Under the pieces are notes generated by a model. It saw only the letters and a program-made list of their open reading frames with translations, had not been told where the DNA came from and did no database searches. A stretch of DNA of 61,649 bases, the filler included, from Choristocarpus tenellus KU-1152 (Eukaryota; Protista; Phaeophyceae), in assembly GCA_964200185.2 (NCBI GenBank). It is 10 parts of 10 records of this genome, joined end to end, with 100 filler letters (N's around TTAATTAATTAA, not from the genome) between each part and the next. Parts side by side here need not be neighbours in the genome. Positions count along the whole stretch, not along the records: positions 21,401 to 33,389 come from CAXNAD020002037.1; 9 more parts are not named here. One strand, 5' to 3'. Below are positions 1 to 61,649 of this stretch, one piece after another (the first letter of the stretch is position 1; every line of letters begins with the position of its first letter). The position numbers and the translations under genes are program-made.

Positions 1-1
1 G

Positions 2-1354
2 CTTCAGTACTGCAACATGCTTAAGTATCAAGCCCCATACCAGTCCCACCTCTTGCCTCTCGGCATGTCTTCCCTGGGTACCCAGGGCCTTATCATGCCC
101 CCCCCAATGGGCAATCGCCGTCGGCAACCCTTTCGTGGTTCTACAGTGTTGCTCTTCCTACCTGAGTCTCAGAATCAGCAGCCTCAGCACCAACATCGAA
201 GCTCGGGATCCTGGCGTCCACACTGGCCCAGCATCATGAGGGCAGCTGGCGCAACAGTTGAAATTGCAGGGCAGGCAGGGGACCGACCCGCAAGGACGCT
301 CGAGCAACGCCTGGAGGCGGGGGAGTTTGCCTTCTTCATTGGACCGCAGACTGAAGATCGCCTTGCGGATCAGAATTTGAACACAACTAATGCCAACGCT
401 GAGAGGGCTGGAGGATTTCCAAGCAAGGCTGGGATGGACAAGCGGGTGGTCCCTGTTGTTGGAGTAGGTGGAAGTGGCAGAGGCGATAGCGATAGCGATA
501 GCGATAGCGATAGCGATAGCGAGCTCGTTTTGGACGGCTTGGTTGCTGCGGCTGGGCGTGCAGGGGTGGTTGCCGGGACCCAGGAGTGGGCGGCGCAGTG
601 CCTGGTCCATGGAAGGATTCTCACTCCCAACTCCTCCACATGCGAGTGGTTTCCTCTTCGTGGGGTGGGCATGGATGCCAGCGCGAGTGCTATCGGAGAA
701 CGGGAAAAGAATGGGAATGCCGATACGGGAGTGCGGGGTAGGGGTAGGGTTAGGGGTAGGGGTAGGGGTAGGGTTAGGGTTAGGGTTAGGGTGGATGGAG
801 ACGGTTCGAAAGTAGCGAGCGAAGGTACCTTTTTCGTGTACAGGACAAGGGGGTCGGTGGGGAGGAGGTACGTTGCCGGAGACTATGTGCGTCTTCCTAG
901 CGGGACGACTGAGACTGGGGCTGGGTCCGGCAGCGTTGATTCCCGTGTGGGGCAGATTGAATCATTTACATGGACGACGGAAGTTGAGGGATCCGAGGTG
1001 GGGGCTATTGTCAGACTGATGGAGGCGGTAAGCGCTCGGTTGCTACGTGCAACGGACGAGGTGTTGACTGTTTCGGCGGAGGGTCTTGGGCCGCGTGTCT
1101 TGGTTATGGAAAAGGAGGTCCTGGCCAGTGTGTCCTATGGCATCACCGACACGGACACTGCTGAAGGAGCAGTCTCAGTCTTTGGTCTGGAGATGATGCC
1201 ACGAGAAGTACAGAAGGAAGCCGTGGGAGGGAGCCTCATGGAGGAGGGGCGAATTGGGACGACTTGGAGCGATGGGGGGGGAGGTCGTGGCTCTCGAGGG
1301 CGCAAGACCAGAAGAACGACGCACCGTCCGTGCATCAGGAGCCGGATAGTGTAA
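2..1354 (+). CDS. 3' exon of a 53BP1/Rad9/Crb2-like tandem-BRCT protein with a C-terminal BAH-like extension (5'-partial)
   Basis: Frame is open from the window edge to TAA at 1354. Motifs HLLPLGMS, PFRGSTVLL, WPSIMRAAGA and TQEWAAQCLVHG parallel the 53BP1 BRCT linker/BRCT2 as recalled (YLLPAGYS, PFQNLKVLL, WSEILMTGGA, SQEWVIQCLIVG). These are followed by RRYVAGDYVRL...VGQIESF, which is BAH-like. Confidence 0.75.
   Translation, partial: LQYCNMLKYQAPYQSHLLPLGMSSLGTQGLIMPPPMGNRRRQPFRGSTVLLFLPESQNQQPQHQHRSSGSWRPHWPSIMRAAGATVEIAGQAGDRPARTLEQRLEAGEFAFFIGPQTEDRLADQNLNTTNANAERAGGFPSKAGMDKRVVPVVGVGGSGRGDSDSDSDSDSDSELVLDGLVAAAGRAGVVAGTQEWAAQCLVHGRILTPNSSTCEWFPLRGVGMDASASAIGEREKNGNADTGVRGRGRVRGRGRGRVRVRVRVDGDGSKVASEGTFFVYRTRGSVGRRYVAGDYVRLPSGTTETGAGSGSVDSRVGQIESFTWTTEVEGSEVGAIVRLMEAVSARLLRATDEVLTVSAEGLGPRVLVMEKEVLASVSYGITDTDTAEGAVSVFGLEMMPREVQKEAVGGSLMEEGRIGTTWSDGGGGRGSRGRKTRRTTHRPCIRSRIV
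484..520 (+). repeat. (GATAGC)n microsatellite inside CDS, encoding DS repeats
   Basis: Perfect hexamer run, read directly. Confidence 0.95.
735..791 (+). repeat. Telomere-like (GGGGTA/GGGTTA)n tract inside CDS, encoding GRGRVRVR
   Basis: ggggtaggggtagggttaggggt...gggttagggttagggttaggg. Confidence 0.9.
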
Positions 1355-1379
1355 CTGTCGCCCGAAACAAGCTACCACG

Positions 1380-1406
1380 TAACCCTAACCCTAACCCTAA
1401 CCCTAA
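1380..1406. repeat. Interstitial (TAACCC)4 telomeric repeat just after the stop codon
   Basis: taaccctaaccctaaccctaaccctaa. Confidence 0.9.
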
Positions 1407-2484
1407 TCCAAAAGCGTATGAGATTGCGAGAGGAAGATCGTAAGTTTCATGATGGACATCTTTTTCACCGCGTGTAGTTCTACTTGCAGCTAGCTTGTCA
1501 TGGAAAATGAAAATATGTGTGGTCTTGTGGGCGAGGAGGCTCCTCTGTTGTTTTGGACCTACGAGGCCGAGAGTCTTCGGGGGGTGTCATTGTCTGATGT
1601 GGTGGTGACAACTGTGGAGGGATAGAATCCTTCCCCAGGCGTTTCGATGTGGTGGATGTCATTGTCTGTTGTTCTTTTTTTTGTTGGTGTTGGCGTTTTG
1701 CGTGACCTTTTTTTTTTTGCTTGGCGATGTGAGGAGGCGACGTGAGGAGGCGACGTGAAGTAAGCGAGAGGTACCTAGGTAGAGGATTTTTAGGACATTG
1801 ATAGTCCGTATAAAATTTGTCTTATTGTACAAACGTTTGTAGGGTATTTTCTCCATTTCTGTCGAAAATTTTCAAACGATGGAGATATCAATCAACACTA
1901 TCAAGTCAATCTCAGTACCTCTCATCCATGAAGGTGTTAATAATTGCAGAAGATTATAAAGATGAAGTACAAGACGACCAAAACCTGAGTACCTCTCTCA
2001 TATATTATGGTACGGGTCACTAGAGAGAGATCTCTGCCATTTTTGTGGGCCTCTCTTAACGGTAAGTAAGAGTGTCCGAACACTTCGCTTGACGGACTAC
2101 CCGAGAAGAGAGCGCTTGTGGCTTGGATCACTGCCAGTAAACCCACAAACGAAAACTTGTGGTGGTACAGCAGGAAGATACGCAGAGAATTGCCTGAGTT
2201 TTTTCAGAATAGGAACACGTTTTTTGTTGACCATTTGGCATGTAGAACAACCTTCATCACATGGACTCTGATGCTCCAGTCTCTGCAAAAACAGATCGGG
2301 GCAGGTGCACTAGGACAGTGACACAGTGTGTGTTCCACATCGGGCCTTAAGACGACAACAGATCATACGCATGGACACGACACGGCATGAGATTAGGTCT
2401 CATTTCAACAAACTCACCTCCAGTGATATGATAAACTACATCATGTGATATGATAAGAACACTCCATTTCAGTTCGGTCTCATA

Positions 2485-2666
2485 GACCCAAAGTATCTGG
2501 GGGGGGGGGGTCTACACCAGGGTGTCCATTTTGGGTCAAAATCAAGAAAAGTGCATTTACATTATCCATCCAACGTGTGCAACCATATCACCCAAAAGTC
2601 GCAACATGAAAAAATTGCCCCCAAATAGACAGCCGCCACCTTCCCTCCCCCCAGATAATTTGAGCC
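2485..2666. mobile_element. MITE family A (~180 bp; TIR G(G/A)C(T/C)CAAAGTATCTGGGGG), full copy
   Basis: Begins gacccaaagtatctggggg and ends ccccagataatttgagcc. The interior is the reverse complement of the copy at 36888-37068. Confidence 0.85.
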
Positions 2667-2724
2667 CGAACTCAATGATAAAAAAAAAAGTCAATTTACA
2701 GGAAATTTCGAGGATGTTGACAAA

Positions 2725-2930
2725 TATGCGCAAAATTCGACTTTAAAAAAAATATGCGTACAGAAATGTTTTGGAATGAGTCGACAAAGTTTCAAATAAT
2801 AGAGAAATCAATGCTCTCAAGGGAAATTTAGAACTTCATCATTAGAAAATATGGGTGAATTATCAGAGATTGAAAACCAGCTTAAAATGCAAAACAGTGA
2901 AAACCTGGGTACCTCTTGTTCACTTTGACT
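2725..2930. mobile_element. Dispersed repeat family C (putative MITE ending ...ACTTTGACTC)
   Basis: Homologous to 3865-4071 (gcaaaattcgacttt...gagaaatcaatgctctcaagggaaa...ctgggta...actttgactc) and, in reverse orientation, to ~20921-21140. Confidence 0.7.
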
Positions 2931-3123
2931 CACTTTGGGCTTCAATGATCGACTATGGGCTCAAAAAATCTCGTGCTGTATATAATATTTTACAAATATC
3001 ATTGCTTTCAAAAATCATACTTCGAACTATTGCCAGTGGTACTTGGAGTAGAATAAAAAGGTATATACACAGTTTTCAACAGAATGCAAAGATTTTTTAA
3101 GTGGTACACTTATATGATATTTT

Positions 3124-3204
3124 GACACAAAGTATCTGGGGGGGTGGGTTTTAAAAAATTGACCCCAAATGGACAGTCGCCACCCCCCCCAGATGCTTTG
3201 AGCC
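3124..3204. mobile_element. MITE family A, internally deleted copy with TTTT target-site duplication
   Basis: tttt|gacacaaagtatctgggggg...ccccagatgctttgagcc|tttt. Confidence 0.8.
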
Positions 3205-3810
3205 TTTTGAAAAGTTAAGAGTTTATAATAATGTATGAAATCTCATCTAGCTTCGCAACATATTTTCCTCAAGGTGGTCACACTTACATGCTGTTTAGAG
3301 TTCTTACTCTGAATCCATGAGTGAGACAGGCGTGACTCCTTGGCAGGTCGCTTAGGACGATGATATTGATAAATACTTGTTGGCATCACAATGAGAGATC
3401 AATTATGTTTCAGATGGTTCCCTTAATTGATTGCCATCCACGCAATAATAGCGAATATAATTATTGGTGATACCTCTTCCTTTACATGATTATTGCTGCT
3501 CCAGAGTGTGTCTGTTGACACAGAGTTACATAATAACGTGTGTACTAACAATACATCATGGGCGGTATGACTTTGCAAAAAGACGAAATATTGTGCACAA
3601 TAGATCCACCGATTTAACTCAGTCCTACGTATATGTATTATCGTATATATTGGTATCCTGTTCTTGACAAAACCAGATGTGACGGGAGCTAGTTACCAAA
3701 TACTACCTCAAGTTGATTAGAACAAAATGTATCATTATATATATATATGGGTGTGAGTTTACACATTCTGGAAGAGAGAGCATTTCTTCAGTGGTACTTC
3801 AAAATGTCTT

Positions 3811-4071
3811 GACCCAAAATGAAGAGGTACACAGAGTTACATTGTAAGGACGGTGAGAAAGAGGTGCAAAATTCGACTTTTTTTAGAAAAATGGGCGTAG
3901 GACATTTTCTGATTCTGTTGAAAAAAGTTTCGAACAAGAGAGAAATCAATGCTCTCAAGGGAAACTTAGCAATTCATCCATATTTCTATGGATGAATTGC
4001 CGGAGATTGAACAGCTAGGTAAAAATGTGAAACAGTCAAAAACTGGGTAAACCTCTCGTTTACTTTGACTC
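3811..4071. mobile_element. Dispersed repeat family C copy with imperfect TIRs
   Basis: gacccaaaatgaagaggtacacag ... ctgggtaaacctctcgtttactttgactc; homologous to 2725-2930. Confidence 0.65.
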
Positions 4072-4749
4072 TTGTTGAGAAGAAAATCCATCAATGAAAG
4101 GACTCAAATCAAGCCACTATTAATACTTGTTTATTCATAGGCAACTATGCCCCACTATCCCCCCCCCCCTCCCTTAGATCAACCAATACTACAAATCAAG
4201 CAACTACTAACATTATTATGGACATGGGCAACTACGACCCCACCTGCTTAAATCAAGTAGTACTAATTGGAATTTTTAGTTGCCGTGTTCTACTGTTGCC
4301 TGCTATAACTGATGCTGCAGCTTGATCCTAGCCCAAGAACGCAGCAAAACACCCAATAGAACTTGAGTATGTATTACAATGCAATAGTGAGAAGGCATGA
4401 TGACATGATTTTCTCAGTCTTACTCTCTCCTACAATTGGTGATGAAGTGGCCCGAATGAACCCAATACCCCAACCAATGATACTAGGGTAATAAGGCAAG
4501 GATATATCACGTTTAGCCAACCTATTCCTTCAGAAGTGACAAGGTATACTTCTTCCAGCAATACAAAAGCACCAAAATTGTTGATATATCTATTTCCATC
4601 CTCTCCTCATCGTATTTCCCAATAGTGGTCTCTTTATGTATAGATTACAGCTGCTGTTGGCCAAACCCCGTCCTAGAATACAGCAACCACTATACAGCTG
4701 GTGCTATTGTTCAAACACACTGTGTAAGTCAGAATTGAAACCCCTCAGT

Positions 4750-4860
4750 GGCTCAAAGTATCTGGGGCGGGGCGGGGCGGGGGGGGGGGGGGGGGGGGGG
4801 GTCACACCCGGGGTTTCTTTCGGGCCCTGACCAAAAAAAGGGCAATTTCTTTTTCCATCC
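4750..4860. mobile_element. MITE family A, partial at contig end
   Basis: ggctcaaagtatctgggg followed by poly-G. Another partial copy lies at 4972-5065 across the spacer. Confidence 0.75.
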
Positions 4861-4871
4861 AAAAAAAAAAA

Positions 4872-4971
4872 NNNNNNNNNNNNNNNNNNNNNNNNNNNNN
4901 NNNNNNNNNNNNNNNTTAATTAATTAANNNNNNNNNNNNNNNNNNNNNNNNNNNNNNNNNNNNNNNNNNNN
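4872..4971. other. Artificial contig spacer (44N-TTAATTAATTAA-44N). Identical spacers at 14129-14228, 21301-21400, 33390-33489, 37790-37889, 43473-43572, 50653-50752, 54833-54932 and 57955-58054
   Basis: Nine identical 100-bp blocks. The 12-mer places stop codons in all six frames. Confidence 0.98.
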
Positions 4972-5394
4972 GATGAATAATTTTAATGCACTTTTCCTGT
5001 TTTTTCCCCAAAAAGGACCCCCTCGTGTTGCCCCCCCCCCCCCCCCCCCCAAGATACTTTGGTTCTGTATCAGTCACAGTTCCCATGCTCCTAGGAAGGA
5101 TGCAGACTTGTACATATAGTCGTCATATTCTCAAAGCATGTCCTGAATGATGACGGCATTCCTCACATCCTGAAAGTAGGTAATAATGTGATCATAGTGG
5201 TATTAATAGCATGCAACATGTGAAAGGGGAGGAGGAGGAGGAGTCCTACATAATAGTTGATACAATCTGAGGCGAGCAATACTTGAATCGACGTATTGAT
5301 AACAATCTCTGCAAATACGACACTTCATCGTTCGGTAATATAGGTGACTTTTTTTAGTCCAGTGTATACCACACCGTCACTGTTGCTAATAATA

Positions 5395-5700
5395 GTTTCA
5401 ACCTCAACACCTTCGCAGTGGAAAGTTTTGGGCGGCTCAGTAAGCAAGCAGAAAGTTTTCTGGACGAATTGGCTACGCACTTGGTAGGGGGGAGAGGGGA
5501 AGTATGCTACGCTAGGAAAGGAGCTCTCAAATCCCGTTAACGACTAATAGTGTCTATCACAACACAAGTGGCTCTATCAAGGCACGTCATGGGTTTTAAG
5601 CTGAAGACATCAGGGAGATGGGCAAGGAGGGGCCTGTCAGATTCTTGGGATGGTTCCCTAGGTCCTCGCCCTGTGGTGTAGGTCTAAGTTAGGTTGGAGG
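5395..5700 (+). mobile_element. 3' remnant of a CRE-like (restriction-like endonuclease) non-LTR retrotransposon
   Basis: Translates FNLNTFAVESFGRLSKQAESFLDELATHLVGG...ARKGALKSR*RLIVSITTQVALSRHVMGFKL, typical of the RLE C-terminus. A second copy is on the minus strand at 57370-57687. Confidence 0.75.
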
Positions 5701-5899
5701 CATAGCAGGGAAGTGGTGTAGCATAGGTGGTAGGCAAATAGTATAGATTTTAGAGAGAAATCTTTCACATTTACTACAGCTGTTACCTTTACAGGGGTTC
5801 TTTTGATATTGAATGGTTTTTCACGTGATACATCTCCAATAATTCAAGAAAATAATGTCTCAAAAACATAATTTGACTTTAATTTTCTCGAGTCACTCC

Positions 5900-6647
5900 A
5901 CTGTCACACTCCGTCAAACGGATAGGTGTTTTTGACTAAAGTGGTACCTGTAGCTTCGCCCTCTGTGGCAATCTTGAATGGTTTCACCATGCACACACCA
6001 AAGATATAAAACAATATATATATATATCAAATGAAAGGGTATGACACGAGCTTTTGAAGGTTGTAGTGGATTTTGTATAAGCTTCGGGGAACGGGAGCTA
6101 TGTCCCAATCAAATAATTAAAAAATCGCGAGGGAATATCTCCAGCGCAAATTTGAAGGTCACGACTTCAAAATATACAAAAATTAAGTGGTTGAAGTGAA
6201 AGCATTTTAGAGGCTACGAGTTTTTCCCTGTTTGTCCATTTGGGCCTTGGCTTCCCATGGATTTTAATGGCATTTTACCTAATCCAAAATGATTTGGAGA
6301 GGTAAAATATGTACATTATGAAAAGGTGTGTCCGGAACAAGGATATTCACACTTCCTAACAAACATGATAGCCAAAATCACATCAAAATACCAACATTGG
6401 ATATTGACCCCCAAATGGACACGGCCCTACCCTCTAAGATACTTCGACTCTTGGCTGAACTCCTTGCGGAAAACTGGTCCAGAGTAGCTCCCTGTCCAAG
6501 TTTGACTGGTGAGATGTTCCCGAATTTTTTTTCAAGATTTCCGGACATTTTTTTAACGCCTTTTGCAAACTTTCTATGAGGATACACACACGTGACTTAC
6601 ACAGCAACACGAACCACGGCGGTGAGACAAGGAGAGCCGCCGAGGCC
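5900..6647. mobile_element. Dispersed repeat family D (probable DNA-transposon end), interrupted by a family B MITE
   Basis: Colinear with 14400-14905 (tatcaaatgaaag...ttttgaaggttg...ttggctgaactccttgc...gagccgccgaggc). Confidence 0.75.
6194..6450. mobile_element. MITE family B (~257 bp; TIR ~GAG(C/T)(C/G)AAAGTATCTTAGAGGGTA) nested in family D
   Basis: Absent from the homologous empty site near 14697-14703. Flanked by ttg...ttg and ends taccctctaagatacttcgactc. Confidence 0.85.
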
Positions 6648-6649
6648 AC

Positions 6650-7950
6650 TCTGCCCCCTGGATCTACCCTCGGCACGTTCTCTGTCGAGAGGCCTAGGAA
6701 AAGCAAGTACTGTGTGACATTCAATGCGATGTTAGGTGATGATAAAGTGTGAGTAATGTGGCGCAGCAGCATAATCAAATTGCAAAATGGACCGCGACAC
6801 TGATGCTGAGAGAAGATGCATTGAAAGCATTGCCACACAAACGTGGTTGGGTCTTCAACCACGTCAGATCACTGCTCTCTGCAGTCTCTGCCACCTCAGG
6901 AAAGCAGGAAGAGAGCGGCGAGTCCATCACCAGGTGGTACAGTGACAAAGTCTGTGGGGAAGCCTGGTCACAGCGGGCGAAGGAAATATAGTGGCCGCCC
7001 AAAGGGAAGGTTGGGGAAGAGAGCAGTGCGACTGCGTGCCATTGCGCTCAGGAAACGCCTAAGCAAAAACCCGGGTGTAGAATATCTTAGTAGTTGACAG
7101 TTGCACCAGGCCCTGGTTGTCTGGAAGCTGTGCGAGCCATAGTGGCTTAAGGAAATCAGAAATAAGGTATTAGGGTTGGGCTACAAGGGCTCTGAAGCCC
7201 GAAAGAAAGTTGAAAGGGCTCGCAAGGGGGAGGAGAAAGTCATCATAACAAAGGCAGCTGTGGAGACCTTTCGATACCACCAAATCCTTTACTTCAAAGA
7301 GGTCGTGAAGCAGGTGGAAGTAGCCATCGACAAGGACGCCAGGGAAGAAGAGGAGGTGAGATTGAGACCATTTGCACACCAATGGTTTGGTGTCTCCCAC
7401 TTCTTGCAAGATGCCGTGCATTCACTTTTGTTCCTGACTTGGGGTTGGACGTATAAAGTTGATTAATGCTTTCTCCCAGGCTGCATTCATTCAACATATC
7501 AACACAACTTTCGATTAACTCAAGCCTGTCCTCCCTCGCCCTTGCGCCTTGATGAAAAGAAATATCACCCGTCCAGGAAAAGCGGACAATGCTCATTTCC
7601 GGCGCTCAACAAGGAAATATGAGAGTTGAGGCTCTAACACTGCGAATCCTGTACTTGTGTGTGTATGAACGACGGGAAAGACCGTCAAACGGCGCTCGAG
7701 ATGGCAGCAGGATATGCGATGGTCAGGCCGGAAACTGTAAGTACATGGGAGAGAGACTTCCTAAGGGCCACATCAAGGTGTTGGTGCAAGGGCGCTATGA
7801 GAGGTGTTTCGTTCTGGGCGTCGACGAGAACAGTCAAAGAGTGGGTGCGCGAACACACAGGAAGAAAAGGGGGGGCTTTTTTCTTGGCTAAACTCTCTAC
7901 TTCAATCAAATAATAGTGCATCTGAGCCACTCTTGGTGACCTACGATCCG
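6650..7950 (+). pseudogene. Degenerate transposase-like coding remnant
   Basis: Fragmented, frameshifted coding-like ORFs (e.g. TALEMAAGYAMVRPETVSTWERDF...VKEWVREHTGRKG) continuing from repeat family D. No intact catalytic motif is visible. Confidence 0.35.
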
Positions 7951-8279
7951 GTATGAGCAGTCTTTCTTCAAAAAATAAGAAATGGTGAAAATAGAAAATG
8001 AAGCCCGTTCTTTAGAGGACTTTGTGACGGTCATTACGAATATAGTTTTATTTTTTTAATTCGATGTCTATGCCTACTAACCTAGCATCCACCTCAGATT
8101 GTCACATCTACTAACAACTATTGTCAAATTGTGTAAACCACCACTAAATGCTATATGGCGCTACAGGCTCATCCGTAGCGCCACAAGGGGTGTCATTTGA
8201 ATATGAACTTGTTCACCTTCACCCTAAACACCACACTTCCTCTGTGACTGTGTAACTTGTTGTTGGATAACGAGCCCCC

Positions 8280-11200
8280 ATGAATCGAGATAATGCCTTA
8301 CTTCTCTGCGCGGCAGTTGTCCTTCGGACTGCCTTCGCTTTTGTCCCTCCGTCCACCCCAACCTCAATAACAACCCCACCCAGGATCCGTCAATCCAATG
8401 GCTGTCCAAATCGAGAGGGTGTGAAGTCAATAACTCCTCGTCCAGGTGCGGTGGGTGGCGCTGGAAGAAGTATAATGGAAGGCCGACGAAGAAATATGCA
8501 GTTGAATAGCACTGGGAGCGACGATGATGAGGCCGAGGCGTTGGAGAGACTCAGGCAGGAGAAGCTGACCGAGTGGAGACGCATGATTTCGAGTGGACAG
8601 GTTCGTGCGGCAAGGAAGTCGAACTTAGGGCAATGACTGTCCTTTTTTAAAGAAGGGTACATGTAAGATCTCAATGCCGAGGTTGCTATGTGTTTGATGA
8701 GGAATATCTGTCGAGTCGACCGCCTCGTGCCAGGTATCTTTTTGAAGGTCGTATCACATAATGGAGCTCCTAAGATGGTAATTGCCCTAGAGAAATGAAT
8801 TGATCGTATCACCATTAAGCTTGCTTTGGAGATTCCATCCGTCCCTGATGATACCTTAATTGTTGCACTTCTCCGCACGATAATGTCAATTCGAGGGACC
8901 ACATTGCCATTCAACTTTGGTTCGGTCAAGCTTTCCTTTTCCTTATATATATCAATGCCCTACCTCCCCCCTGATGCTCCGCTCTTCTGTCAAGATGGCA
9001 GAAGAAGTCCAAAGGGCGTTGGACGACGATGTGACTCTACAAGAGGTCGAGGAGGAGGAGGATGCAAGCTTCGTCTCGAGAAGAGGGAAGAGGAAGGCCC
9101 GTTCGAAGGTCAGTTGGAGGAAGGTTGCGGTGTGAGAAACACTGTTCACAGAAGAGGAATATGACGGAGCTCTTACACAGTGATGAGCTGCATGCCAATA
9201 TGTGTAGGAGTCTCTACCTTTGAGTATTCTGTTCGGTCGAAAGGGAGGAAGCGTACAGGACCAAGTATCCACTAGGCGGATGACTTCACTTGCCAGTTCA
9301 GACACTCTGTTCTGTCTCAGGTTGCCACGAACTATGAACATTAATTATTATTTTGGACCTTATTTTCACACTCACCACTACGACTGAGGTCACATATGCA
9401 CTCCCAATTACTTACACAGGGCAGGGTCACAGCCGATGTAGTGATGCGTACACCCCCAAACACCACCTAATCTGCTCCACCCACCTATTCATCCCCGTGC
9501 CTGCTCAACTGCCCACCTCACCCATGCAATCACTCGGTGCCCTTGATACCACCCTACTTCCAGGGAACAAAAGGTCTAATCACAGATGCAGATGTGATGC
9601 CTCCTAAGCCCAAACCCCCTAAACCCCTTCCGGATTGGAGAGACGTTCAGTTGATCCCGGGGGACGAGCTGCATGAGTTTGAGGACAAGGACTTAGTGAA
9701 GAAGAATTCCAAGCAAAAGGCTACCAGCTCTGAGGAGAAAACGCCCAATGGTAACAGGTGGTGTGGTGTGAGGGGTTGTGAGCTTTGAAGTTGCTTGTTC
9801 TGTGTGTTAAATATGACATGGTGGGGTGATATCAATACGTTGTGCTCCTCAGCATTTTTTGGGGGGGATTAATGCTTTGTTCTGTAAAGTGTGTTGGTTT
9901 CAGAGCTATGCTTTGAGTTGGAAAATTCGTTTTTGGGGTGCATGCATCTGTCTCATTTTTTTATGAGGCTCTTTATGGTGTAGGATCATTGATGTCTTTT
10001 TCTGTGAAATAGTTAATAAGAACTGCCAAAATAGAAAGCTAGTATTTAAAACATATTTTCTGAAGAGAGGGAGGCTTATTCAGTACTATGTTACTACGAA
10101 ATATTCATTAAGGACTTGTAACAGGCGTACAAAATTTTCCTCAAAAATGGAAAGAAGTACAAAATGAACCCAGAATTCCCCCAGAGTCAAAGCTGAGTAC
10201 AGTCTCCATGCCATGTGATTCCAATTCACAAAAAAAGAAAATGGGTTGGGCCTATTGCATCGATATGATCCTATTATTGTGGAGAATCTGATAATCTGTT
10301 TATTTCCGTCAAACCACCATGGCAGGAGGACTGATGACAAGGATTGACATGTTTTTTGCAAGAGGGGTCCCATCCCTCAAACGGATCTGTATTCAGTTGG
10401 TTTTCTATGTTGAATCAGCACACACTGCAATGTATCGACAAGCAGTATGATAGGGATATATGATTATTTTTTTTCAAAGATGCTATTGCACGTAAGATTT
10501 GGAACGTTATTTGCCGTAGTTTTTTTCAACAGTTGTGTCTTCCTTGCAATGGGTTAAATGCAACATTTGAATCGAACCTTCGAGGTTAAGGTTAGGGCTG
10601 ATGAAAAGGGGTAAGGGTTGCATGGAGAAGTGGGAAGTGGGAAGGCTTGGACCCTTCTGTTAGTTTCTTGTGCAGATGAGTCATTGGAGGTCAGGCATAG
10701 GGGTGTGTGACTTTGTGTGCCCGACTCCCATTCAATATTACCACTACTGCGATACCTCAAGATTATTGAATTTTGGATGCACTGCCTTATGGGGTGCCAT
10801 AATTTGTTTTGCAATTTGACTGCGAGCGATTGTACAGCCAGTAAGATTGATGATGATGCATTGACGATGGCAGTTTCAGATTGAAGTCACAGTTTGTGTA
10901 CTGTATAGCAAAACCCATTTATTTTTTGTGCTGCTTGTAAATATATGAGAGGGTGGTGAAAGCCTCCTCCCCCTCCCCCCCCCCCCTCTCCTTTTGTAAT
11001 TTTTGACCTATTTGGTTTGTATCCCCCTTCCACACCACACTGTTTATTGTCTTTTGGTCTGTAGAATTGGCAGCACAACTAGCAGCAGGTGTGGGGTTTT
11101 CTGTTGTGCCAACTAGAGGCTTAGCAGGAGAGGCAGGAGGGCAGGAGGAGGAACAAGAGGGAGAGGAAGAGGGAGAGGGGGCAGTGCAAGCATGCATGAG

Positions 11201-12669
11201 GGCTATCAGGAAGGAGGAGAAGAAAGGGAGGAATGCGGAGAAGGTAACATACATATATATATATTGGGCGGGGGAGTAAGGTAGTGCTTCATGTTGTTCC
11301 ACACCAACAGTTCGTACTTTGATGTTACTACTGATATCACCATTTGAGGAGTGGGGTGGGGGTTGGTGGGATGGGGTTGTGTGGGGTGAGGTGGGGAGAC
11401 AAAGGAGTGTGTGTGTGTGTGTTTGTTGTCTCTTTTTTTTAACACTAAGTCTACCCGTTAGAATTGTTCACTGTATTGTGTATGTTAATATTATATAGTG
11501 CATGTTAATATCATATGGTGTATGTTAATATTATATAGTGTATGTTAATATCATATATTGTATGTTAATATTATATAGTGTATGTTAATATTATATAGTG
11601 TATGTTAATATTATAGTGTATGTTAATATTATATAGTGTATGTTAATATTATATAGTGTATGTTAATATTATATAGTGTATATTAATATCATATAGTGTA
11701 TGTTAATATCATATAGTGTATGTTAATATTATATAGTGTATGTTAATATCATATAGTGTATGTTAATATTATATAGTGTATGTTAATATTATATAGTGTA
11801 TGTTAATACTATATAGTGTATGTTAATATTTTATAGTGTATGTAGTACACAGTTGTCAGTCGGTTGATTCTTTTTGTTGTTATTGCTTTGGTGCGATGCA
11901 CTCTTAGAACAGTTTTTATTTTTATGCATTGTGTGATTTAATTTTAACGCCCTTTTTTTCCTCATGAAACTTGAAAACAAAAAAATCTCTCTTCCAACAC
12001 CAACCAGCACCACTGTTGTGTGTGTTGCATTTGCAGAGCAGCTCAAGTAGAGGATAATGCCCCCTTTTTGCAGTACTGCTATTCTCTGTTGAGTGTAAAT
12101 TCAAACGACTCACTTGGGCAGGTTGTAATGACTGCACAAGACGGTAATATTCATATTTTGATTTTTTTTCGGCGGTGATCCTACATTAAGTTAAACCCCA
12201 CTATGAGGTTACCCTAAAATGTCATCGAAATCTGACTCATGTCTACACGGTACCTAGTCTACATAGCCAGTTGTGCAGTCGCAAGAAACACCTTCCCAAT
12301 GCAGTATTTGTTCTTCCCCACAAACTGTTTGAGCTCTGATGATGAACAGAGGAAGTGCTTACAATTGGCTGTGGATAATATTGAAACAGTATTATTATTG
12401 TTATTAATATTATTATTTTTATTTTTATTTTTATTTTTTAGTTGTATTGCATTCGCCAGTTATGCTGTATTACCGCAAGGATATTTCTTGAGGTGTACTG
12501 TGAACCCCATTGACCATGGCCTTTCTCTTCAAAATTCTTGTGGGTCTTGGTCCAGGTGATGGCTCTTTTGCTGACATCGGTGGAAAGAGATGGTGTTAGG
12601 GAAGATTCTCTTTTTACTTTTGCCATCAAGAGCCTTGCTCGTCTGGGCAAGCTGGACCTTAGCCTGAGG
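8280..12669 (+). CDS. Plastid-targeted protein, probably PPR-like (3'-partial). Exons 8280-8600, 8995-9108, 9564-9750, 11065-11243, 12556-12669 (or 12689)
   Basis: GT-AG exons join in frame (intron phases 0,0,1,0). The N-terminus MNRDNALLLCAAVVLRTAFA^FVPPST is a signal peptide + ASAFAP-type motif + S/T/R-rich transit peptide. The last exons give AVQACMRAIRKEEKKGRNAEKVMALLLTSVERDGVREDSLFTFAIKSLARLGKLDLSLR, resembling PPR helices. Confidence 0.7.
11478..11843. repeat. 20-bp minisatellite (TATGTTAATATTATATAGTG), ~18 copies, intronic
   Basis: Direct tandem periodicity. Confidence 0.95.
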
Positions 12670-12839
12670 GTAGAGGAGATGCGGGATGAGTGAGTTGATG
12701 AGTGATGTCACTGGGGTTAACTGGGGGTATTGAAAGTCAGGATTGATAATTGTATTGTGTTGTAAGTAATTTTTGTGAATCTGATTGATATTTATAGTTA
12801 TATGGTTGGAAGTGTTAGTAAATGTGATCGAGAAGAGCA

Positions 12840-13420
12840 TTAGTAGTAAGTGTGATAGATAAAGATAGTAACATGGCTGATAATGATGGAAAATGTGATT
12901 GATAAAGACGGTAACATGATTGATAATGATAGTTAATGTGATCGATATTGGTGGTAAATGTGTTTGATAAAGACATTAACGTGGTTGATAATGATAGTTA
13001 ATGTGATTGATAAAGACATTAATGCGATTGATAATGATAGTTAATGTGATCGATATTGGTGGTAAATGTGTTTGATAAAGACATTAACGTGATTGATAAT
13101 GATAGTTAATGTGATTGATAAAGATAGTAACATGATTGATAATGATAGTTGATGTGATCGATAATGGGGGTAATTGTGATTGATAAAGACAGTAACGTGG
13201 TTGACAATGGTGGTAAATGTGTTTGATAAAGAACGTAACATGATTGATAATGATAGTTAATGTGATTGATAAAGACATTAATGTGATTGATAATGATAGT
13301 TAATGTGATCGATATTGGTGGTAAATGTGATTGATAAAGACATTAACGTGGTTGATAATGATAGTTAATGTGATTGATAATGGTATTTAATGTGAACGAT
13401 AGTGATGGTAAGTGTGATTG
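12840..13420. repeat. Degenerate AT-rich composite minisatellite (GATTGATAATGATAGTTAATGT / GATAAAGACATTAAC units)
   Basis: Recurrent ~21-bp subunits with higher-order repetition. Confidence 0.9.
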
Positions 13421-14399
13421 ATGATGATACTATCTGTGACTGATGTTAACCAAACACCACCACTACCACTAAAAAGAATAACTATGGGATTAACAAGGGT
13501 TAGAGAGTACACACAAGACACAGAATATATTCACAATATAATTAATTGCCGATTTATTAGTTACGCCACTTTTTTTAATATTTATTTATTTTATTTTTTC
13601 CCTGGTTACAGGCGATTGGTGTCTGTCTTACTCGATTCTTTTTTATTTTACAATTTTTTTAGCTGTTCCGTCTCTTGAAAGTAATGCACGCAAAATACTT
13701 TTCTCCATTTTTTTTTCTTTCTCCCAATGCTCTACCCTTCCTTGAGTTGTCAGAGACCCCTCAAGACCCCAATTCAAACGTGACAAAAGAAATTGTACAA
13801 TACAGTGATCCACTAGGATACATTCAAGTCTCCACTGTTAGTTTTGCCTGCCCTCTCCCACTCAACACTGACACCGTTCTTTGAGAAGGAGAGGTGGGAA
13901 AGTGAAGGTCAATATTTTCCCCTTGAAATTAGACTCCATTTTGGGTTGTACTTGTGGTTGAGGAGTACCTGGTGGAGGTATTATTCTGTGCCAAGTTTGT
14001 AGCATTCTGAGGGGTGAGAGCGTGTGTATGGAAAGGTGATGGAAAGATCTTTTGTGTGACTCAGTACCACTTCTGCAATGTGAACTTTGCATGCTGGGTG
14101 TCATGATGGGTTGGCGTGTTTGGTAGAGNNNNNNNNNNNNNNNNNNNNNNNNNNNNNNNNNNNNNNNNNNNNTTAATTAATTAANNNNNNNNNNNNNNNN
14201 NNNNNNNNNNNNNNNNNNNNNNNNNNNNGGTGAAGATTACCTCTTCAGGCGTCAAAATCGTCCTTAAATGCGCGGTTCGCGCGCGCAGCGTGGCACCCCC
14301 GTGCAATCCGTGCGAGCGGACTATTTAATTAAAGTATGGTCCTGTATTTCTCACGATTACTGCAAGTTGGCCATCAAACAAGGATAACCATCCGTGCTG

Positions 14400-14905
14400 A
14401 TGCGATTGCAACAAACGAATTTTGATGAAAAAACTTATTGTTGATAGAATGTTATGGCACACTGTATTCGTCTTAAAGTGCAGTTCTGCTTTTTTTCACC
14501 ATGTCGCCAAAACAGATATACAACAATATATGTATCAAATGAAAGTTTATGGCAAGACCTTTTGAAGGTTGGGATGCAGGAATGTAGAAACTTTGGTGAA
14601 CGGGAACTATGTCCCGATAAAATAATGGAAAAAACGCGGGGGAATAGCCGGTGCAATTTTGAAGGTCACAACTTCAAAACGGACAAGAATGAAGTAGTTG
14701 GCTGAACTCCTTGCAGAAAACTGGTCCGGATTACGTAGCTGCCCAAGTTTGGCTATTGCGACCCTCACTAAAAAAAAGCAGAACCCCCCCCCAAGATTTT
14801 CCTCTTTTAAACGCCTTTTGGAGACTTTTTGTAAGCACGCACACACGTACGTGACTTACACAACAACATGAACCACGACGTTGAGAAAAGGAGAGCCGCC
14901 GAGGC
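14400..14905. mobile_element. Dispersed repeat family D, uninterrupted copy
   Basis: Colinear with 5900-6647 minus the MITE. Confidence 0.75.
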
Positions 14906-14949
14906 GTTGTGACAGACATCACGAATTCACTTTTATTTTTTAAAATCTG

Positions 14950-15480
14950 ATGTATTCTTATGTTGAGGACATTTTATATTTTATAGTTTTCATTGGTTTT
15001 CCCCTGACACATCTGCAAAATGTCAGAGGGCATAATAATATAAAAATGTATACATATGTGTATATATAATGTCCTCAACATAAGACATTAAAAGTATGAC
15101 AGGACAACTCACACAATAATAGCGGTCAGAGGGCATAAAAATAAATAATAGCGGTTCGAGGTTTCAAGATCCTATGTATTTAATGAGCTGGTAGTCAAAT
15201 AGTAAATAGGTGATAGAAAAATATTTTTCACATTTCCACAATTGGTACTCTTACCTGATTTCTTGTGATGTTGCTCTTGTTCTTCATATTTTATTCATTG
15301 TTTTTCCTTCCATATCTGAAAAATGTCAGACGGCAGAATAATATATTTACTGACATTCTGCTGATGTGTTGCGAGTTAGTCAGGTGTGATGTTATGATAG
15401 TAAATAAAAAAATAGAGAGAGAAAGATCCTACAATACAGTATATCTGCAAAATGTCAGAGGGCATAATAATATAATACAG
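14950..15480. repeat. Region with inverted and dispersed short repeats (probable decayed DNA transposon)
   Basis: cttatgttgaggacatt (14957) is inverted with aatgtcctcaacataag (15068). atctgcaaaatgtcagagggcataataata occurs at 15011 and 15443, with variants at ~15125 and 15313 and a reverse copy at ~57232. Confidence 0.6.
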
Positions 15481-15993
15481 TATATCAGTCAATCCTTCCA
15501 TGCCAAAAAACAAAATAATAACTATAATAATAACTTAAACAGATACACTTCCCTCCCTCTCCTCTGAAGAATAATAAGCGCACAAAACAAAATACTTCGA
15601 ACTTGGAAACACGCCCTAACAATAATACATCGAATTCTGTATCATTCAGTGCTTTGCATCCCTCTTGAAAACTGTTTTGTGAGGAGAGTTTGGAGCCTCC
15701 AACCTAACCTACTGTTAGTAGAGTCATCTCCTTCTCGTCTCAATAGGAAGTGTCAAGTAAGTTGTTCATTATCGCATATTTAGTGGTATAACACAGCTTG
15801 TTTGATAAAAAATTCCAACCTCACCGATGCAATGCAAATATTGAACGGTGAGCTGCCACTCCCCCTCCCTCTTATGGCTAGGGAGTTGGACAACGATATG
15901 TTCTTGTCCCTGATCTCACTGTGATGGTATTACCCTTTTCTGATCTAAGGTTCTTGGCAGTGTGCTCGATCCCACATCAGTCGTCCACGAATC

Positions 15994-17240
15994 ATGGGAG
16001 GTGGAAATGGCCAGAAGTCGGCGACAGCTCGGCTCCGGAATGAGAAGAAGAAAGGTCAAGGCAACAAGGGCTCCGAGCGGGCAGTGAACGCTGCTGCTTG
16101 CAACATCATCTGCCAGGTTAGAACAACTCTCCAATTCTATCCTCGATTTGTTAAAAATGTTGGCAAGGCGTAAGCTGGTAAATCACGTCTTGTAGACTCT
16201 CGAAACTCACAAGGAAATGAGGAAATTCGCGTACCAAAGGGAAGCAACATGTGCCGCATGCACGATTGACTGTTGAGGATTGCAAAAAGGGGTCAGGATG
16301 ACTTAAACGGAGTGCGTTGGGGGGTTCGAAAATCTGGTTTCAAGTGTAGGAGATGATGGGTACGCATGAACTCGTAAAGGGAGGAAAGGGAAGAGGAGCA
16401 ATTAACAGCATATAATGTAACACTATATTTTAATGCATACTTTTAGGTGTTTCGTAATAAGTGAAAGTTGGTCCCAGCAAGAAGACGCTCTCCCGAGAGA
16501 AACACCGCGGAAAACTACATCATCCAGAGCTCTTGATGCCAACCTGAGAGCTAACCACCCTCCTGGGCTCCCGATTTTTCTCAATTTGACTTGTATGCCT
16601 AGTCATCCCATTTCCATGCTGTCATAGTCCTATCTGCCAAGGCTCTAACTCAAATATCTATCTCATCTCAAGTTAGTAGTCCCCAGCCAATATTCTCCTA
16701 TCCCTTTCGATGGTTGCCTTCTTCTAGACCATCCCTGCATCCATCCTTCAAACCAACCATTGAATTTGGAGAGTTGAAGTGATTATAATAGCGATAAGGA
16801 ATGTAGGATGGCTTTTACGGGACTAGCCGTTTCCGATATCCACATTGCATCATCAAATGAGTACTCCAAGAAAGGATCTCCTTCAATATTCTGTTTTAAT
16901 CTTCTGAATGTTACCCTCTTGGCCATTCCATCTGTTCCAACCAATAAATTACCAAGTCCTTTTTGCGGCATGATTAGTAGGAGTGACAGAGGCAGTGGCA
17001 ACATCAATAGTGGCAGTATATTGATGACGTAATCATTTGACTTGCAGAGATGATGACCTTCGCCTGTGCTCCGAATATATTCCGACCCACTGATTTGCCC
17101 ACACACAACTCATTCAGGTCTGCCGACAGAGTTTCATGAATGTTTCAAATGATGCCATACTCATGACACATGTCACGAAGAAGCACAAAGGGAAAAAATC
17201 TCCTGCCGAGTGCTTCCCTAGGAGGCTACAAGTAAGCTGA
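15994..17240 (+). CDS. ZNF706/At2g23090-like small basic C2H2 zinc-finger protein (~81 aa). Exons 15994-16116 and 17118-17240
   Basis: MGGGNGQKSATARLRNEKKKGQGNKGSERAVNAAACNIICQ|VCRQSFMNVSNDAILMTHVTKKHKGKKSPAECFPRRLQVS*. Phase-0 GT-AG intron. Family hallmarks MGGGNxQKS, CxVCxQxF, HxxxKH and CFP are present. CAA|gtaag near the end could be a further donor. Confidence 0.9.
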
Positions 17241-17679
17241 TTTGAGGGTATTTCAGGGTATAAGAATCTGACCCCAAAATATTTTGTCTGTCTCGCCAAA
17301 CACCTCAGAAGTTGTGTAGCCTGGGCGCAATATCCCGCAACCAGTGTGACTGCAAAGCAGTCTTCAGTTTTCTTCTTCTTATTGTTAATGAGTAGTGTAG
17401 CTTGCTTGCTCGCGCAATGCATCATTTATGACATGGCTGGATACCCCTCGCCAAACCTCATGAAAGAGGGCAAGAAGTTGCAACACAGAGAAAGTGTTCA
17501 CCCTGTCTGAACACTGGTGCTATAATGCTGCCATACACAAGCTGAGTCAAGTCATCTCAAGCATTTAGGGAATTCAATAGCTCATCATTTTATACCGTAC
17601 TAAGTAGCGTAAAAGATATTATTATTCGTAATGTTGAGTGGTTGCTGTTTGAGAAGGCACACCTACTTCATACATAGGC

Positions 17680-18020
17680 TTTGCGTTAAACATTTAAGTT
17701 GTAGTCAGCACTTGAGGTTGATACAGAGAGGGCGAGTCGTTCTGGATGGCCCCAGCATGTGCTTTGGTAGAGGTTTGAGGTTCTTCGATGCCGAGGACAT
17801 AATGTTTCGTTTGTTTACTGGAGTACTGTTTACCTCTGTCCCATATTATAGTCTCAATAGGAAATCCCTAAATATAGCATAGGTTAGGAAATATCTTCCT
17901 TCGGAACAGAAGGATCTTTGTCATTGTAAGGGCGATAATTTTGACTGTCCTTGCAGATTGGAACCACATCTCATCCACATATACGAAATTTTCAAAGTAG
18001 TGTGTGACCTTACTTTGGGA
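17680..18020 (-). mobile_element. Decayed Tc1/mariner (DD39D-type) transposase remnant
   Basis: FENFVYVDEMWF resembles the VHxDEKWF first-D motif. Downstream frames are broken. Confidence 0.45.
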
Positions 18021-20920
18021 TCCACAACACAACCATTCTTTTGGACCTTGTAACTCTTCCCTATGGTAGTGATTATGTAATGGTGATAAACATCTCATTG
18101 AGCCCCTCGAAGTCCTACTTGTACTGTTTTTGTTGCGCGTGAATGATCGATTAAACTCCTGTCAATATCGATGTGTTGACCACAAATAGCAAGAAGGAGA
18201 GAAATATAATTTTGCATGAGAAAAACACAGAAAGATGAGCTCAATTTGTTTCGACTGTAAACGGTTTCTGCAATTGTGGGTCAGAATAGGGCATGGAAAT
18301 ACATACCTGGGACTAACCTCCGTAGGGATAGTGCATGTCTATGTGAGCATTCTCATACCTCAGTAGTAGTATACCATGTTCATTCATTGGAATGCACAAG
18401 ATGAAAATCGGTTGAGATCAAAATTTCTTAATGGACCACTTGGCAAAGCACAATGGAAAGGTAAATCTGTACCTTGGAATGCAGAAAACCTAAATCATGG
18501 TGGCAAGGCTTCATTCAATGAACAAAATATTCAAGGGAAGAGCGATGAGCGGTTGGATGGCTGAACCCAATGTGTTAAAAGAATGCAAGGCTTGCATGGA
18601 GGAGTGCAAACAGTTGTAGTTCAGAAAGTAGGTTGTCAATGAGAACTGTTTATGCTGCTGTTTGTAGAACCAGAGCACAGGGCTGGGTCAGGTAGGGTTG
18701 ATATGGTGGTTTCTAGTCCTAGAATACAAGGAGACAAATGATACATGGTGGTTGATAGATTGGACTGGGGAACAGATATTAAAATGATGATATCTTCACA
18801 CAGCCCAGCCCGGCTTCGAACTCGATATCACAAGGGTATGGGTAACACCCTAAAAATAGAGTGTTGCGAAGCATGGTTTAATTCGCTCAATTTGGAATTG
18901 AGAAAGAATCGACATAGTTCCAGAAAACTTCAATTTTAAGGGCTTTTTTCCTATCTTGAGCAGTAAGAAGCGCTCATTAACCACTGTTGACCAGAAGGTC
19001 ACAATACTCAAAACTTATCTCCACAGCTATGAATCAACAGTTGGTAGCAGTTGTTGGGACACATAGATACCTGCAGTTACTGTTTAGAGTAGCTGATCAA
19101 TCATGTGACCACAGTCCACTAGTGGTACTGGATGATAGACGGGCATCTCACAGATTCGTGTTGTAGTCCCATCAGTATTATCCTATTAAGTATTGCTACC
19201 TCGATCAAAGCTATCTTCTAGGTTTACATTCAATGTGTGAATGTGCTACATGATGAATGGTGTGCGTTCAGTACACTATTTTAGTCTAGTGTAGAGACTG
19301 AACACCAACACAGGGAGGCACACTCTATCGGAATTCATAGTGTGGTGTGTAGTACAATATTGGAGAAACCCGTGGTATAAATATCATCATGCAGGGATCG
19401 TTGAATCATTGTCTGTTGCCTGGAGAGGATACATTCGCTGTAATTTATGATGAGTAAGGCCAACTTGTGGAGGGTGCAAATGAGGCTAAGGAGGTATCAA
19501 AGAAAGTCCAATTCATGACCTGGCAAAAGGAAAGAGATTATACCAGTTGAGTGGAGATTTCTAGTTTGTCGTTTGTTTCAAGGAAAACACAGTATTGAGA
19601 CTTTTTGATGTGACCATTATGTACCATGCTCTCCGGTAGAACAGTGACTTTGCCAGTGCCAAGATTTATATGGGGAGACTCTAGTTCGATCATCAATTTA
19701 CAATCTCCAGTGTTGTAAGTCCGAGCAAAGGAAAGGTTATTGGTAGTTTAAAGGGAGATAGGGATTGGATTCGTGGGTCCACGGCATATCGACAAGTTCT
19801 TCAAAGCGAAGTAAACTGGGTTGGGTTACCACACCTCAGTATCACTTCATGGTACTAGACTGCCAATAATATTTGGTACGATGATATTGAACCTCATCCT
19901 TTCATCTCTTTCTGACTCTTCCTATTCTTCATATTGGTGCTATCACGCTCCCCCCAACAGCTTAATTTTGTTGCAATTTCCTGTTGCATATCAAAGAGAA
20001 TACCTCATACCCTCACCTTCACTACCCTGACAGCTGGCTGAGAGTAGATACTTCATCCTTATTTGCGAGGTAGGGAGTGCCACACGTTGCTTGAAAAGTG
20101 CATGATGTGAGAGGCCCAGAAATTCTTGCGCAGTCTACTCTTTGACATGGTTTATGATAAGCCTGGGGAAGTTGGCACGGCACATATCAGAATGTTTTTC
20201 GCGAGACCCAAACCTCGTATTTATTTGTGTGTCATACACTGCACCGGCAATTTTGTTTCAAGATTTTAAAAAACTGCCTCAAAAATATCACACCAAGTTG
20301 GACAGGATTAGTGAATGGAAATTGATGCCCAAGCCTCCTCCAGCCATGCACCTCGAAAAAACACTCAAACAGGTATGACAACGCGTTCTACATCTAGCAA
20401 CTACTACATAGTGCTTTACCATGCTGTGCCTCGTAGAGCATACACTGCACACCTCAACGAGTTCCATCTCATCAGAGCAAATTTCTCAGTAAAAACAGAT
20501 CCTCCCACATTCAAGGCACTCTAGCACTTTCTGTTTCTGTTTCCCACCCCCATTGGTTCTAGCCCTAGCTGCAGTTGTACCTTTGCACTTAAAGCGGTGG
20601 CATGTGGCTGCAAAATGGTGTTCATGGATGGGGCTAAGCCTCTCCCTGCTGCTGCTGATGTTGCTTCTGCCGCCCCCACCCTCACATCTGAGCAATGAAT
20701 ATGCAACGCTCTCTATGAAAGACTGTTGTGATAGACTATCCCCATCTCATCTGTTTCAAGCCAGAGATGCATCTGTCTCAGTAGTGCCAATATTGTGGCA
20801 AATACGTGGTGAGACCAGGACTTTGTCTGCCTTGCTTCTCCAGACCAAGGGGGGAGTGCCTTGTTCTTTGCTTCTGCCCTCCTATCTTGGTACTCCAGGT
20901 ATGTATCCCCACCTTCCAGA

Positions 20921-21140
20921 GAGCCTAAGTAAACTAGTGGTACCCAGGTTTTGGCCATTTTGCATTTAAGTCATATTTTTATCTTCTTCGATTCACCACA
21001 TTTCTATGGATGAGGTTCCAGGTTTGTGATTTTAGAGCGCTTAGTTCTCTCCATTGTTTAAAACATTTTGATATACTTCAGAAATGTCCTGCACACATTT
21101 GTTAAAAATGCTAAATTTTGCACTTAGTTCTTGACATCCT
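20921..21140. mobile_element. Dispersed repeat family C, reverse-orientation copy
   Basis: gagcctaagtaaactagtggtacccaggtttt...ttttgcattta...aattttgcac matches the reverse complement of 2725-2930. Confidence 0.6.
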
Positions 21141-21144
21141 TAAA

Positions 21145-21300
21145 GGCTCAAAGTATTTGAGGAGGGGGTGGCGGCTGTCCTTTTGGGGCCAATTTTTCCC
21201 ATGTTGCAATTTCTGGGTGATATGGTTGCGTACATCAGGTGAATAATGTAAGTACACTTTTCCTGGTTATGACCCAAATGGACACCCTGGTGTAGACTAC
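21145..21300. mobile_element. MITE family A, nearly complete, at contig end
   Basis: ggctcaaagtatttgagg...gtggcggctgtcc...tggacaccctggtgtagac. Confidence 0.8.
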
Positions 21301-22098
21301 NNNNNNNNNNNNNNNNNNNNNNNNNNNNNNNNNNNNNNNNNNNNTTAATTAATTAANNNNNNNNNNNNNNNNNNNNNNNNNNNNNNNNNNNNNNNNNNNN
21401 CTTGTACACATATTCTTGGGGGTATGGGTATGTCACAAACATATACAAGTCACATAAGAAGAGAGCTCAAACAAAACACAAATCTGGACCACCTTTCAAG
21501 CCTATCATTTTCACCCTACCCCTTCAAATATTCGAAAACAGTTCTCTGTACAAACGTCAGACCAACACAAAGTCCCTGCCAACAGCCAAGTCGACTAGCT
21601 CTCAATGACCAAGACACCCATACACAGTCCCTGCATCTCGAACCTTTCAAAACTAAATCCATCAAGATACTATGCTTCTCTGGTCACACCAGATGCAAAA
21701 CAGTTACACGCACTCAAACACAACCTTTGCCCAGACGACATAAAACACTAACAGAGCAACATTCGCCTCCACACTGCTCAACTACATTCATCATTCAACA
21801 TCCATCTTTTGCCAACATTTCTTTTAAACGTTTAAACAACGGGAAATTGATACTCTCAACAACCTAACCGCACAGATACACCAGCGTAAGTTATTATAAG
21901 GGGGCACCACACAGACTCTCTATACTTGACATTCACCACCATCTACCACCTTTGCAGATCATTCTATTGCTGTCCTCATCCCAGCACACAAAAGACAACA
22001 ATCAACAACACCAACAGACCAAGCTTTGTACCGAAGAACATCTAATACACAAACCAAAGCTATACACCTTTCCTTCATACACATCACAGAATACTTAC

Positions 22099-22170
22099 CA
22101 CTAACTTGGTTGTCATGGAGAACTAGCCCAGTTAGGAGCTTAAGGTTGCCAAATTCTGGTGGAATTGAAC
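22099..22170 (-). CDS. LRR exon F: GSIPPEFGNLKLLTGLVLHDNQVS
   Basis: 72 nt, CAG acceptor, GTAAG donor. Confidence 0.95.
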
Positions 22171-25100
22171 CTGCCAAACACCAACAAAAGCGCACCTTAG
22201 ACTGGATCTGTTTGACAAACAACTACTTCACACTATTCACTCACTCCTCTAGGTCTAAGTTGCACCGGATGGTCCAAACCTCTAACAAAACCATGCTTGT
22301 ACAGTATCCAATCCAAATACATAGAAAACGGAATGCTGCAATGAGATGAGAATCAGAATACATACGTACAAAAAACGTACCCCATAATTACTTCATCTAC
22401 TGACAAAATACGAACTATCCCTACCAAATTATCATACACAAATATTACAATAAACCAAATACATTATGTTGGGTCCAACTTAGGTTATCCTTCACTTCCC
22501 ACCTCTACCAACAATGAATACTTAACCACCACCTTACAACCAAAAAACGATATCTTACAACTTATGCACCGGAAACACTCCCCATCGATGAGATGTACCC
22601 AACACATAAATGACCTTGTCCTCCCATTTACAACATCAGAACCAACCACAAGACGGTTCAACTACATGACACAAACTCTCACAAAATCACATACCTTCTG
22701 CCAGAGCAACACAAACCCCCTGCCAACAGCCAAGTCAACTAGCTCTAAATGACCAAGACACCCATACAGTCCCTGCATCTCAAACCTTTCACTCTACAAA
22801 CTATATCCATCCATCAAGAAAATATGCTTCTCTGGTCACACCACATGCAAAACAGTTACACACACTCAAACACAACCTTTGCACATACGAGACAAAACAC
22901 TAACACAACAACATTCGCCTCTACACAGCTCAACTATTTTCATCATTCAACGTCCATCCTTTGCAAACATTTCTTTCAAACGTTTAAACAACAGGAAATT
23001 GATACTCACATCAACCTAATCGCACAGATACACCAACAAAAATTGTCAACAAGAGGGCACCACACAGACTCTTTATATTTGACATTCACCATCTACCACC
23101 TTTCCAGACCATACCATTGCTGTCCTCATCCCAACACAAAAAAGACAACAATCTACAACACCAACAGACCAAGCTTGCAACCAAAGAACATCTAATACAC
23201 AAACCAAAGATAGATAACATTCCTTCATACTCTACAAAGAATACTCACCACTAAGCTGGTTCTGACTGAGATCTAGTTGTGTTAGGAGCTGAAGGTTGCC
23301 AAATTCTGGTGGAATTGAACCTGCCAAACACCAACAAAAGCGCACCTTAGACTAGATCTGTTTGACAAACAACTACTTCACACTATTCACTCACTCCTCT
23401 AGGTCTAACTTGCACCAGATGGTCCAGACCTCTAACAAAACCATGCTTGTACAGTATCCAATCCAAATACATAGAAAATTGAATGCTGCAATCAGATGAG
23501 AATCAGAATACATCCATACAAAAAACGTACCCCATAATTACTTCACCTACTGACAAAATATGAACTATCCCTACCAAATTATCATACACAAATATTACAA
23601 TAAACCAAATACATTATGTTGGGTCCAACTAAGGTTATCTTACACTTGCCACCTCTACCAGACACCACCGTGCTCTACCAACAACTAATACTTAACCACC
23701 ACCTTACAACCAATAAAACATATCTTACAACTTATGCACCGGAAACATTCCCCATCGACGAGATATACCCAACACATAAATTACCTTGTCTTCCCATTTA
23801 CAACATCAGAACCAACCACAAGACGGCTCAACTGCATGACACAAAATCTCACAAATATCACATATCTTGTCATTATTCCAACAAAGGTGCATGTTAACAG
23901 TAACAAGGGAGAGGGCCTGACCTTGTACACATATTCTTGGGGGTATGGGTATGTCACAAACATATACAAGTCACATAAGAAGAGAGCTCAAACAAAACAC
24001 AAATCTGGACCACCTTTCAAACCTATCATTTTCACCCTACCCCTTCAAATATTCCAAAATAGTCCTCTGTACAAACGTCAGACCAACACAAAGTCCCTGC
24101 CAACAGCCAAGTCGACTAGCTCTCAATGACCAAGACACCCATACAGAGTCCCCGCATCTTAAAACCTTTCACTCTACAACTCAATCCTTCAAGATAGTAT
24201 GCTTCTCTGGTCACACCACATGCAAAACAGTTACACACACTCAAACACAACCTTTGCCCAGACGACATAAAACACTAACAGAGCAACATTCGCCTCCATA
24301 CTGCTCAACTACATTCATCATTCAATGTTCATCCTTTGCAGACCATTCCATTGCTGTCCTCATCCTAACCTAAAAATGAAAGCAATCAACAACACCAACA
24401 GCCCAGACTTCCTACTAAAGAGTATCCACTACAAAAACCAAAGCTATACAAAGAATACTCACCACTAAGCTGGTTTAAATGGAGAGCTAGTTTTGTTAGG
24501 AGCTGAAGGTTGCCAAGTTGCGGTGGAATTGAACCTGCCAAACACCAACAAAAGGCAGCTTAGACTGGATCTGTTTGAGAAACAACTACTTCACGCTATT
24601 CACACACTCCTCTAGGTCTAACTTGCATCAGATGGTCCAGACCTCTAATAAAACCATGCTTGTACAGTACCTAATCCAAATGCATAGAAAATTAAATGTT
24701 GCAATAAGATGAGAATCAGAATACATCCATACAAAAAACGTACTCCATAATTACTTCATCTACTGACAAAATATGAACTATCCCTACCAAATTATCATAC
24801 ACAAATATTACAATAAACCAAATACATTATGTTGGGTCCAACTAAGGTTATCTTACACTTACCACCTCTACCAGACACCACCGTGCTCTACCAACAATGA
24901 ATACTTAACCACTACCACCACCACATAAAAACATTATTACAACTTATGCACCGGAAACACTTCCCACCAACGAGATATACCCAACACATAAATTACCTTG
25001 TCTTCCCATTTACAACATCAGAACCAACCACAAGACAATTCAACTGCATGACACAAAATCTCAAGAATATCACATATCTTGTCATCATTCCAACAAAGGT

Positions 25101-28100
25101 GCATGTTAACAGTAACAAGGGAGAGGGCCTGACCTGGTACACATATTCTTGGGGGTATGGGTATGTCAAAAATATACACAAGTCACATAAGAAGAGAACT
25201 CGAACAAAACACAAATCTGGACCACCTTTCAATCCTATCAGTTTCACCCTACCCCTTCAAATATTCGAAAACAGTCCTCTGTACAAACATCAGACCAACA
25301 CAAAGTCCCTGCAAACAGCCAAGTCACACTTCAAACAAAACAATAAAACAAACTTGGACTCCAACAAGATTGAAATATTGGCACTTCTCAAAACTATCTA
25401 TCATTCATGGCATCAAAGAAAACATCTCTCCACCAAGGCTGTTCAATGATCAAGACATCACTACACTGCTCCTGCACCTCAAACCGTTTAATCTACAAAT
25501 TAACCCTATCAATATATTATGCTATTCTTCTGGTCACACCCTAATAATCCAACCATTTCAAACTCACAAAAGAACTAGTACCCAATTGTTTGCAGTCCAA
25601 TTACATCTTACCAACCAGCTTGTTGGAGCCAAGATCACACTTCTCCAGTGCAACCAGTTTCCCAAGCTCCTTAGGAATGCGCCCTGTCAGGAATTAAAAT
25701 ATAAATGATTGGTCGTGCTTCCACATTAAAGAAACACCAGTCATGCTCCTCAAAAACATCAAGTCCACCCCATCCACAATCATCTCGGACCAAAATATGT
25801 CAGCATGAAGTTATGCACACACAAACATATACGATTAGAACAGATGTGCGATACACTCTCAACATACCTCAGCGTAAAGTATCCATAGAAATATCCACCC
25901 AAGCACATGCCGTCATTCACCTTCAAACTACTTATATCATTGCACCAGAATATCATACAAGGACTAAGTGGGGTATGTGGAATATATAATTAAAATTCTT
26001 ACAACATAGTAAACGCAAGCCAAACATACCCTCAACAACCCCAACAAGACAACATACCACAATTTCCGTACGGGAAACAAACACACTGAGGGTTATCTTC
26101 ATCACAGAGTGGATCTCTTTGAGTAAATAACCAACTTGTCTTCCCAACCATATCATCACCTCTTAAAAATTCAATTGCTTCAACAAATGACACCTTGGTA
26201 TACATTCGACCTTATCACTATGTGATCTGAGTACCTCTGTGGAAGGGATAAAACACTCCAAACACTTGCAAGGCAGGAGATCACACTATTCACTCACTCC
26301 TCTAGGTCTAAGTTGCACCGGATGGTCCAAACCTCTAACAAAACCATGCTTGTACAGTATCCAATCCAAATACATAGAAAATGGAATGCTGCAATGAGAT
26401 GAGAATCAGAATACATCCATACAAAAAACGTACCCCATAATTACTTCATCTACTGCCAAAATACGAACTATCCCTACCAAATTATCATACACAAATATTA
26501 CAATAAACCAAATGCATTATGTTGTGGTTCAACTTAGGTTATCCTACACGTGCCACCTCTACCAGACACCACCGTGCTCTACCAACAATGAATATTTAAC
26601 CACCAACTTACAACCAAAAAAACATATCTTACAACTTATGCACCAGAATCACTCCCCATCAACGAGATATACCCAACACATAAATTACCTTGTCTTCCCA
26701 TTTACAACATCAGAAACAACCACAATACAATTTAACTACATGACACAAAATCTCACAAATATCACATATCTTGTCATTATTCCAACAAAAGTACACGTTA
26801 CGAGTATCAAGTCACATAAGAAGAGAGCTCAAACAAAACACAAAATTGGTCCACCTTTCAAACCTATCATTTTCACCCTACCCATTCAAATATTCCAAAC
26901 AGGCCTCTGTACAAACGCCACACCAACACAAAGTCCCCGCCAACAGCCAAGTCAATAATTTCTCAATGACCAAGACACCCATACACAGTCCCTGTATCTC
27001 AAACCTTTCACTCTACAAACTAAATCCATTCATCAAGATAATATGCTAGTCTGGTCACACCAAATGTATAATAGTTACTCACACTCAAACATAACCTTTG
27101 CCCATACGAGACAAAATACTAATACAACAACATTCTCCTCCACACTGTTCAACTACATTCATCTTTCAACGTTCATCCTTTGCAATCATTTCCTTTAAAC
27201 ATTTAAACAACGGGAAATTGATACACACAACCTAAACGCACAGATACACCAACATAAATTGTCAACAAGGTGGCACCACACAGACTCTATATATTTCACA
27301 TTCACCATCTACCACTTTTGCAGACCATTCCATTACTATCCTCATCCCAACACAAAAAAGACAACAATCAACAACGCCAAAAGACCAAGCTTGCAACCAA
27401 AGAACATCCTATACACAAACCAAAGATAGATAACATTCCTTTATGCACTACAAAGAAAACTCACCACTAAGCTGGTTGTGATCCAGACCTAGTACTGTTA
27501 GGAGCTTAAGGTTGCCAAATTCTGGTGGAATTGAACCTGCCAAACACCAACAAAAACGCACCTTAGACTGAATCTGTTAGAGTAAACAACTACTTCACAC
27601 TATTCACTCACTCCTCTATGTCTAAGTTGCACCGGATGGTCCAGACCTCTAACAAAACCATGCTTGTACAGTATCCAATCCAAATACATAGAAAATTGAA
27701 TGCTGCAATGAGATGAGAATCAGAATACATCCATACAAAAAACGCACCCCTTAATCACTTCATCTACTGACAAAATACAAACTATCCCTACCAAATTATC
27801 ATACACAATATATTATCATACACAAATATTACAATAAACCAAATACATTATGTTGGGTCCAACTTAGGTTATCCTTCACTTCCCACCTCTACCAACAATG
27901 AATATTTAAAAACCACCTTACAACCAAAAAACCGTATCTTACAACTTATGCACCGGAAACACTCCCCATCGACGAGATATACCCAACACATAAATTACCT
28001 TGTCTTCCCATTTACAACATCAGAACCAACCACAAGACGGTTCAACTACATGACACAAAATCTCACAAATATCACATATCTTGTCATTATTCCAACAAAG

Positions 28101-31100
28101 GTGCATGTTAACAGTAACAAGGGAGAGGGCCTGACCTTGTACACATATTCTTGGGGGTATGGGTATGTCACAAACATATACAAGTCACATAAGAAGAGAG
28201 CTCAAACAAAACACAAATCTGGACCACCTTCCAAACCTATCATTTTCACCCTACCCTTTCAAATATTCGAAAACAGTCCTCTGTACAAGCGTCAGACCAA
28301 CACAAAGTCCCCGCCAACAGCCAAGTCGACTAGCTCTCAATGACCAAGACACTCATACACAGTCCCTGCATCTCAAACCTTTCACTCTACAAAATAAATC
28401 CATCCATCAAGATAATATGCTAGTCTGGTCACACCACATGCAAAACAGTTACACACACTCAAACACAACCTTTGCCCAGACGACACAAAACACTAAAACA
28501 ACAACATTCGCCTCCACACTGCTCAACTATTTTCATCTTTCAACGTCTATCCTTTGCAAACATTTCTTTTAAAATTTCAAACAACGGGAAAATGATACAC
28601 ACAACAACCTTATCACACAGGTACACCAACATAACTTGTCAACAAGGGGGCACCACACAGACTCTCTATATTTCACATTCACCACCATCTACCACCTTTG
28701 CAAACCATTCCATCGCTGTCCTCATCCCAACATAAAAAAGACAACAATCAACAATGCCGAAAGACCAAGCTTGCAACCAAAGAACATCCTATACACAAAC
28801 CAAAGCTATACACCATTACTTCATACACTGCAAAGAAGACTCACCACTAAGCTGGTTGAAATAGAGACTTAGTTCTCTTAGTAGCTCAAGGTTTCCAAGA
28901 TCTGATGGAATTGAACCTGCCAAGCACCAACAAAAGCGCACCTTAGACTGGATCTGTTTGAGTAAACAATCACTTCACACTATTCACACACACCTCTGGG
29001 TCTAAGTTGCACTGGATGGTCCAAACCTCTAACAAAACCATGCTTGTACAGTATCCAATCCAAATACATAGAAAATGGAATGCTGAAACGAGATGAGAAT
29101 CAGAACAAATTCATACAAAAAACGTACCCCATAATTACTTCATCTACAACCATCTACCAGCTATGCAGACCATTCCATTGCTGTCCTCATCCCAACATAA
29201 ATAAGACATCAAGAACGGCAACGGTGCAATTTCTCATTTGCCACTATGTAACCGAATTTTCTCTCTATGTTCCTTTTCATTGCAGTCATCTTCTTTTTTC
29301 ATCTCACCTCACCGTTCTTTTCACTTCCAATTCTTTCGATAAAATATCAGCCAATGTAGCTGTAAATGAGTCACGGAAGAAATTATCATCATTGCTTTAC
29401 AAGGTTGTCCAAACATTTTTGTCATGATCCTTGTGATTTCGAGATTAGTACAAATGAGGTTGCAAAGAATAGAGGAATGACTTTAAACCTGATATATCCG
29501 GATAATTGACTTAGAAAAATGTTGCAAGGGACAGAGGAAATAAACAAAGACCATCTCCACACTCTGGGCTAAAAACAAATGCGTGCGAATACAGCAACAC
29601 AAACTTGAAATGCAACCATCACTCCAGCCTCGATCTGTTGTTATCTGCGTCTCCAATTAAAGATGTCTTACATTCTTCGAAAGTCTCGATCAAACAAAAT
29701 TATGACACCTACGTCACAACCGACATTCTGAATGATAACCCTCCCTGGTCCACCGCAATACTAAAAAGTAAAAAGTAAATGTGGTTTCCTTGGTACAAAT
29801 GTCAACAAACCTATTTCTTACAAGGCTGCTTCAGGTTGAACCCCATTGTGTTTGGAATAATGACAGAAAACAAGGAGGCAATTAAGGCGTCCTACAGAGC
29901 AACCTCGACGCCAACGGCACGAAGTGTGAATTATTAAAAAAAACACGAACACATTCTCATCTGTTCCACGTGTGTGATCAGGAACAATAATCCTTCAACG
30001 ACCATCATGAGTACAATTGTTGAAAAGAGAAGGAATGGTGCAGATCGCTGTCGTGCAAAATGTGTGCATCATCCGTAACACTAATCAAACCTCAAACTAA
30101 AACTTACATGAGAAAAAAAGTACCCATCACTAAAAGTCGGCTCAAACCTAGTCCGTTATCTCTGAAACATAGTTTTGTGTCAACCGTGTCATATGGATCC
30201 TATCAAATGCAAGAGCCTTTCGACTATCAAATGCAAGAGCCTTTCGACTATCAAATGCAAGAGCCTTTCGACACTTTTTCGCAATAACGTAAGTCGAAAA
30301 TTGAAAAAACATCTATAAAGATCAGTCCAATTCTCAGACTGCACACTCTATCATCACTTTTGGTATGATTATCTTATCACCAGGAAGGAAGGAGTAAACA
30401 TCAATAACGATCAGTCCAATTCTCAGACTACATAATCTATCATCACTTTTGGTACGATTATCTTATCACCACAAAGGAGTACTTGTAAATAGGACAGAAA
30501 ACATACCAAAATAAAACTGCATGTAATACTAGTTACTAGGAAGCCAACTTCCTTGAACCCTAAATGGTTCGGGCAGTAATACCAAAATGGAAATATATAT
30601 GAAAGATGAACACGCTATTATACCACAAGAAAAGATGCGAAACTGTCATAGAATCACAATGATGTCGTGGGAAAAACATCACAATATATTTTATCACACA
30701 AGCGACATCAATACAACAGATTCAAACCACATAATATAATGTTTTTATTAACACCTGCTGTTGTGTCGGGTCTCAAGCGTACAACACAGTTGTCATTTCA
30801 ATATGCCTCCTATGCAGCTCATCATCAGTAACAGGGAACAAGCCTTACGCAAGGTGGTGTTCAACTGACCTTGAAGGTTGTTCCCCTCCAAAACAAGCTT
30901 GGACACTCTCCCAGTGCTGTCCACCTTGACACCATACCACTCTCCGACTGGAGCAGCACTACCCCACTTCGAATTATTTGTCCAAGATGGACCACCTGTA
31001 GCCTCATACAGGGTCATGAGCACTTGGCGATCAACCACTCCGGGGGAAGACAGAGGCAAAGGGGCACATTTAACCCCAACCTTGGCAACCAGCGGCCTGC

Positions 31101-31506
31101 CTGAGTCGACCAAGGCTTGAACAATATCCATCTTGTTGCAACACTCCTTGATATCCATGCCTAGTTCATCCGCCATAGTGCACAGTTCCATCCACGAAGT
31201 GCCAGCTAGCATGCTCTTAACTGCCTCACCCCCGACCTCAGGGTATTGCAGCACTGCCTCAATTTCCGATGCACAAAAGCGTCCAATTGCTGTAAGGAGT
31301 CGCTTATCCAGCATAGAAAGAACCTCCACACTCTCGGGGGGGTAAAGATGCACAGAAGAGATCAAGTCGAGAAGGTATGCTGTTGCCTTTTGCCCTTCAG
31401 GTGTGGCAGCATTTGTGGAGTTGTCCCATAGAGGAGATAGCCTTTGAATGATGTTCTTCAGCGGGCCTTGAATTACAAACTTCTTTCCCTTTGCTGGGGA
31501 GTCGAC
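22099..31506 (-). CDS. LRR protein with one LRR per exon (candidate ROCO/immune-receptor type; partial at both ends). Exons 31506-30870, 28916-28845, 27536-27465, 25683-25612, 24534-24463, 23320-23249, 22170-22099
   Basis: The large exon ends with an LRR N-cap (DRQVLMTLYEATGGPSWTNNSKWGSAAPVGEWYGVKVDSTGRVSKLVLEGNNLQG, phase-1 GT donor). Six 72-nt CAG/GT-bounded phase 1-1 exons follow, each encoding GxIPxxxGxLxxLxxLxLxxNxLx. Confidence 0.92.
23249..23320 (-). CDS. LRR exon E: GSIPPEFGNLQLLTQLDLSQNQLS
   Basis: 72 nt, CAG acceptor, GTGAG donor. Confidence 0.95.
24463..24534 (-). CDS. LRR exon D: GSIPPQLGNLQLLTKLALHLNQLS
   Basis: 72 nt, CAG acceptor, GTGAG donor. Confidence 0.95.
25612..25683 (-). 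CDS. Divergent LRR exon C: GRIPKELGKLVALEKCDLGSNKLV
   Basis: 72 nt, CAG acceptor, GTAAG donor, in a non-repeat intron context. Confidence 0.9.
27465..27536 (-). CDS. LRR exon B: GSIPPEFGNLKLLTVLGLDHNQLS
   Basis: 72 nt, CAG acceptor, GTGAG donor. Confidence 0.95.
28845..28916 (-). CDS. LRR exon A: GSIPSDLGNLELLRELSLYFNQLS
   Basis: 72 nt, CAG acceptor, GTGAG donor. Confidence 0.95.
30200..30272. repeat. 24-bp tandem repeat x3 (CTATCAAATGCAAGAGCCTTTCGA); a ~59-bp duplication follows at 30320/30409
   Basis: Read directly; lies in an intron of the LRR gene. Confidence 0.9.
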
Positions 31507-33189
31507 CTTCAAAGAAAACGGAATTGTCACACAGATGAGAAGGCACACCAGGTCAATGGAAATATCTTCCCATACAGTCACAATATCAGTACTGCATTGG
31601 ACCAAAACATGCTTTCATCAATTTGGTATTTCATTCCAGTCTTGATCAGACTTCTATACCCTGAACACACTACACGTTGGTCAGAGTATAGGACTGTACC
31701 TAGCAACTAAGGTAATCCGATGCCCTCAATTTTTGGTCTGCAGCAGTGATCAAGGGCACCATCAAAAATGCCCCAGGCTGCACAGAAAAAATCAGCCCTG
31801 TCCATTATAACAACAAACCATTTCCCTTTCCCATTCATCACACTCTTTTTTTGTAACAATTGCTTGCACATCAAGTGTGTTGAGTGGATTAGAGGGTCAC
31901 CTTGCTATGCTGAATGTAACCAGCGACCACAGCAATAACCCCTGCTCTCATCCGAACCTCTAGAGTGTGACCTTGGACTAATGCGATATTGGCACTTCTC
32001 TCAGCTTCCATCAGGTATCGCACATCCCCTTCACTGGCAACGTAACTGTTCAAATTGTTTTCTGCTACCGGAAGATGGGCATCCTATACAAACAAAACCG
32101 CATCAGGGATGAAGTGTCAGGTTCGAAGAGGTTTGGAGTTAATATCAAGCAATGCGAAGTTGAGATTGTTGATGTGACCTTTATATTCAATTCCAAACAT
32201 ACTTCTCCTCAACATGTCAAAGCTTTGATGATATTTGCAAAGGCTGTATAATAATATTTCCGAAATAATCTTTTAGAAACACATGTGGTGCACATGACGT
32301 AAGCGATCGCTATCATACATACATGCTTACCCTCACTACTTGGAGAGTTGGAAATGGCTTCTGAGAACAAACTGCAAACGCTCACTTCAAAGGAGATAAA
32401 ACACTACCAAATTTTACAGCATACAATGATACAGCAAGGTACATATATTTCACAATCCTGTTTGCACGCTCTACAACAGAGCGTCCACAGTATCAAAAAA
32501 CAGTGTTCCTGTCTCTCACTTGTAAAACGTTCTCCATAGTGGTGCGTTTATGGCAGGTTACTTTACCTCTCAAAATGTATTCCCCCCTACCATGGGCAGG
32601 TACTGATTTTCACTATGCAACTTCAACTATTTGAAGTAGAATGTACATTTCAGAAGCTGAATTTGAAAAGTGACATAGAAACCAATCACAGGATCTAAGT
32701 GATGTTAATAAATTTATCATCTCATATACAAACAGTATCTAATCACCTTCCAGACCAAATCATTTGCTCGCTATTCCATTGAGTGTATCAGCATGCTGCA
32801 CGATCTTCAAATTTATCATTGCAGCAGCACCAACCACCTAGCAATGCATACCCGCTTCCACTTATTGCAACCACATTCAAGTTTTTTCAAGCCCCTTCAA
32901 TACTCAAAAAATCATCTCGAATTCCAACTGTAGCATACTTCCTAGCAAAATACAAATGTCACCAATTTCATTCTTAATGACAGACGTCTAGAGATACTCT
33001 ACATAAAAATTGCATGGTTACTAGGTATATTTTGAAAAAATGGATTTTCATCATACCTTCCAGTTCTGCAAGGACAGCAAAAGAGAAATACTGTACTCAA
33101 TTATAAACAGTACGTTTGAAATAATATAGTACAGCAAATACAAAATGAGAGGATAATTGTCTGTTGGTGCCATTAAGTGGCATCTGTAT

Positions 33190-33389
33190 TGCTTAAAGTA
33201 TCTGGTCAGGGGGGTTCTACATCACGGTGTGGATTTTGGCCCTGACCATCAAAAGTACTCTTACATTTTCCATTCCACACATGCGACCAAATCACCCAAA
33301 AAATGTGACATGGACAAATGGACCCCAAATGGACAGTCGCCCCACCCCCACCCCCCCCCCCCCCCCCCCCCCCCCCTCCTCCCCCCCTC
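33190..33389. mobile_element. MITE family A at contig end
   Basis: gcttaaagtatctgg...ccccaaatggacagtcgcc followed by poly-C. Confidence 0.75.
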
Positions 33390-36300
33390 NNNNNNNNNNN
33401 NNNNNNNNNNNNNNNNNNNNNNNNNNNNNNNNNTTAATTAATTAANNNNNNNNNNNNNNNNNNNNNNNNNNNNNNNNNNNNNNNNNNNNCTTGAGATTCA
33501 CCTGAGAGTACTGCTGCTCTACTGAGCTGACGTGCGTTAATCTGTGAATTGGATTTGACTTGTACATCCTGGAAGGTGAGCATTGAGGGGCGCCTGTAAC
33601 ATGGAGGTCCTACCGAAACTGTAACACAAACACCAATGCTATTCTTCTGCGATGAATATATAGAAAACTGAGTCAATGCTTGTCGTGCACATACACAGCT
33701 TGCATGTTGAAGAGTATCTGCTAACTCCAGGAATCAAATATTCTACGGCTACACATAATGCAATGGAAAGTCATGTATATGCGTACCAAGTACAGTGGTA
33801 CGTGTTTAATATTGTTGCTTAAACACCTAGTGACCAGTACGGGTGGCCAGATCAGCAGTCAACACCAGTTCATGTTATTGTTCTGTATCTAAATGAGCTA
33901 GAGAGGAGTGACACACTACTATTGGGATAATGCGAGTATTCTGGGTTATTTCAAAGGTGCGCACTCTCACTAAGCACAACTCTATTAACCCTTCCCTCGA
34001 ATTTGTAATCAACAACCACGCCCAAACCTCAGAAATAGGCCTGGACATATTTGGCACCTTCAACGCTAGAAATAGAATAAGACATGATAATGTACATTCA
34101 CATAACGGGATATAAATATACCATCTATACTTATCCTTTGTTCCAACTCTGGCCTGGAGGCTATGTCAAGACAGCAAAGAAACAAAGTTAGGTTTTCATC
34201 AAACTATAATAGAAATGTTGCCAATGTACTACATCACAAATAATATCACTTTTCAATTTTAAAAAAAATGAAAAAAAACCCAAATGCTGAAAAAGACAAC
34301 AAACGTACATACAAAAAACCTCAAAGTTGTTTTCTACCCGTGAACAAGATTGGCCATTACAATACACTGCCAACCTGCAGTTCCCAACTACTATACCGAA
34401 GATGTACTAGGAGCCAGTAGCATACTTTGGGGGTTGTATATAATATATATATATGTATATGTATCTATTATTCTTGTTGTGTAGAACCTCATACGGTAGA
34501 AATATGGATGCCAATCTTATGGTGGTTGTCTCTCGTGGGTCATCAAGGGGTGGGTAGGAGGGTGTATATATTTAAAAGGATGATAGCAATACTGCCTGCA
34601 AGCAGGGAATTGTCCTGGTATGATATCTTGGTGTGCCAGAGTTGTGTGCTAGGAGAAGGTGGGTTGAGTTAGGAATAGTGTGTTGTAGTCTATAGAACTA
34701 CACATCTCTTGCAGTTCTGATTGATGAAGGTGAGAGTAGAGGCGCGGTGCTCCCTACTTGTAGTATATGGAACTCCTCCATGTAGCAGTAATATTGTTGT
34801 ACTTACAGCTCATGGCCATATGTCATCCCATCGGAACCTGTGCAAGGAAAGGGAAGGGGCGTCACAAGGGCAGAGGCAAATTCGAAGCCACACTGCGGAG
34901 GAAAGTACATACATCTGCATACACACCTCTACCCCCCAAAATCACAAGAAACTACAAAACATAGAAATTACAACTGTGACAATACGTGAGCCGCCCACAC
35001 AACAATATCCAGTTGTTTAAAACGATATTATTAGCTACTGCTAGGCGCGATTCATTGGTTATTTGCAACTATTGTTAGACACCCCACCTTACCTGCTACC
35101 TATAACCCTAGACTTTTGTTGAACACTCTTGACTAGATGGTCGACCCAAAGTGTGATCTTTTGGTGAGCTGTCTGGCAGGGTCATGACTTGTGATGCCCT
35201 CATCATTGGTTTAGAGTTACCTCTTGGTCACTTTTCCATACGTCACGGTTACATTCAGACTCCACAACACTATATGCACGCTTGCTAAATCACCAAATTT
35301 GCACAGGCAGGCACAGACCCACTCACAGCTCTTGCGCCTACAGTATGGCATCCTGATCATCGAATTTCGGGAGTAGCCCACTGTGGTAGTTGCAAGTGAC
35401 ACACAGGAGTATTATACAGGATTGTCACTCAACAGACAACAACAAAGATACAATGGATTTATCGGACAGAACATCTTTACCATTCAAAAACTACCTCACT
35501 GGCATTATACCCCACCTCCCCTTCTTCTCTGTCTCACCACTCCCCAAACGTTCCTGTTGTATATATCAAGTCATCCTTGATCACTAGGTCCGTCTCTCTC
35601 GAGAGATCCTCACGGGCATGGCAGGACCGTGAATAGATCTACAACTGGTTCTGAAATAACCATTGGTGAATGGGGAGTGCTTGCCTTTTGTATGACCTTG
35701 GCCAGTTCACTGCAACAACAACAGTGTGTAATATTTTGTACTGCTCCATAGTCTCTTGGTAAAGAAGAACCCCTGCCTCCCCCCCCTGCCTAGAGGTGAC
35801 ATGCCCAAATGAAAGGAATAGGTCTCACAATACACTGTTATGTATCAGTAAAGCTTTTGCAAGAACGAGAATACCATTCACAACACTGCCTGTGGTTTTT
35901 CAACGAAACACTTTGCAGGGTCCCTTATCCAACAGCATCAGTCTCAAACCAAGTGATTACAACACCCAGAATTCGTGTAAGTACGTTGTTGCAGAGAATT
36001 CAGCCTATCACGTAGCTTTGAGGTGTTGTCCTATAAGTTAAAATACCAACATCAACATTCCTGTGTATAAGCTCTAGTTTGCATGTTTACGTATAGATTG
36101 TATGTCAATGTTCAATACCTCTGGCAGTCCTGTAGCTCAGCAGGGATACGCAAGGACAGTGTAGTCACGTATGCAGGTGAGAAGGGTAAGACGCTTGGTC
36201 AACAGATCATCCAGACAAATTTAGGATTATTTAGGGTTCACTTCTGCGTGGGGATGCTTTAACAGCCACACACACTGGAGCTTTTTCCTTTTCCTCTACA

Positions 36301-36887
36301 TTCCACGCTGGATTGAGCGCCACACTCCACTTTTAATACAAGTAAAGCCATATGTTGAGCTTTGAAGCTGCAATAAAACTGTCAAGTGCAGCCATTGGAA
36401 TATTCCACACGACCCATTTTCTTCAAGGAATCCACCCCTAACTCTTCCATCTGTTGGAAGAACATCCTCATAATAAGAACCTAAAACATGTCACGTTTGG
36501 GGCTCGGAAGATGCGCAGGCGGCGGCAGGGAATTCCCAACGATGGGAAAAGCTGAACAGACGGAGGACAAGTCAGATGATGGACGGGTAGGCATTGGGTA
36601 GAAACCCGCCATATGTATGGACTTGTTCTGAATGATGTTGAAAAGAAAAATCACATGGTTTCAAATCATGTATGCATACAAACACATTGAAAAGGACAAC
36701 CCAGATAGAAGCGGTGCTTTTGTGTTCACTTTCTGTCTTTCTCGCCTCATAGTACACATACCATTCCAAAATAAATAGTATTTGTGTCAAAAGTAGTCCT
36801 AGAGGTTGAGGGCTAGGATGTCAAAGAGGAAATGAAAAATACTACAATTGTATATTCATAGACAACCACACATACACATAGGTATGA

Positions 36888-37068
36888 GGCTCACAAAGTA
36901 TCTGGGGGGGGGGTGGCGGCTGTCCATTTGGGGTTAATTTTTTCATGTCGCGATTATTGCGTCATTTGGTTGCATACGTGGGATGGATATGTAAATGCGC
37001 TTTTCCTGGTTATGCCCCGAATGGACACCCTGGTGTACACCCCCCTCCACCCCCAGATACTTTGGGTC
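36888..37068. mobile_element. MITE family A, complete, with ATGA 4-bp TSD
   Basis: atga|ggctcacaaagtatctgggggg...cccccagatactttgggtc|atga. Confidence 0.9.
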
Positions 37069-38326
37069 ATGACTGTTACACTATAGGAAATACATCATAC
37101 TTCAAAGTAACAAATATATTGCTTGTTCCAACTATCTATATCTTGATTTTCAATTTTCGGGCCTGCACTACTATAATATGTCACACACTGTTACAAGTTT
37201 CCTACCATCATGTATGCACACTAGTTGTACACATTCATATCTATTCACCTAACAAAAACACTAAACACGTATTCAGGGCTAGGGAAATTACTCCAACACG
37301 ACATATGAGGAGAGACAAACAAAAATGTGCTCAGTCTGTATGTAAAGAAAGTGATCAATCAAGAAGTACTACTGTATGAACAGTATTCTCACAAAAAAAG
37401 CACAATTCATCGTTTTGACTGTTACATAACTTTGACACTACATTCAACAAGAGCAATCAAAACCATGTAATGTTGAAACCATTGAAAAAATAAGCTGATT
37501 TATGGCGTTTCTAGGGGTAATATTTTCAACTGTCTAATGAATGGCACGATTGACAACAAGCACTCTCTTTATACCCAATTATTTCTACGCATAGACAAAC
37601 GGACCATATGTCGATGATCAACTGGTCAGGCGGCTCTTTGTTTGACATTGACTGCATAGAGCCAGTCCTTGTGTTTCGTACCGCAAAAAGAACCTATCCC
37701 TGGCATTTGCAATAGAGTATATACCCACACACAAACATAATACATACCCACATATTCCTATTAAATATTGGAGTACGAGTATCTGGGGGNNNNNNNNNNN
37801 NNNNNNNNNNNNNNNNNNNNNNNNNNNNNNNNNTTAATTAATTAANNNNNNNNNNNNNNNNNNNNNNNNNNNNNNNNNNNNNNNNNNNNTGCGGAAGGAG
37901 AAGGTGGGGGCGGGTTACGGGGGAGAAAAGAAAAGAGAAGACCATTTTCTTTATGTTTCATTTTCTCCTTCTCCTGGATGGTTAAGCATTCCAAGTATTT
38001 TCAAACGTCTGTGGTTGGCCAATGAAACGCATGGAATCCTGTCAATAGGATCACCTCTCCTCCCAATAATAATTGTGTGGAACTACAACTATCATACTTT
38101 ATTTAAATTAAACTATACACTGCAAAAAAAGCAAATATAAATATATAATATATAAATACATACATATATAGAGAGAGACATTTTTTTTTGGTGTGCCTGA
38201 TGATTTCCTACCAGGGTCGGCTTGTGGTACAACTACATAACAATAGATAAATGTGTTTGTAGTTAAAGTTTATGGCCATGATAGTAGTAGCAAATTAGAG
38301 CCATCAAAATGGACATGTGTAGGAAT

Positions 38327-38610
38327 GCATGAACATGAACATGAACATGAATACAAACATGACTACAAACATAAATACAAACATGAGCATGAACATGAAC
38401 ATGAATACAAACATGATTACAAACATGATTACAAACATGAACATGAATATAAACATGAATACAAACATGAACATGAACATGAACATGAATACAAACATAA
38501 ATACAAACATGAACATGAACATGAACATGAACATGAATACAAACATGAATACAGACATAAATACAAACATGAACATGAACATGAATATAAACACGAATAC
38601 AAACATGAAC
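38327..38610. repeat. Hexamer microsatellite mosaic (CATGAA/TACAAA)
   Basis: Read directly; it accounts for the low-complexity ORFs in several frames. Confidence 0.95.
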
Positions 38611-39019
38611 ACTCAAGTACACAATCGCCATGCTTGTGCGTTCTCGTGCGCAGACTTGCGGCGATTTTTTTTTCTAACAAAAAAAAAAGAAGACTAATGT
38701 ATTGTGACAGTAGTGGGACTACTCACACACACACAAAGAATATTATATTATTTTTTTTGTGGACAGAGTAACCTCAACTTCAACTCAGTAAAAAAGGCAA
38801 GGGGGAAAGGTTGGGTTTGGAAGTGTGCAAACAACTAACTCATGGGTGTGGTCAGTGAAATTTGTTTAAAGAGTTGCACTCTTTGAATCACCATCACTAC
38901 TATATTCTTACAATAATACAAAAAATAATAAAAAATCTAGTTTGGAATATTATGTAGAAAAAGACTCGCCACATAGAAAACAAATTGAACTACTAGTGCA
39001 TTTACATACCGCTACTATA

Positions 39020-39207
39020 TAAACAATAACAATAATAATACTACTAATACTACTACTAATACTACTACTAATAACAATAATACTAATAATACTACTACTA
39101 ACAATAATAATAATAACAATAATAATACTACTACTACTAATAACAATACTACTACTACTACTACTACTAATAATACTAATACTACTAAAAATAACAATAA
39201 TAATAAT
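39020..39207. repeat. Trinucleotide microsatellite mosaic (AAT/ACT/AAC)
   Basis: Read directly. Confidence 0.95.
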
Positions 39208-40048
39208 TAAGAGTAATACCGACTGAAAGTTAGGGTTAGGGTTATGTATTGAGGTTCCCGAGAAGGGTCAAAGAGAGGAAATTTTGTACAATTGTAAGAA
39301 AGAGCCTTTACTTGATCGTGATGATGTCATTTGGTGTCACTTGGTGTGTGTGGAAAGGAGGAACATCCATTTTATTAATACTATTATCATTATTTCATTT
39401 GGTGAAAGCTATTATTTGGCAAACAAGCCAATGAAATAATTAGAGCGCACTCCACACAGGGACAGGGAAAGAGAGAAAATATGGCTTAACCCTAACCCTA
39501 AGATGGCTCAGAGTAGAGTGCAAAAGGGTCCAAATCTGCCTAACCTCTCAATTGGTTCAGACCTGAAGAGTTTATATATATATATATATAGAGAGAGAGA
39601 GGCGGGTTCAGGCGATAAGTGAAGAGTCAAAAGGGAAGCTGTGATTCATGCAATGACTTACTCATCTATCAGATCCAAAATAAAAATAAAAACAAAAATT
39701 GCACTACTTCTCTTCAGTGTGTTGTGTTGTTATGAACATACTTCAAACCTTACTTAAATCAAACAAAAAAAAAACAATAAAAAAAACGAAATCACTTAGC
39801 CTAACTGGCTATAAGTATGTATATATAAAAAAAAGAAAGTTATCTCATCGATAAAAAAAAAATACGGAAAAAATAATAATAAAAAATTTCTGACTCGTTG
39901 CATGCACATAATCTCTCTCAGCATATATATATATAGAATGAGTTGGGGGTATGAGACAACCTTACATACAACACACGTACAAACGCCTTGAGCACAATAC
40001 AAACACCTCAAGCATATCTACAAAAGCCTTGAGCACACATACAAACAC

Positions 40049-41118
40049 CTGAAAGGTGAAGGAAGCCTCAGGCAGGGTCCCATGACTTCCATGATTCCCA
40101 TATGCCATTGTGCTGTGATTGGCAAGAATACTGTGCCGTGATTGATCAACCTTGACCAGACACTTGTCTTGAACACCCTCCCTTGATTGCTGTAGGGTTA
40201 GGGTCATCGACTGCGGTTCTTGTAAGAGCGGAGGCGTGTGTGGTCTCCTTGGGCAGAGTCGGATCACTCCGAGGTCCATCTGACAGTTACAAAACAAAAG
40301 AACGTATACGCAAAAGGTCTCAGTGGACACAAATTGGTCATAGGTAGGTAGATAGGTAGATAGATACGTTGAGTTAATTTTGGTACTAAAGTATTCACAA
40401 ACATAGGACTCATCATAAAAAATAAATAATATTATGCAGAATACAAGGTAATCTCTACATATAACACTGAAAAAAAAGAAGCTAAAAAAATAATAAAAAT
40501 CATGTAGGGTACTGCTGTACATGGCGTGCGTCTGTGCACCACAAGTCTAAACATGACCACTATTATTATTTTTTAATTATAATTATTATTATATGTTTAT
40601 TACAGTGTCACACTTAGGGTTAGGGATGGGAAACACTCAGCAACAACTAACTTACCTAACTCTAACCTCTCTGCCTCACTCACAAGCAACAATAACAATA
40701 ACAATAATAATAACTCCAACCACAACAGAGTAAAACTCAAGAGGAACGACCTGTAACACCACAACCCCCAATATATAGAGAGTACCTGGAGAAGCTGTAC
40801 TAAGCTGTCCTTGTAGTAAACCACAGCTTGTACACTACTAACCCTAACCCTATGGCAACAACCTTCCAAGCACCCAATGCCAACAGACAATAATAGATGC
40901 AATACGACCCCGACTCACCAGAACCCCCACCGCCATCCCATCACCCTCAAAAACCTCCAGCACCTCCGCCAGGGACAGCCTCCCTCCATTCCTCGACAAC
41001 ATCCCCATCAAGAGCAGCAGATGCGGCAGCTTTCCCTCCGACGGAAAATGATCAGAAATTTCTGGTGGCAGCAGGCGAGGCGGGAACCTGGCCAGGACGA
41101 ATCCAGCATGCTGACCAC
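40049..41118 (-). CDS. Two candidate internal exons of an unknown protein (41118-40919 and 40279-40049)
   Basis: AG/GT-bounded, GC-richer, joining in frame: ...LSLAEVLEVFEGDGMAVGVL|MDLGVIRLCPRRPH... No family recognised. Confidence 0.45.
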
Positions 41119-42469
41119 CTATAGTAGAGGTGGATGATCTTCTCTGAGTGTTGTTACTATCCCTATCCCCATTGGTCGAGACTTGATGTCCTTGAGTGTT
41201 CGCATTTTGTACCTCTACCGCCGACAGATTCCCTTCCCCCCCCCCCTGCTGAACAAAATCTTGTCCAGAAATTTCCTGTGGCCGGCCTTCAGGAACGTTC
41301 CGGGCGTGAGCGGACGAGCCCTATGCGTGGAGTGAGGGTTAGGGTTAGGGTAAAGGTGAGAGTTTAGTTGTGTGGGCAAGTGTGGGGGATGTACAATGAC
41401 ATACAAACATAGTATGCAACATAGTACGTGGTGATTGGTTGTAACTCACATCTGAACAGAAAACAGAAAAAATGCATGCCCTAACCCTAACCCTAACCCT
41501 AACTCTAATGCATAATACATATATATATATATATATATATATGTATGCATGTAAATAATAATAACAATATATATACATACGCACGCACACACACACACAC
41601 ACACATAATGCATAGTAGACAAAAGCTACGGTGGGGTATCCATGGCTTGGAACTACAATTATTGAACTACAATAATTGACATGAGTCAATCGCTTGATAT
41701 TCTTGGGTCAAGCTGCGTGTTTTCAGAAGGGGGGTGGGGATTGAGGGGGAGCAGAGAAAAGGAGGATGAAGTGACAGTGACGGGATGCCTTTGGTTGTAA
41801 TAGTGAACACAATTGAGCTGCCTTCTTTGTGACTACTCTTACTGAATACCAAACTTCATCAAAACCACACTCAAACCCAAGCCTAAGTTGATAGTGTAAC
41901 ATAACTAGCCAACTTCAACTTTGGTTGTGATCTGATCACCGCAATCATGTTGATTAAGTTTTTCATCGATATCACACCATATTCAATTATTTTATCAATA
42001 TTAAAATCACAATCAAACTATCGCGATCGCACTTATCAACTTATCAACTTATCAACAATCAGTTCCTTCTCATACTATCTTATGCCCACTGACATTAATT
42101 TCATTCACCAGATAGAGTGCAGAGTATACAGTATATAGTACACAGTATATAGTATACAGTATATAGCGTTGGACAGTGCCCCAGCACAGAATACCATATT
42201 CACGCCACAATCCTGGTTGATGGTGAAGGGACTCCCCTCCTCCGGGTCGCAAGGGATGGATGCCCATCCTTCTCCAGACACTTACTACTAAGTTCCTAAT
42301 TATTATTATTTTCCGCTGAGGTGGTATATTGTCATTTTTATCGCAATCATGCAAATAAAAAATATGAAGAGAAATATTTTACTAGAAAGTACTCCTCACT
42401 CTTCACTCCCCAAACCACCCCCCCCCCCCCTCTTCCTGTATCTCCCTTTAAATTCTAAATGCCAGGACA

Positions 42470-42716
42470 ATACTCTACCAATGATCTACCAATACTCTAC
42501 CAATAATCTACCAATGCTCTATCAATACTCTACCAATAATCTACTAATACTCTACCAATGCTCTATCAATACCAATACTCTATCAATACTCTACCAATAC
42601 TCTACTAATACTCTACCAATGCTCTATCAATACCAATACTCTATCAATACTCTACCAATAATCTACTAATACTCTACCAATACCAATACTCTATCAATAC
42701 TCTACTAATACTCTAC
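42470..42716. repeat. ~11-bp minisatellite (CAATACTCTAC variants)
   Basis: Read directly. Confidence 0.9.
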
Positions 42717-43374
42717 CTAGGCCCAAACCAAACGAACAACACACTCTATCAATTCCAATCATAGCAGGAACACCAACCTCCTCCCCCCAGGGCTCCAGGG
42801 CGATACAGAGTGCCACAGAGCATTTCACCCTGCCTTGAAACGGATACCAATCACAGCAGTAATATCAACTTCCCCCAAGTACTCCAGGGTGCTACAGAGC
42901 ACCACAGAGCATTTCACCCCGCCTCGAGACGGGTCGCTTGCCTGCTGGGATGGCTGTACCCCTAGCATGACTTCCACGGCAGAGCCTGCCCGTTCCCATG
43001 TACCCAGCACCACCTTCACCATGGCTTGTTCAAGAGTGACCTGTCGTTGTGACACCTGTTGAGTGTCCCCCTCATTCCTCTCAGATGGTAGATGTGGAGT
43101 GAGAGATGATGCTAGCCTTGCCTCCATCAGCCTGTTATTGCATAGGTGAGGGGGTTTCATCGATTGAACATAGTTTTTCAGTTACAACTTGGGAGGGTTA
43201 TTCAACGAGATGAATCACCTTTTTATATTTTTTATTTTTACTATTGATATTGATATTGTTAATATTGATGTTGGTATTGGTTGTAAGAGCAGTTAGCTCA
43301 TGCAGTAGACATCGTTGGGGATGTATGTATGCTCCTGTTTCACTCTATACCTCCCACTGTACTTTATATTAGAC

Positions 43375-43472
43375 GGGTCAAAGTATCTGGGGGGGGGGGT
43401 GGCGGCTGTCCATTTGGCGCCAATTTTTTCATGTCGCAACTTTTGTGTGATTTGGTTCCATACTTTGTGTGG
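43375..43472. mobile_element. MITE family A, partial at contig end; a terminal fragment also lies at 43573-43661
   Basis: gggtcaaagtatctggggg...gtggcggctgtccatttgg; ccccagatactttgggc after the spacer. Confidence 0.8.
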
Positions 43473-43614
43473 NNNNNNNNNNNNNNNNNNNNNNNNNNNN
43501 NNNNNNNNNNNNNNNNTTAATTAATTAANNNNNNNNNNNNNNNNNNNNNNNNNNNNNNNNNNNNNNNNNNNNCCCCCCCCCCCCCCCCCCCCTCCCTCCC
43601 CCCCCCCCCCGCCC

Positions 43615-43648
<34 letters not shown>

Positions 43649-44289
43649 AGATACTTTGGGCGAATTAGAAATCTGTGGTCCCTGGAGCAGTATGACCATA
43701 ATCATCTACCCTCACTGAGAAGAGTAATTCCACTTAGGCTCTTTCTCAACAGTTTTTTTCTCAGTCCAACCACACTGCCGACTAAACAGAAGTCCCATTT
43801 AAACGGCTGATCGGAACAACTCCAAGAAACAAAAGAGTGTTTGAAGGCATTGGTTCTAGTTCTATATCTGTGCTCATGCTCATGTCCCCCGAGGTACTAC
43901 ATCTCCTCTTCAGAGGCATACTAACACAGAGAGGTGACGTTTTTTGAGCTCTTTTTTGTATCTTGATTTTACATTCTCTTCTGCCTGGCGTTTAATTTAT
44001 CATGCCCAAAATGCAGCAAATCCCCCCTAGGAGGCTGTGGACGTAGAAGAAGAGGCAACACGTTCTTCACCATAAGCTCAATATCGTCCTCAAGAGTGCT
44101 AGAACCACACCCACATGGCCAACGGCAGTCACAGGGTCCCCATGCACTCAACGCCCCTCCCTGTGATAGGACTGCCTATTGATATCCTCCCGCCTTCCAA
44201 TCCACAACGGTGGTGTCTTCACTACACACCCACTGTTATACCCAGTTTCTATTCCACGTCCCGTCCCTCTGGTCCCTCCCCCTCCTTGC

Positions 44290-46132
44290 CTGCACCAATC
44301 CTCTCTCCAGAGCAACGCAGAGCGTGGGTACCTCCTGGTGAAGGTGGCCCTCTGCACCGTCATACCAATCGATCCCCGCCACCTTCATAGAAGGAGCGCT
44401 TCTCCCGTCCCCTTCCTTTTTGTCTCCTCTTATGTCACCAATATCCTCGTCATCCTCCTCGTCGTCATCATCTTCCTTCCCCGAGTGCCTGCCACCACCC
44501 CCTATCCTAGCGTTGGACTCGGCAGCAAGGCGGGAGAGAGCAGGTAGGGCCATAGTCCTTATTTGCTTGCCCTGGGCATCGTAGATCAACACCTCTCCAG
44601 CCATAGTTACAAACAGTATCCTGTGGTGTGGATGTGAAGCAGGTGGGCATGGGACACTTGCAGTTGGATTGCAGAGTGAGTAGTGAGCGAGTGTAGGCCA
44701 CGTTACCAACAGCGGTGCATAGCGATACCGTTGATTTTTTTTTTTAGTAGCGGACATACGCACTGTTTTTTTAGTGTGCAATAAATACCTCAAAAACACA
44801 TGACCAACTGTAAGTCTATCTAGAAATTGTTGAGAAAGTCTTGCGCAATAGCCTTGAGATTGTAGAAAAAGCGGAGGTCTATTGTGTGTGTGACTTTTAC
44901 TTTGAAAAGCTCTTGGTGCAATCTTAGATACTGATCTTGCCTTCGACCATCTGGTGACCATTCCACGTTTTGCAGCCCTGTCTCAAGCTCTTTCCCCCAG
45001 AGTCTGTTGCCATCCACTGACCCGACAATAACTGCCCCATCCTGATAAATTATGCATATTTTCTGACCATTGCTGGTCCACTGGAAGTCAAATAGGGAGA
45101 TCCTGAATGAGCATGAGGAGTATGGGTGCTAGGGAAAAACACTGACACAAACGGTTGGGTCAAGGAGATTCTTCAGTGTATTCCCTGGGAGTCATAGCTT
45201 GGTTATGGTGCAAACTTTCCTGCAAAGACATTGCCTCACAGCCCACTTTCAAGTCACTGCTATTGTTTTTCACCTTCATATCTTGCACTGCAGACTTGTT
45301 TCTGTTGTTGATCATCTCCTCAAACCACAACCCTTTGTGTAGCATCCAAACGATAATGAGCCCTAGCTCGTCACATGTGGTGAGCTTTGAGTATGTCGCA
45401 TTCCACGTCACACAAACCTGTTCGACGAAGAATGAGGATAGCAGAGTACAATGAAACAGAAGGACATAGATGGCCAGAAATATCGACTGCAATACATTTA
45501 TACTATATGCAAGGATTTTACTCACCACGGATCCATCGTGGCCTTCAAGAGTCTGATTCATGCTAAGATTTGAAGCTGCCGCTCCGCCCCCACCGTTTCT
45601 TCCTCCATCCCCTGCAGTCATCTTGGTATGTTTTCTCCCTGTAGCTCCCTCAAGTTTGAGGACCTTTAACGAAGTATGAGTGGAGAATATCCTTGGCAAT
45701 CAATGCGTATGAACCAGTGGCTCAATATCCAGGTGTTGTGCCATGGCCTTGTAGGTAAAGAGATACCTTAGGGCGGATCTAATGGAACTCTTCGCTAGGG
45801 TTTATTGGGAAGATATTCTATGATCAATGAATTTTCTTCAATGAGGTGCTATTCATTAAAGAGAAAACCCTGACTCATGGAGGAAATACTCTGGACGTCC
45901 TTTATCCCTAGGTGTAAGCATTCTACCCACCAAAAGGCATTATGGGATTCAAATATGATGTCATTAGGGTACTCCACCGCAAGCCTAGGGCTGTACAAAG
46001 ATCTTTTTCATAAACCTTGGTGAGTCCACTTGATCCACCACACGCTATCCATCCTTGCACTGGGTTCCACGCTAAGCTATGAAGTTTCGTCCCATTGGGA
46101 ATAGCGATTTTCTTGGTCAGATAAATGAACAT
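44290..46132 (-). CDS. WDR35: WD repeat-containing protein 35 / IFT121 (IFT-A), 5' portion. Exons 46132-46016, 45663-45526, 45417-45274, 45080-44941, 44620-~44290
   Basis: [13 protein letters not shown]...[65 protein letters not shown] and [10 protein letters not shown] are characteristic of the WDR35 N-terminus. Exons join in frame. Confidence 0.96.
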
Positions 46133-46451
46133 ACTCTCCTCAGAATCCTAGAAATGGGGAGGAAACGTATATTGGCATATGATCGGGAGTCGTGTTTAGG
46201 GTGGAAGAGATGCCTTTTTACTGTTAATAAATATATCCAATATCGGTTACAACAATCAAAACGCCTTCACAGAAAGAAAACTACACAAAATGTTTTTTGA
46301 TTGCAGAGTTATTGAGGAAACGGGTTGGAACAATCCCTTCTTAGTGCCTGGTGTACGGCTGACAAGTCGTAGTTCCGTTAGGCACTGCAATCCTGCGGGA
46401 AGAGAATCGTTAGGGAGAAGGGTTGCGAATTTGTCCCAATTGACGTCGGTC
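46133..46451. promoter_or_regulatory. Putative bidirectional promoter/5'UTRs between WDR35 and GRASP (319 bp between start codons)
   Basis: Divergent ATGs at 46132 (-) and 46452 (+) on the same contig. Confidence 0.65.
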
Positions 46452-49400
46452 ATGGGAAATGGTCAAAGCGCCGCTGAGGAAGAATGTGTTGGGTACCGCG
46501 TGTTAGGTGTGCAACCCAATTCGCCCGCTTCGGAGGTGGGACTGGTGTCATTTTTTGACTTCATCGTGGCTGCAAATGGTGAGGAAAGAGTCTTTGGTAG
46601 GAAACATGTAATTTGGTGGTTTGGCCTGTTTGAGTGGGTATGTTCTTCCACAACAAGTTTTTTGGAAGACGTCCGTACCGAACGTTTTTCCTGCTGATGA
46701 ATCAGCATCTCCCAAGTGTCAAGGACGACGGGATGTATTAAAGGAAATCATGAAGGATTGGGCGGTATGGGGTCTGAGACCAATTACAAGGGATGAGGTA
46801 CCCTGCTCTTCTTCATCGCCTAGCATGTCAGGTCTCCCCTGTACACGATACATTCTGGAACCCTACGGTACCTAAGGCTTCTTGGGGGGAGTCTAGTTTC
46901 GATTGAGTATTACTTTCTTGTTTGCACGACGTGCATTATATGGACGTCTTTTGTTTGAGAGTTCGATCCCATCCTTGGAAGACTACTCGACCTTTTCGAC
47001 CCAACCCCTCTCCTTACGTCCTTTGGGCAGGCTTGCCTCTGAAGACGTTGGACAATAGTTTCATTGAGACGATCAAGTCCTCTGTCGACCAACCTCTGCC
47101 CCTGACAGTCTTCAACTACAAGTCGGGGACGGAGAGGTGACCGCGATAATGGGATACCCTGTCAAGTTGCTACCCTTTATGGGGGTGTTGCCTAGTGGAA
47201 CAAGTTTTAAGGAGCAAAGGCCGTGTATTTTGTAGTTGGTATTCAGGATTGGGATTTATGAGTACTTCTAAGGCATTCCCCACATGTGTCATCACCATGC
47301 AGTACAAAGACAATACATCCAGGTTGGGGTTACATCTTGCGTTTAGATTGTTACACCCTATACATTCAAATGGTCCGATCTATCACTCATTTTTTACATC
47401 TAAAGAGTAGTATGTTTTGTGGTGAGGGCTAGGTTTGATGCTCCCCGGGTGATTAGGGTTAGGGAAAAAGTAAATCGAAGTGGAGTTCTGACAGCTTTGA
47501 TTCTTTGAGTTGGTATATTGTTTTTTTTGTGAACATGCATGTGAGTGGAAGGCAGTTATGTGGGAAGGATGATGGGCAGTGCTCTGAGGTAGGGGTATCA
47601 GAAGAAAGTTCTGCCGTAACAATTTTTTGCTAATTCTCTTGTGGTGAATGATGCTTGCTGACATTTAGAATTGGGGTGATTTGTCCCACCTGCGTGGAAG
47701 GCGTGTTGCAGAGCTGAAGTCGGAATATTGCGTAGCTCTTGTTCTAGAAGATGTTACGCACTCTTGTCAAATTGACTGTTGCTTTTATCGACTCTTCTGT
47801 TGCTAGAATAGCCTTTGAGCAACAGGAGTAACAGATAGCATTCCGAGTGATTAATTAATGTCGCTCATTCCTACAGCAGCTAGTGAGTCATTTATTGTGA
47901 AGTGATTCCTTCCCATAGTAGGGTTAGGGTTAGGGTCACCATAGTAGGCTGAAGTAAGCGACCCCTCTGTACTGCCGCAATGTGCCTGCTTCCCTACGAC
48001 CTTGCCAAAGAGGAAGCCATCTGAAGAGTGACAAATCCCAGTCAACATCCCCTAATCAACACCCGCTTGGTACTAACCAACCAGTCATCAAGATTGTTTC
48101 AAGATTTTAACATCGGAATAGAACATAAATAGTGTTCTTTTACCCACCCCTCACAGTTGGTGTGGTCTTGCTCCCTTCAAGACTCCATCACAAGAATAAA
48201 ACCGTAATTCTAACCCCCTACATAGGTGTCTCCTTGTTCCCTCTTCCCCTTCACTACTCCCCTCTTGCCCTTCTATTCTACACATGCAACTCATGCTTCA
48301 TTGCCAATTGTTCACAAGTGTTTGTGCTCCTCTTTTGCATATGCTCTGTATGGTTGTCCTGGATGTATCCTGTTCCTCTGTCCTCTCTCCTCACTGTCCC
48401 ATGGGTCCGTGGGTGTGTGTTGGTGCCTTCATAGGGATGTCACTATCACCCCTTCAAGAACATGGGGGGGGCAGGGCATGTTGGGAGTAACCATACGTTT
48501 TGACTCCTACTTCAACGCTGACGATAACCTCGTTCGAGTCTTAGCAGTAGCCCCAAGATCCCCAGCACAGATAGCAGGGCTTCGGGAGGAAGAGGACTAC
48601 TTGCTTGGCACTGCAGAGAGGGTGAGCTAAGCTGAACCAGGGACAAGTCCTCGGGTGGGGGTCTGAAAATGATGTCAACATATGAGAAGGAGGGGACTTG
48701 TGTTGTCCATCTGAACGAAAAGTACCGTTTCGGTGCCTTGGATCACACCTCATATCATGCCTTGCATTTTTCCATGATATTGGTTGGTGATGATTGTTGT
48801 ATTAATGATAGTTTTCGTGCAAATAAGTAGGTTGGTTCTGAGACCAAGTACGGTGACTCCTCACCTGCCCCACTTGATCACAGGAACAATTATACCTTTA
48901 TTCTATGGCGTGTGTGGTGTGTCCGGCTCCTGGAGGAGATTATACCCCCTCAACGAATTGTTCAGATTTCATGGTTTGTTGGGGTTGTTTTACCCATCCT
49001 CTGATTTTGTACTTCTCTACTATTTCTTATTTGTGCAGGTGTTCAAGGATCCAGACATTCTTTTCGAGGAAGTCGTGTCCCACCTTGAACAGCCAATGGA
49101 GTTCTATGTGTACAACACCAAGACAGACCAGGTGCTGTTGACCATGAAGTGTTTGTCTTTTTTTTAATATTTATATATATATATATATATATGTATCGTT
49201 ACTTTTAGTCTGAGGGGGGGTCTAAAAAAAGATGTGAAATGCGGACAAATTGTAGTTGAATTGACAGGCGATATCATCATAGTTGAGAAAATAATAGATA
49301 TTTGATGACAAAGTTAGAATAAGGAGAAGATCTGAATTTAGCTAAGAAGAGATAGTCACCTAAGACAACACCCCCCAGATATACTTTGTTGTTAATGTCA

Positions 49401-50652
49401 CCCAATGACTGGGAATCATTAATGTTGTTAGCATTGCCAGCTCCTATTATAGAAGTATTAATTGTGCACAAATTGAGACATACCTACAGGAGATGTTGCC
49501 ATTACAGTGGTACATTTTTTTAGTGTACTATATGATACTCATTTTTTTTATTAAGTGAGATGAGTATCAAGTAAAGTTGAGGTAAGGGTGGGGTGTGTAT
49601 GAATAGGTGACACACCTGGAGTGAGTTGGTTCATCTGAATCTCCAGTTGTAAGGAAAACTACTCCAAATATGACTTTGATCATGAATTGCACAAGCAATC
49701 ATTATCACCATCATCTCATGAACATTATGTCTCCATTGTCATACATACAAAGAGCGCAAACGTTCACACAATTGAATACCTAGCTGTGTGAGAATAAAGG
49801 GGTGAGTTGACTCGAGACCACCAGAAAATTCCCTACCTTTTCTCAGCAATTGTAGTTATGGAGAAAATCAGCTATCTATGAAATAGTGTGAAGGTATTGA
49901 TAAGGGGACTGTTGTTGGTAATATGTTGGTAATAGGTGACACGTATTCTGCTATCCCATAAATTTCCCTTTCTGGTACAATTTTAAGTTGCTAAGTAGCT
50001 ATTGTAGGGCAACAAGTGCAAGCGATCAAGTATCACGGGGTTAACATAAGTCAGCCAAGCTTCACTTGATCTCCCTGAGTGAGTACTGTTTTAGGAATAT
50101 GCCCAAAGCTCCCTCAAGAAGAATAGTTCCCCCCCCCCCCTCCAGGAATATCACAATTCTTGATCATTCGTTCATACTGCCATTAATAATACTTTGCATC
50201 GACGTGAACTCTTGTGTCCCAGGTTCGTGTTGTCGTTGTGCTTCCCACTGATCACTGGGGTGGTGAGGGGGCCTTGGGGGCGGAGGTGGGTCACGGATAC
50301 CTTCACCGCCTTCCTGCCAGTTGTCGTGAATCAACAGCAAGTAGCGTTGGCAATGGGATCTCTATTCCTGCCCCAGATGCAACTGGGGGCACCTCTGATT
50401 CTTGGAGAGGGAGTATTGTGGGGGACTCCAAGGGTGAGGTGGTGTCTGATGGGGTGAGCGGTATTGGTTCTCAGATGGAGGAAACAAGCAGGGCAGGACA
50501 GGTTGTAGGAGAGGGAGGTCAGGTGATATTGGAAACCGGGACAGTTGGAGGGGTTGAACTGGCGATGGCACATGGGGGGGGGGATGGGGGGGCAGGTGCT
50601 GGCGGTGCTGGTAATGTGGTAAGGCCGCCGGTAGCAGGGTTATCCAAGACCT
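46452..50652 (+). CDS. GORASP: Golgi reassembly-stacking protein GRASP55/65 (3'-partial). Exons 46452-46578, 47031-47136, 48435-48621, 49039-49131, 50223->50652
   Basis: Myristoylation start MGNGQS. PDZ-like motifs GYRVLGVQPNSPA...FFDFIV, TPSRTWGGQGMLGVTIRF, VAPRSPAQIAGL, YVYNTKTDQVRVV and WGGEGALGAEVGHGYLHRLP. All GT-AG phases are compatible. Confidence 0.96.
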
Positions 50653-50752
50653 NNNNNNNNNNNNNNNNNNNNNNNNNNNNNNNNNNNNNNNNNNNNTTAA
50701 TTAATTAANNNNNNNNNNNNNNNNNNNNNNNNNNNNNNNNNNNNNNNNNNNN

Positions 50753-50816
50753 GAGGGAGCCAAGGCCCAAATGGACAAACAGGGCAAAACTCGTACCCTC
50801 TAGGATACTTTCGCTC
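50753..50816. mobile_element. MITE family B terminal fragment at contig start
   Basis: cccaaatggacaaacagggcaaaactcgtaccctctaggatactttcgctc, nearly identical to 53305-53356. Confidence 0.85.
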
Positions 50817-50819
50817 TGT

Positions 50820-51305
50820 TACCACTACTGACAGCTGGTGTGTGCACTAACCCAAATATAATAAATACAGGGTATTGAATGTAACAATGTTGGTGACACC
50901 ACCATTGACAGCTGGTGTATGCATGGTTGTAAAGGTAACAAATACAGGGCATTGAATTTGAAAATATTGTTATTACCACTGCTGACAGCTGGTGTGTACA
51001 CGGTTATAAAGGTAATAAATGGAGGGCATCGAATGTGAAAATGTTGGTGTTACCACCATTGACAGCTGGTGTGTACACGGTTGTAAAGGTAATAAATATA
51101 GGGCATCGAATTTGAAAATGTTGGTATTACCACCATTGACAGCCGGTGTGTACACGGTTGTACAGGTAATAAATACAGGGCATCGAATGTGAAAACGTTG
51201 TTGACACCACCATTGACAGCTGGTGTGTACACCATTGTAAAGGTAACAAATAGAGGGCATCGAATGTGAAAATGTTGGTATTACCACTGCTGACAGCTGC
51301 TTGGT
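50820..51305. repeat. 77-bp tandem repeat, ~6.3 copies
   Basis: accaccattgacagctggtgtgtacacggttgtaaaggtaataaat... recurs every 77 bp. Confidence 0.92.
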
Positions 51306-53029
51306 ACAAGCTCCGAATACAAATAAACACGTAAACATGTGTTGAGCCGTGTGGTTGTGTTCACTACCTAGAAAAACGCAATGAGGGGTAGATACGTTGG
51401 AAACTCTTCAACATTGCACACGTCGCCAATCTTGACCTAACGTGAGCATTTGCTCCCTGGATTTCAAAGCGCCATGGCATGGAGGCCTCTTAGTATACAC
51501 GAAATAAAAATTCGCCAGTGTCCACAGAGCCGTGGTCTATACTGCGGAATAGACAGACTGGCGTGCATAGGGTTTACGCCGATTTTGACGCGAAATTGCT
51601 TTCACTCGGTATTCTATCTGGAGCTTCCGACAAAATATTTACACAGGTGGCAACATAGCAGTGGTGCACGAAATTGGTATGTTCGTAGTCCTGAAGGCCT
51701 TCGTACATAACGCATTGAGGTCTCAATTGCTACCGCTTGCACTGTATTGAAATGCGAGGGAATGTAAAGAGGACCCTATCTCGTGTGAATCAATGTAGCG
51801 TGGTGAACAGCAATGCCATCTAGACCTAACCCGGATTTGGGCTAAACATTAAGAAAGCAATAACGAGATCATTCCTAATGGTAGGGGCATGTTCGTGCTT
51901 TGGCAAAAGCCGAATACAAGACATGTTGGAACTTAGTATCGAGAGGTATGCGTGCATAGGAATTGGCGGGATACGTTACACATCTTGAACGGCCGGTAGA
52001 CGAGGAAGGCTCGACCCCGGATGGGCGCGTTCGGTACGGCACAATATGCAATAAGGTTTGGGTTAGGGGCCATGACTAGAGGGTCATACAACCGCTTGGG
52101 TACACCATCATGCCAGCCACATGGTAATACATGCTACGTGAACGGAAGAATGCCGCAACATCCGCGAAAGGCGCTAAATCATGATGGTGTGTTTGCCATA
52201 TTGGTATTTCAGAAACGCTCCAGTGTAGGCTGCACGAAGGGTGAATGTTTCTTGTATGGGGACTCACCGTCTGGTTCCCTTTAGAGGCATGGCAGCGTTC
52301 GGTGGTTGGACTAAGCCTCTCAGTTGATCGCGGGATGTCTGCATCGGGTGGGCACGTTGGAAAATGGAACAGGAGAAACAAACAGAAGGAGAGAGAGAAA
52401 ATGTTTTGCGCATTGAGTCCGACCCAGAGAGGATGGCATGTCTCGGTCGGTTCACATCATCCTCGAGCCGTACGCACCTGATCACCTTGCCCGAAGAGAA
52501 AGTCTTGTCGTCTTTTTACCTTCCAACACGCCCGGTGTTTAGCGCTACGTACAGTGCACGGGGATAGCCACAGACGAGCCCGATTCTCATGGAACTAGAA
52601 CAAATTGAGACATAAATATATATATATATATATATATATGTAACTCCCCATCCGCTATTTCTTCATTAGTACGAGAGGGTCAAAACTTTGAGTTTGCTTC
52701 TTTTTTTTCATATATTTGCACTTTTGTTCAATTGTATTCAGTGCATAACAAAAACACTTTTGCCAAACCTCACTCTCTCGACAACAAACCAACGGGCCTG
52801 GACAATATAGAGGAATCGTTGTTGCAGTTCTTCGAGAGGACTACACCCATTGCACCGCAGATGTACAATGACGCCCGGTCAGTCACTAGGGGATCTGGCT
52901 AAAAACGGGAATGAACTCGTGGACTCCGGAAGGGTAGACCCCAGGACATCCCAAAGACAAGACCAGGCCTCCGTCGCAGCTAGACACACTCCTGTCCCTA
53001 CCTCTGATGCAACGTCTGGCAAACCAAGA

Positions 53030-54832
53030 ATTAACTTGGTCCGGAAAACTGCGTCGGGGGATGTGAATGAGCTGCACATGCGGTTAGGTGATGTTCATGA
53101 GCCAAATTATCTTAGAGGGTAGAGCCGCGTCCATTTGGGGGCCAAAATCCAATGTTGCGATTTTGATGTAATTTCGACTATCGTGTTTGTTAGCATGTGT
53201 CAATACCCTTATTCCGGACAAGTTTTCATAACATGTACAATTTACCTGCTCCTAAACATTTTTGAGTAGGAAAAATGTCCTAAAAGAACCTATGGGAAGC
53301 CAAGCCCCAAATGGACAAACAGGGCAAAACTCGTACCCTCTAAGATACTTTCACTCTCATCAGGGGTTGGACAGGAAAGACGCTTCAGCGCAGAATAATT
53401 TGTTAACTGGAACATGGGAGCCATCTTGTCGAGGTTGCCCACTCGGCAATGGTCATAGGCATCCAATTCCACAGGAGATGGAGAATCGTGCTTCGGTAAA
53501 GGGGGAAGATATTTGTGTGGACTCAACTGGAATGAACGCAAATTCAGAGGAGGAGGTTGTGATATCTGATGATCTCGCCCAGGAGGGGGCTAGAGGAGCC
53601 GTCGATTTAGCACAGAATGAGACCAGAGGTATCGACCTAACCCACGCTGGGGCTAGAGATGTCGATCTCACTCAAGAGGGGAGTGGAGGCGATGTCGATT
53701 GTGGAGGAATGATGTTTGATACTACTACATCAGTGGATACCGTAGCGAAGTCAACGCTTTCAACTGAGAGGGTTGAAGTTAAGGCCATTGTACCAGAGGG
53801 GATTGTTGGGGGGGAGGGACCTACCCCAAAGATGGTTCCGCCAGAGTTTGATCAAGGGGGGTCAACTAGTCCGAAAACAACGTCAATGGAGGATGTTGTA
53901 GCATTTGTTGAACTCGCCCAGGGTGGGACTGGAGCATTTGTCACTGCCCCATGGGGCTGAGTGGGGGTGGAATCTTGGAAGAGAAGCAAGACGACTTTGG
54001 GCTGAGCACTGAAGATTTGATACTGGAGGAAATTTCTATGGGATCGGAAAAAGAGGTTCCAGAGGAAAAGACTTCAAAAGGCGTGTCTTCGGAAAAAGTG
54101 GGTTTGAATTAGGAAAATGGACGTACTGATGGGATGCTGAACACTGGTACTGGTGGTATGGATCCACCTACGTCACGCAGGGGAGTGGTGGAAAGTTGTT
54201 ACTGCGACTAGCGGATTATAACCACGACCCCCCAGCTGAACCTGGTGAACCATTGGAACGGACGGCAGGTCTACTTGTGGGTGGGAAAGATAAACCCCTC
54301 CCACCAGAACCTAAGACCATGAGAGCAGCGACAGAGTGTGAGGAGTGGCCTTTGTGGAAAGCTGCTATTCATGAAGAAGTGGATGATCTGCTGGATAGCA
54401 GGGGAGTGTGGATTCAAGTACCTCGCTCCACTGATGGTCACAAGGCACTAGGGACAAAGATGGTTTTGACCGAGGCAGATGGATGGCAAAAGGGAAAGTG
54501 CAGAGGTCCAAGGCGGGACTAGGACAACTACAATTTTCTGCTGGTGGAAACTTTGCTAGAAATAGGCTTGGAACAATCTGAGGCAGATTCGTGTCTGTTC
54601 AGAATGATTGAGGAAGGTGGTATACTATGGGCTGCTATTATGACTAGACCTGATGTATCATTTGCAGTTAGAGAGTTGGCTTTGTGTGTGGAGAATCCAA
54701 GTTTGACTGATTGGTTGAATACTAGGAGAGTGATTGGGTACATATTGGGTACTAGAGAACATGGAATTACCTTTGGTGATTTTGGAATTTATGGTAATGG
54801 ACCAAGGGATCAGTTAATTGGTTATACTGATG
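53030..54832 (+). mobile_element. Internally deleted Ty1/Copia LTR-retrotransposon pol remnant
   Basis: Integrase HHCC-type region (LHMRLG.VH...CRGCPLG), RT start (EPKTMRAA...WKAAIHEEV...VWIQVP...ALGTKMV), and ADSCLF, TRPDVSFAV, LIGYTD. The integrase core and YVDD are missing; stops are present. Confidence 0.88.
53099..53356. mobile_element. MITE family B, complete, with TCAT 4-bp TSD, inserted in the Copia integrase zinc finger
   Basis: tcat|gagccaaattatcttagagggta...taccctctaagatactttcactc|tcat. Confidence 0.92.
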
Positions 54833-56759
54833 NNNNNNNNNNNNNNNNNNNNNNNNNNNNNNNNNNNNNNNNNNNNTTAATTAATTAANNNNNNNNNNNN
54901 NNNNNNNNNNNNNNNNNNNNNNNNNNNNNNNNGGGCATCGTATCTCCCAGGACCCTACTACTACTACTACTACTGGGCCCCTCTCATGACACGGCAGTTT
55001 AGAAAGGGGGTGAATGTTACTATTTGTACAAATAATATCGTAGGACAACAACAGAACCAAATCGCTGGGCGTGTATGTGACCAACCGCATCACTTTTCGT
55101 AATTTGTAGTAGTGCCAAAAATGTAAAATATTCATACATTATTTTTTTTCTCACACTAAAATTTTAACCAGCTTAGCCACCTGTAGGAGAGAGAGAGAGA
55201 GAGAGATTATATATATATATATATATATTATTCTTTTTCAGCTTCGAATCTCGGCGCAAGGCTTGTGTGCGAATCAAGATGAGGTAGGGACGGATCAGCG
55301 GTTGTCGCACAATTATCTTCTCTCAGCGTATAGGAGCAGGTTATACTTCCACAAACCAAGCGTGCGTACCTGGTAACGAACAAAGGTGTGTATCGACAGG
55401 TCGAGATTATATTTGAATATATTTGAATTGTACTCAGTACATGATTCGTGGTACAAGATTTCAGAATAGAAACGATTTGTGCGTGTTCGCCGCTCCTTAA
55501 ACTCCTTGTTATCACAAACAAAAATAATTTGCGCATCGAATTTTTTTTTGCTAACGGTTCGTGAGTGCACAACTGAATTTACATACATGATTTTGTCTGA
55601 CGCATGCAACGTCGCACACACATGTGCGTATCGATGCAGTGGGCACAAGAACTGAGCTATGTACAAAAATTGCCTGAGCAGTGTCATAAAATTTTTGAGT
55701 CATAAATACTTCAAAATTATTTTTGATATTTTTTAGGTAGGTGCGGCGGTATATTGGTCAAAAGAGGGTAAGAAAGGAAGTCTTTGCATACAGTAAAGTA
55801 AGGATGATTCCAAAGATGAAGTTGGCTTTGAAGATACATCTGGATGAACTGATAAGACCTGACGCTTGGAGATACTTAATCCAATACAGAAACTGAAACC
55901 AACGTCACAGATTGCCTTAAGAGGGCTAGGCGGGGGTGGGGTGCTTACTGCCTCAAGGTACAGACCGCAAAATGGTTACAAGGCTCCCCTTACTTGTGAG
56001 CGACTGGAGATTATCCCATCTGACGAGAGTTCTGTTCGCAGTTTCTCATTGCGGCGAACAATGCACTATTCCCCCGCAGCTTTGGCTACGACCAAAAAAA
56101 GGAAGGTGAGCGATCAAACGCTTTACAACCAGCGCGGTACCAACTTTTGAACACAGTCGTGAATTGGCATCCAGCAGGCTAAAGGCAAAGTTGTGCCGTA
56201 ATCTGAAGGCAATAGGACTACGACATTGTTCTCGATCATCCAGACTAGGCATTCAACATCTCCGTGCCTCAGGTCACCAACCACATCATGAAAAGCAGGC
56301 AACCATCCTGTAACCCCTTACAAATTCACAGCACGTAAAGACTTGTGCCCGAATCGCCTATCAAAATTAGCGACTGGGTAAATGTCCATCTGGTATGGGA
56401 AAGAGAAAATGGTAGTGAGGAAGAAGTGGAAATCAAGTCCACCATATCGACAAGAAACTACCTGTGCCATGGTACCCTCGGGAGACTGGCAGTGGCAGAA
56501 ATCAACTTAATTCGATAAATGAGAACACACATGCAATACATGAGAAAATACCTGTTCAACTAAGTGTGAGTCCTGCGGCGACTACGACCATTGGACAACA
56601 TGTAGTGTGAACGTGAGTTTGACATAAGCAGCCTTCGGAACAGTCCACAAGTCCCAGTTGACTATTCCATCAATCCCCACCGTTACGATTGGATATGTGG
56701 AGCAGCAAATCTCACGAAATTGATTAGCTCGTTATAAGAATTGGCCAGGTTCAGTGATA

Positions 56760-57105
56760 AGTAGGTACACCAAGGCAGCTCGGTCTGGTCCAATTGGGGA
56801 CTCGACACTTCTTTCCGTTTTCAGGTACAGGAGAGGTTTACCTGGTGCCACCTCTGTAGGATTGAGCTTGAAGAAGCCACCGCTCTCCACTTTGGACACT
56901 CCAGAATCGGCCTTTTCATCGACTAGAACGCCCCCACCAGACTTGGCATTGCGGTCATCACTTCCTGTACCTCCACTGCCCTCGTTACTTCCCTCAGAGG
57001 GAGAAGCACCGAACACGGACCGGAACATAATCTTTTCAGATTTTAGGACGGCCAACCAAGGACCTTGATCTAGTTGATAGTGTAGAAGTGTATAGGAGCA
57101 CCTCT
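56760..57105 (-). CDS. Candidate exon of an unknown protein
   Basis: Open coding-like frame (YTLLHYQLDQGPWLAVLKSEKIMFRSVFG...KPLLYLKTERSVESPIGPDRAAL). Neighbouring exons could not be resolved. Confidence 0.4.
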
Positions 57106-57369
57106 GTCTGCAATCCGAAAAACCCAAACTGAGAGATGTGAAGGTCACTCAAACATTTTATGTGGGATTATCTTCGTGTGACTTGTTGTACTTGAGGGAT
57201 TTTTCATAAATAAATTGCATGGTATTTTTTTTATTATGCCCTCTGACATTTTACAAACCTCTATCATCGAAAAAAAACAATGAATACTATTCACATGTCA
57301 GAAGAATTCCTAAAAAAGTAACAGTTGTCGTAAAATGTGAAAGACATGCTGAACCAGTGGCTTCCTGTC

Positions 57370-57687
57370 CCTCCAACCTAGCTTAGTCCTGTACCCCAGG
57401 GTGAGGAGCTAGGAAAGGATCCCAAGAATCTAACAAGCCCCTCCTTGCCCATCTCCTTGGTGTCTCAAGCTTAAAACGCATGACACGTCGAGATAGGGCT
57501 ACTTGGGTTGTGAAAGACTATCTGACGTAGACGGGATTTGACAGCCCCCTTCTTGCTATAACCTCCTGTCCCTCTCCCCCCTACCACATGCGTAGCCAAC
57601 TCATTCAGAAAACTTTCCACTTGCTTACCGAGCCGCCTAAAACTTTCCACCGCGAAGGTCTTAAGATTAAAACTACGAGGGTCAAAA
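57370..57687 (-). mobile_element. 3' remnant of a CRE-like non-LTR retrotransposon (second copy)
   Basis: FDPRSFNLKTFAVESFRRLGKQVESFLNELATHVVGGEG, homologous to 5395-5700. Confidence 0.75.
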
Positions 57688-57860
57688 GAGCCAAAGTAAT
57701 CTTAGAGGGTAGGGCCGCGTCCATTTGATAGTAAAAATCCAATGTTGCGATTTTGATGTAATTTTGGCTACGTGTTTGTTAGGAAGTATCAATATCCTTG
57801 TTCCAGATACACCTTTTCATAACACACACATTTTACCTACTCCAAAATAAATATTTTGGA
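57688..57860. mobile_element. MITE family B, truncated, abutting the CRE remnant
   Basis: gagccaaagtaatcttagagggtagggccgcgtccatttg...aatccaatgttgcgattttgatgtaattt matches 53099-53270. Confidence 0.8.
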
Positions 57861-58174
57861 GTAGGTATAATTGTGAGAGCCACATTCCACAGAAGGTATA
57901 CCCTGAAGGTTACCTATCTTGAATATCATGTAGAAGGTATACCCTGAAGGTGACNNNNNNNNNNNNNNNNNNNNNNNNNNNNNNNNNNNNNNNNNNNNTT
58001 AATTAATTAANNNNNNNNNNNNNNNNNNNNNNNNNNNNNNNNNNNNNNNNNNNNCAGTCCCAGTATGTCACAGCACCTCCACCATGTCTTCCTTCCACGC
58101 ACCACACCCCTTGACTCATCCTCACTACACACCCCATCACTTCACTCTGACCCCACTACATCCCCATTCCCCAG

Positions 58175-58660
58175 GTGCTGGACCTGATGCTGAAGCCATT
58201 GGAGCTCAAGTTGACAGTATTCTCCTGGCCTGTGTCCGACACTACCCCCCCCCCATTGACTGAGGGGAGATCCTGTGTGTATGTCCTCGGAATTGTCAAA
58301 GAACGAAGTCCCAACACTCCACCGTCATCACCCACAAAACACAGGAAAGGTTCGAAATCCACCGAGACAAATAAAGGTATTTGCCGTTTTTATGTGGGGG
58401 AGACAGATGCAATTGGACGTAGGTTGAAACAACACTGGGCTGCACTAACGGCGGTTCAGGAACCTCCAGGGAGACCGTCCCTGGTCAATGTTATGGCATG
58501 GGTCATGCCTGTAGATGATCGGAGTCAAGCACGCTTCTTGGAGTCGTTTACCATTTCTCATCTCAAAGGAAAGGGCTTCCCCCTTATCTCTGACAAGGAT
58601 GGTGGACGCTCAAACTTTTCTTGGGCTGGGAATGGTCGAGGAAGTGATGTGAAGGACTAA
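58175..58660 (+). CDS. MSH1: Terminal exon encoding the GIY-YIG endonuclease domain of plant-type MutS homolog 1
   Basis: CAG acceptor at 58174. PPPLTEGRSCVYVL, FYVGETDAIGRRLKQH and SQARFLESFTISHLKGKGFPLISDKDGGRSNF parallel the plant MSH1 C-terminus as recalled (PPPSTVGSSCVYV, YIGQTD, LETLLINQL, DGKHRNF). The MutS domains are outside this contig. Confidence 0.8.
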   Translation: MLDLMLKPLELKLTVFSWPVSDTTPPPLTEGRSCVYVLGIVKERSPNTPPSSPTKHRKGSKSTETNKGICRFYVGETDAIGRRLKQHWAALTAVQEPPGRPSLVNVMAWVMPVDDRSQARFLESFTISHLKGKGFPLISDKDGGRSNFSWAGNGRGSDVKD

Positions 58661-61649
58661 CCATGGGAATATTGTGACTGAATATCGCTCAGGTAACTAG
58701 ATAGGCACAGAGCATCCTGCATTGAATGGTATAATGTAAAGGGGTAAAAAGCACAACAGAGTGGGGCAAGGACAAATGTTTCTTATTTTTTACCCTGTTT
58801 ATTGCCTATATTGTTGTATGTCGATGGTATCATGTACCACATGTACTAGACTTTATGCTTCCCAGCATGCAATATTCTGTCCAAGTGTTTGGATCCTTCA
58901 TTTTCAAGAGTTCTTATTCGACAACGGGTGAACTTCAAAACGTTCGAACTCCTTGCTGCTGTCGGAAGAACCAGCCTAAAGTTTTGTAGAAAATAGAACA
59001 TGGGAGTATTATTATGTAAGGTGTTTTCTCTTTTTTGTAGATTAATGGAGTTTTTGTGTTTATTCCATGAAATGTCACTAATGAGATAGTATATTCCGGA
59101 TTGATCGATGATTTATTGGTATTGTAGTTAGAGTATACTCCATCCATAGTAATGATACGCTCTTTTGAGACCAGAACATGGCCGGGACATTTATTGTACC
59201 ACTGATAAATTGGTGCCAACACATTGTGTTGTGAGAGACTGAAATTCTTACTTCATAATTTGTATATATACATGGCAAGGAATTATTAGGTGGATAAGTA
59301 ATAGTGAAGGGCGCCTGAGCAAGGCTGCAGCATAGGCTACTCTTGTGTTTAACAATCCGACTTTCACATTTTACCAAGGGCGTCGTGTGAGGCTCTTACA
59401 TCTCGACTGCTATCCTGATCAAGTCTTCAATACTCGCACAAATTAATGTCATCTACCAAGTATATCTGCAAATAAATGAACCCCTGGGATACAGAGCACA
59501 TGATAATAAGAGGGTCTTGTTTTATTTTTCTGCGTGTCTGGTGGACTCCAATTCTTCATTTTTTCCCGATGATACCATAGTGCCGTGTTGAAGGAAGTTG
59601 AGTCCAAGTGGAGTCGGTACAATGACAAACATATTATTGACATCGTATTTTGTGGCAAGGTCATTCCAAGATTGTAATAAACATGTCACTATTGTATCAT
59701 GCACCTAAATCTGCATGTATGTGATCAATGGTTAATACCACACCTTTTTTGCAGTCCAGTCTAAACTTTCCAATGAACAGAGGTTGCAAAAATTGGCGAG
59801 ACGAAAAAAGGGAGAAACATATTACGTGCAACAATCAAGAAAAAGAGGATGAGAAAATAATAAGGCTTCAAGAATAAAAATAGCCCAATAAATCAAGTGA
59901 ACGAAACTCTGACTGGTCCCACACAACAAAGCCATCACAATACTAGTTGTAGGTCTACACTCCCCAAACACAGGGGAAACTGAGAGGGATACACCTAGAA
60001 AATACACCCCGTCACTCAATAGAACATCCCAAGGTAGAGTACAACAGAAAAAAATAAGAGAAAGACGAGAACCATCCCATCATAGATAGGGGGTAGAAAA
60101 ACCTCTCCAAAATGTGCCTCTGTTGGGACAATAATATCACTAGGACAAGAACAGTCATGGTTCACAAACATCAACGGAGGTAGATTGAGTCATTTAGTGC
60201 GTGAGTTGTGTTCGGTCAGATTCTCTACATTATCTAGCTGACTGGTTTTGTTTGCTGCAACTTCCATTTTGATGGGTTGTGACCTTGGCAATCTTGCAAT
60301 CTATAAACTTATCACATATAATTTAAGATGGCGAAATTCGATCACCATCCAACTCATTGAGATCTCGTCGGCTCCTAGGAAAGACTGATATTTTGAGGGG
60401 ACAAAATTAATTTCTTATCACCGCAATGATATATAGGTAAGACTATTATTAAAGACCTCATATAAGCTTACTATTCTAGTTGATTAATTAATTGAACAAG
60501 ACGAGGTGTTTGGGAGTGATGAGGTGATAATTTGTTCTTTCTTATCAAAGGTTTCCGTATCCAATATATGCCTCTATCGTTCCTGTATTGAAACCAACTA
60601 CTTGGGAGATAGGATTATCGAATTGCATAATCACATTAAACTCGTTACAGTTTAATCCCCCCTCAACCAGATCGTGAAAGCAAAACAATCTAAGGAAATA
60701 CTGTTAAGAATGAAAAAGAAAACAGAAAAACGAAACACACGATACTGGAACATACCAAGAAAGACAAGGAAAACGTTCGACCAGGAGGTGTTCCTATTGA
60801 TTTCAAATATACCACAAACACCAGCATCTTCGACAAGACCCAACTTGGACAAAAAAACAGATCTCCAAGGCCAAAAGGTCCTTCAGTTGCTCAAACTCAA
60901 GTCGGAAGCACCAGTCAAGGTCTGATACTGACACATAGGGTCCTTTTCCAAAAATACGAAAAAACAAACTGCTAAGAAAGAAAACAGTATGCTGTTCAGA
61001 AATTAGAACAACAAGGCACATGTGATTCAAAAGCAGGTACTCAGAGTATCAAGAAAATCTCTATCCGAGAAATATCCAGAAGGATGAACGCGTACTACTC
61101 ACTGCAATTACAAAAATGTTATTTGAACTCATCATCACTATCATCAGCAGGTAACTTGAGGGAAGATTTGCTTACACTAGAACTATTTACCTTACGTTGA
61201 ACCACGTTTTTCCTTGAATGACCAAGCAAGGTCGTACATAGTACGTTTGTCTACCAGCATGTACCACAGTAGGTTATGCAGAATGAGATGTAAAGGACAT
61301 GGATATTTCTATACAGTAGGACGATTGAATCGTATCAATTCCTTGGCAGTCCCCCCACTGCAGTGCAACAGGTCAGTGTGTAGCACTAGAACTCATTTCT
61401 CATTTTTTATACATATATTCCTCGTTCCTACCTACCTTCGATTGCACTGTGTCCCGTCACACCACATCCAGTTGCATTGCCTGAAGTCTACTTGTTACTT
61501 GGCTTGCGCCCAGTCTGTCCTCTGGTTTACTAGCCCAGCAAGTCTCAATTATATTTCGCAGCAATGTTGGTGTATCATGTGGTATTATTGGTCGCTTCCC
61601 CTTGAGTACCCTTGACAATACATGGGACTTGCGCTTGATATTCTCCCAG

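What the first reader, a model, noticed from the sequence alone, without database searches (positions are those of the whole stretch)
21401..31506. One-LRR-per-exon tandem array: candidate exon-shuffling immune receptor
Seen: after an LRR N-cap exon there are six LRR exons, each exactly 72 nt and phase 1-1. Five of them are embedded in a repeated >1-kb intron unit, and the array continues off the contig. Any gain, loss, skipping or swap of a unit keeps the reading frame. Established: Ectocarpus ROCO LRR-GTPases and NB-ARC-TPR genes have repeat-per-exon arrays proposed as shuffling pathogen receptors. Inference: this is such a diversity-generating locus, with very recent unit turnover. Only exon F appears in the supplied ORF track; the other five are too short.
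Basis: partly seen in the sequence, partly recalled or inferred. Interest (0 to 1): 0.92.

Follow-up and report, generated by a model that had tools for sequence, protein, structure and literature searches.

The report
Brown-alga one-LRR-per-exon cassette gene
This is a real but already known kind of gene: a brown-alga (Choristocarpus tenellus) leucine-rich-repeat protein whose repeats are each encoded by one 72-base exon in a tandemly duplicated cassette, as first described in Ectocarpus in 2012.

Summary
On the minus strand, an exon with an LRR N-cap (31506-30870) is followed by six 72-nt AG/GT exons in phase 1-1. Each encodes one 24-residue LRR. Five sit in a 1.15-1.4 kb head-to-tail intron+exon unit. 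Chance expects 0.065 such exons.

The piece is a whole 11,989-nt contig of the brown alga Choristocarpus tenellus. The exons are the published "type I LRR exon" of brown algae (Zambounis 2012; Teng 2024). So this is a new member of a known kind, not a new system.

New details:
- The four concave-face codons 15/17/19/20 differ at 0.54 per site. The rest of the exon differs at 0.10 and flanking introns at 0.08-0.17.
- The units are mosaics. Tracts reach 97-99% identity against a background of 84-92%.
- Exon C lies in a 955-nt foreign segment.
- The N-terminal 270 residues form a helical domain shared with LRR-only proteins of Ectocarpus, Nemacystus and Cladosiphon. None shows Roc-COR, so the gene is probably not a ROCO.
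- The deposited annotation splits the gene in two.

Somatic shuffling is untested. One run holds spliced exon-exon contigs, but these may come from paralogues.

The parts
31901..32083 (-). Upstream coding exon (183 nt, phase 0-0, 61 aa), first part of the conserved helical N-terminal domain
   Evidence: AG/GT bounded open frame. 52% identical over 61 aa to Ectocarpus P0104/P0106/P0152. Profile hit E 2e-9. Joined to the next exon in the deposited model P0003.
30870..31506 (-). N-cap exon (637 nt, phase 0 to 1): helical domain, linker and LRR N-terminal cap (LRRNT)
   Evidence: AF2 model pLDDT 85.7. Residues 212-272 of the model match an LRRNT cluster, TM 0.86 by the match.
28917..30869 (-). First LRR-domain intron (1,953 nt). 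Its last 231 nt are the conserved upstream flank of the repeat unit.
   Evidence: 88-95% identical to the unit 3' ends. Tandem repeats at 30200-30272 and 30307-30478.
28845..28916 (-). LRR exon A (GSIPSDLGNLELLRELSLYFNQLS)
27465..27536 (-). LRR exon B (GSIPPEFGNLKLLTVLGLDHNQLS)
25326..26280 (-). Unique 955-nt segment carrying exon C. It replaces the exon-bearing part of a repeat unit (cassette swap).
   Evidence: Blast breakpoints at unit B position 1256 and unit C position 359. Presence map.
25612..25683 (-). LRR exon C, divergent type (GRIPKELGKLVALEKCDLGSNKLV)
24463..24534 (-). LRR exon D (GSIPPQLGNLQLLTKLALHLNQLS)
23249..23320 (-). LRR exon E (GSIPPEFGNLQLLTQLDLSQNQLS)
22099..22170 (-). 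LRR exon F (GSIPPEFGNLKLLTGLVLHDNQVS), last exon before the contig edge
21401..28916 (-). Head-to-tail array of six exon+intron units of 1,380, 1,853, 1,149, 1,214, 1,150 and >770 nt, cut by the contig end
   Evidence: No inverted copies.

Best explanation
This is a partial nuclear gene of the brown alga Choristocarpus tenellus, on the minus strand and cut by the contig at its 3' end, and probably at its 5' end too. It encodes a protein with a conserved all-helical N-terminal domain, an LRR N-cap and a run of plant-type 24-residue LRRs. Each LRR is encoded by one 72-nt phase 1-1 exon, the 'type I LRR exon' known from brown algae. The array grew in the germline by tandem duplication of exon+intron cassettes. 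Unequal crossing-over or gene conversion has since mixed the cassettes, and one cassette was replaced by a foreign LRR exon with its own flanks. Selection has diversified the four residues per repeat that line the concave, ligand-binding face. Shown: the exon structure, the homology, the unit mosaic and the concentration of substitutions. Inferred: the protein is a ligand-binding sensor, possibly of pathogens, and the frame-neutral cassettes let repeat number and order change by recombination or exon skipping. It most likely belongs to the non-ROCO, LRR-only type I loci, not to the ROCO GTPases.
For: - Organism and contig.
- Six 72-nt phase 1-1 LRR exons against 0.065 expected.
- Published definition of the type I exon (72 nt, GxxPxxLxxxxxLxxLxLxxNxLx, selected sites 15/17/19/20; found in ROCOs, 5 LRR-kinases and 46 other LRR loci of Ectocarpus).
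- Codons 15/17/19/20 differ at 0.54 per site, the rest of the exon at 0.097, and flanking introns at 0.08-0.17. Variable sites are 10 of 12 against 13 of 60, Fisher p = 9e-5.
- The nearest-neighbour unit changes along the unit, with tracts of 97-99% identity.
- Exon C lies in a unique 955-nt segment.
- N-domain homologues have the same exon boundaries in Ectocarpus sp. 6.
- Homologues from Nemacystus (816 aa, 16 LRRs, ends 19 aa after the last LRR) and Cladosiphon (558 aa) show only LRR in Pfam.
- Run X3 holds contigs that join 72-nt LRR exons exactly at the predicted splice sites.
Against: - The contig ends inside the array, so the C-terminal part is unseen. A Roc-COR or kinase part cannot be excluded directly.
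- Homologue gene models are automatic and often truncated at the small exons.
- Run X3, the only one that looks like RNA, has no contig on this locus's own N-cap exon. Expression of this very copy is therefore not shown.
- The excess at the four codons is computed on five related exons that also exchange sequence, so it is not a formal dN/dS test.
- The immune role is inferred from the literature on related loci. No brown-alga LRR protein of this kind has a proven ligand.
Confidence: 0.8

Rival explanations
1. It is an LRR-ROCO GTPase gene of the published brown-alga family. The Roc-COR part lies beyond the contig edge.
For: Same type I exons as Ectocarpus ROCOs. The array is cut off at 21401, so downstream domains are unseen.
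Against: Ectocarpus ROCOs start with about 45 residues of LRRNT directly at the N-terminus. Here at least 215 residues of a helical domain precede it. All 11 relatives sharing that domain, up to 1,128 aa, lack Roc/COR in Pfam. The Nemacystus model ends 19 aa after its 16th LRR.
Confidence: 0.13
2. It is a somatic diversity generator. Cassettes are rearranged by programmed recombination in individual cells, as hypothesised for Ectocarpus in 2012.
For: Frame-neutral cassettes, mosaic units with 97-99% identical tracts and an exon A to C-type junction contig that omits exon B in run X3 are all compatible with it.
Against: One assembly cannot show somatic change. The mosaic is equally explained by germline unequal crossing-over and gene conversion. 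There are no inverted or inactivated exon copies. The junction contig can come from a paralogue or from exon skipping. No recombinase or signal sequence is evident.
Confidence: 0.04
3. It is a decaying or unexpressed duplicate (pseudogene), or the repeat array is partly an assembly artefact.
For: The contig is only 12 kb and ends in a repeat. Run X3 shows no contig on this copy's N-cap exon. All three runs carry a 95% variant of that exon instead.
Against: All eight exons are open with canonical splice sites. Changes are concentrated in the functional codons, not spread at random. Each unit has its own indels and substitutions. Run X1 has zero-difference contigs on unit-specific stretches 27033-27526.
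Confidence: 0.05

Closest known systems
Type I LRR exon loci of Ectocarpus outside the ROCO and kinase families (46 of 164 'other' LRR loci; Zambounis et al. 2012, PMC3341825). Examples: CBJ33668.1 'Hypothetical leucine rich repeat protein' and CBN75537.1.
   Same: One LRR per 72-nt symmetric exon with the same motif register. The same two N-terminal exons and helical domain (43% identity, E 5e-42). Intron flanks are duplicated together with the exons.
   Different: In Choristocarpus the cassettes are compact (1.15-1.85 kb, against 3.5-17 kb spacing in Ectocarpus sp. 6). They are also more alike (85-99% against 77-82%). The species belongs to the lineage that split first from the other brown algae.
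Brown-alga LRR-ROCO GTPases (Ectocarpus, Saccharina and others; PMC3341825, PMC11378527)
   Same: Exon length, phase symmetry and LRR motif. The same four diversifying positions on the concave face. Tandem LRR exons that can be alternatively spliced.
   Different: No Roc-COR is seen here or in relatives. A long helical N-terminal domain precedes the LRRNT. There are no antisense or inactivated intronic LRR exons.
Plant-specific 24-residue LRR proteins such as PGIP (used as modelling template in PMC3341825)
   Same: 24-residue repeat with the LxxLxLxxNxLxGxIPxxLxxL consensus, and an LRRNT-type cap with conserved W/G residues.
   Different: Plant genes do not encode one repeat per exon. There is no evidence here of secretion. 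The N-terminal domain is unrelated.
Lamprey VLR loci (LRR cassettes assembled somatically)
   Same: LRR cassettes as units of receptor diversity. This is an analogy drawn by the 2012 authors.
   Different: VLR assembly copies flanking cassettes into an incomplete germline gene using cytidine deaminases. Here the cassettes are ordinary spliced exons of a complete array, and no somatic change is shown.

Membership tests
Brown-alga type I LRR exon architecture (Zambounis 2012) | Each LRR encoded by a single 72-nt exon | tested here: met
   Six exons of exactly 72 nt with AG/GT. Definition.
Brown-alga type I LRR exon architecture (Zambounis 2012) | Exon register GxxPxxLxxxxxLxxLxLxxNxLx (not the offset type II register) | tested here: met
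   All six exons start G-x-I-P and end N-x-[LV]-x. There are conservative replacements at position 7 (F in B, E, F), position 16 (C in exon C) and position 23 (V in exon F).
Brown-alga type I LRR exon architecture (Zambounis 2012) | Symmetric intron phase, so that exon gain or loss keeps the frame | tested here: met
   The codon is split after its first base at both ends of every exon, and the N-cap exon ends in the same phase. Teng 2024 calls the same arrangement 'phase 2'.
Brown-alga type I LRR exon architecture (Zambounis 2012) | Diversification at concave-face positions 15, 17, 19 and 20 | tested here: met
   0.54 differences per site there, against 0.097 in the rest of the exon and 0.08-0.17 in introns. 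Fisher p = 9e-5. This is not a formal codon-model test.
Brown-alga type I LRR exon architecture (Zambounis 2012) | Signs of shuffling: intact or inactivated LRR exons in introns or on the non-coding strand | tested here: not met
   No further LRR-like sequence on either strand. No inverted repeats of 40 nt or more. Only tandem units and one replaced cassette.
ROCO GTPases | Roc GTPase domain followed by a COR domain | not testable with these tools
   The contig ends inside the LRR array. Relatives with the same N-domain show no Roc/COR.
ROCO GTPases (Ectocarpus type) | LRRNT-like cap of about 45 residues at the very N-terminus | tested here: not met
   At least 215 residues of helical domain precede the cap. 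ROCO description.
NB-ARC-TPR family of brown algae | NB-ARC domain and TPR exons | tested here: not met
   No Pfam NB-ARC or TPR hit in the window's exons or in homologues. The repeats are LRRs.
Helical N-domain + LRR family (CBJ33668.1 / CBN75537.1 group) | Conserved helical domain of about 200 residues encoded by a 61-63 aa exon plus the N-cap exon | tested here: met
   38-45% identity to nine relatives with 34 invariant columns. Same exon boundaries in Ectocarpus sp. 6. Confident all-alpha model.

The most novel reading that the evidence does not exclude
The helical-N-domain/LRR proteins are an unrecognised class of cassette-exon receptors, separate from ROCO and NB-ARC-TPR. On this reading the class dates from the base of the brown algae, and its LRR cassettes are combined variably within an individual, by regulated exon skipping or by somatic recombination, to give a receptor repertoire. 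The contig in run X3 that joins exon A directly to a C-type exon would be a first trace of this.
Probability: 0.1. Interest if true: 0.75.

Novelty: new member of a known kind. Interest (0 to 1): 0.38.

Why it matters
The locus shows the one-repeat-per-exon LRR cassette design, with diversification at the same four ligand-face positions, in Choristocarpus. That alga belongs to the lineage that split off before all other brown algae. It also occurs in a gene family other than the ROCO GTPases. The design is therefore probably ancestral to brown algae and is a general property of their type I LRR genes. The compact, well-resolved array (six cassettes in 7.5 kb) is a convenient place to measure cassette turnover and exon skipping with long reads. 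It also shows that automatic annotation breaks such genes apart: here into a 297-aa fragment with intron read-through and a separate 103-aa model.

Tried and rejected
- **Pfam on the N-terminal exons and on each 23-aa LRR exon.** Nothing was significant. The exons are too short, with best LRR_8 E = 0.0065. LRR identity rests on the motif and on tblastn to Ectocarpus LRRs.
- **Fold searches of the helical domain.** Foldseek/PDB gave no hit at E <= 0.001. VIA-align wide gave best Z 9.7 on designed helical repeats and TPR-like proteins, below the level that means anything for helical bundles. The Atlas recognised only the LRRNT part. No function can be assigned.
- **Fold of the further N-terminal region of the Nemacystus relative.** Residues 1-109 had pLDDT 30-44 and are unusable.
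- **Search for more upstream exons in 32084-33389.** tblastn and a family profile found none.
- **Large multi-cap proteins at the top of the library search (P0092, P0108, P0112).** These are unrelated proteins sharing only LRRNT/LRR.
- **Rfam scan.** Nothing found.
- **RNA support.** None of the three runs is on record as RNA, and only Logan contigs were available. Strand, level and isoforms could not be measured.
- **Joined spliced model.** Exons were searched one by one by reference. The only joined sequence used was the database's own model P0003, trimmed to residues 1-272.
Full report
**What is there**

The piece (window 21401-33389) is one whole contig of 11,989 nt. It is CAXNAD020002037.1 of assembly GCA_964200185.2, from the brown alga Choristocarpus tenellus. 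The gene lies on the minus strand. I found eight exons.

| Exon | Window coordinates (minus strand) | Size and phase |
|---|---|---|
| Upstream exon | 32083-31901 | 183 nt, phase 0-0 |
| N-cap exon | 31506-30870 | 637 nt, phase 0 in, phase 1 out |
| LRR exon A | 28916-28845 | 72 nt, phase 1-1 |
| LRR exon B | 27536-27465 | 72 nt, phase 1-1 |
| LRR exon C | 25683-25612 | 72 nt, phase 1-1 |
| LRR exon D | 24534-24463 | 72 nt, phase 1-1 |
| LRR exon E | 23320-23249 | 72 nt, phase 1-1 |
| LRR exon F | 22170-22099 | 72 nt, phase 1-1 |

- All exons have AG acceptors and GT donors.
- Every 72-nt exon reads as one plant-type 24-residue LRR. An example is G-SIPPEFGNLKLLTVLGLDHNQLS.
- The same scan finds no such exon on the plus strand. 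It finds a mean of 0.065 (maximum 1) in 200 shuffles.
- Exon F has a donor site, and the contig ends 698 nt later inside a copy of the repeat. The gene is therefore cut off there.
- No further upstream exon could be found in 32084-33389. The 5' end is unresolved.

**The repeat**

Exons A, B, D, E and F each sit in a head-to-tail unit of 1,150-1,380 nt. Unit B is lengthened to 1,853 nt. Whole units are 85-94% identical. The nearest relative of a unit changes along its length, and some tracts are 97-99% identical. Examples are A with D, D with F, and B with E. This is the pattern left by unequal crossing-over or gene conversion among units.

Exon C is of a different LRR subtype (GRIPKELGKLVALEKCDLGSNKLV). 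It lies in a 955-nt segment (about 26280-25326) with no counterpart in the other units. That segment replaces the exon-bearing part of a unit, so it is a swapped cassette. There are no inverted copies, and no extra intact or broken LRR exons in the introns on either strand.

**Where the exons differ**

Among the five repeated exons, the first 40 nt are identical in B and F. The last 13 nt are identical in A, B, D and E.

| Region compared | Mean pairwise difference per site |
|---|---|
| Codons 15, 17, 19, 20 | 0.54 |
| Rest of the exon | 0.097 |
| 200 nt of upstream intron | 0.08 |
| 200 nt of downstream intron | 0.17 |

Variable sites number 10 of 12 in those four codons, against 13 of 60 elsewhere (Fisher p = 9e-5). 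These are the x positions of LxxLxLxxN on the concave face. They are the same positions reported under positive selection in Ectocarpus and Saccharina (15, 17, 19, 20, or 14, 16, 18, 19 in the 23-residue numbering). My measure is a simple count on related, recombining sequences. It is not a codon-model test.

**What it is**

Zambounis et al. 2012 (PMC3341825) defined the 'type I LRR exon' of Ectocarpus as a 72-nt exon encoding GxxPxxLxxxxxLxxLxLxxNxLx. It occurs in 37 LRR-ROCO GTPases, in five LRR-kinases and in 46 of 164 other LRR loci. Teng et al. 2024 (PMC11378527) found the same in four brown algae, with alternative splicing of the LRR exons. The window's exons meet that definition in length, register and phase symmetry. 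The finding is thus a further instance of a known architecture, in a species where I found no earlier description of it.

**Which family**

The two N-terminal exons encode about 215 residues before the LRR cap. A search of 1.84 billion representatives found the deposited partial model of this gene (P0003, 100% identical). It also found relatives covering the whole N-terminal part. Further searches found 11 relatives in Ectocarpus species, Nemacystus decipiens and Cladosiphon okamuranus. They are 38-45% identical to the window's protein, with 34 invariant columns. In Ectocarpus sp. 6 the same two exons, the same donor phase after 'NNLxG' and 72-nt LRR exons recur. There the introns are 3.5-17 kb and the exon flanks are 77-82% identical.

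Pfam finds only LRRs in these proteins. The Nemacystus model has 16 LRRs and ends 19 residues after the last one. The Cladosiphon model P0161 has five LRRs and a lysine-rich tail. Ectocarpus ROCOs, by contrast, begin directly with a cap of about 45 residues. I therefore place the gene among the non-ROCO type I LRR loci. About 13% is left for a ROCO whose GTPase part lies off the contig.

An AlphaFold2 model of residues 1-272 is confident (pLDDT 85.7) and all-helical up to the cap. Fold searches give only generic helical-repeat matches. The Atlas search recognises only the cap itself. The role of the N-terminal domain is unknown.

**Transcripts and other copies**

Three runs of one study hold 25-41% of the stretch's words. 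None is on record as RNA, and only Logan contigs could be laid.

- X1 and X2 cover introns, with zero differences on unique stretches. They look like DNA of the same strain.
- X3 has high word depth on the 200-base bins that hold the LRR exons, and none or little on many intron bins. It holds two contigs that join LRR exons at the predicted splice sites.
  - One joins exon A (75 of 75 identical) directly to the first 16 nt of a C-type exon, without exon B.
  - One joins a B-type exon with a new set of variable residues (H, D, H, S) to a C-type exon that reads GHIPKE.
- The second contig must come from a paralogue or allele. The first could be exon-B skipping or a paralogue.
- X3 has no contig on this copy's N-cap exon. 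All three runs carry a 95%-identical variant of that exon at about twice the depth of the neighbouring unique intron.

So splicing of type I exons in this organism is supported, and other copies exist. Expression of this very copy is not shown.

**How it most likely works**

Shown:
- a cassette array in which any unit can be gained, lost, skipped or swapped without shifting the frame;
- germline duplication, exchange and one swap;
- substitutions focused on the ligand face.

Inferred:
- the protein binds ligands through its LRR arc;
- its repeat number and surface evolve quickly, as expected of a recognition protein;
- an immune role is plausible by analogy with the published candidate receptors but is untested;

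**Annotation note**

The deposited annotation splits the gene. One part is CAM9341471.1, which reads 25 residues into the intron after the N-cap exon. The other is a separate 103-aa model across 27543-23232.

**Method note**

Exons were handled one by one by reference. The only joined sequence used was the database's own P0003, trimmed to residues 1-272.

**Verdict**

It is probably wrong about ROCO-type membership, and it is unproven as a diversity generator. This is a new member of a known kind, of moderate interest.

Noticed in passing
window 30200-30272 and 30307-30478: A perfect 24-nt x3 tandem repeat and an 89-nt x1.9 repeat (90% identical) lie inside the 1,953-nt intron between the N-cap exon and LRR exon A.
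   Followed up: no
window 21401-29400 versus 29400-32400: There is strong strand asymmetry in the array introns. The plus strand has C far above G (GC skew -0.26 to -0.57) and A above T, while the rest of the gene is near -0.1. So the introns of the coding strand are G+T rich. The cause is unknown.
   Followed up: no
window 27960-28160 (copies at 21401-21649, 23922-24170, 25134-25382): This part of the intron unit has 20-60 times the word depth of unique intron in all three runs. It is missing from units B and E. It may be a dispersed short repeat, or an element shared by many paralogous arrays.
   Followed up: partly
window 30705-31477: All three runs hold a 95%-identical variant of the N-cap exon and the start of its intron (38 differences in 773 nt), at about twice the depth of the adjacent unique intron. 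None holds the reference version. This is a paralogue or a second allele.
   Followed up: partly
window 33340-33387: A C-rich homopolymer-like tract lies at the contig end. It may be why the assembly stops there.
   Followed up: no
window 23232-27543 and 30793-32080 (L001 5847-10158 and 1310-2597): The deposited annotation splits the gene into a 297-aa partial product with 25 residues of intron read-through and a separate 103-aa product made of LRR exons.
   Followed up: yes
L002 (Ectocarpus sp. 6) 16169-80479: The orthologous gene has the same two N-terminal exons. Its 72-nt LRR exons lie 3.5-17 kb apart with flanks 77-82% identical. One more LRR exon at 80408 lies beyond the end of the deposited 775-aa model, whose first 279 residues look like a fused upstream gene.
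   Followed up: partly
P0106, P0135, P0158 (relatives): The last helix-turn-helix of the N-domain (about 35 residues, 'TM..L..LA.E.DVD...C.SK..V.QALL.SGK.L') is duplicated in some relatives. E. siliculosus CBN75537.1 (P0158) also carries a long run of coiled 'ATTAQLAGV..QVHGV' repeats upstream.
   Followed up: no

What the first reader, a model, noticed from the sequence alone, without database searches (positions are those of the whole stretch)
22099..28916. Hypervariability confined to solvent-exposed LRR codons, exceeding intron divergence
Positions 15/17/19/20 of the 24-aa repeat (x residues of LxxLxLxxN) read E-S-Y-F (A), V-G-D-H (B), K-D-G-S (C), K-A-H-L (D), Q-D-S-Q (E) and G-V-H-D (F), while the framework is nearly fixed. 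By hand count, exons E and F differ at 9 of 21 nt in codons 14-20. Their adjacent introns (22171-22480 vs 23321-23630, ungapped) differ at about 11 of 310 nt. Coding sites diverging about ten times faster than introns implies strong diversifying selection or targeted mutation/conversion at the ligand-binding face.
Basis: partly seen in the sequence, partly recalled or inferred. Interest (0 to 1): 0.85.

Follow-up and report, generated by a model that had tools for sequence, protein, structure and literature searches.

The report
Brown-algal LRR gene, fast-evolving binding face
This is a seaweed (brown alga) gene built from repeated one-exon modules whose four surface-facing amino acids change far faster than the introns around them, a pattern already published for brown-algal candidate immune receptors and seen here in a further species and gene family.

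Summary
The piece is contig CAXNAD020002037.1 of the brown alga Choristocarpus tenellus. It holds six 72-nt 'type I' LRR exons; five of them sit in near-identical exon-plus-intron units. First and second bases of codons 15/17/19/20 change about 17 times faster than the flanking introns (95% interval 8 to over 60; P about 1e-12). Silent sites between those codons do not (1.2x, interval up to 5.8x). That favours selection over targeted mutation. The same four sites were reported under positive selection, on the concave face, in Ectocarpus (PMC3341825) and Saccharina (PMC11378527). Short-read contigs confirm exons D and F, and spliced joints show the family is expressed. What is new is modest. 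The gene is probably not a ROCO GTPase: it belongs to a brown-algal family with an unnamed helical N-terminal domain, and no homologue found carries a Roc domain. Introns give a built-in neutral yardstick, and the signal repeats in Ectocarpus homologues (8x). Somatic diversification could not be tested.

The parts
31901..32083 (-). First visible coding exon (61 codons), first part of an unnamed helical domain; the true 5' exons were not found in the piece
   Evidence: Splice borders and profile match, E 1e-27; tblastn with homologues; annotated product P0001
30870..31506 (-). Exon encoding the rest of the helical domain, a linker and the N-terminal LRR cap; ends in the same phase as the LRR exons
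   Evidence: cap shared with many LRR proteins
28845..28916 (-). LRR exon A (72 nt); variable residues E-S-Y-F; missed by the public annotation
27465..27536 (-). LRR exon B; V-G-D-H
25326..26280 (-). Foreign block of about 955 nt that replaces the exon-bearing part of one unit; carries exon C
   Evidence: No match elsewhere in the piece; sharp borders; related contigs at higher depth in public runs
25612..25683 (-). LRR exon C, a divergent type I exon; K-D-G-S
   Evidence: spliced joint C to D that skips exactly the 1077-nt intron
24463..24534 (-). LRR exon D; K-A-H-L
   Evidence: short-read contig over 24336-24551 with one difference
23249..23320 (-). LRR exon E; Q-D-S-Q
22099..22170 (-). LRR exon F; G-V-H-D; missed by the public annotation
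   Evidence: contigs identical over 22050-22160 in two runs
21401..29147 (-). Tandem array of exon-plus-intron units, about 1.1-1.4 kb each and about 80-95% identical with indels; runs off the contig end at 21401

Best explanation
The piece is the middle of a brown-algal LRR gene in which every repeat is one 72-nt exon. Whole exon-plus-intron units are duplicated and exchanged by ordinary unequal recombination or gene conversion, within the gene and with related loci. This keeps introns and framework codons alike (inferred from the unit structure and the foreign block with exon C). Ordinary mutations that change the four exposed residues on the concave face are then favoured by selection, probably because they change what the protein binds (rate excess shown; cause inferred). 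Many copies in the genome raise the supply of variants, and same-phase exons can be recombined or skipped without breaking the frame. The product is most likely a cytoplasmic recognition protein for non-self, with an N-terminal helical region in place of the Roc-COR GTPase (inferred from homologues; the ligand and any immune role are untested).
For: Bases 1-2 of codons 15/17/19/20 at 16.7x the intron rate, P 7e-13; interleaved silent sites 1.2x; other third bases 0.9-1.4x (same result). pN 0.59 at these codons against 0.08 in the framework. Independent replicate in eight Ectocarpus units: 8.0x, P 3e-13, framework 0.54x. Positions 15, 17, 19, 20 are the four most variable in 35 repeats of homologues. 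Strand at repeat positions 15-17, pLDDT 93-98; fold matches plant LRR receptor ectodomains at E 5e-11. Same sites published. Related units at up to about 40 times the depth of unique contigs, and spliced joints. Same scheme described for fungal HET-E repeats.
Against: Only five units and eight sites in the window. The rate model assumes one tree, while the best trees differ between the two intron sides and the exon, though weakly. Many variable codons differ at two or three bases between otherwise close units, which is a lot of steps for so little time. No ligand or phenotype is known for any brown-algal gene of this kind. The 5' and 3' ends of the gene are outside the contig.
Confidence: 0.8

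Rival explanations
1. Short gene-conversion tracts copy the variable patch (codons 14-20) from older, more diverged type I exons elsewhere in the genome into young units. Selection keeps the new patches. The patch is then older than its flanks, and the exon-to-intron ratio overstates the substitution rate.
For: Multi-base codon differences. Exon C shows that exchange with foreign loci happens. In pooled, non-independent Ectocarpus pairs the interleaved silent sites differ at 64 of 180 against 88 of 563 in the first half of the exon; on a tree this is 2.0x the intron rate, interval 0.6-4.9.
Against: In the window the interleaved leucine codons keep the unit's own spelling (CTA, CTA, CTC), with one change in three sites across five copies, whereas the foreign exon C uses other codons there. 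The interval tops out at 5.8x, below the lower limit of 8x for the replacement sites.
Confidence: 0.13
2. A dedicated machinery mutates or recombines these codons on purpose, possibly in somatic cells, giving an adaptive-type repertoire (the hypothesis of PMC3341825).
For: The variation is tightly focused; third bases of codons 17 and 19 are T in all five copies, as a templated mutator might leave them. Contigs drop rare variants, so somatic variants would be invisible.
Against: No base preference: all four bases occur at the variable sites, and silent adenines of CTA at codons 13 and 16 are untouched, against adenine-directed mutagenesis. Contigs at single-copy depth match the assembly at exons D and F. 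PMC11378527 notes that no somatic recombinant loci or recombinase have been reported.
Confidence: 0.05
3. The four sites are merely unconstrained, or the differences are assembly errors in a repetitive contig.
For: The assembly is fragmented and the contig ends inside the array.
Against: Loss of constraint would give the intron rate, not 17 times it. Short-read contigs reproduce exon F over 22099-22160 with no difference and exon D with at most one. All six exons are free of stops and keep their splice sites.
Confidence: 0.02

Closest known systems
Type I LRR exons of brown-algal LRR-ROCO GTPases and related non-ROCO LRR genes (Zambounis et al., PMC3341825; Teng et al., PMC11378527)
   Same: One 72-nt exon per 24-residue repeat, same consensus and phase, similar N-terminal cap, signs of local duplication and of exchange with other loci, and selection at exactly positions 15, 17, 19, 20 (14, 16, 18, 19 in the 23-residue numbering) on the concave face.
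   Different: Another species, not among those studied. About 200 extra residues of an unnamed helical domain lie before the cap. Complete homologues end after the repeats, with no Roc-COR. No inverted intronic exon in this piece. Introns between neighbouring units are alike enough to serve as a neutral yardstick, which I did not find used in the parts of the two papers I read.
Unnamed brown-algal LRR family with the same N-terminal domain (Ectocarpus siliculosus CBJ33668.1, Scytosiphon CAM9505455.1, Cladosiphon g5942.t1 and g15026.t1)
   Same: 38-44% identity to the window's product, same domain order, LRRs on 72-nt exons, the same four variable sites.
   Different: The homologues have a predicted N-terminal helix and long coiled-coil-like stretch that are not found in this contig. 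Their units can be far longer (about 10 kb in L003).
Fungal NLRs with high internal conservation (Podospora het-d/het-e WD40 repeats; PMC1805685, PMC13449251)
   Same: Near-identical repeats kept alike by concerted evolution, exchanged within and between genes, with four surface codons under diversifying selection.
   Different: Different repeat fold and a NACHT ATPase; here each repeat is its own exon and the intron travels with it. A parallel in how it works, not kinship.
Plant LRR receptor ectodomains and PGIP
   Same: Same plant-type 24-residue LRR fold and cap; binding on the concave face.
   Different: Those are extracellular and not built one exon per repeat (own knowledge). No signal peptide or kinase was seen in the homologues here.

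Membership tests
Brown-algal type I LRR exon genes | Each LRR on one 72-nt exon, all in the same phase | tested here: met
   Six of six exons
Brown-algal type I LRR exon genes | Consensus GxxPxxLxxxxxLxxLxLxxNxLx | tested here: met
   L or F at position 7, one C at 16 in exon C, one V at 23 in exon F
Brown-algal type I LRR exon genes | Host is a brown alga | tested here: met
   Choristocarpus tenellus, Phaeophyceae
Brown-algal type I LRR exon genes | Diversifying selection at positions 15, 17, 19, 20 | tested here: met
   Rate test against introns; no full codon site model was run
Brown-algal type I LRR exon genes | Traces of shuffling within and between loci | tested here: met
   Tandem units and foreign block with exon C
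Brown-algal type I LRR exon genes | Spare LRR exons on the non-coding strand (present in only some loci) | tested here: not met
   None in this piece; optional feature, 13 of 46 non-ROCO loci in Ectocarpus
LRR-ROCO GTPases | Roc-COR module after the LRRs | tested here: inconclusive
   The contig ends inside the array. No Roc or COR match in any homologue scanned or listed, no Roc-like motif in eight loci, and two complete homologues end after the repeats. Probably absent.
LRR-ROCO GTPases | Protein starts with a cap of about 45 residues directly before the LRRs | tested here: not met
   At least 200 residues of another domain precede the cap
Somatically diversified receptor (lamprey VLR-like) | Rearranged or mutated loci among cells of one individual | not testable with these tools
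   Only assembled contigs were available, which drop rare variants
Somatically diversified receptor (lamprey VLR-like) | Mutator signature at silent and replacement sites alike | tested here: not met
   Interleaved silent sites at 1.2x the intron rate, no base bias; few sites
NLR-type receptor with a cell-death domain | N-terminal domain of a known executor fold and a central ATPase | tested here: not met
   No Pfam, PDB-sequence or Atlas match for the N-terminal region; only generic helical-repeat folds, best Z 9.9; no ATPase domain in homologues. The first 100 residues of the homologue were modelled poorly.

The most novel reading that the evidence does not exclude
This is an undescribed class of brown-algal immune receptor, without a GTPase, that joins an unnamed helical signalling region to an LRR sensor whose exon units are exchanged by a dedicated process during the life of a clone. 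Near-identical introns would be the homology arms for that exchange. The receptor family alone is fairly likely (about 0.4); the programmed somatic part is what would make it surprising.
Probability: 0.05. Interest if true: 0.85.

Novelty: new member of a known kind. Interest (0 to 1): 0.3.

Why it matters
The pattern is published, so the finding mostly confirms it. Three small additions are useful. It extends the pattern to Choristocarpus, which by my own knowledge belongs to the earliest-branching brown-algal lineage, so the system may be as old as the class. It points to a non-ROCO family with an unnamed N-terminal domain that carries the same signature and that I did not find described. 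And young units with alignable introns give a neutral yardstick that the earlier exon-only tests lacked. Because exons D and F have distinctive sequence, the locus is a practical target for the open question of whether brown algae rearrange these exons somatically. No immune receptor has yet been proven in brown algae.

Tried and rejected
A homologue search on P0152 residues 60-290 found nothing because I chose a poorly predicted part of that protein. Pfam, PDB sequence, Atlas feature and fold searches gave no name for the N-terminal domain; hits to designed helical repeats and TPR proteins are at a level common for helical models and were not accepted. A likeness of the homologues' first helix to plant or fungal cell-death domains, and of the last helices to a SAP-like module, is from memory only and found no support. 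A search for inverted or broken LRR exons in the introns found none. An adenine-directed mutator of the diversity-generating retroelement type was rejected (silent adenines intact). Assembly error was rejected. The joint from exon D to a B/F-like exon start could be skipping of E, but the shared ends of the exons exceed the assembly word length, so I do not count it. Pairs near the 25% cut-off may be false alignments and were left out.

Full report
Source. A search with the large upstream exon returned one protein, 100% identical, named as a partial product of Choristocarpus tenellus, a brown alga. It lies on contig CAXNAD020002037.1 of GCA_964200185.2, 11,989 nt, the length of this piece. The public annotation splits the region into two partial genes and leaves out exons A and F.

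Anatomy. On the minus strand there are two upstream exons, 31901-32083 and 30870-31506, then six 72-nt exons with AG and GT borders in one phase. The introns between LRR exons are 1077-1781 nt. From 29147 to the contig end at 21401 the DNA is a tandem array of exon-plus-intron units, about 80-95% identical. One block, 25326-26280, has no match in the piece. It replaces the exon-bearing part of a unit, has sharp borders and carries exon C, which differs from the others at 21-26 of 51 framework bases. I read this as an exchange with another locus (inference).

The observation. The residues and both counts are right. Over all ten pairs the acceptor-side intron differs by 7.8%, the donor side by 14.7%, codons 14-20 by 36.7%, and bases 1-2 of codons 15/17/19/20 by 67.5%. 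With a tree fixed from 354 intron columns, those eight sites change at 16.7 times the intron rate (interval 8 to over 60; P 4e-13 to 7e-13). Their third bases run at about 3x (not significant). The silent bases of leucines 13, 16 and 18 run at 1.2x (0.07-5.8), other third bases at 0.9-1.4x, and framework bases 1-2 at 0.86x. Counting gives pN 0.59 at the four codons and 0.08 elsewhere. So the excess follows amino-acid change, not position in the DNA.

Is the sequence real? Contigs from three public runs were laid on 22050-28000. In two runs, contigs match exon F over 22099-22160 with no difference, and one covers exon D with one difference; these may be the assembly's own strain, so they exclude assembly error but are not independent alleles. 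Other contigs of the unit stand at up to about 40 times the depth of unique ones, a rough sign of many copies. The third run holds spliced joints: one skips exactly the 1077-nt intron between C and D, another joins a related cap exon to a B-like exon. Its loose ends show related exons with yet other residues at positions 19-20. The family is thus expressed; that a given joint comes from this very copy is not shown. Contigs drop rare variants, so somatic change is untested.

Relatives. The N-terminal domain finds a set of proteins from Ectocarpus, Scytosiphon and Cladosiphon at 38-44% identity. None listed or scanned has a Roc or COR match, eight loci show no Roc-like motif, and two complete members end just after the repeats. 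Their LRRs also sit on 72-nt exons. Positions 15, 17, 19 and 20 are the four most variable in 35 of their repeats. Eight Ectocarpus units with alignable introns repeat the test: 8.0x at the eight sites (4.9-14; P 3e-13), 2.0x at interleaved silent sites (0.6-4.9), 0.54x in the framework. Third bases of the four codons are at 4x there, but many such changes alter the residue.

Structure. A model of the Cladosiphon homologue puts a beta-strand at repeat positions 15-17, with 19 and 20 just after it, at pLDDT 93-98, and matches plant LRR receptor ectodomains. That these side chains face the concave surface follows from the established fold and from the published model; I could not measure exposure directly. 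The window's N-terminal domain folds confidently as a stack of helices but has no convincing match in any library.

Mechanism. Shown: same-phase single-repeat exons, tandem units with near-identical introns, a foreign block, a replacement-specific rate excess at four sites, and splicing in the family. Inferred: recombination or conversion renews and homogenises the units, and selection for new binding properties fixes changes at the four sites (0.80). Rival: short conversion tracts bring in older patches (0.13); the unit's own leucine codons inside the patch argue against it, but there are only three such sites. Rival: a programmed or somatic mutator (0.05); there is no base bias and silent adenines are intact. 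Loss of constraint or error (0.02). An immune role is a reasonable guess from the pattern and is unproven.

What is known. PMC3341825 describes these type I exons in Ectocarpus, shuffling within and between loci, 46 non-ROCO loci of the same build, and positive selection at sites 15, 17, 19 and, more weakly, 20 on the concave face. PMC11378527 finds the same four sites and alternative splicing, and notes that somatic recombinants have not been reported. The fungal het-d/het-e repeats follow the same scheme with four selected codons. The gene meets the tests for a type I LRR exon gene. It should not be filed as a ROCO: one defining feature is not met and the other cannot be seen in this contig.

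Verdict. Real, well supported and already described as a phenomenon: a new member of a known kind, interest 0.3. The residual value lies in the species, the unnamed non-ROCO family and the intron yardstick.

Noticed in passing
window 30870-32083 (minus): About 200 residues of a confidently folded all-helical domain with no Pfam, PDB or Atlas match, shared only with brown-algal LRR proteins among the hits; homologues add a conserved N-terminal helix and a coiled-coil-like stretch.
   Followed up: partly
window 25326-26280: Foreign block with exon C. Public contigs show a joint 24113 to 25339 at high depth in all three runs, so the same left border probably exists in many other copies; C-like exons with other variable residues are spliced in the third run.
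   Followed up: partly
acceptor-side vs donor-side introns of the units: The intron before each exon changes more slowly than the one after it, both here (0.75x vs 1.42x) and in Ectocarpus units (0.64x vs 1.47x). This could reflect splice signals or biased conversion; unexplained.
   Followed up: partly
window 27534 to 24461 joint in run X3: A contig joins exon D to a B/F-like exon start, which would fit skipping of exon E, but may be an assembly path or another gene copy.
   Followed up: no
window 30200-30272 and 30307-30478: Three perfect copies of a 24-nt unit and two copies of an 89-nt unit inside the intron after the cap exon.
   Followed up: no
window 33340-33389: The contig ends in a long run of C, a likely cause of the assembly break; the 5' exons expected from homologues were not found between 32084 and 33389.
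   Followed up: partly
L003 13828-66682 (Ectocarpus sp. 6): The homologous gene spans about 64 kb, with single LRR exons inside duplicated units of about 8-10 kb at 76-87% identity.
   Followed up: partly
protein P0159: A homologue's model is fused to a copia-type gag region, probably an annotation merge with a neighbouring retrotransposon.
   Followed up: no
L006 10001-13781 and L004 (proteins P0158, P0160): Some Ectocarpus homologues carry a tandemly repeated helical unit of about 25 residues before the shared domain.
   Followed up: no
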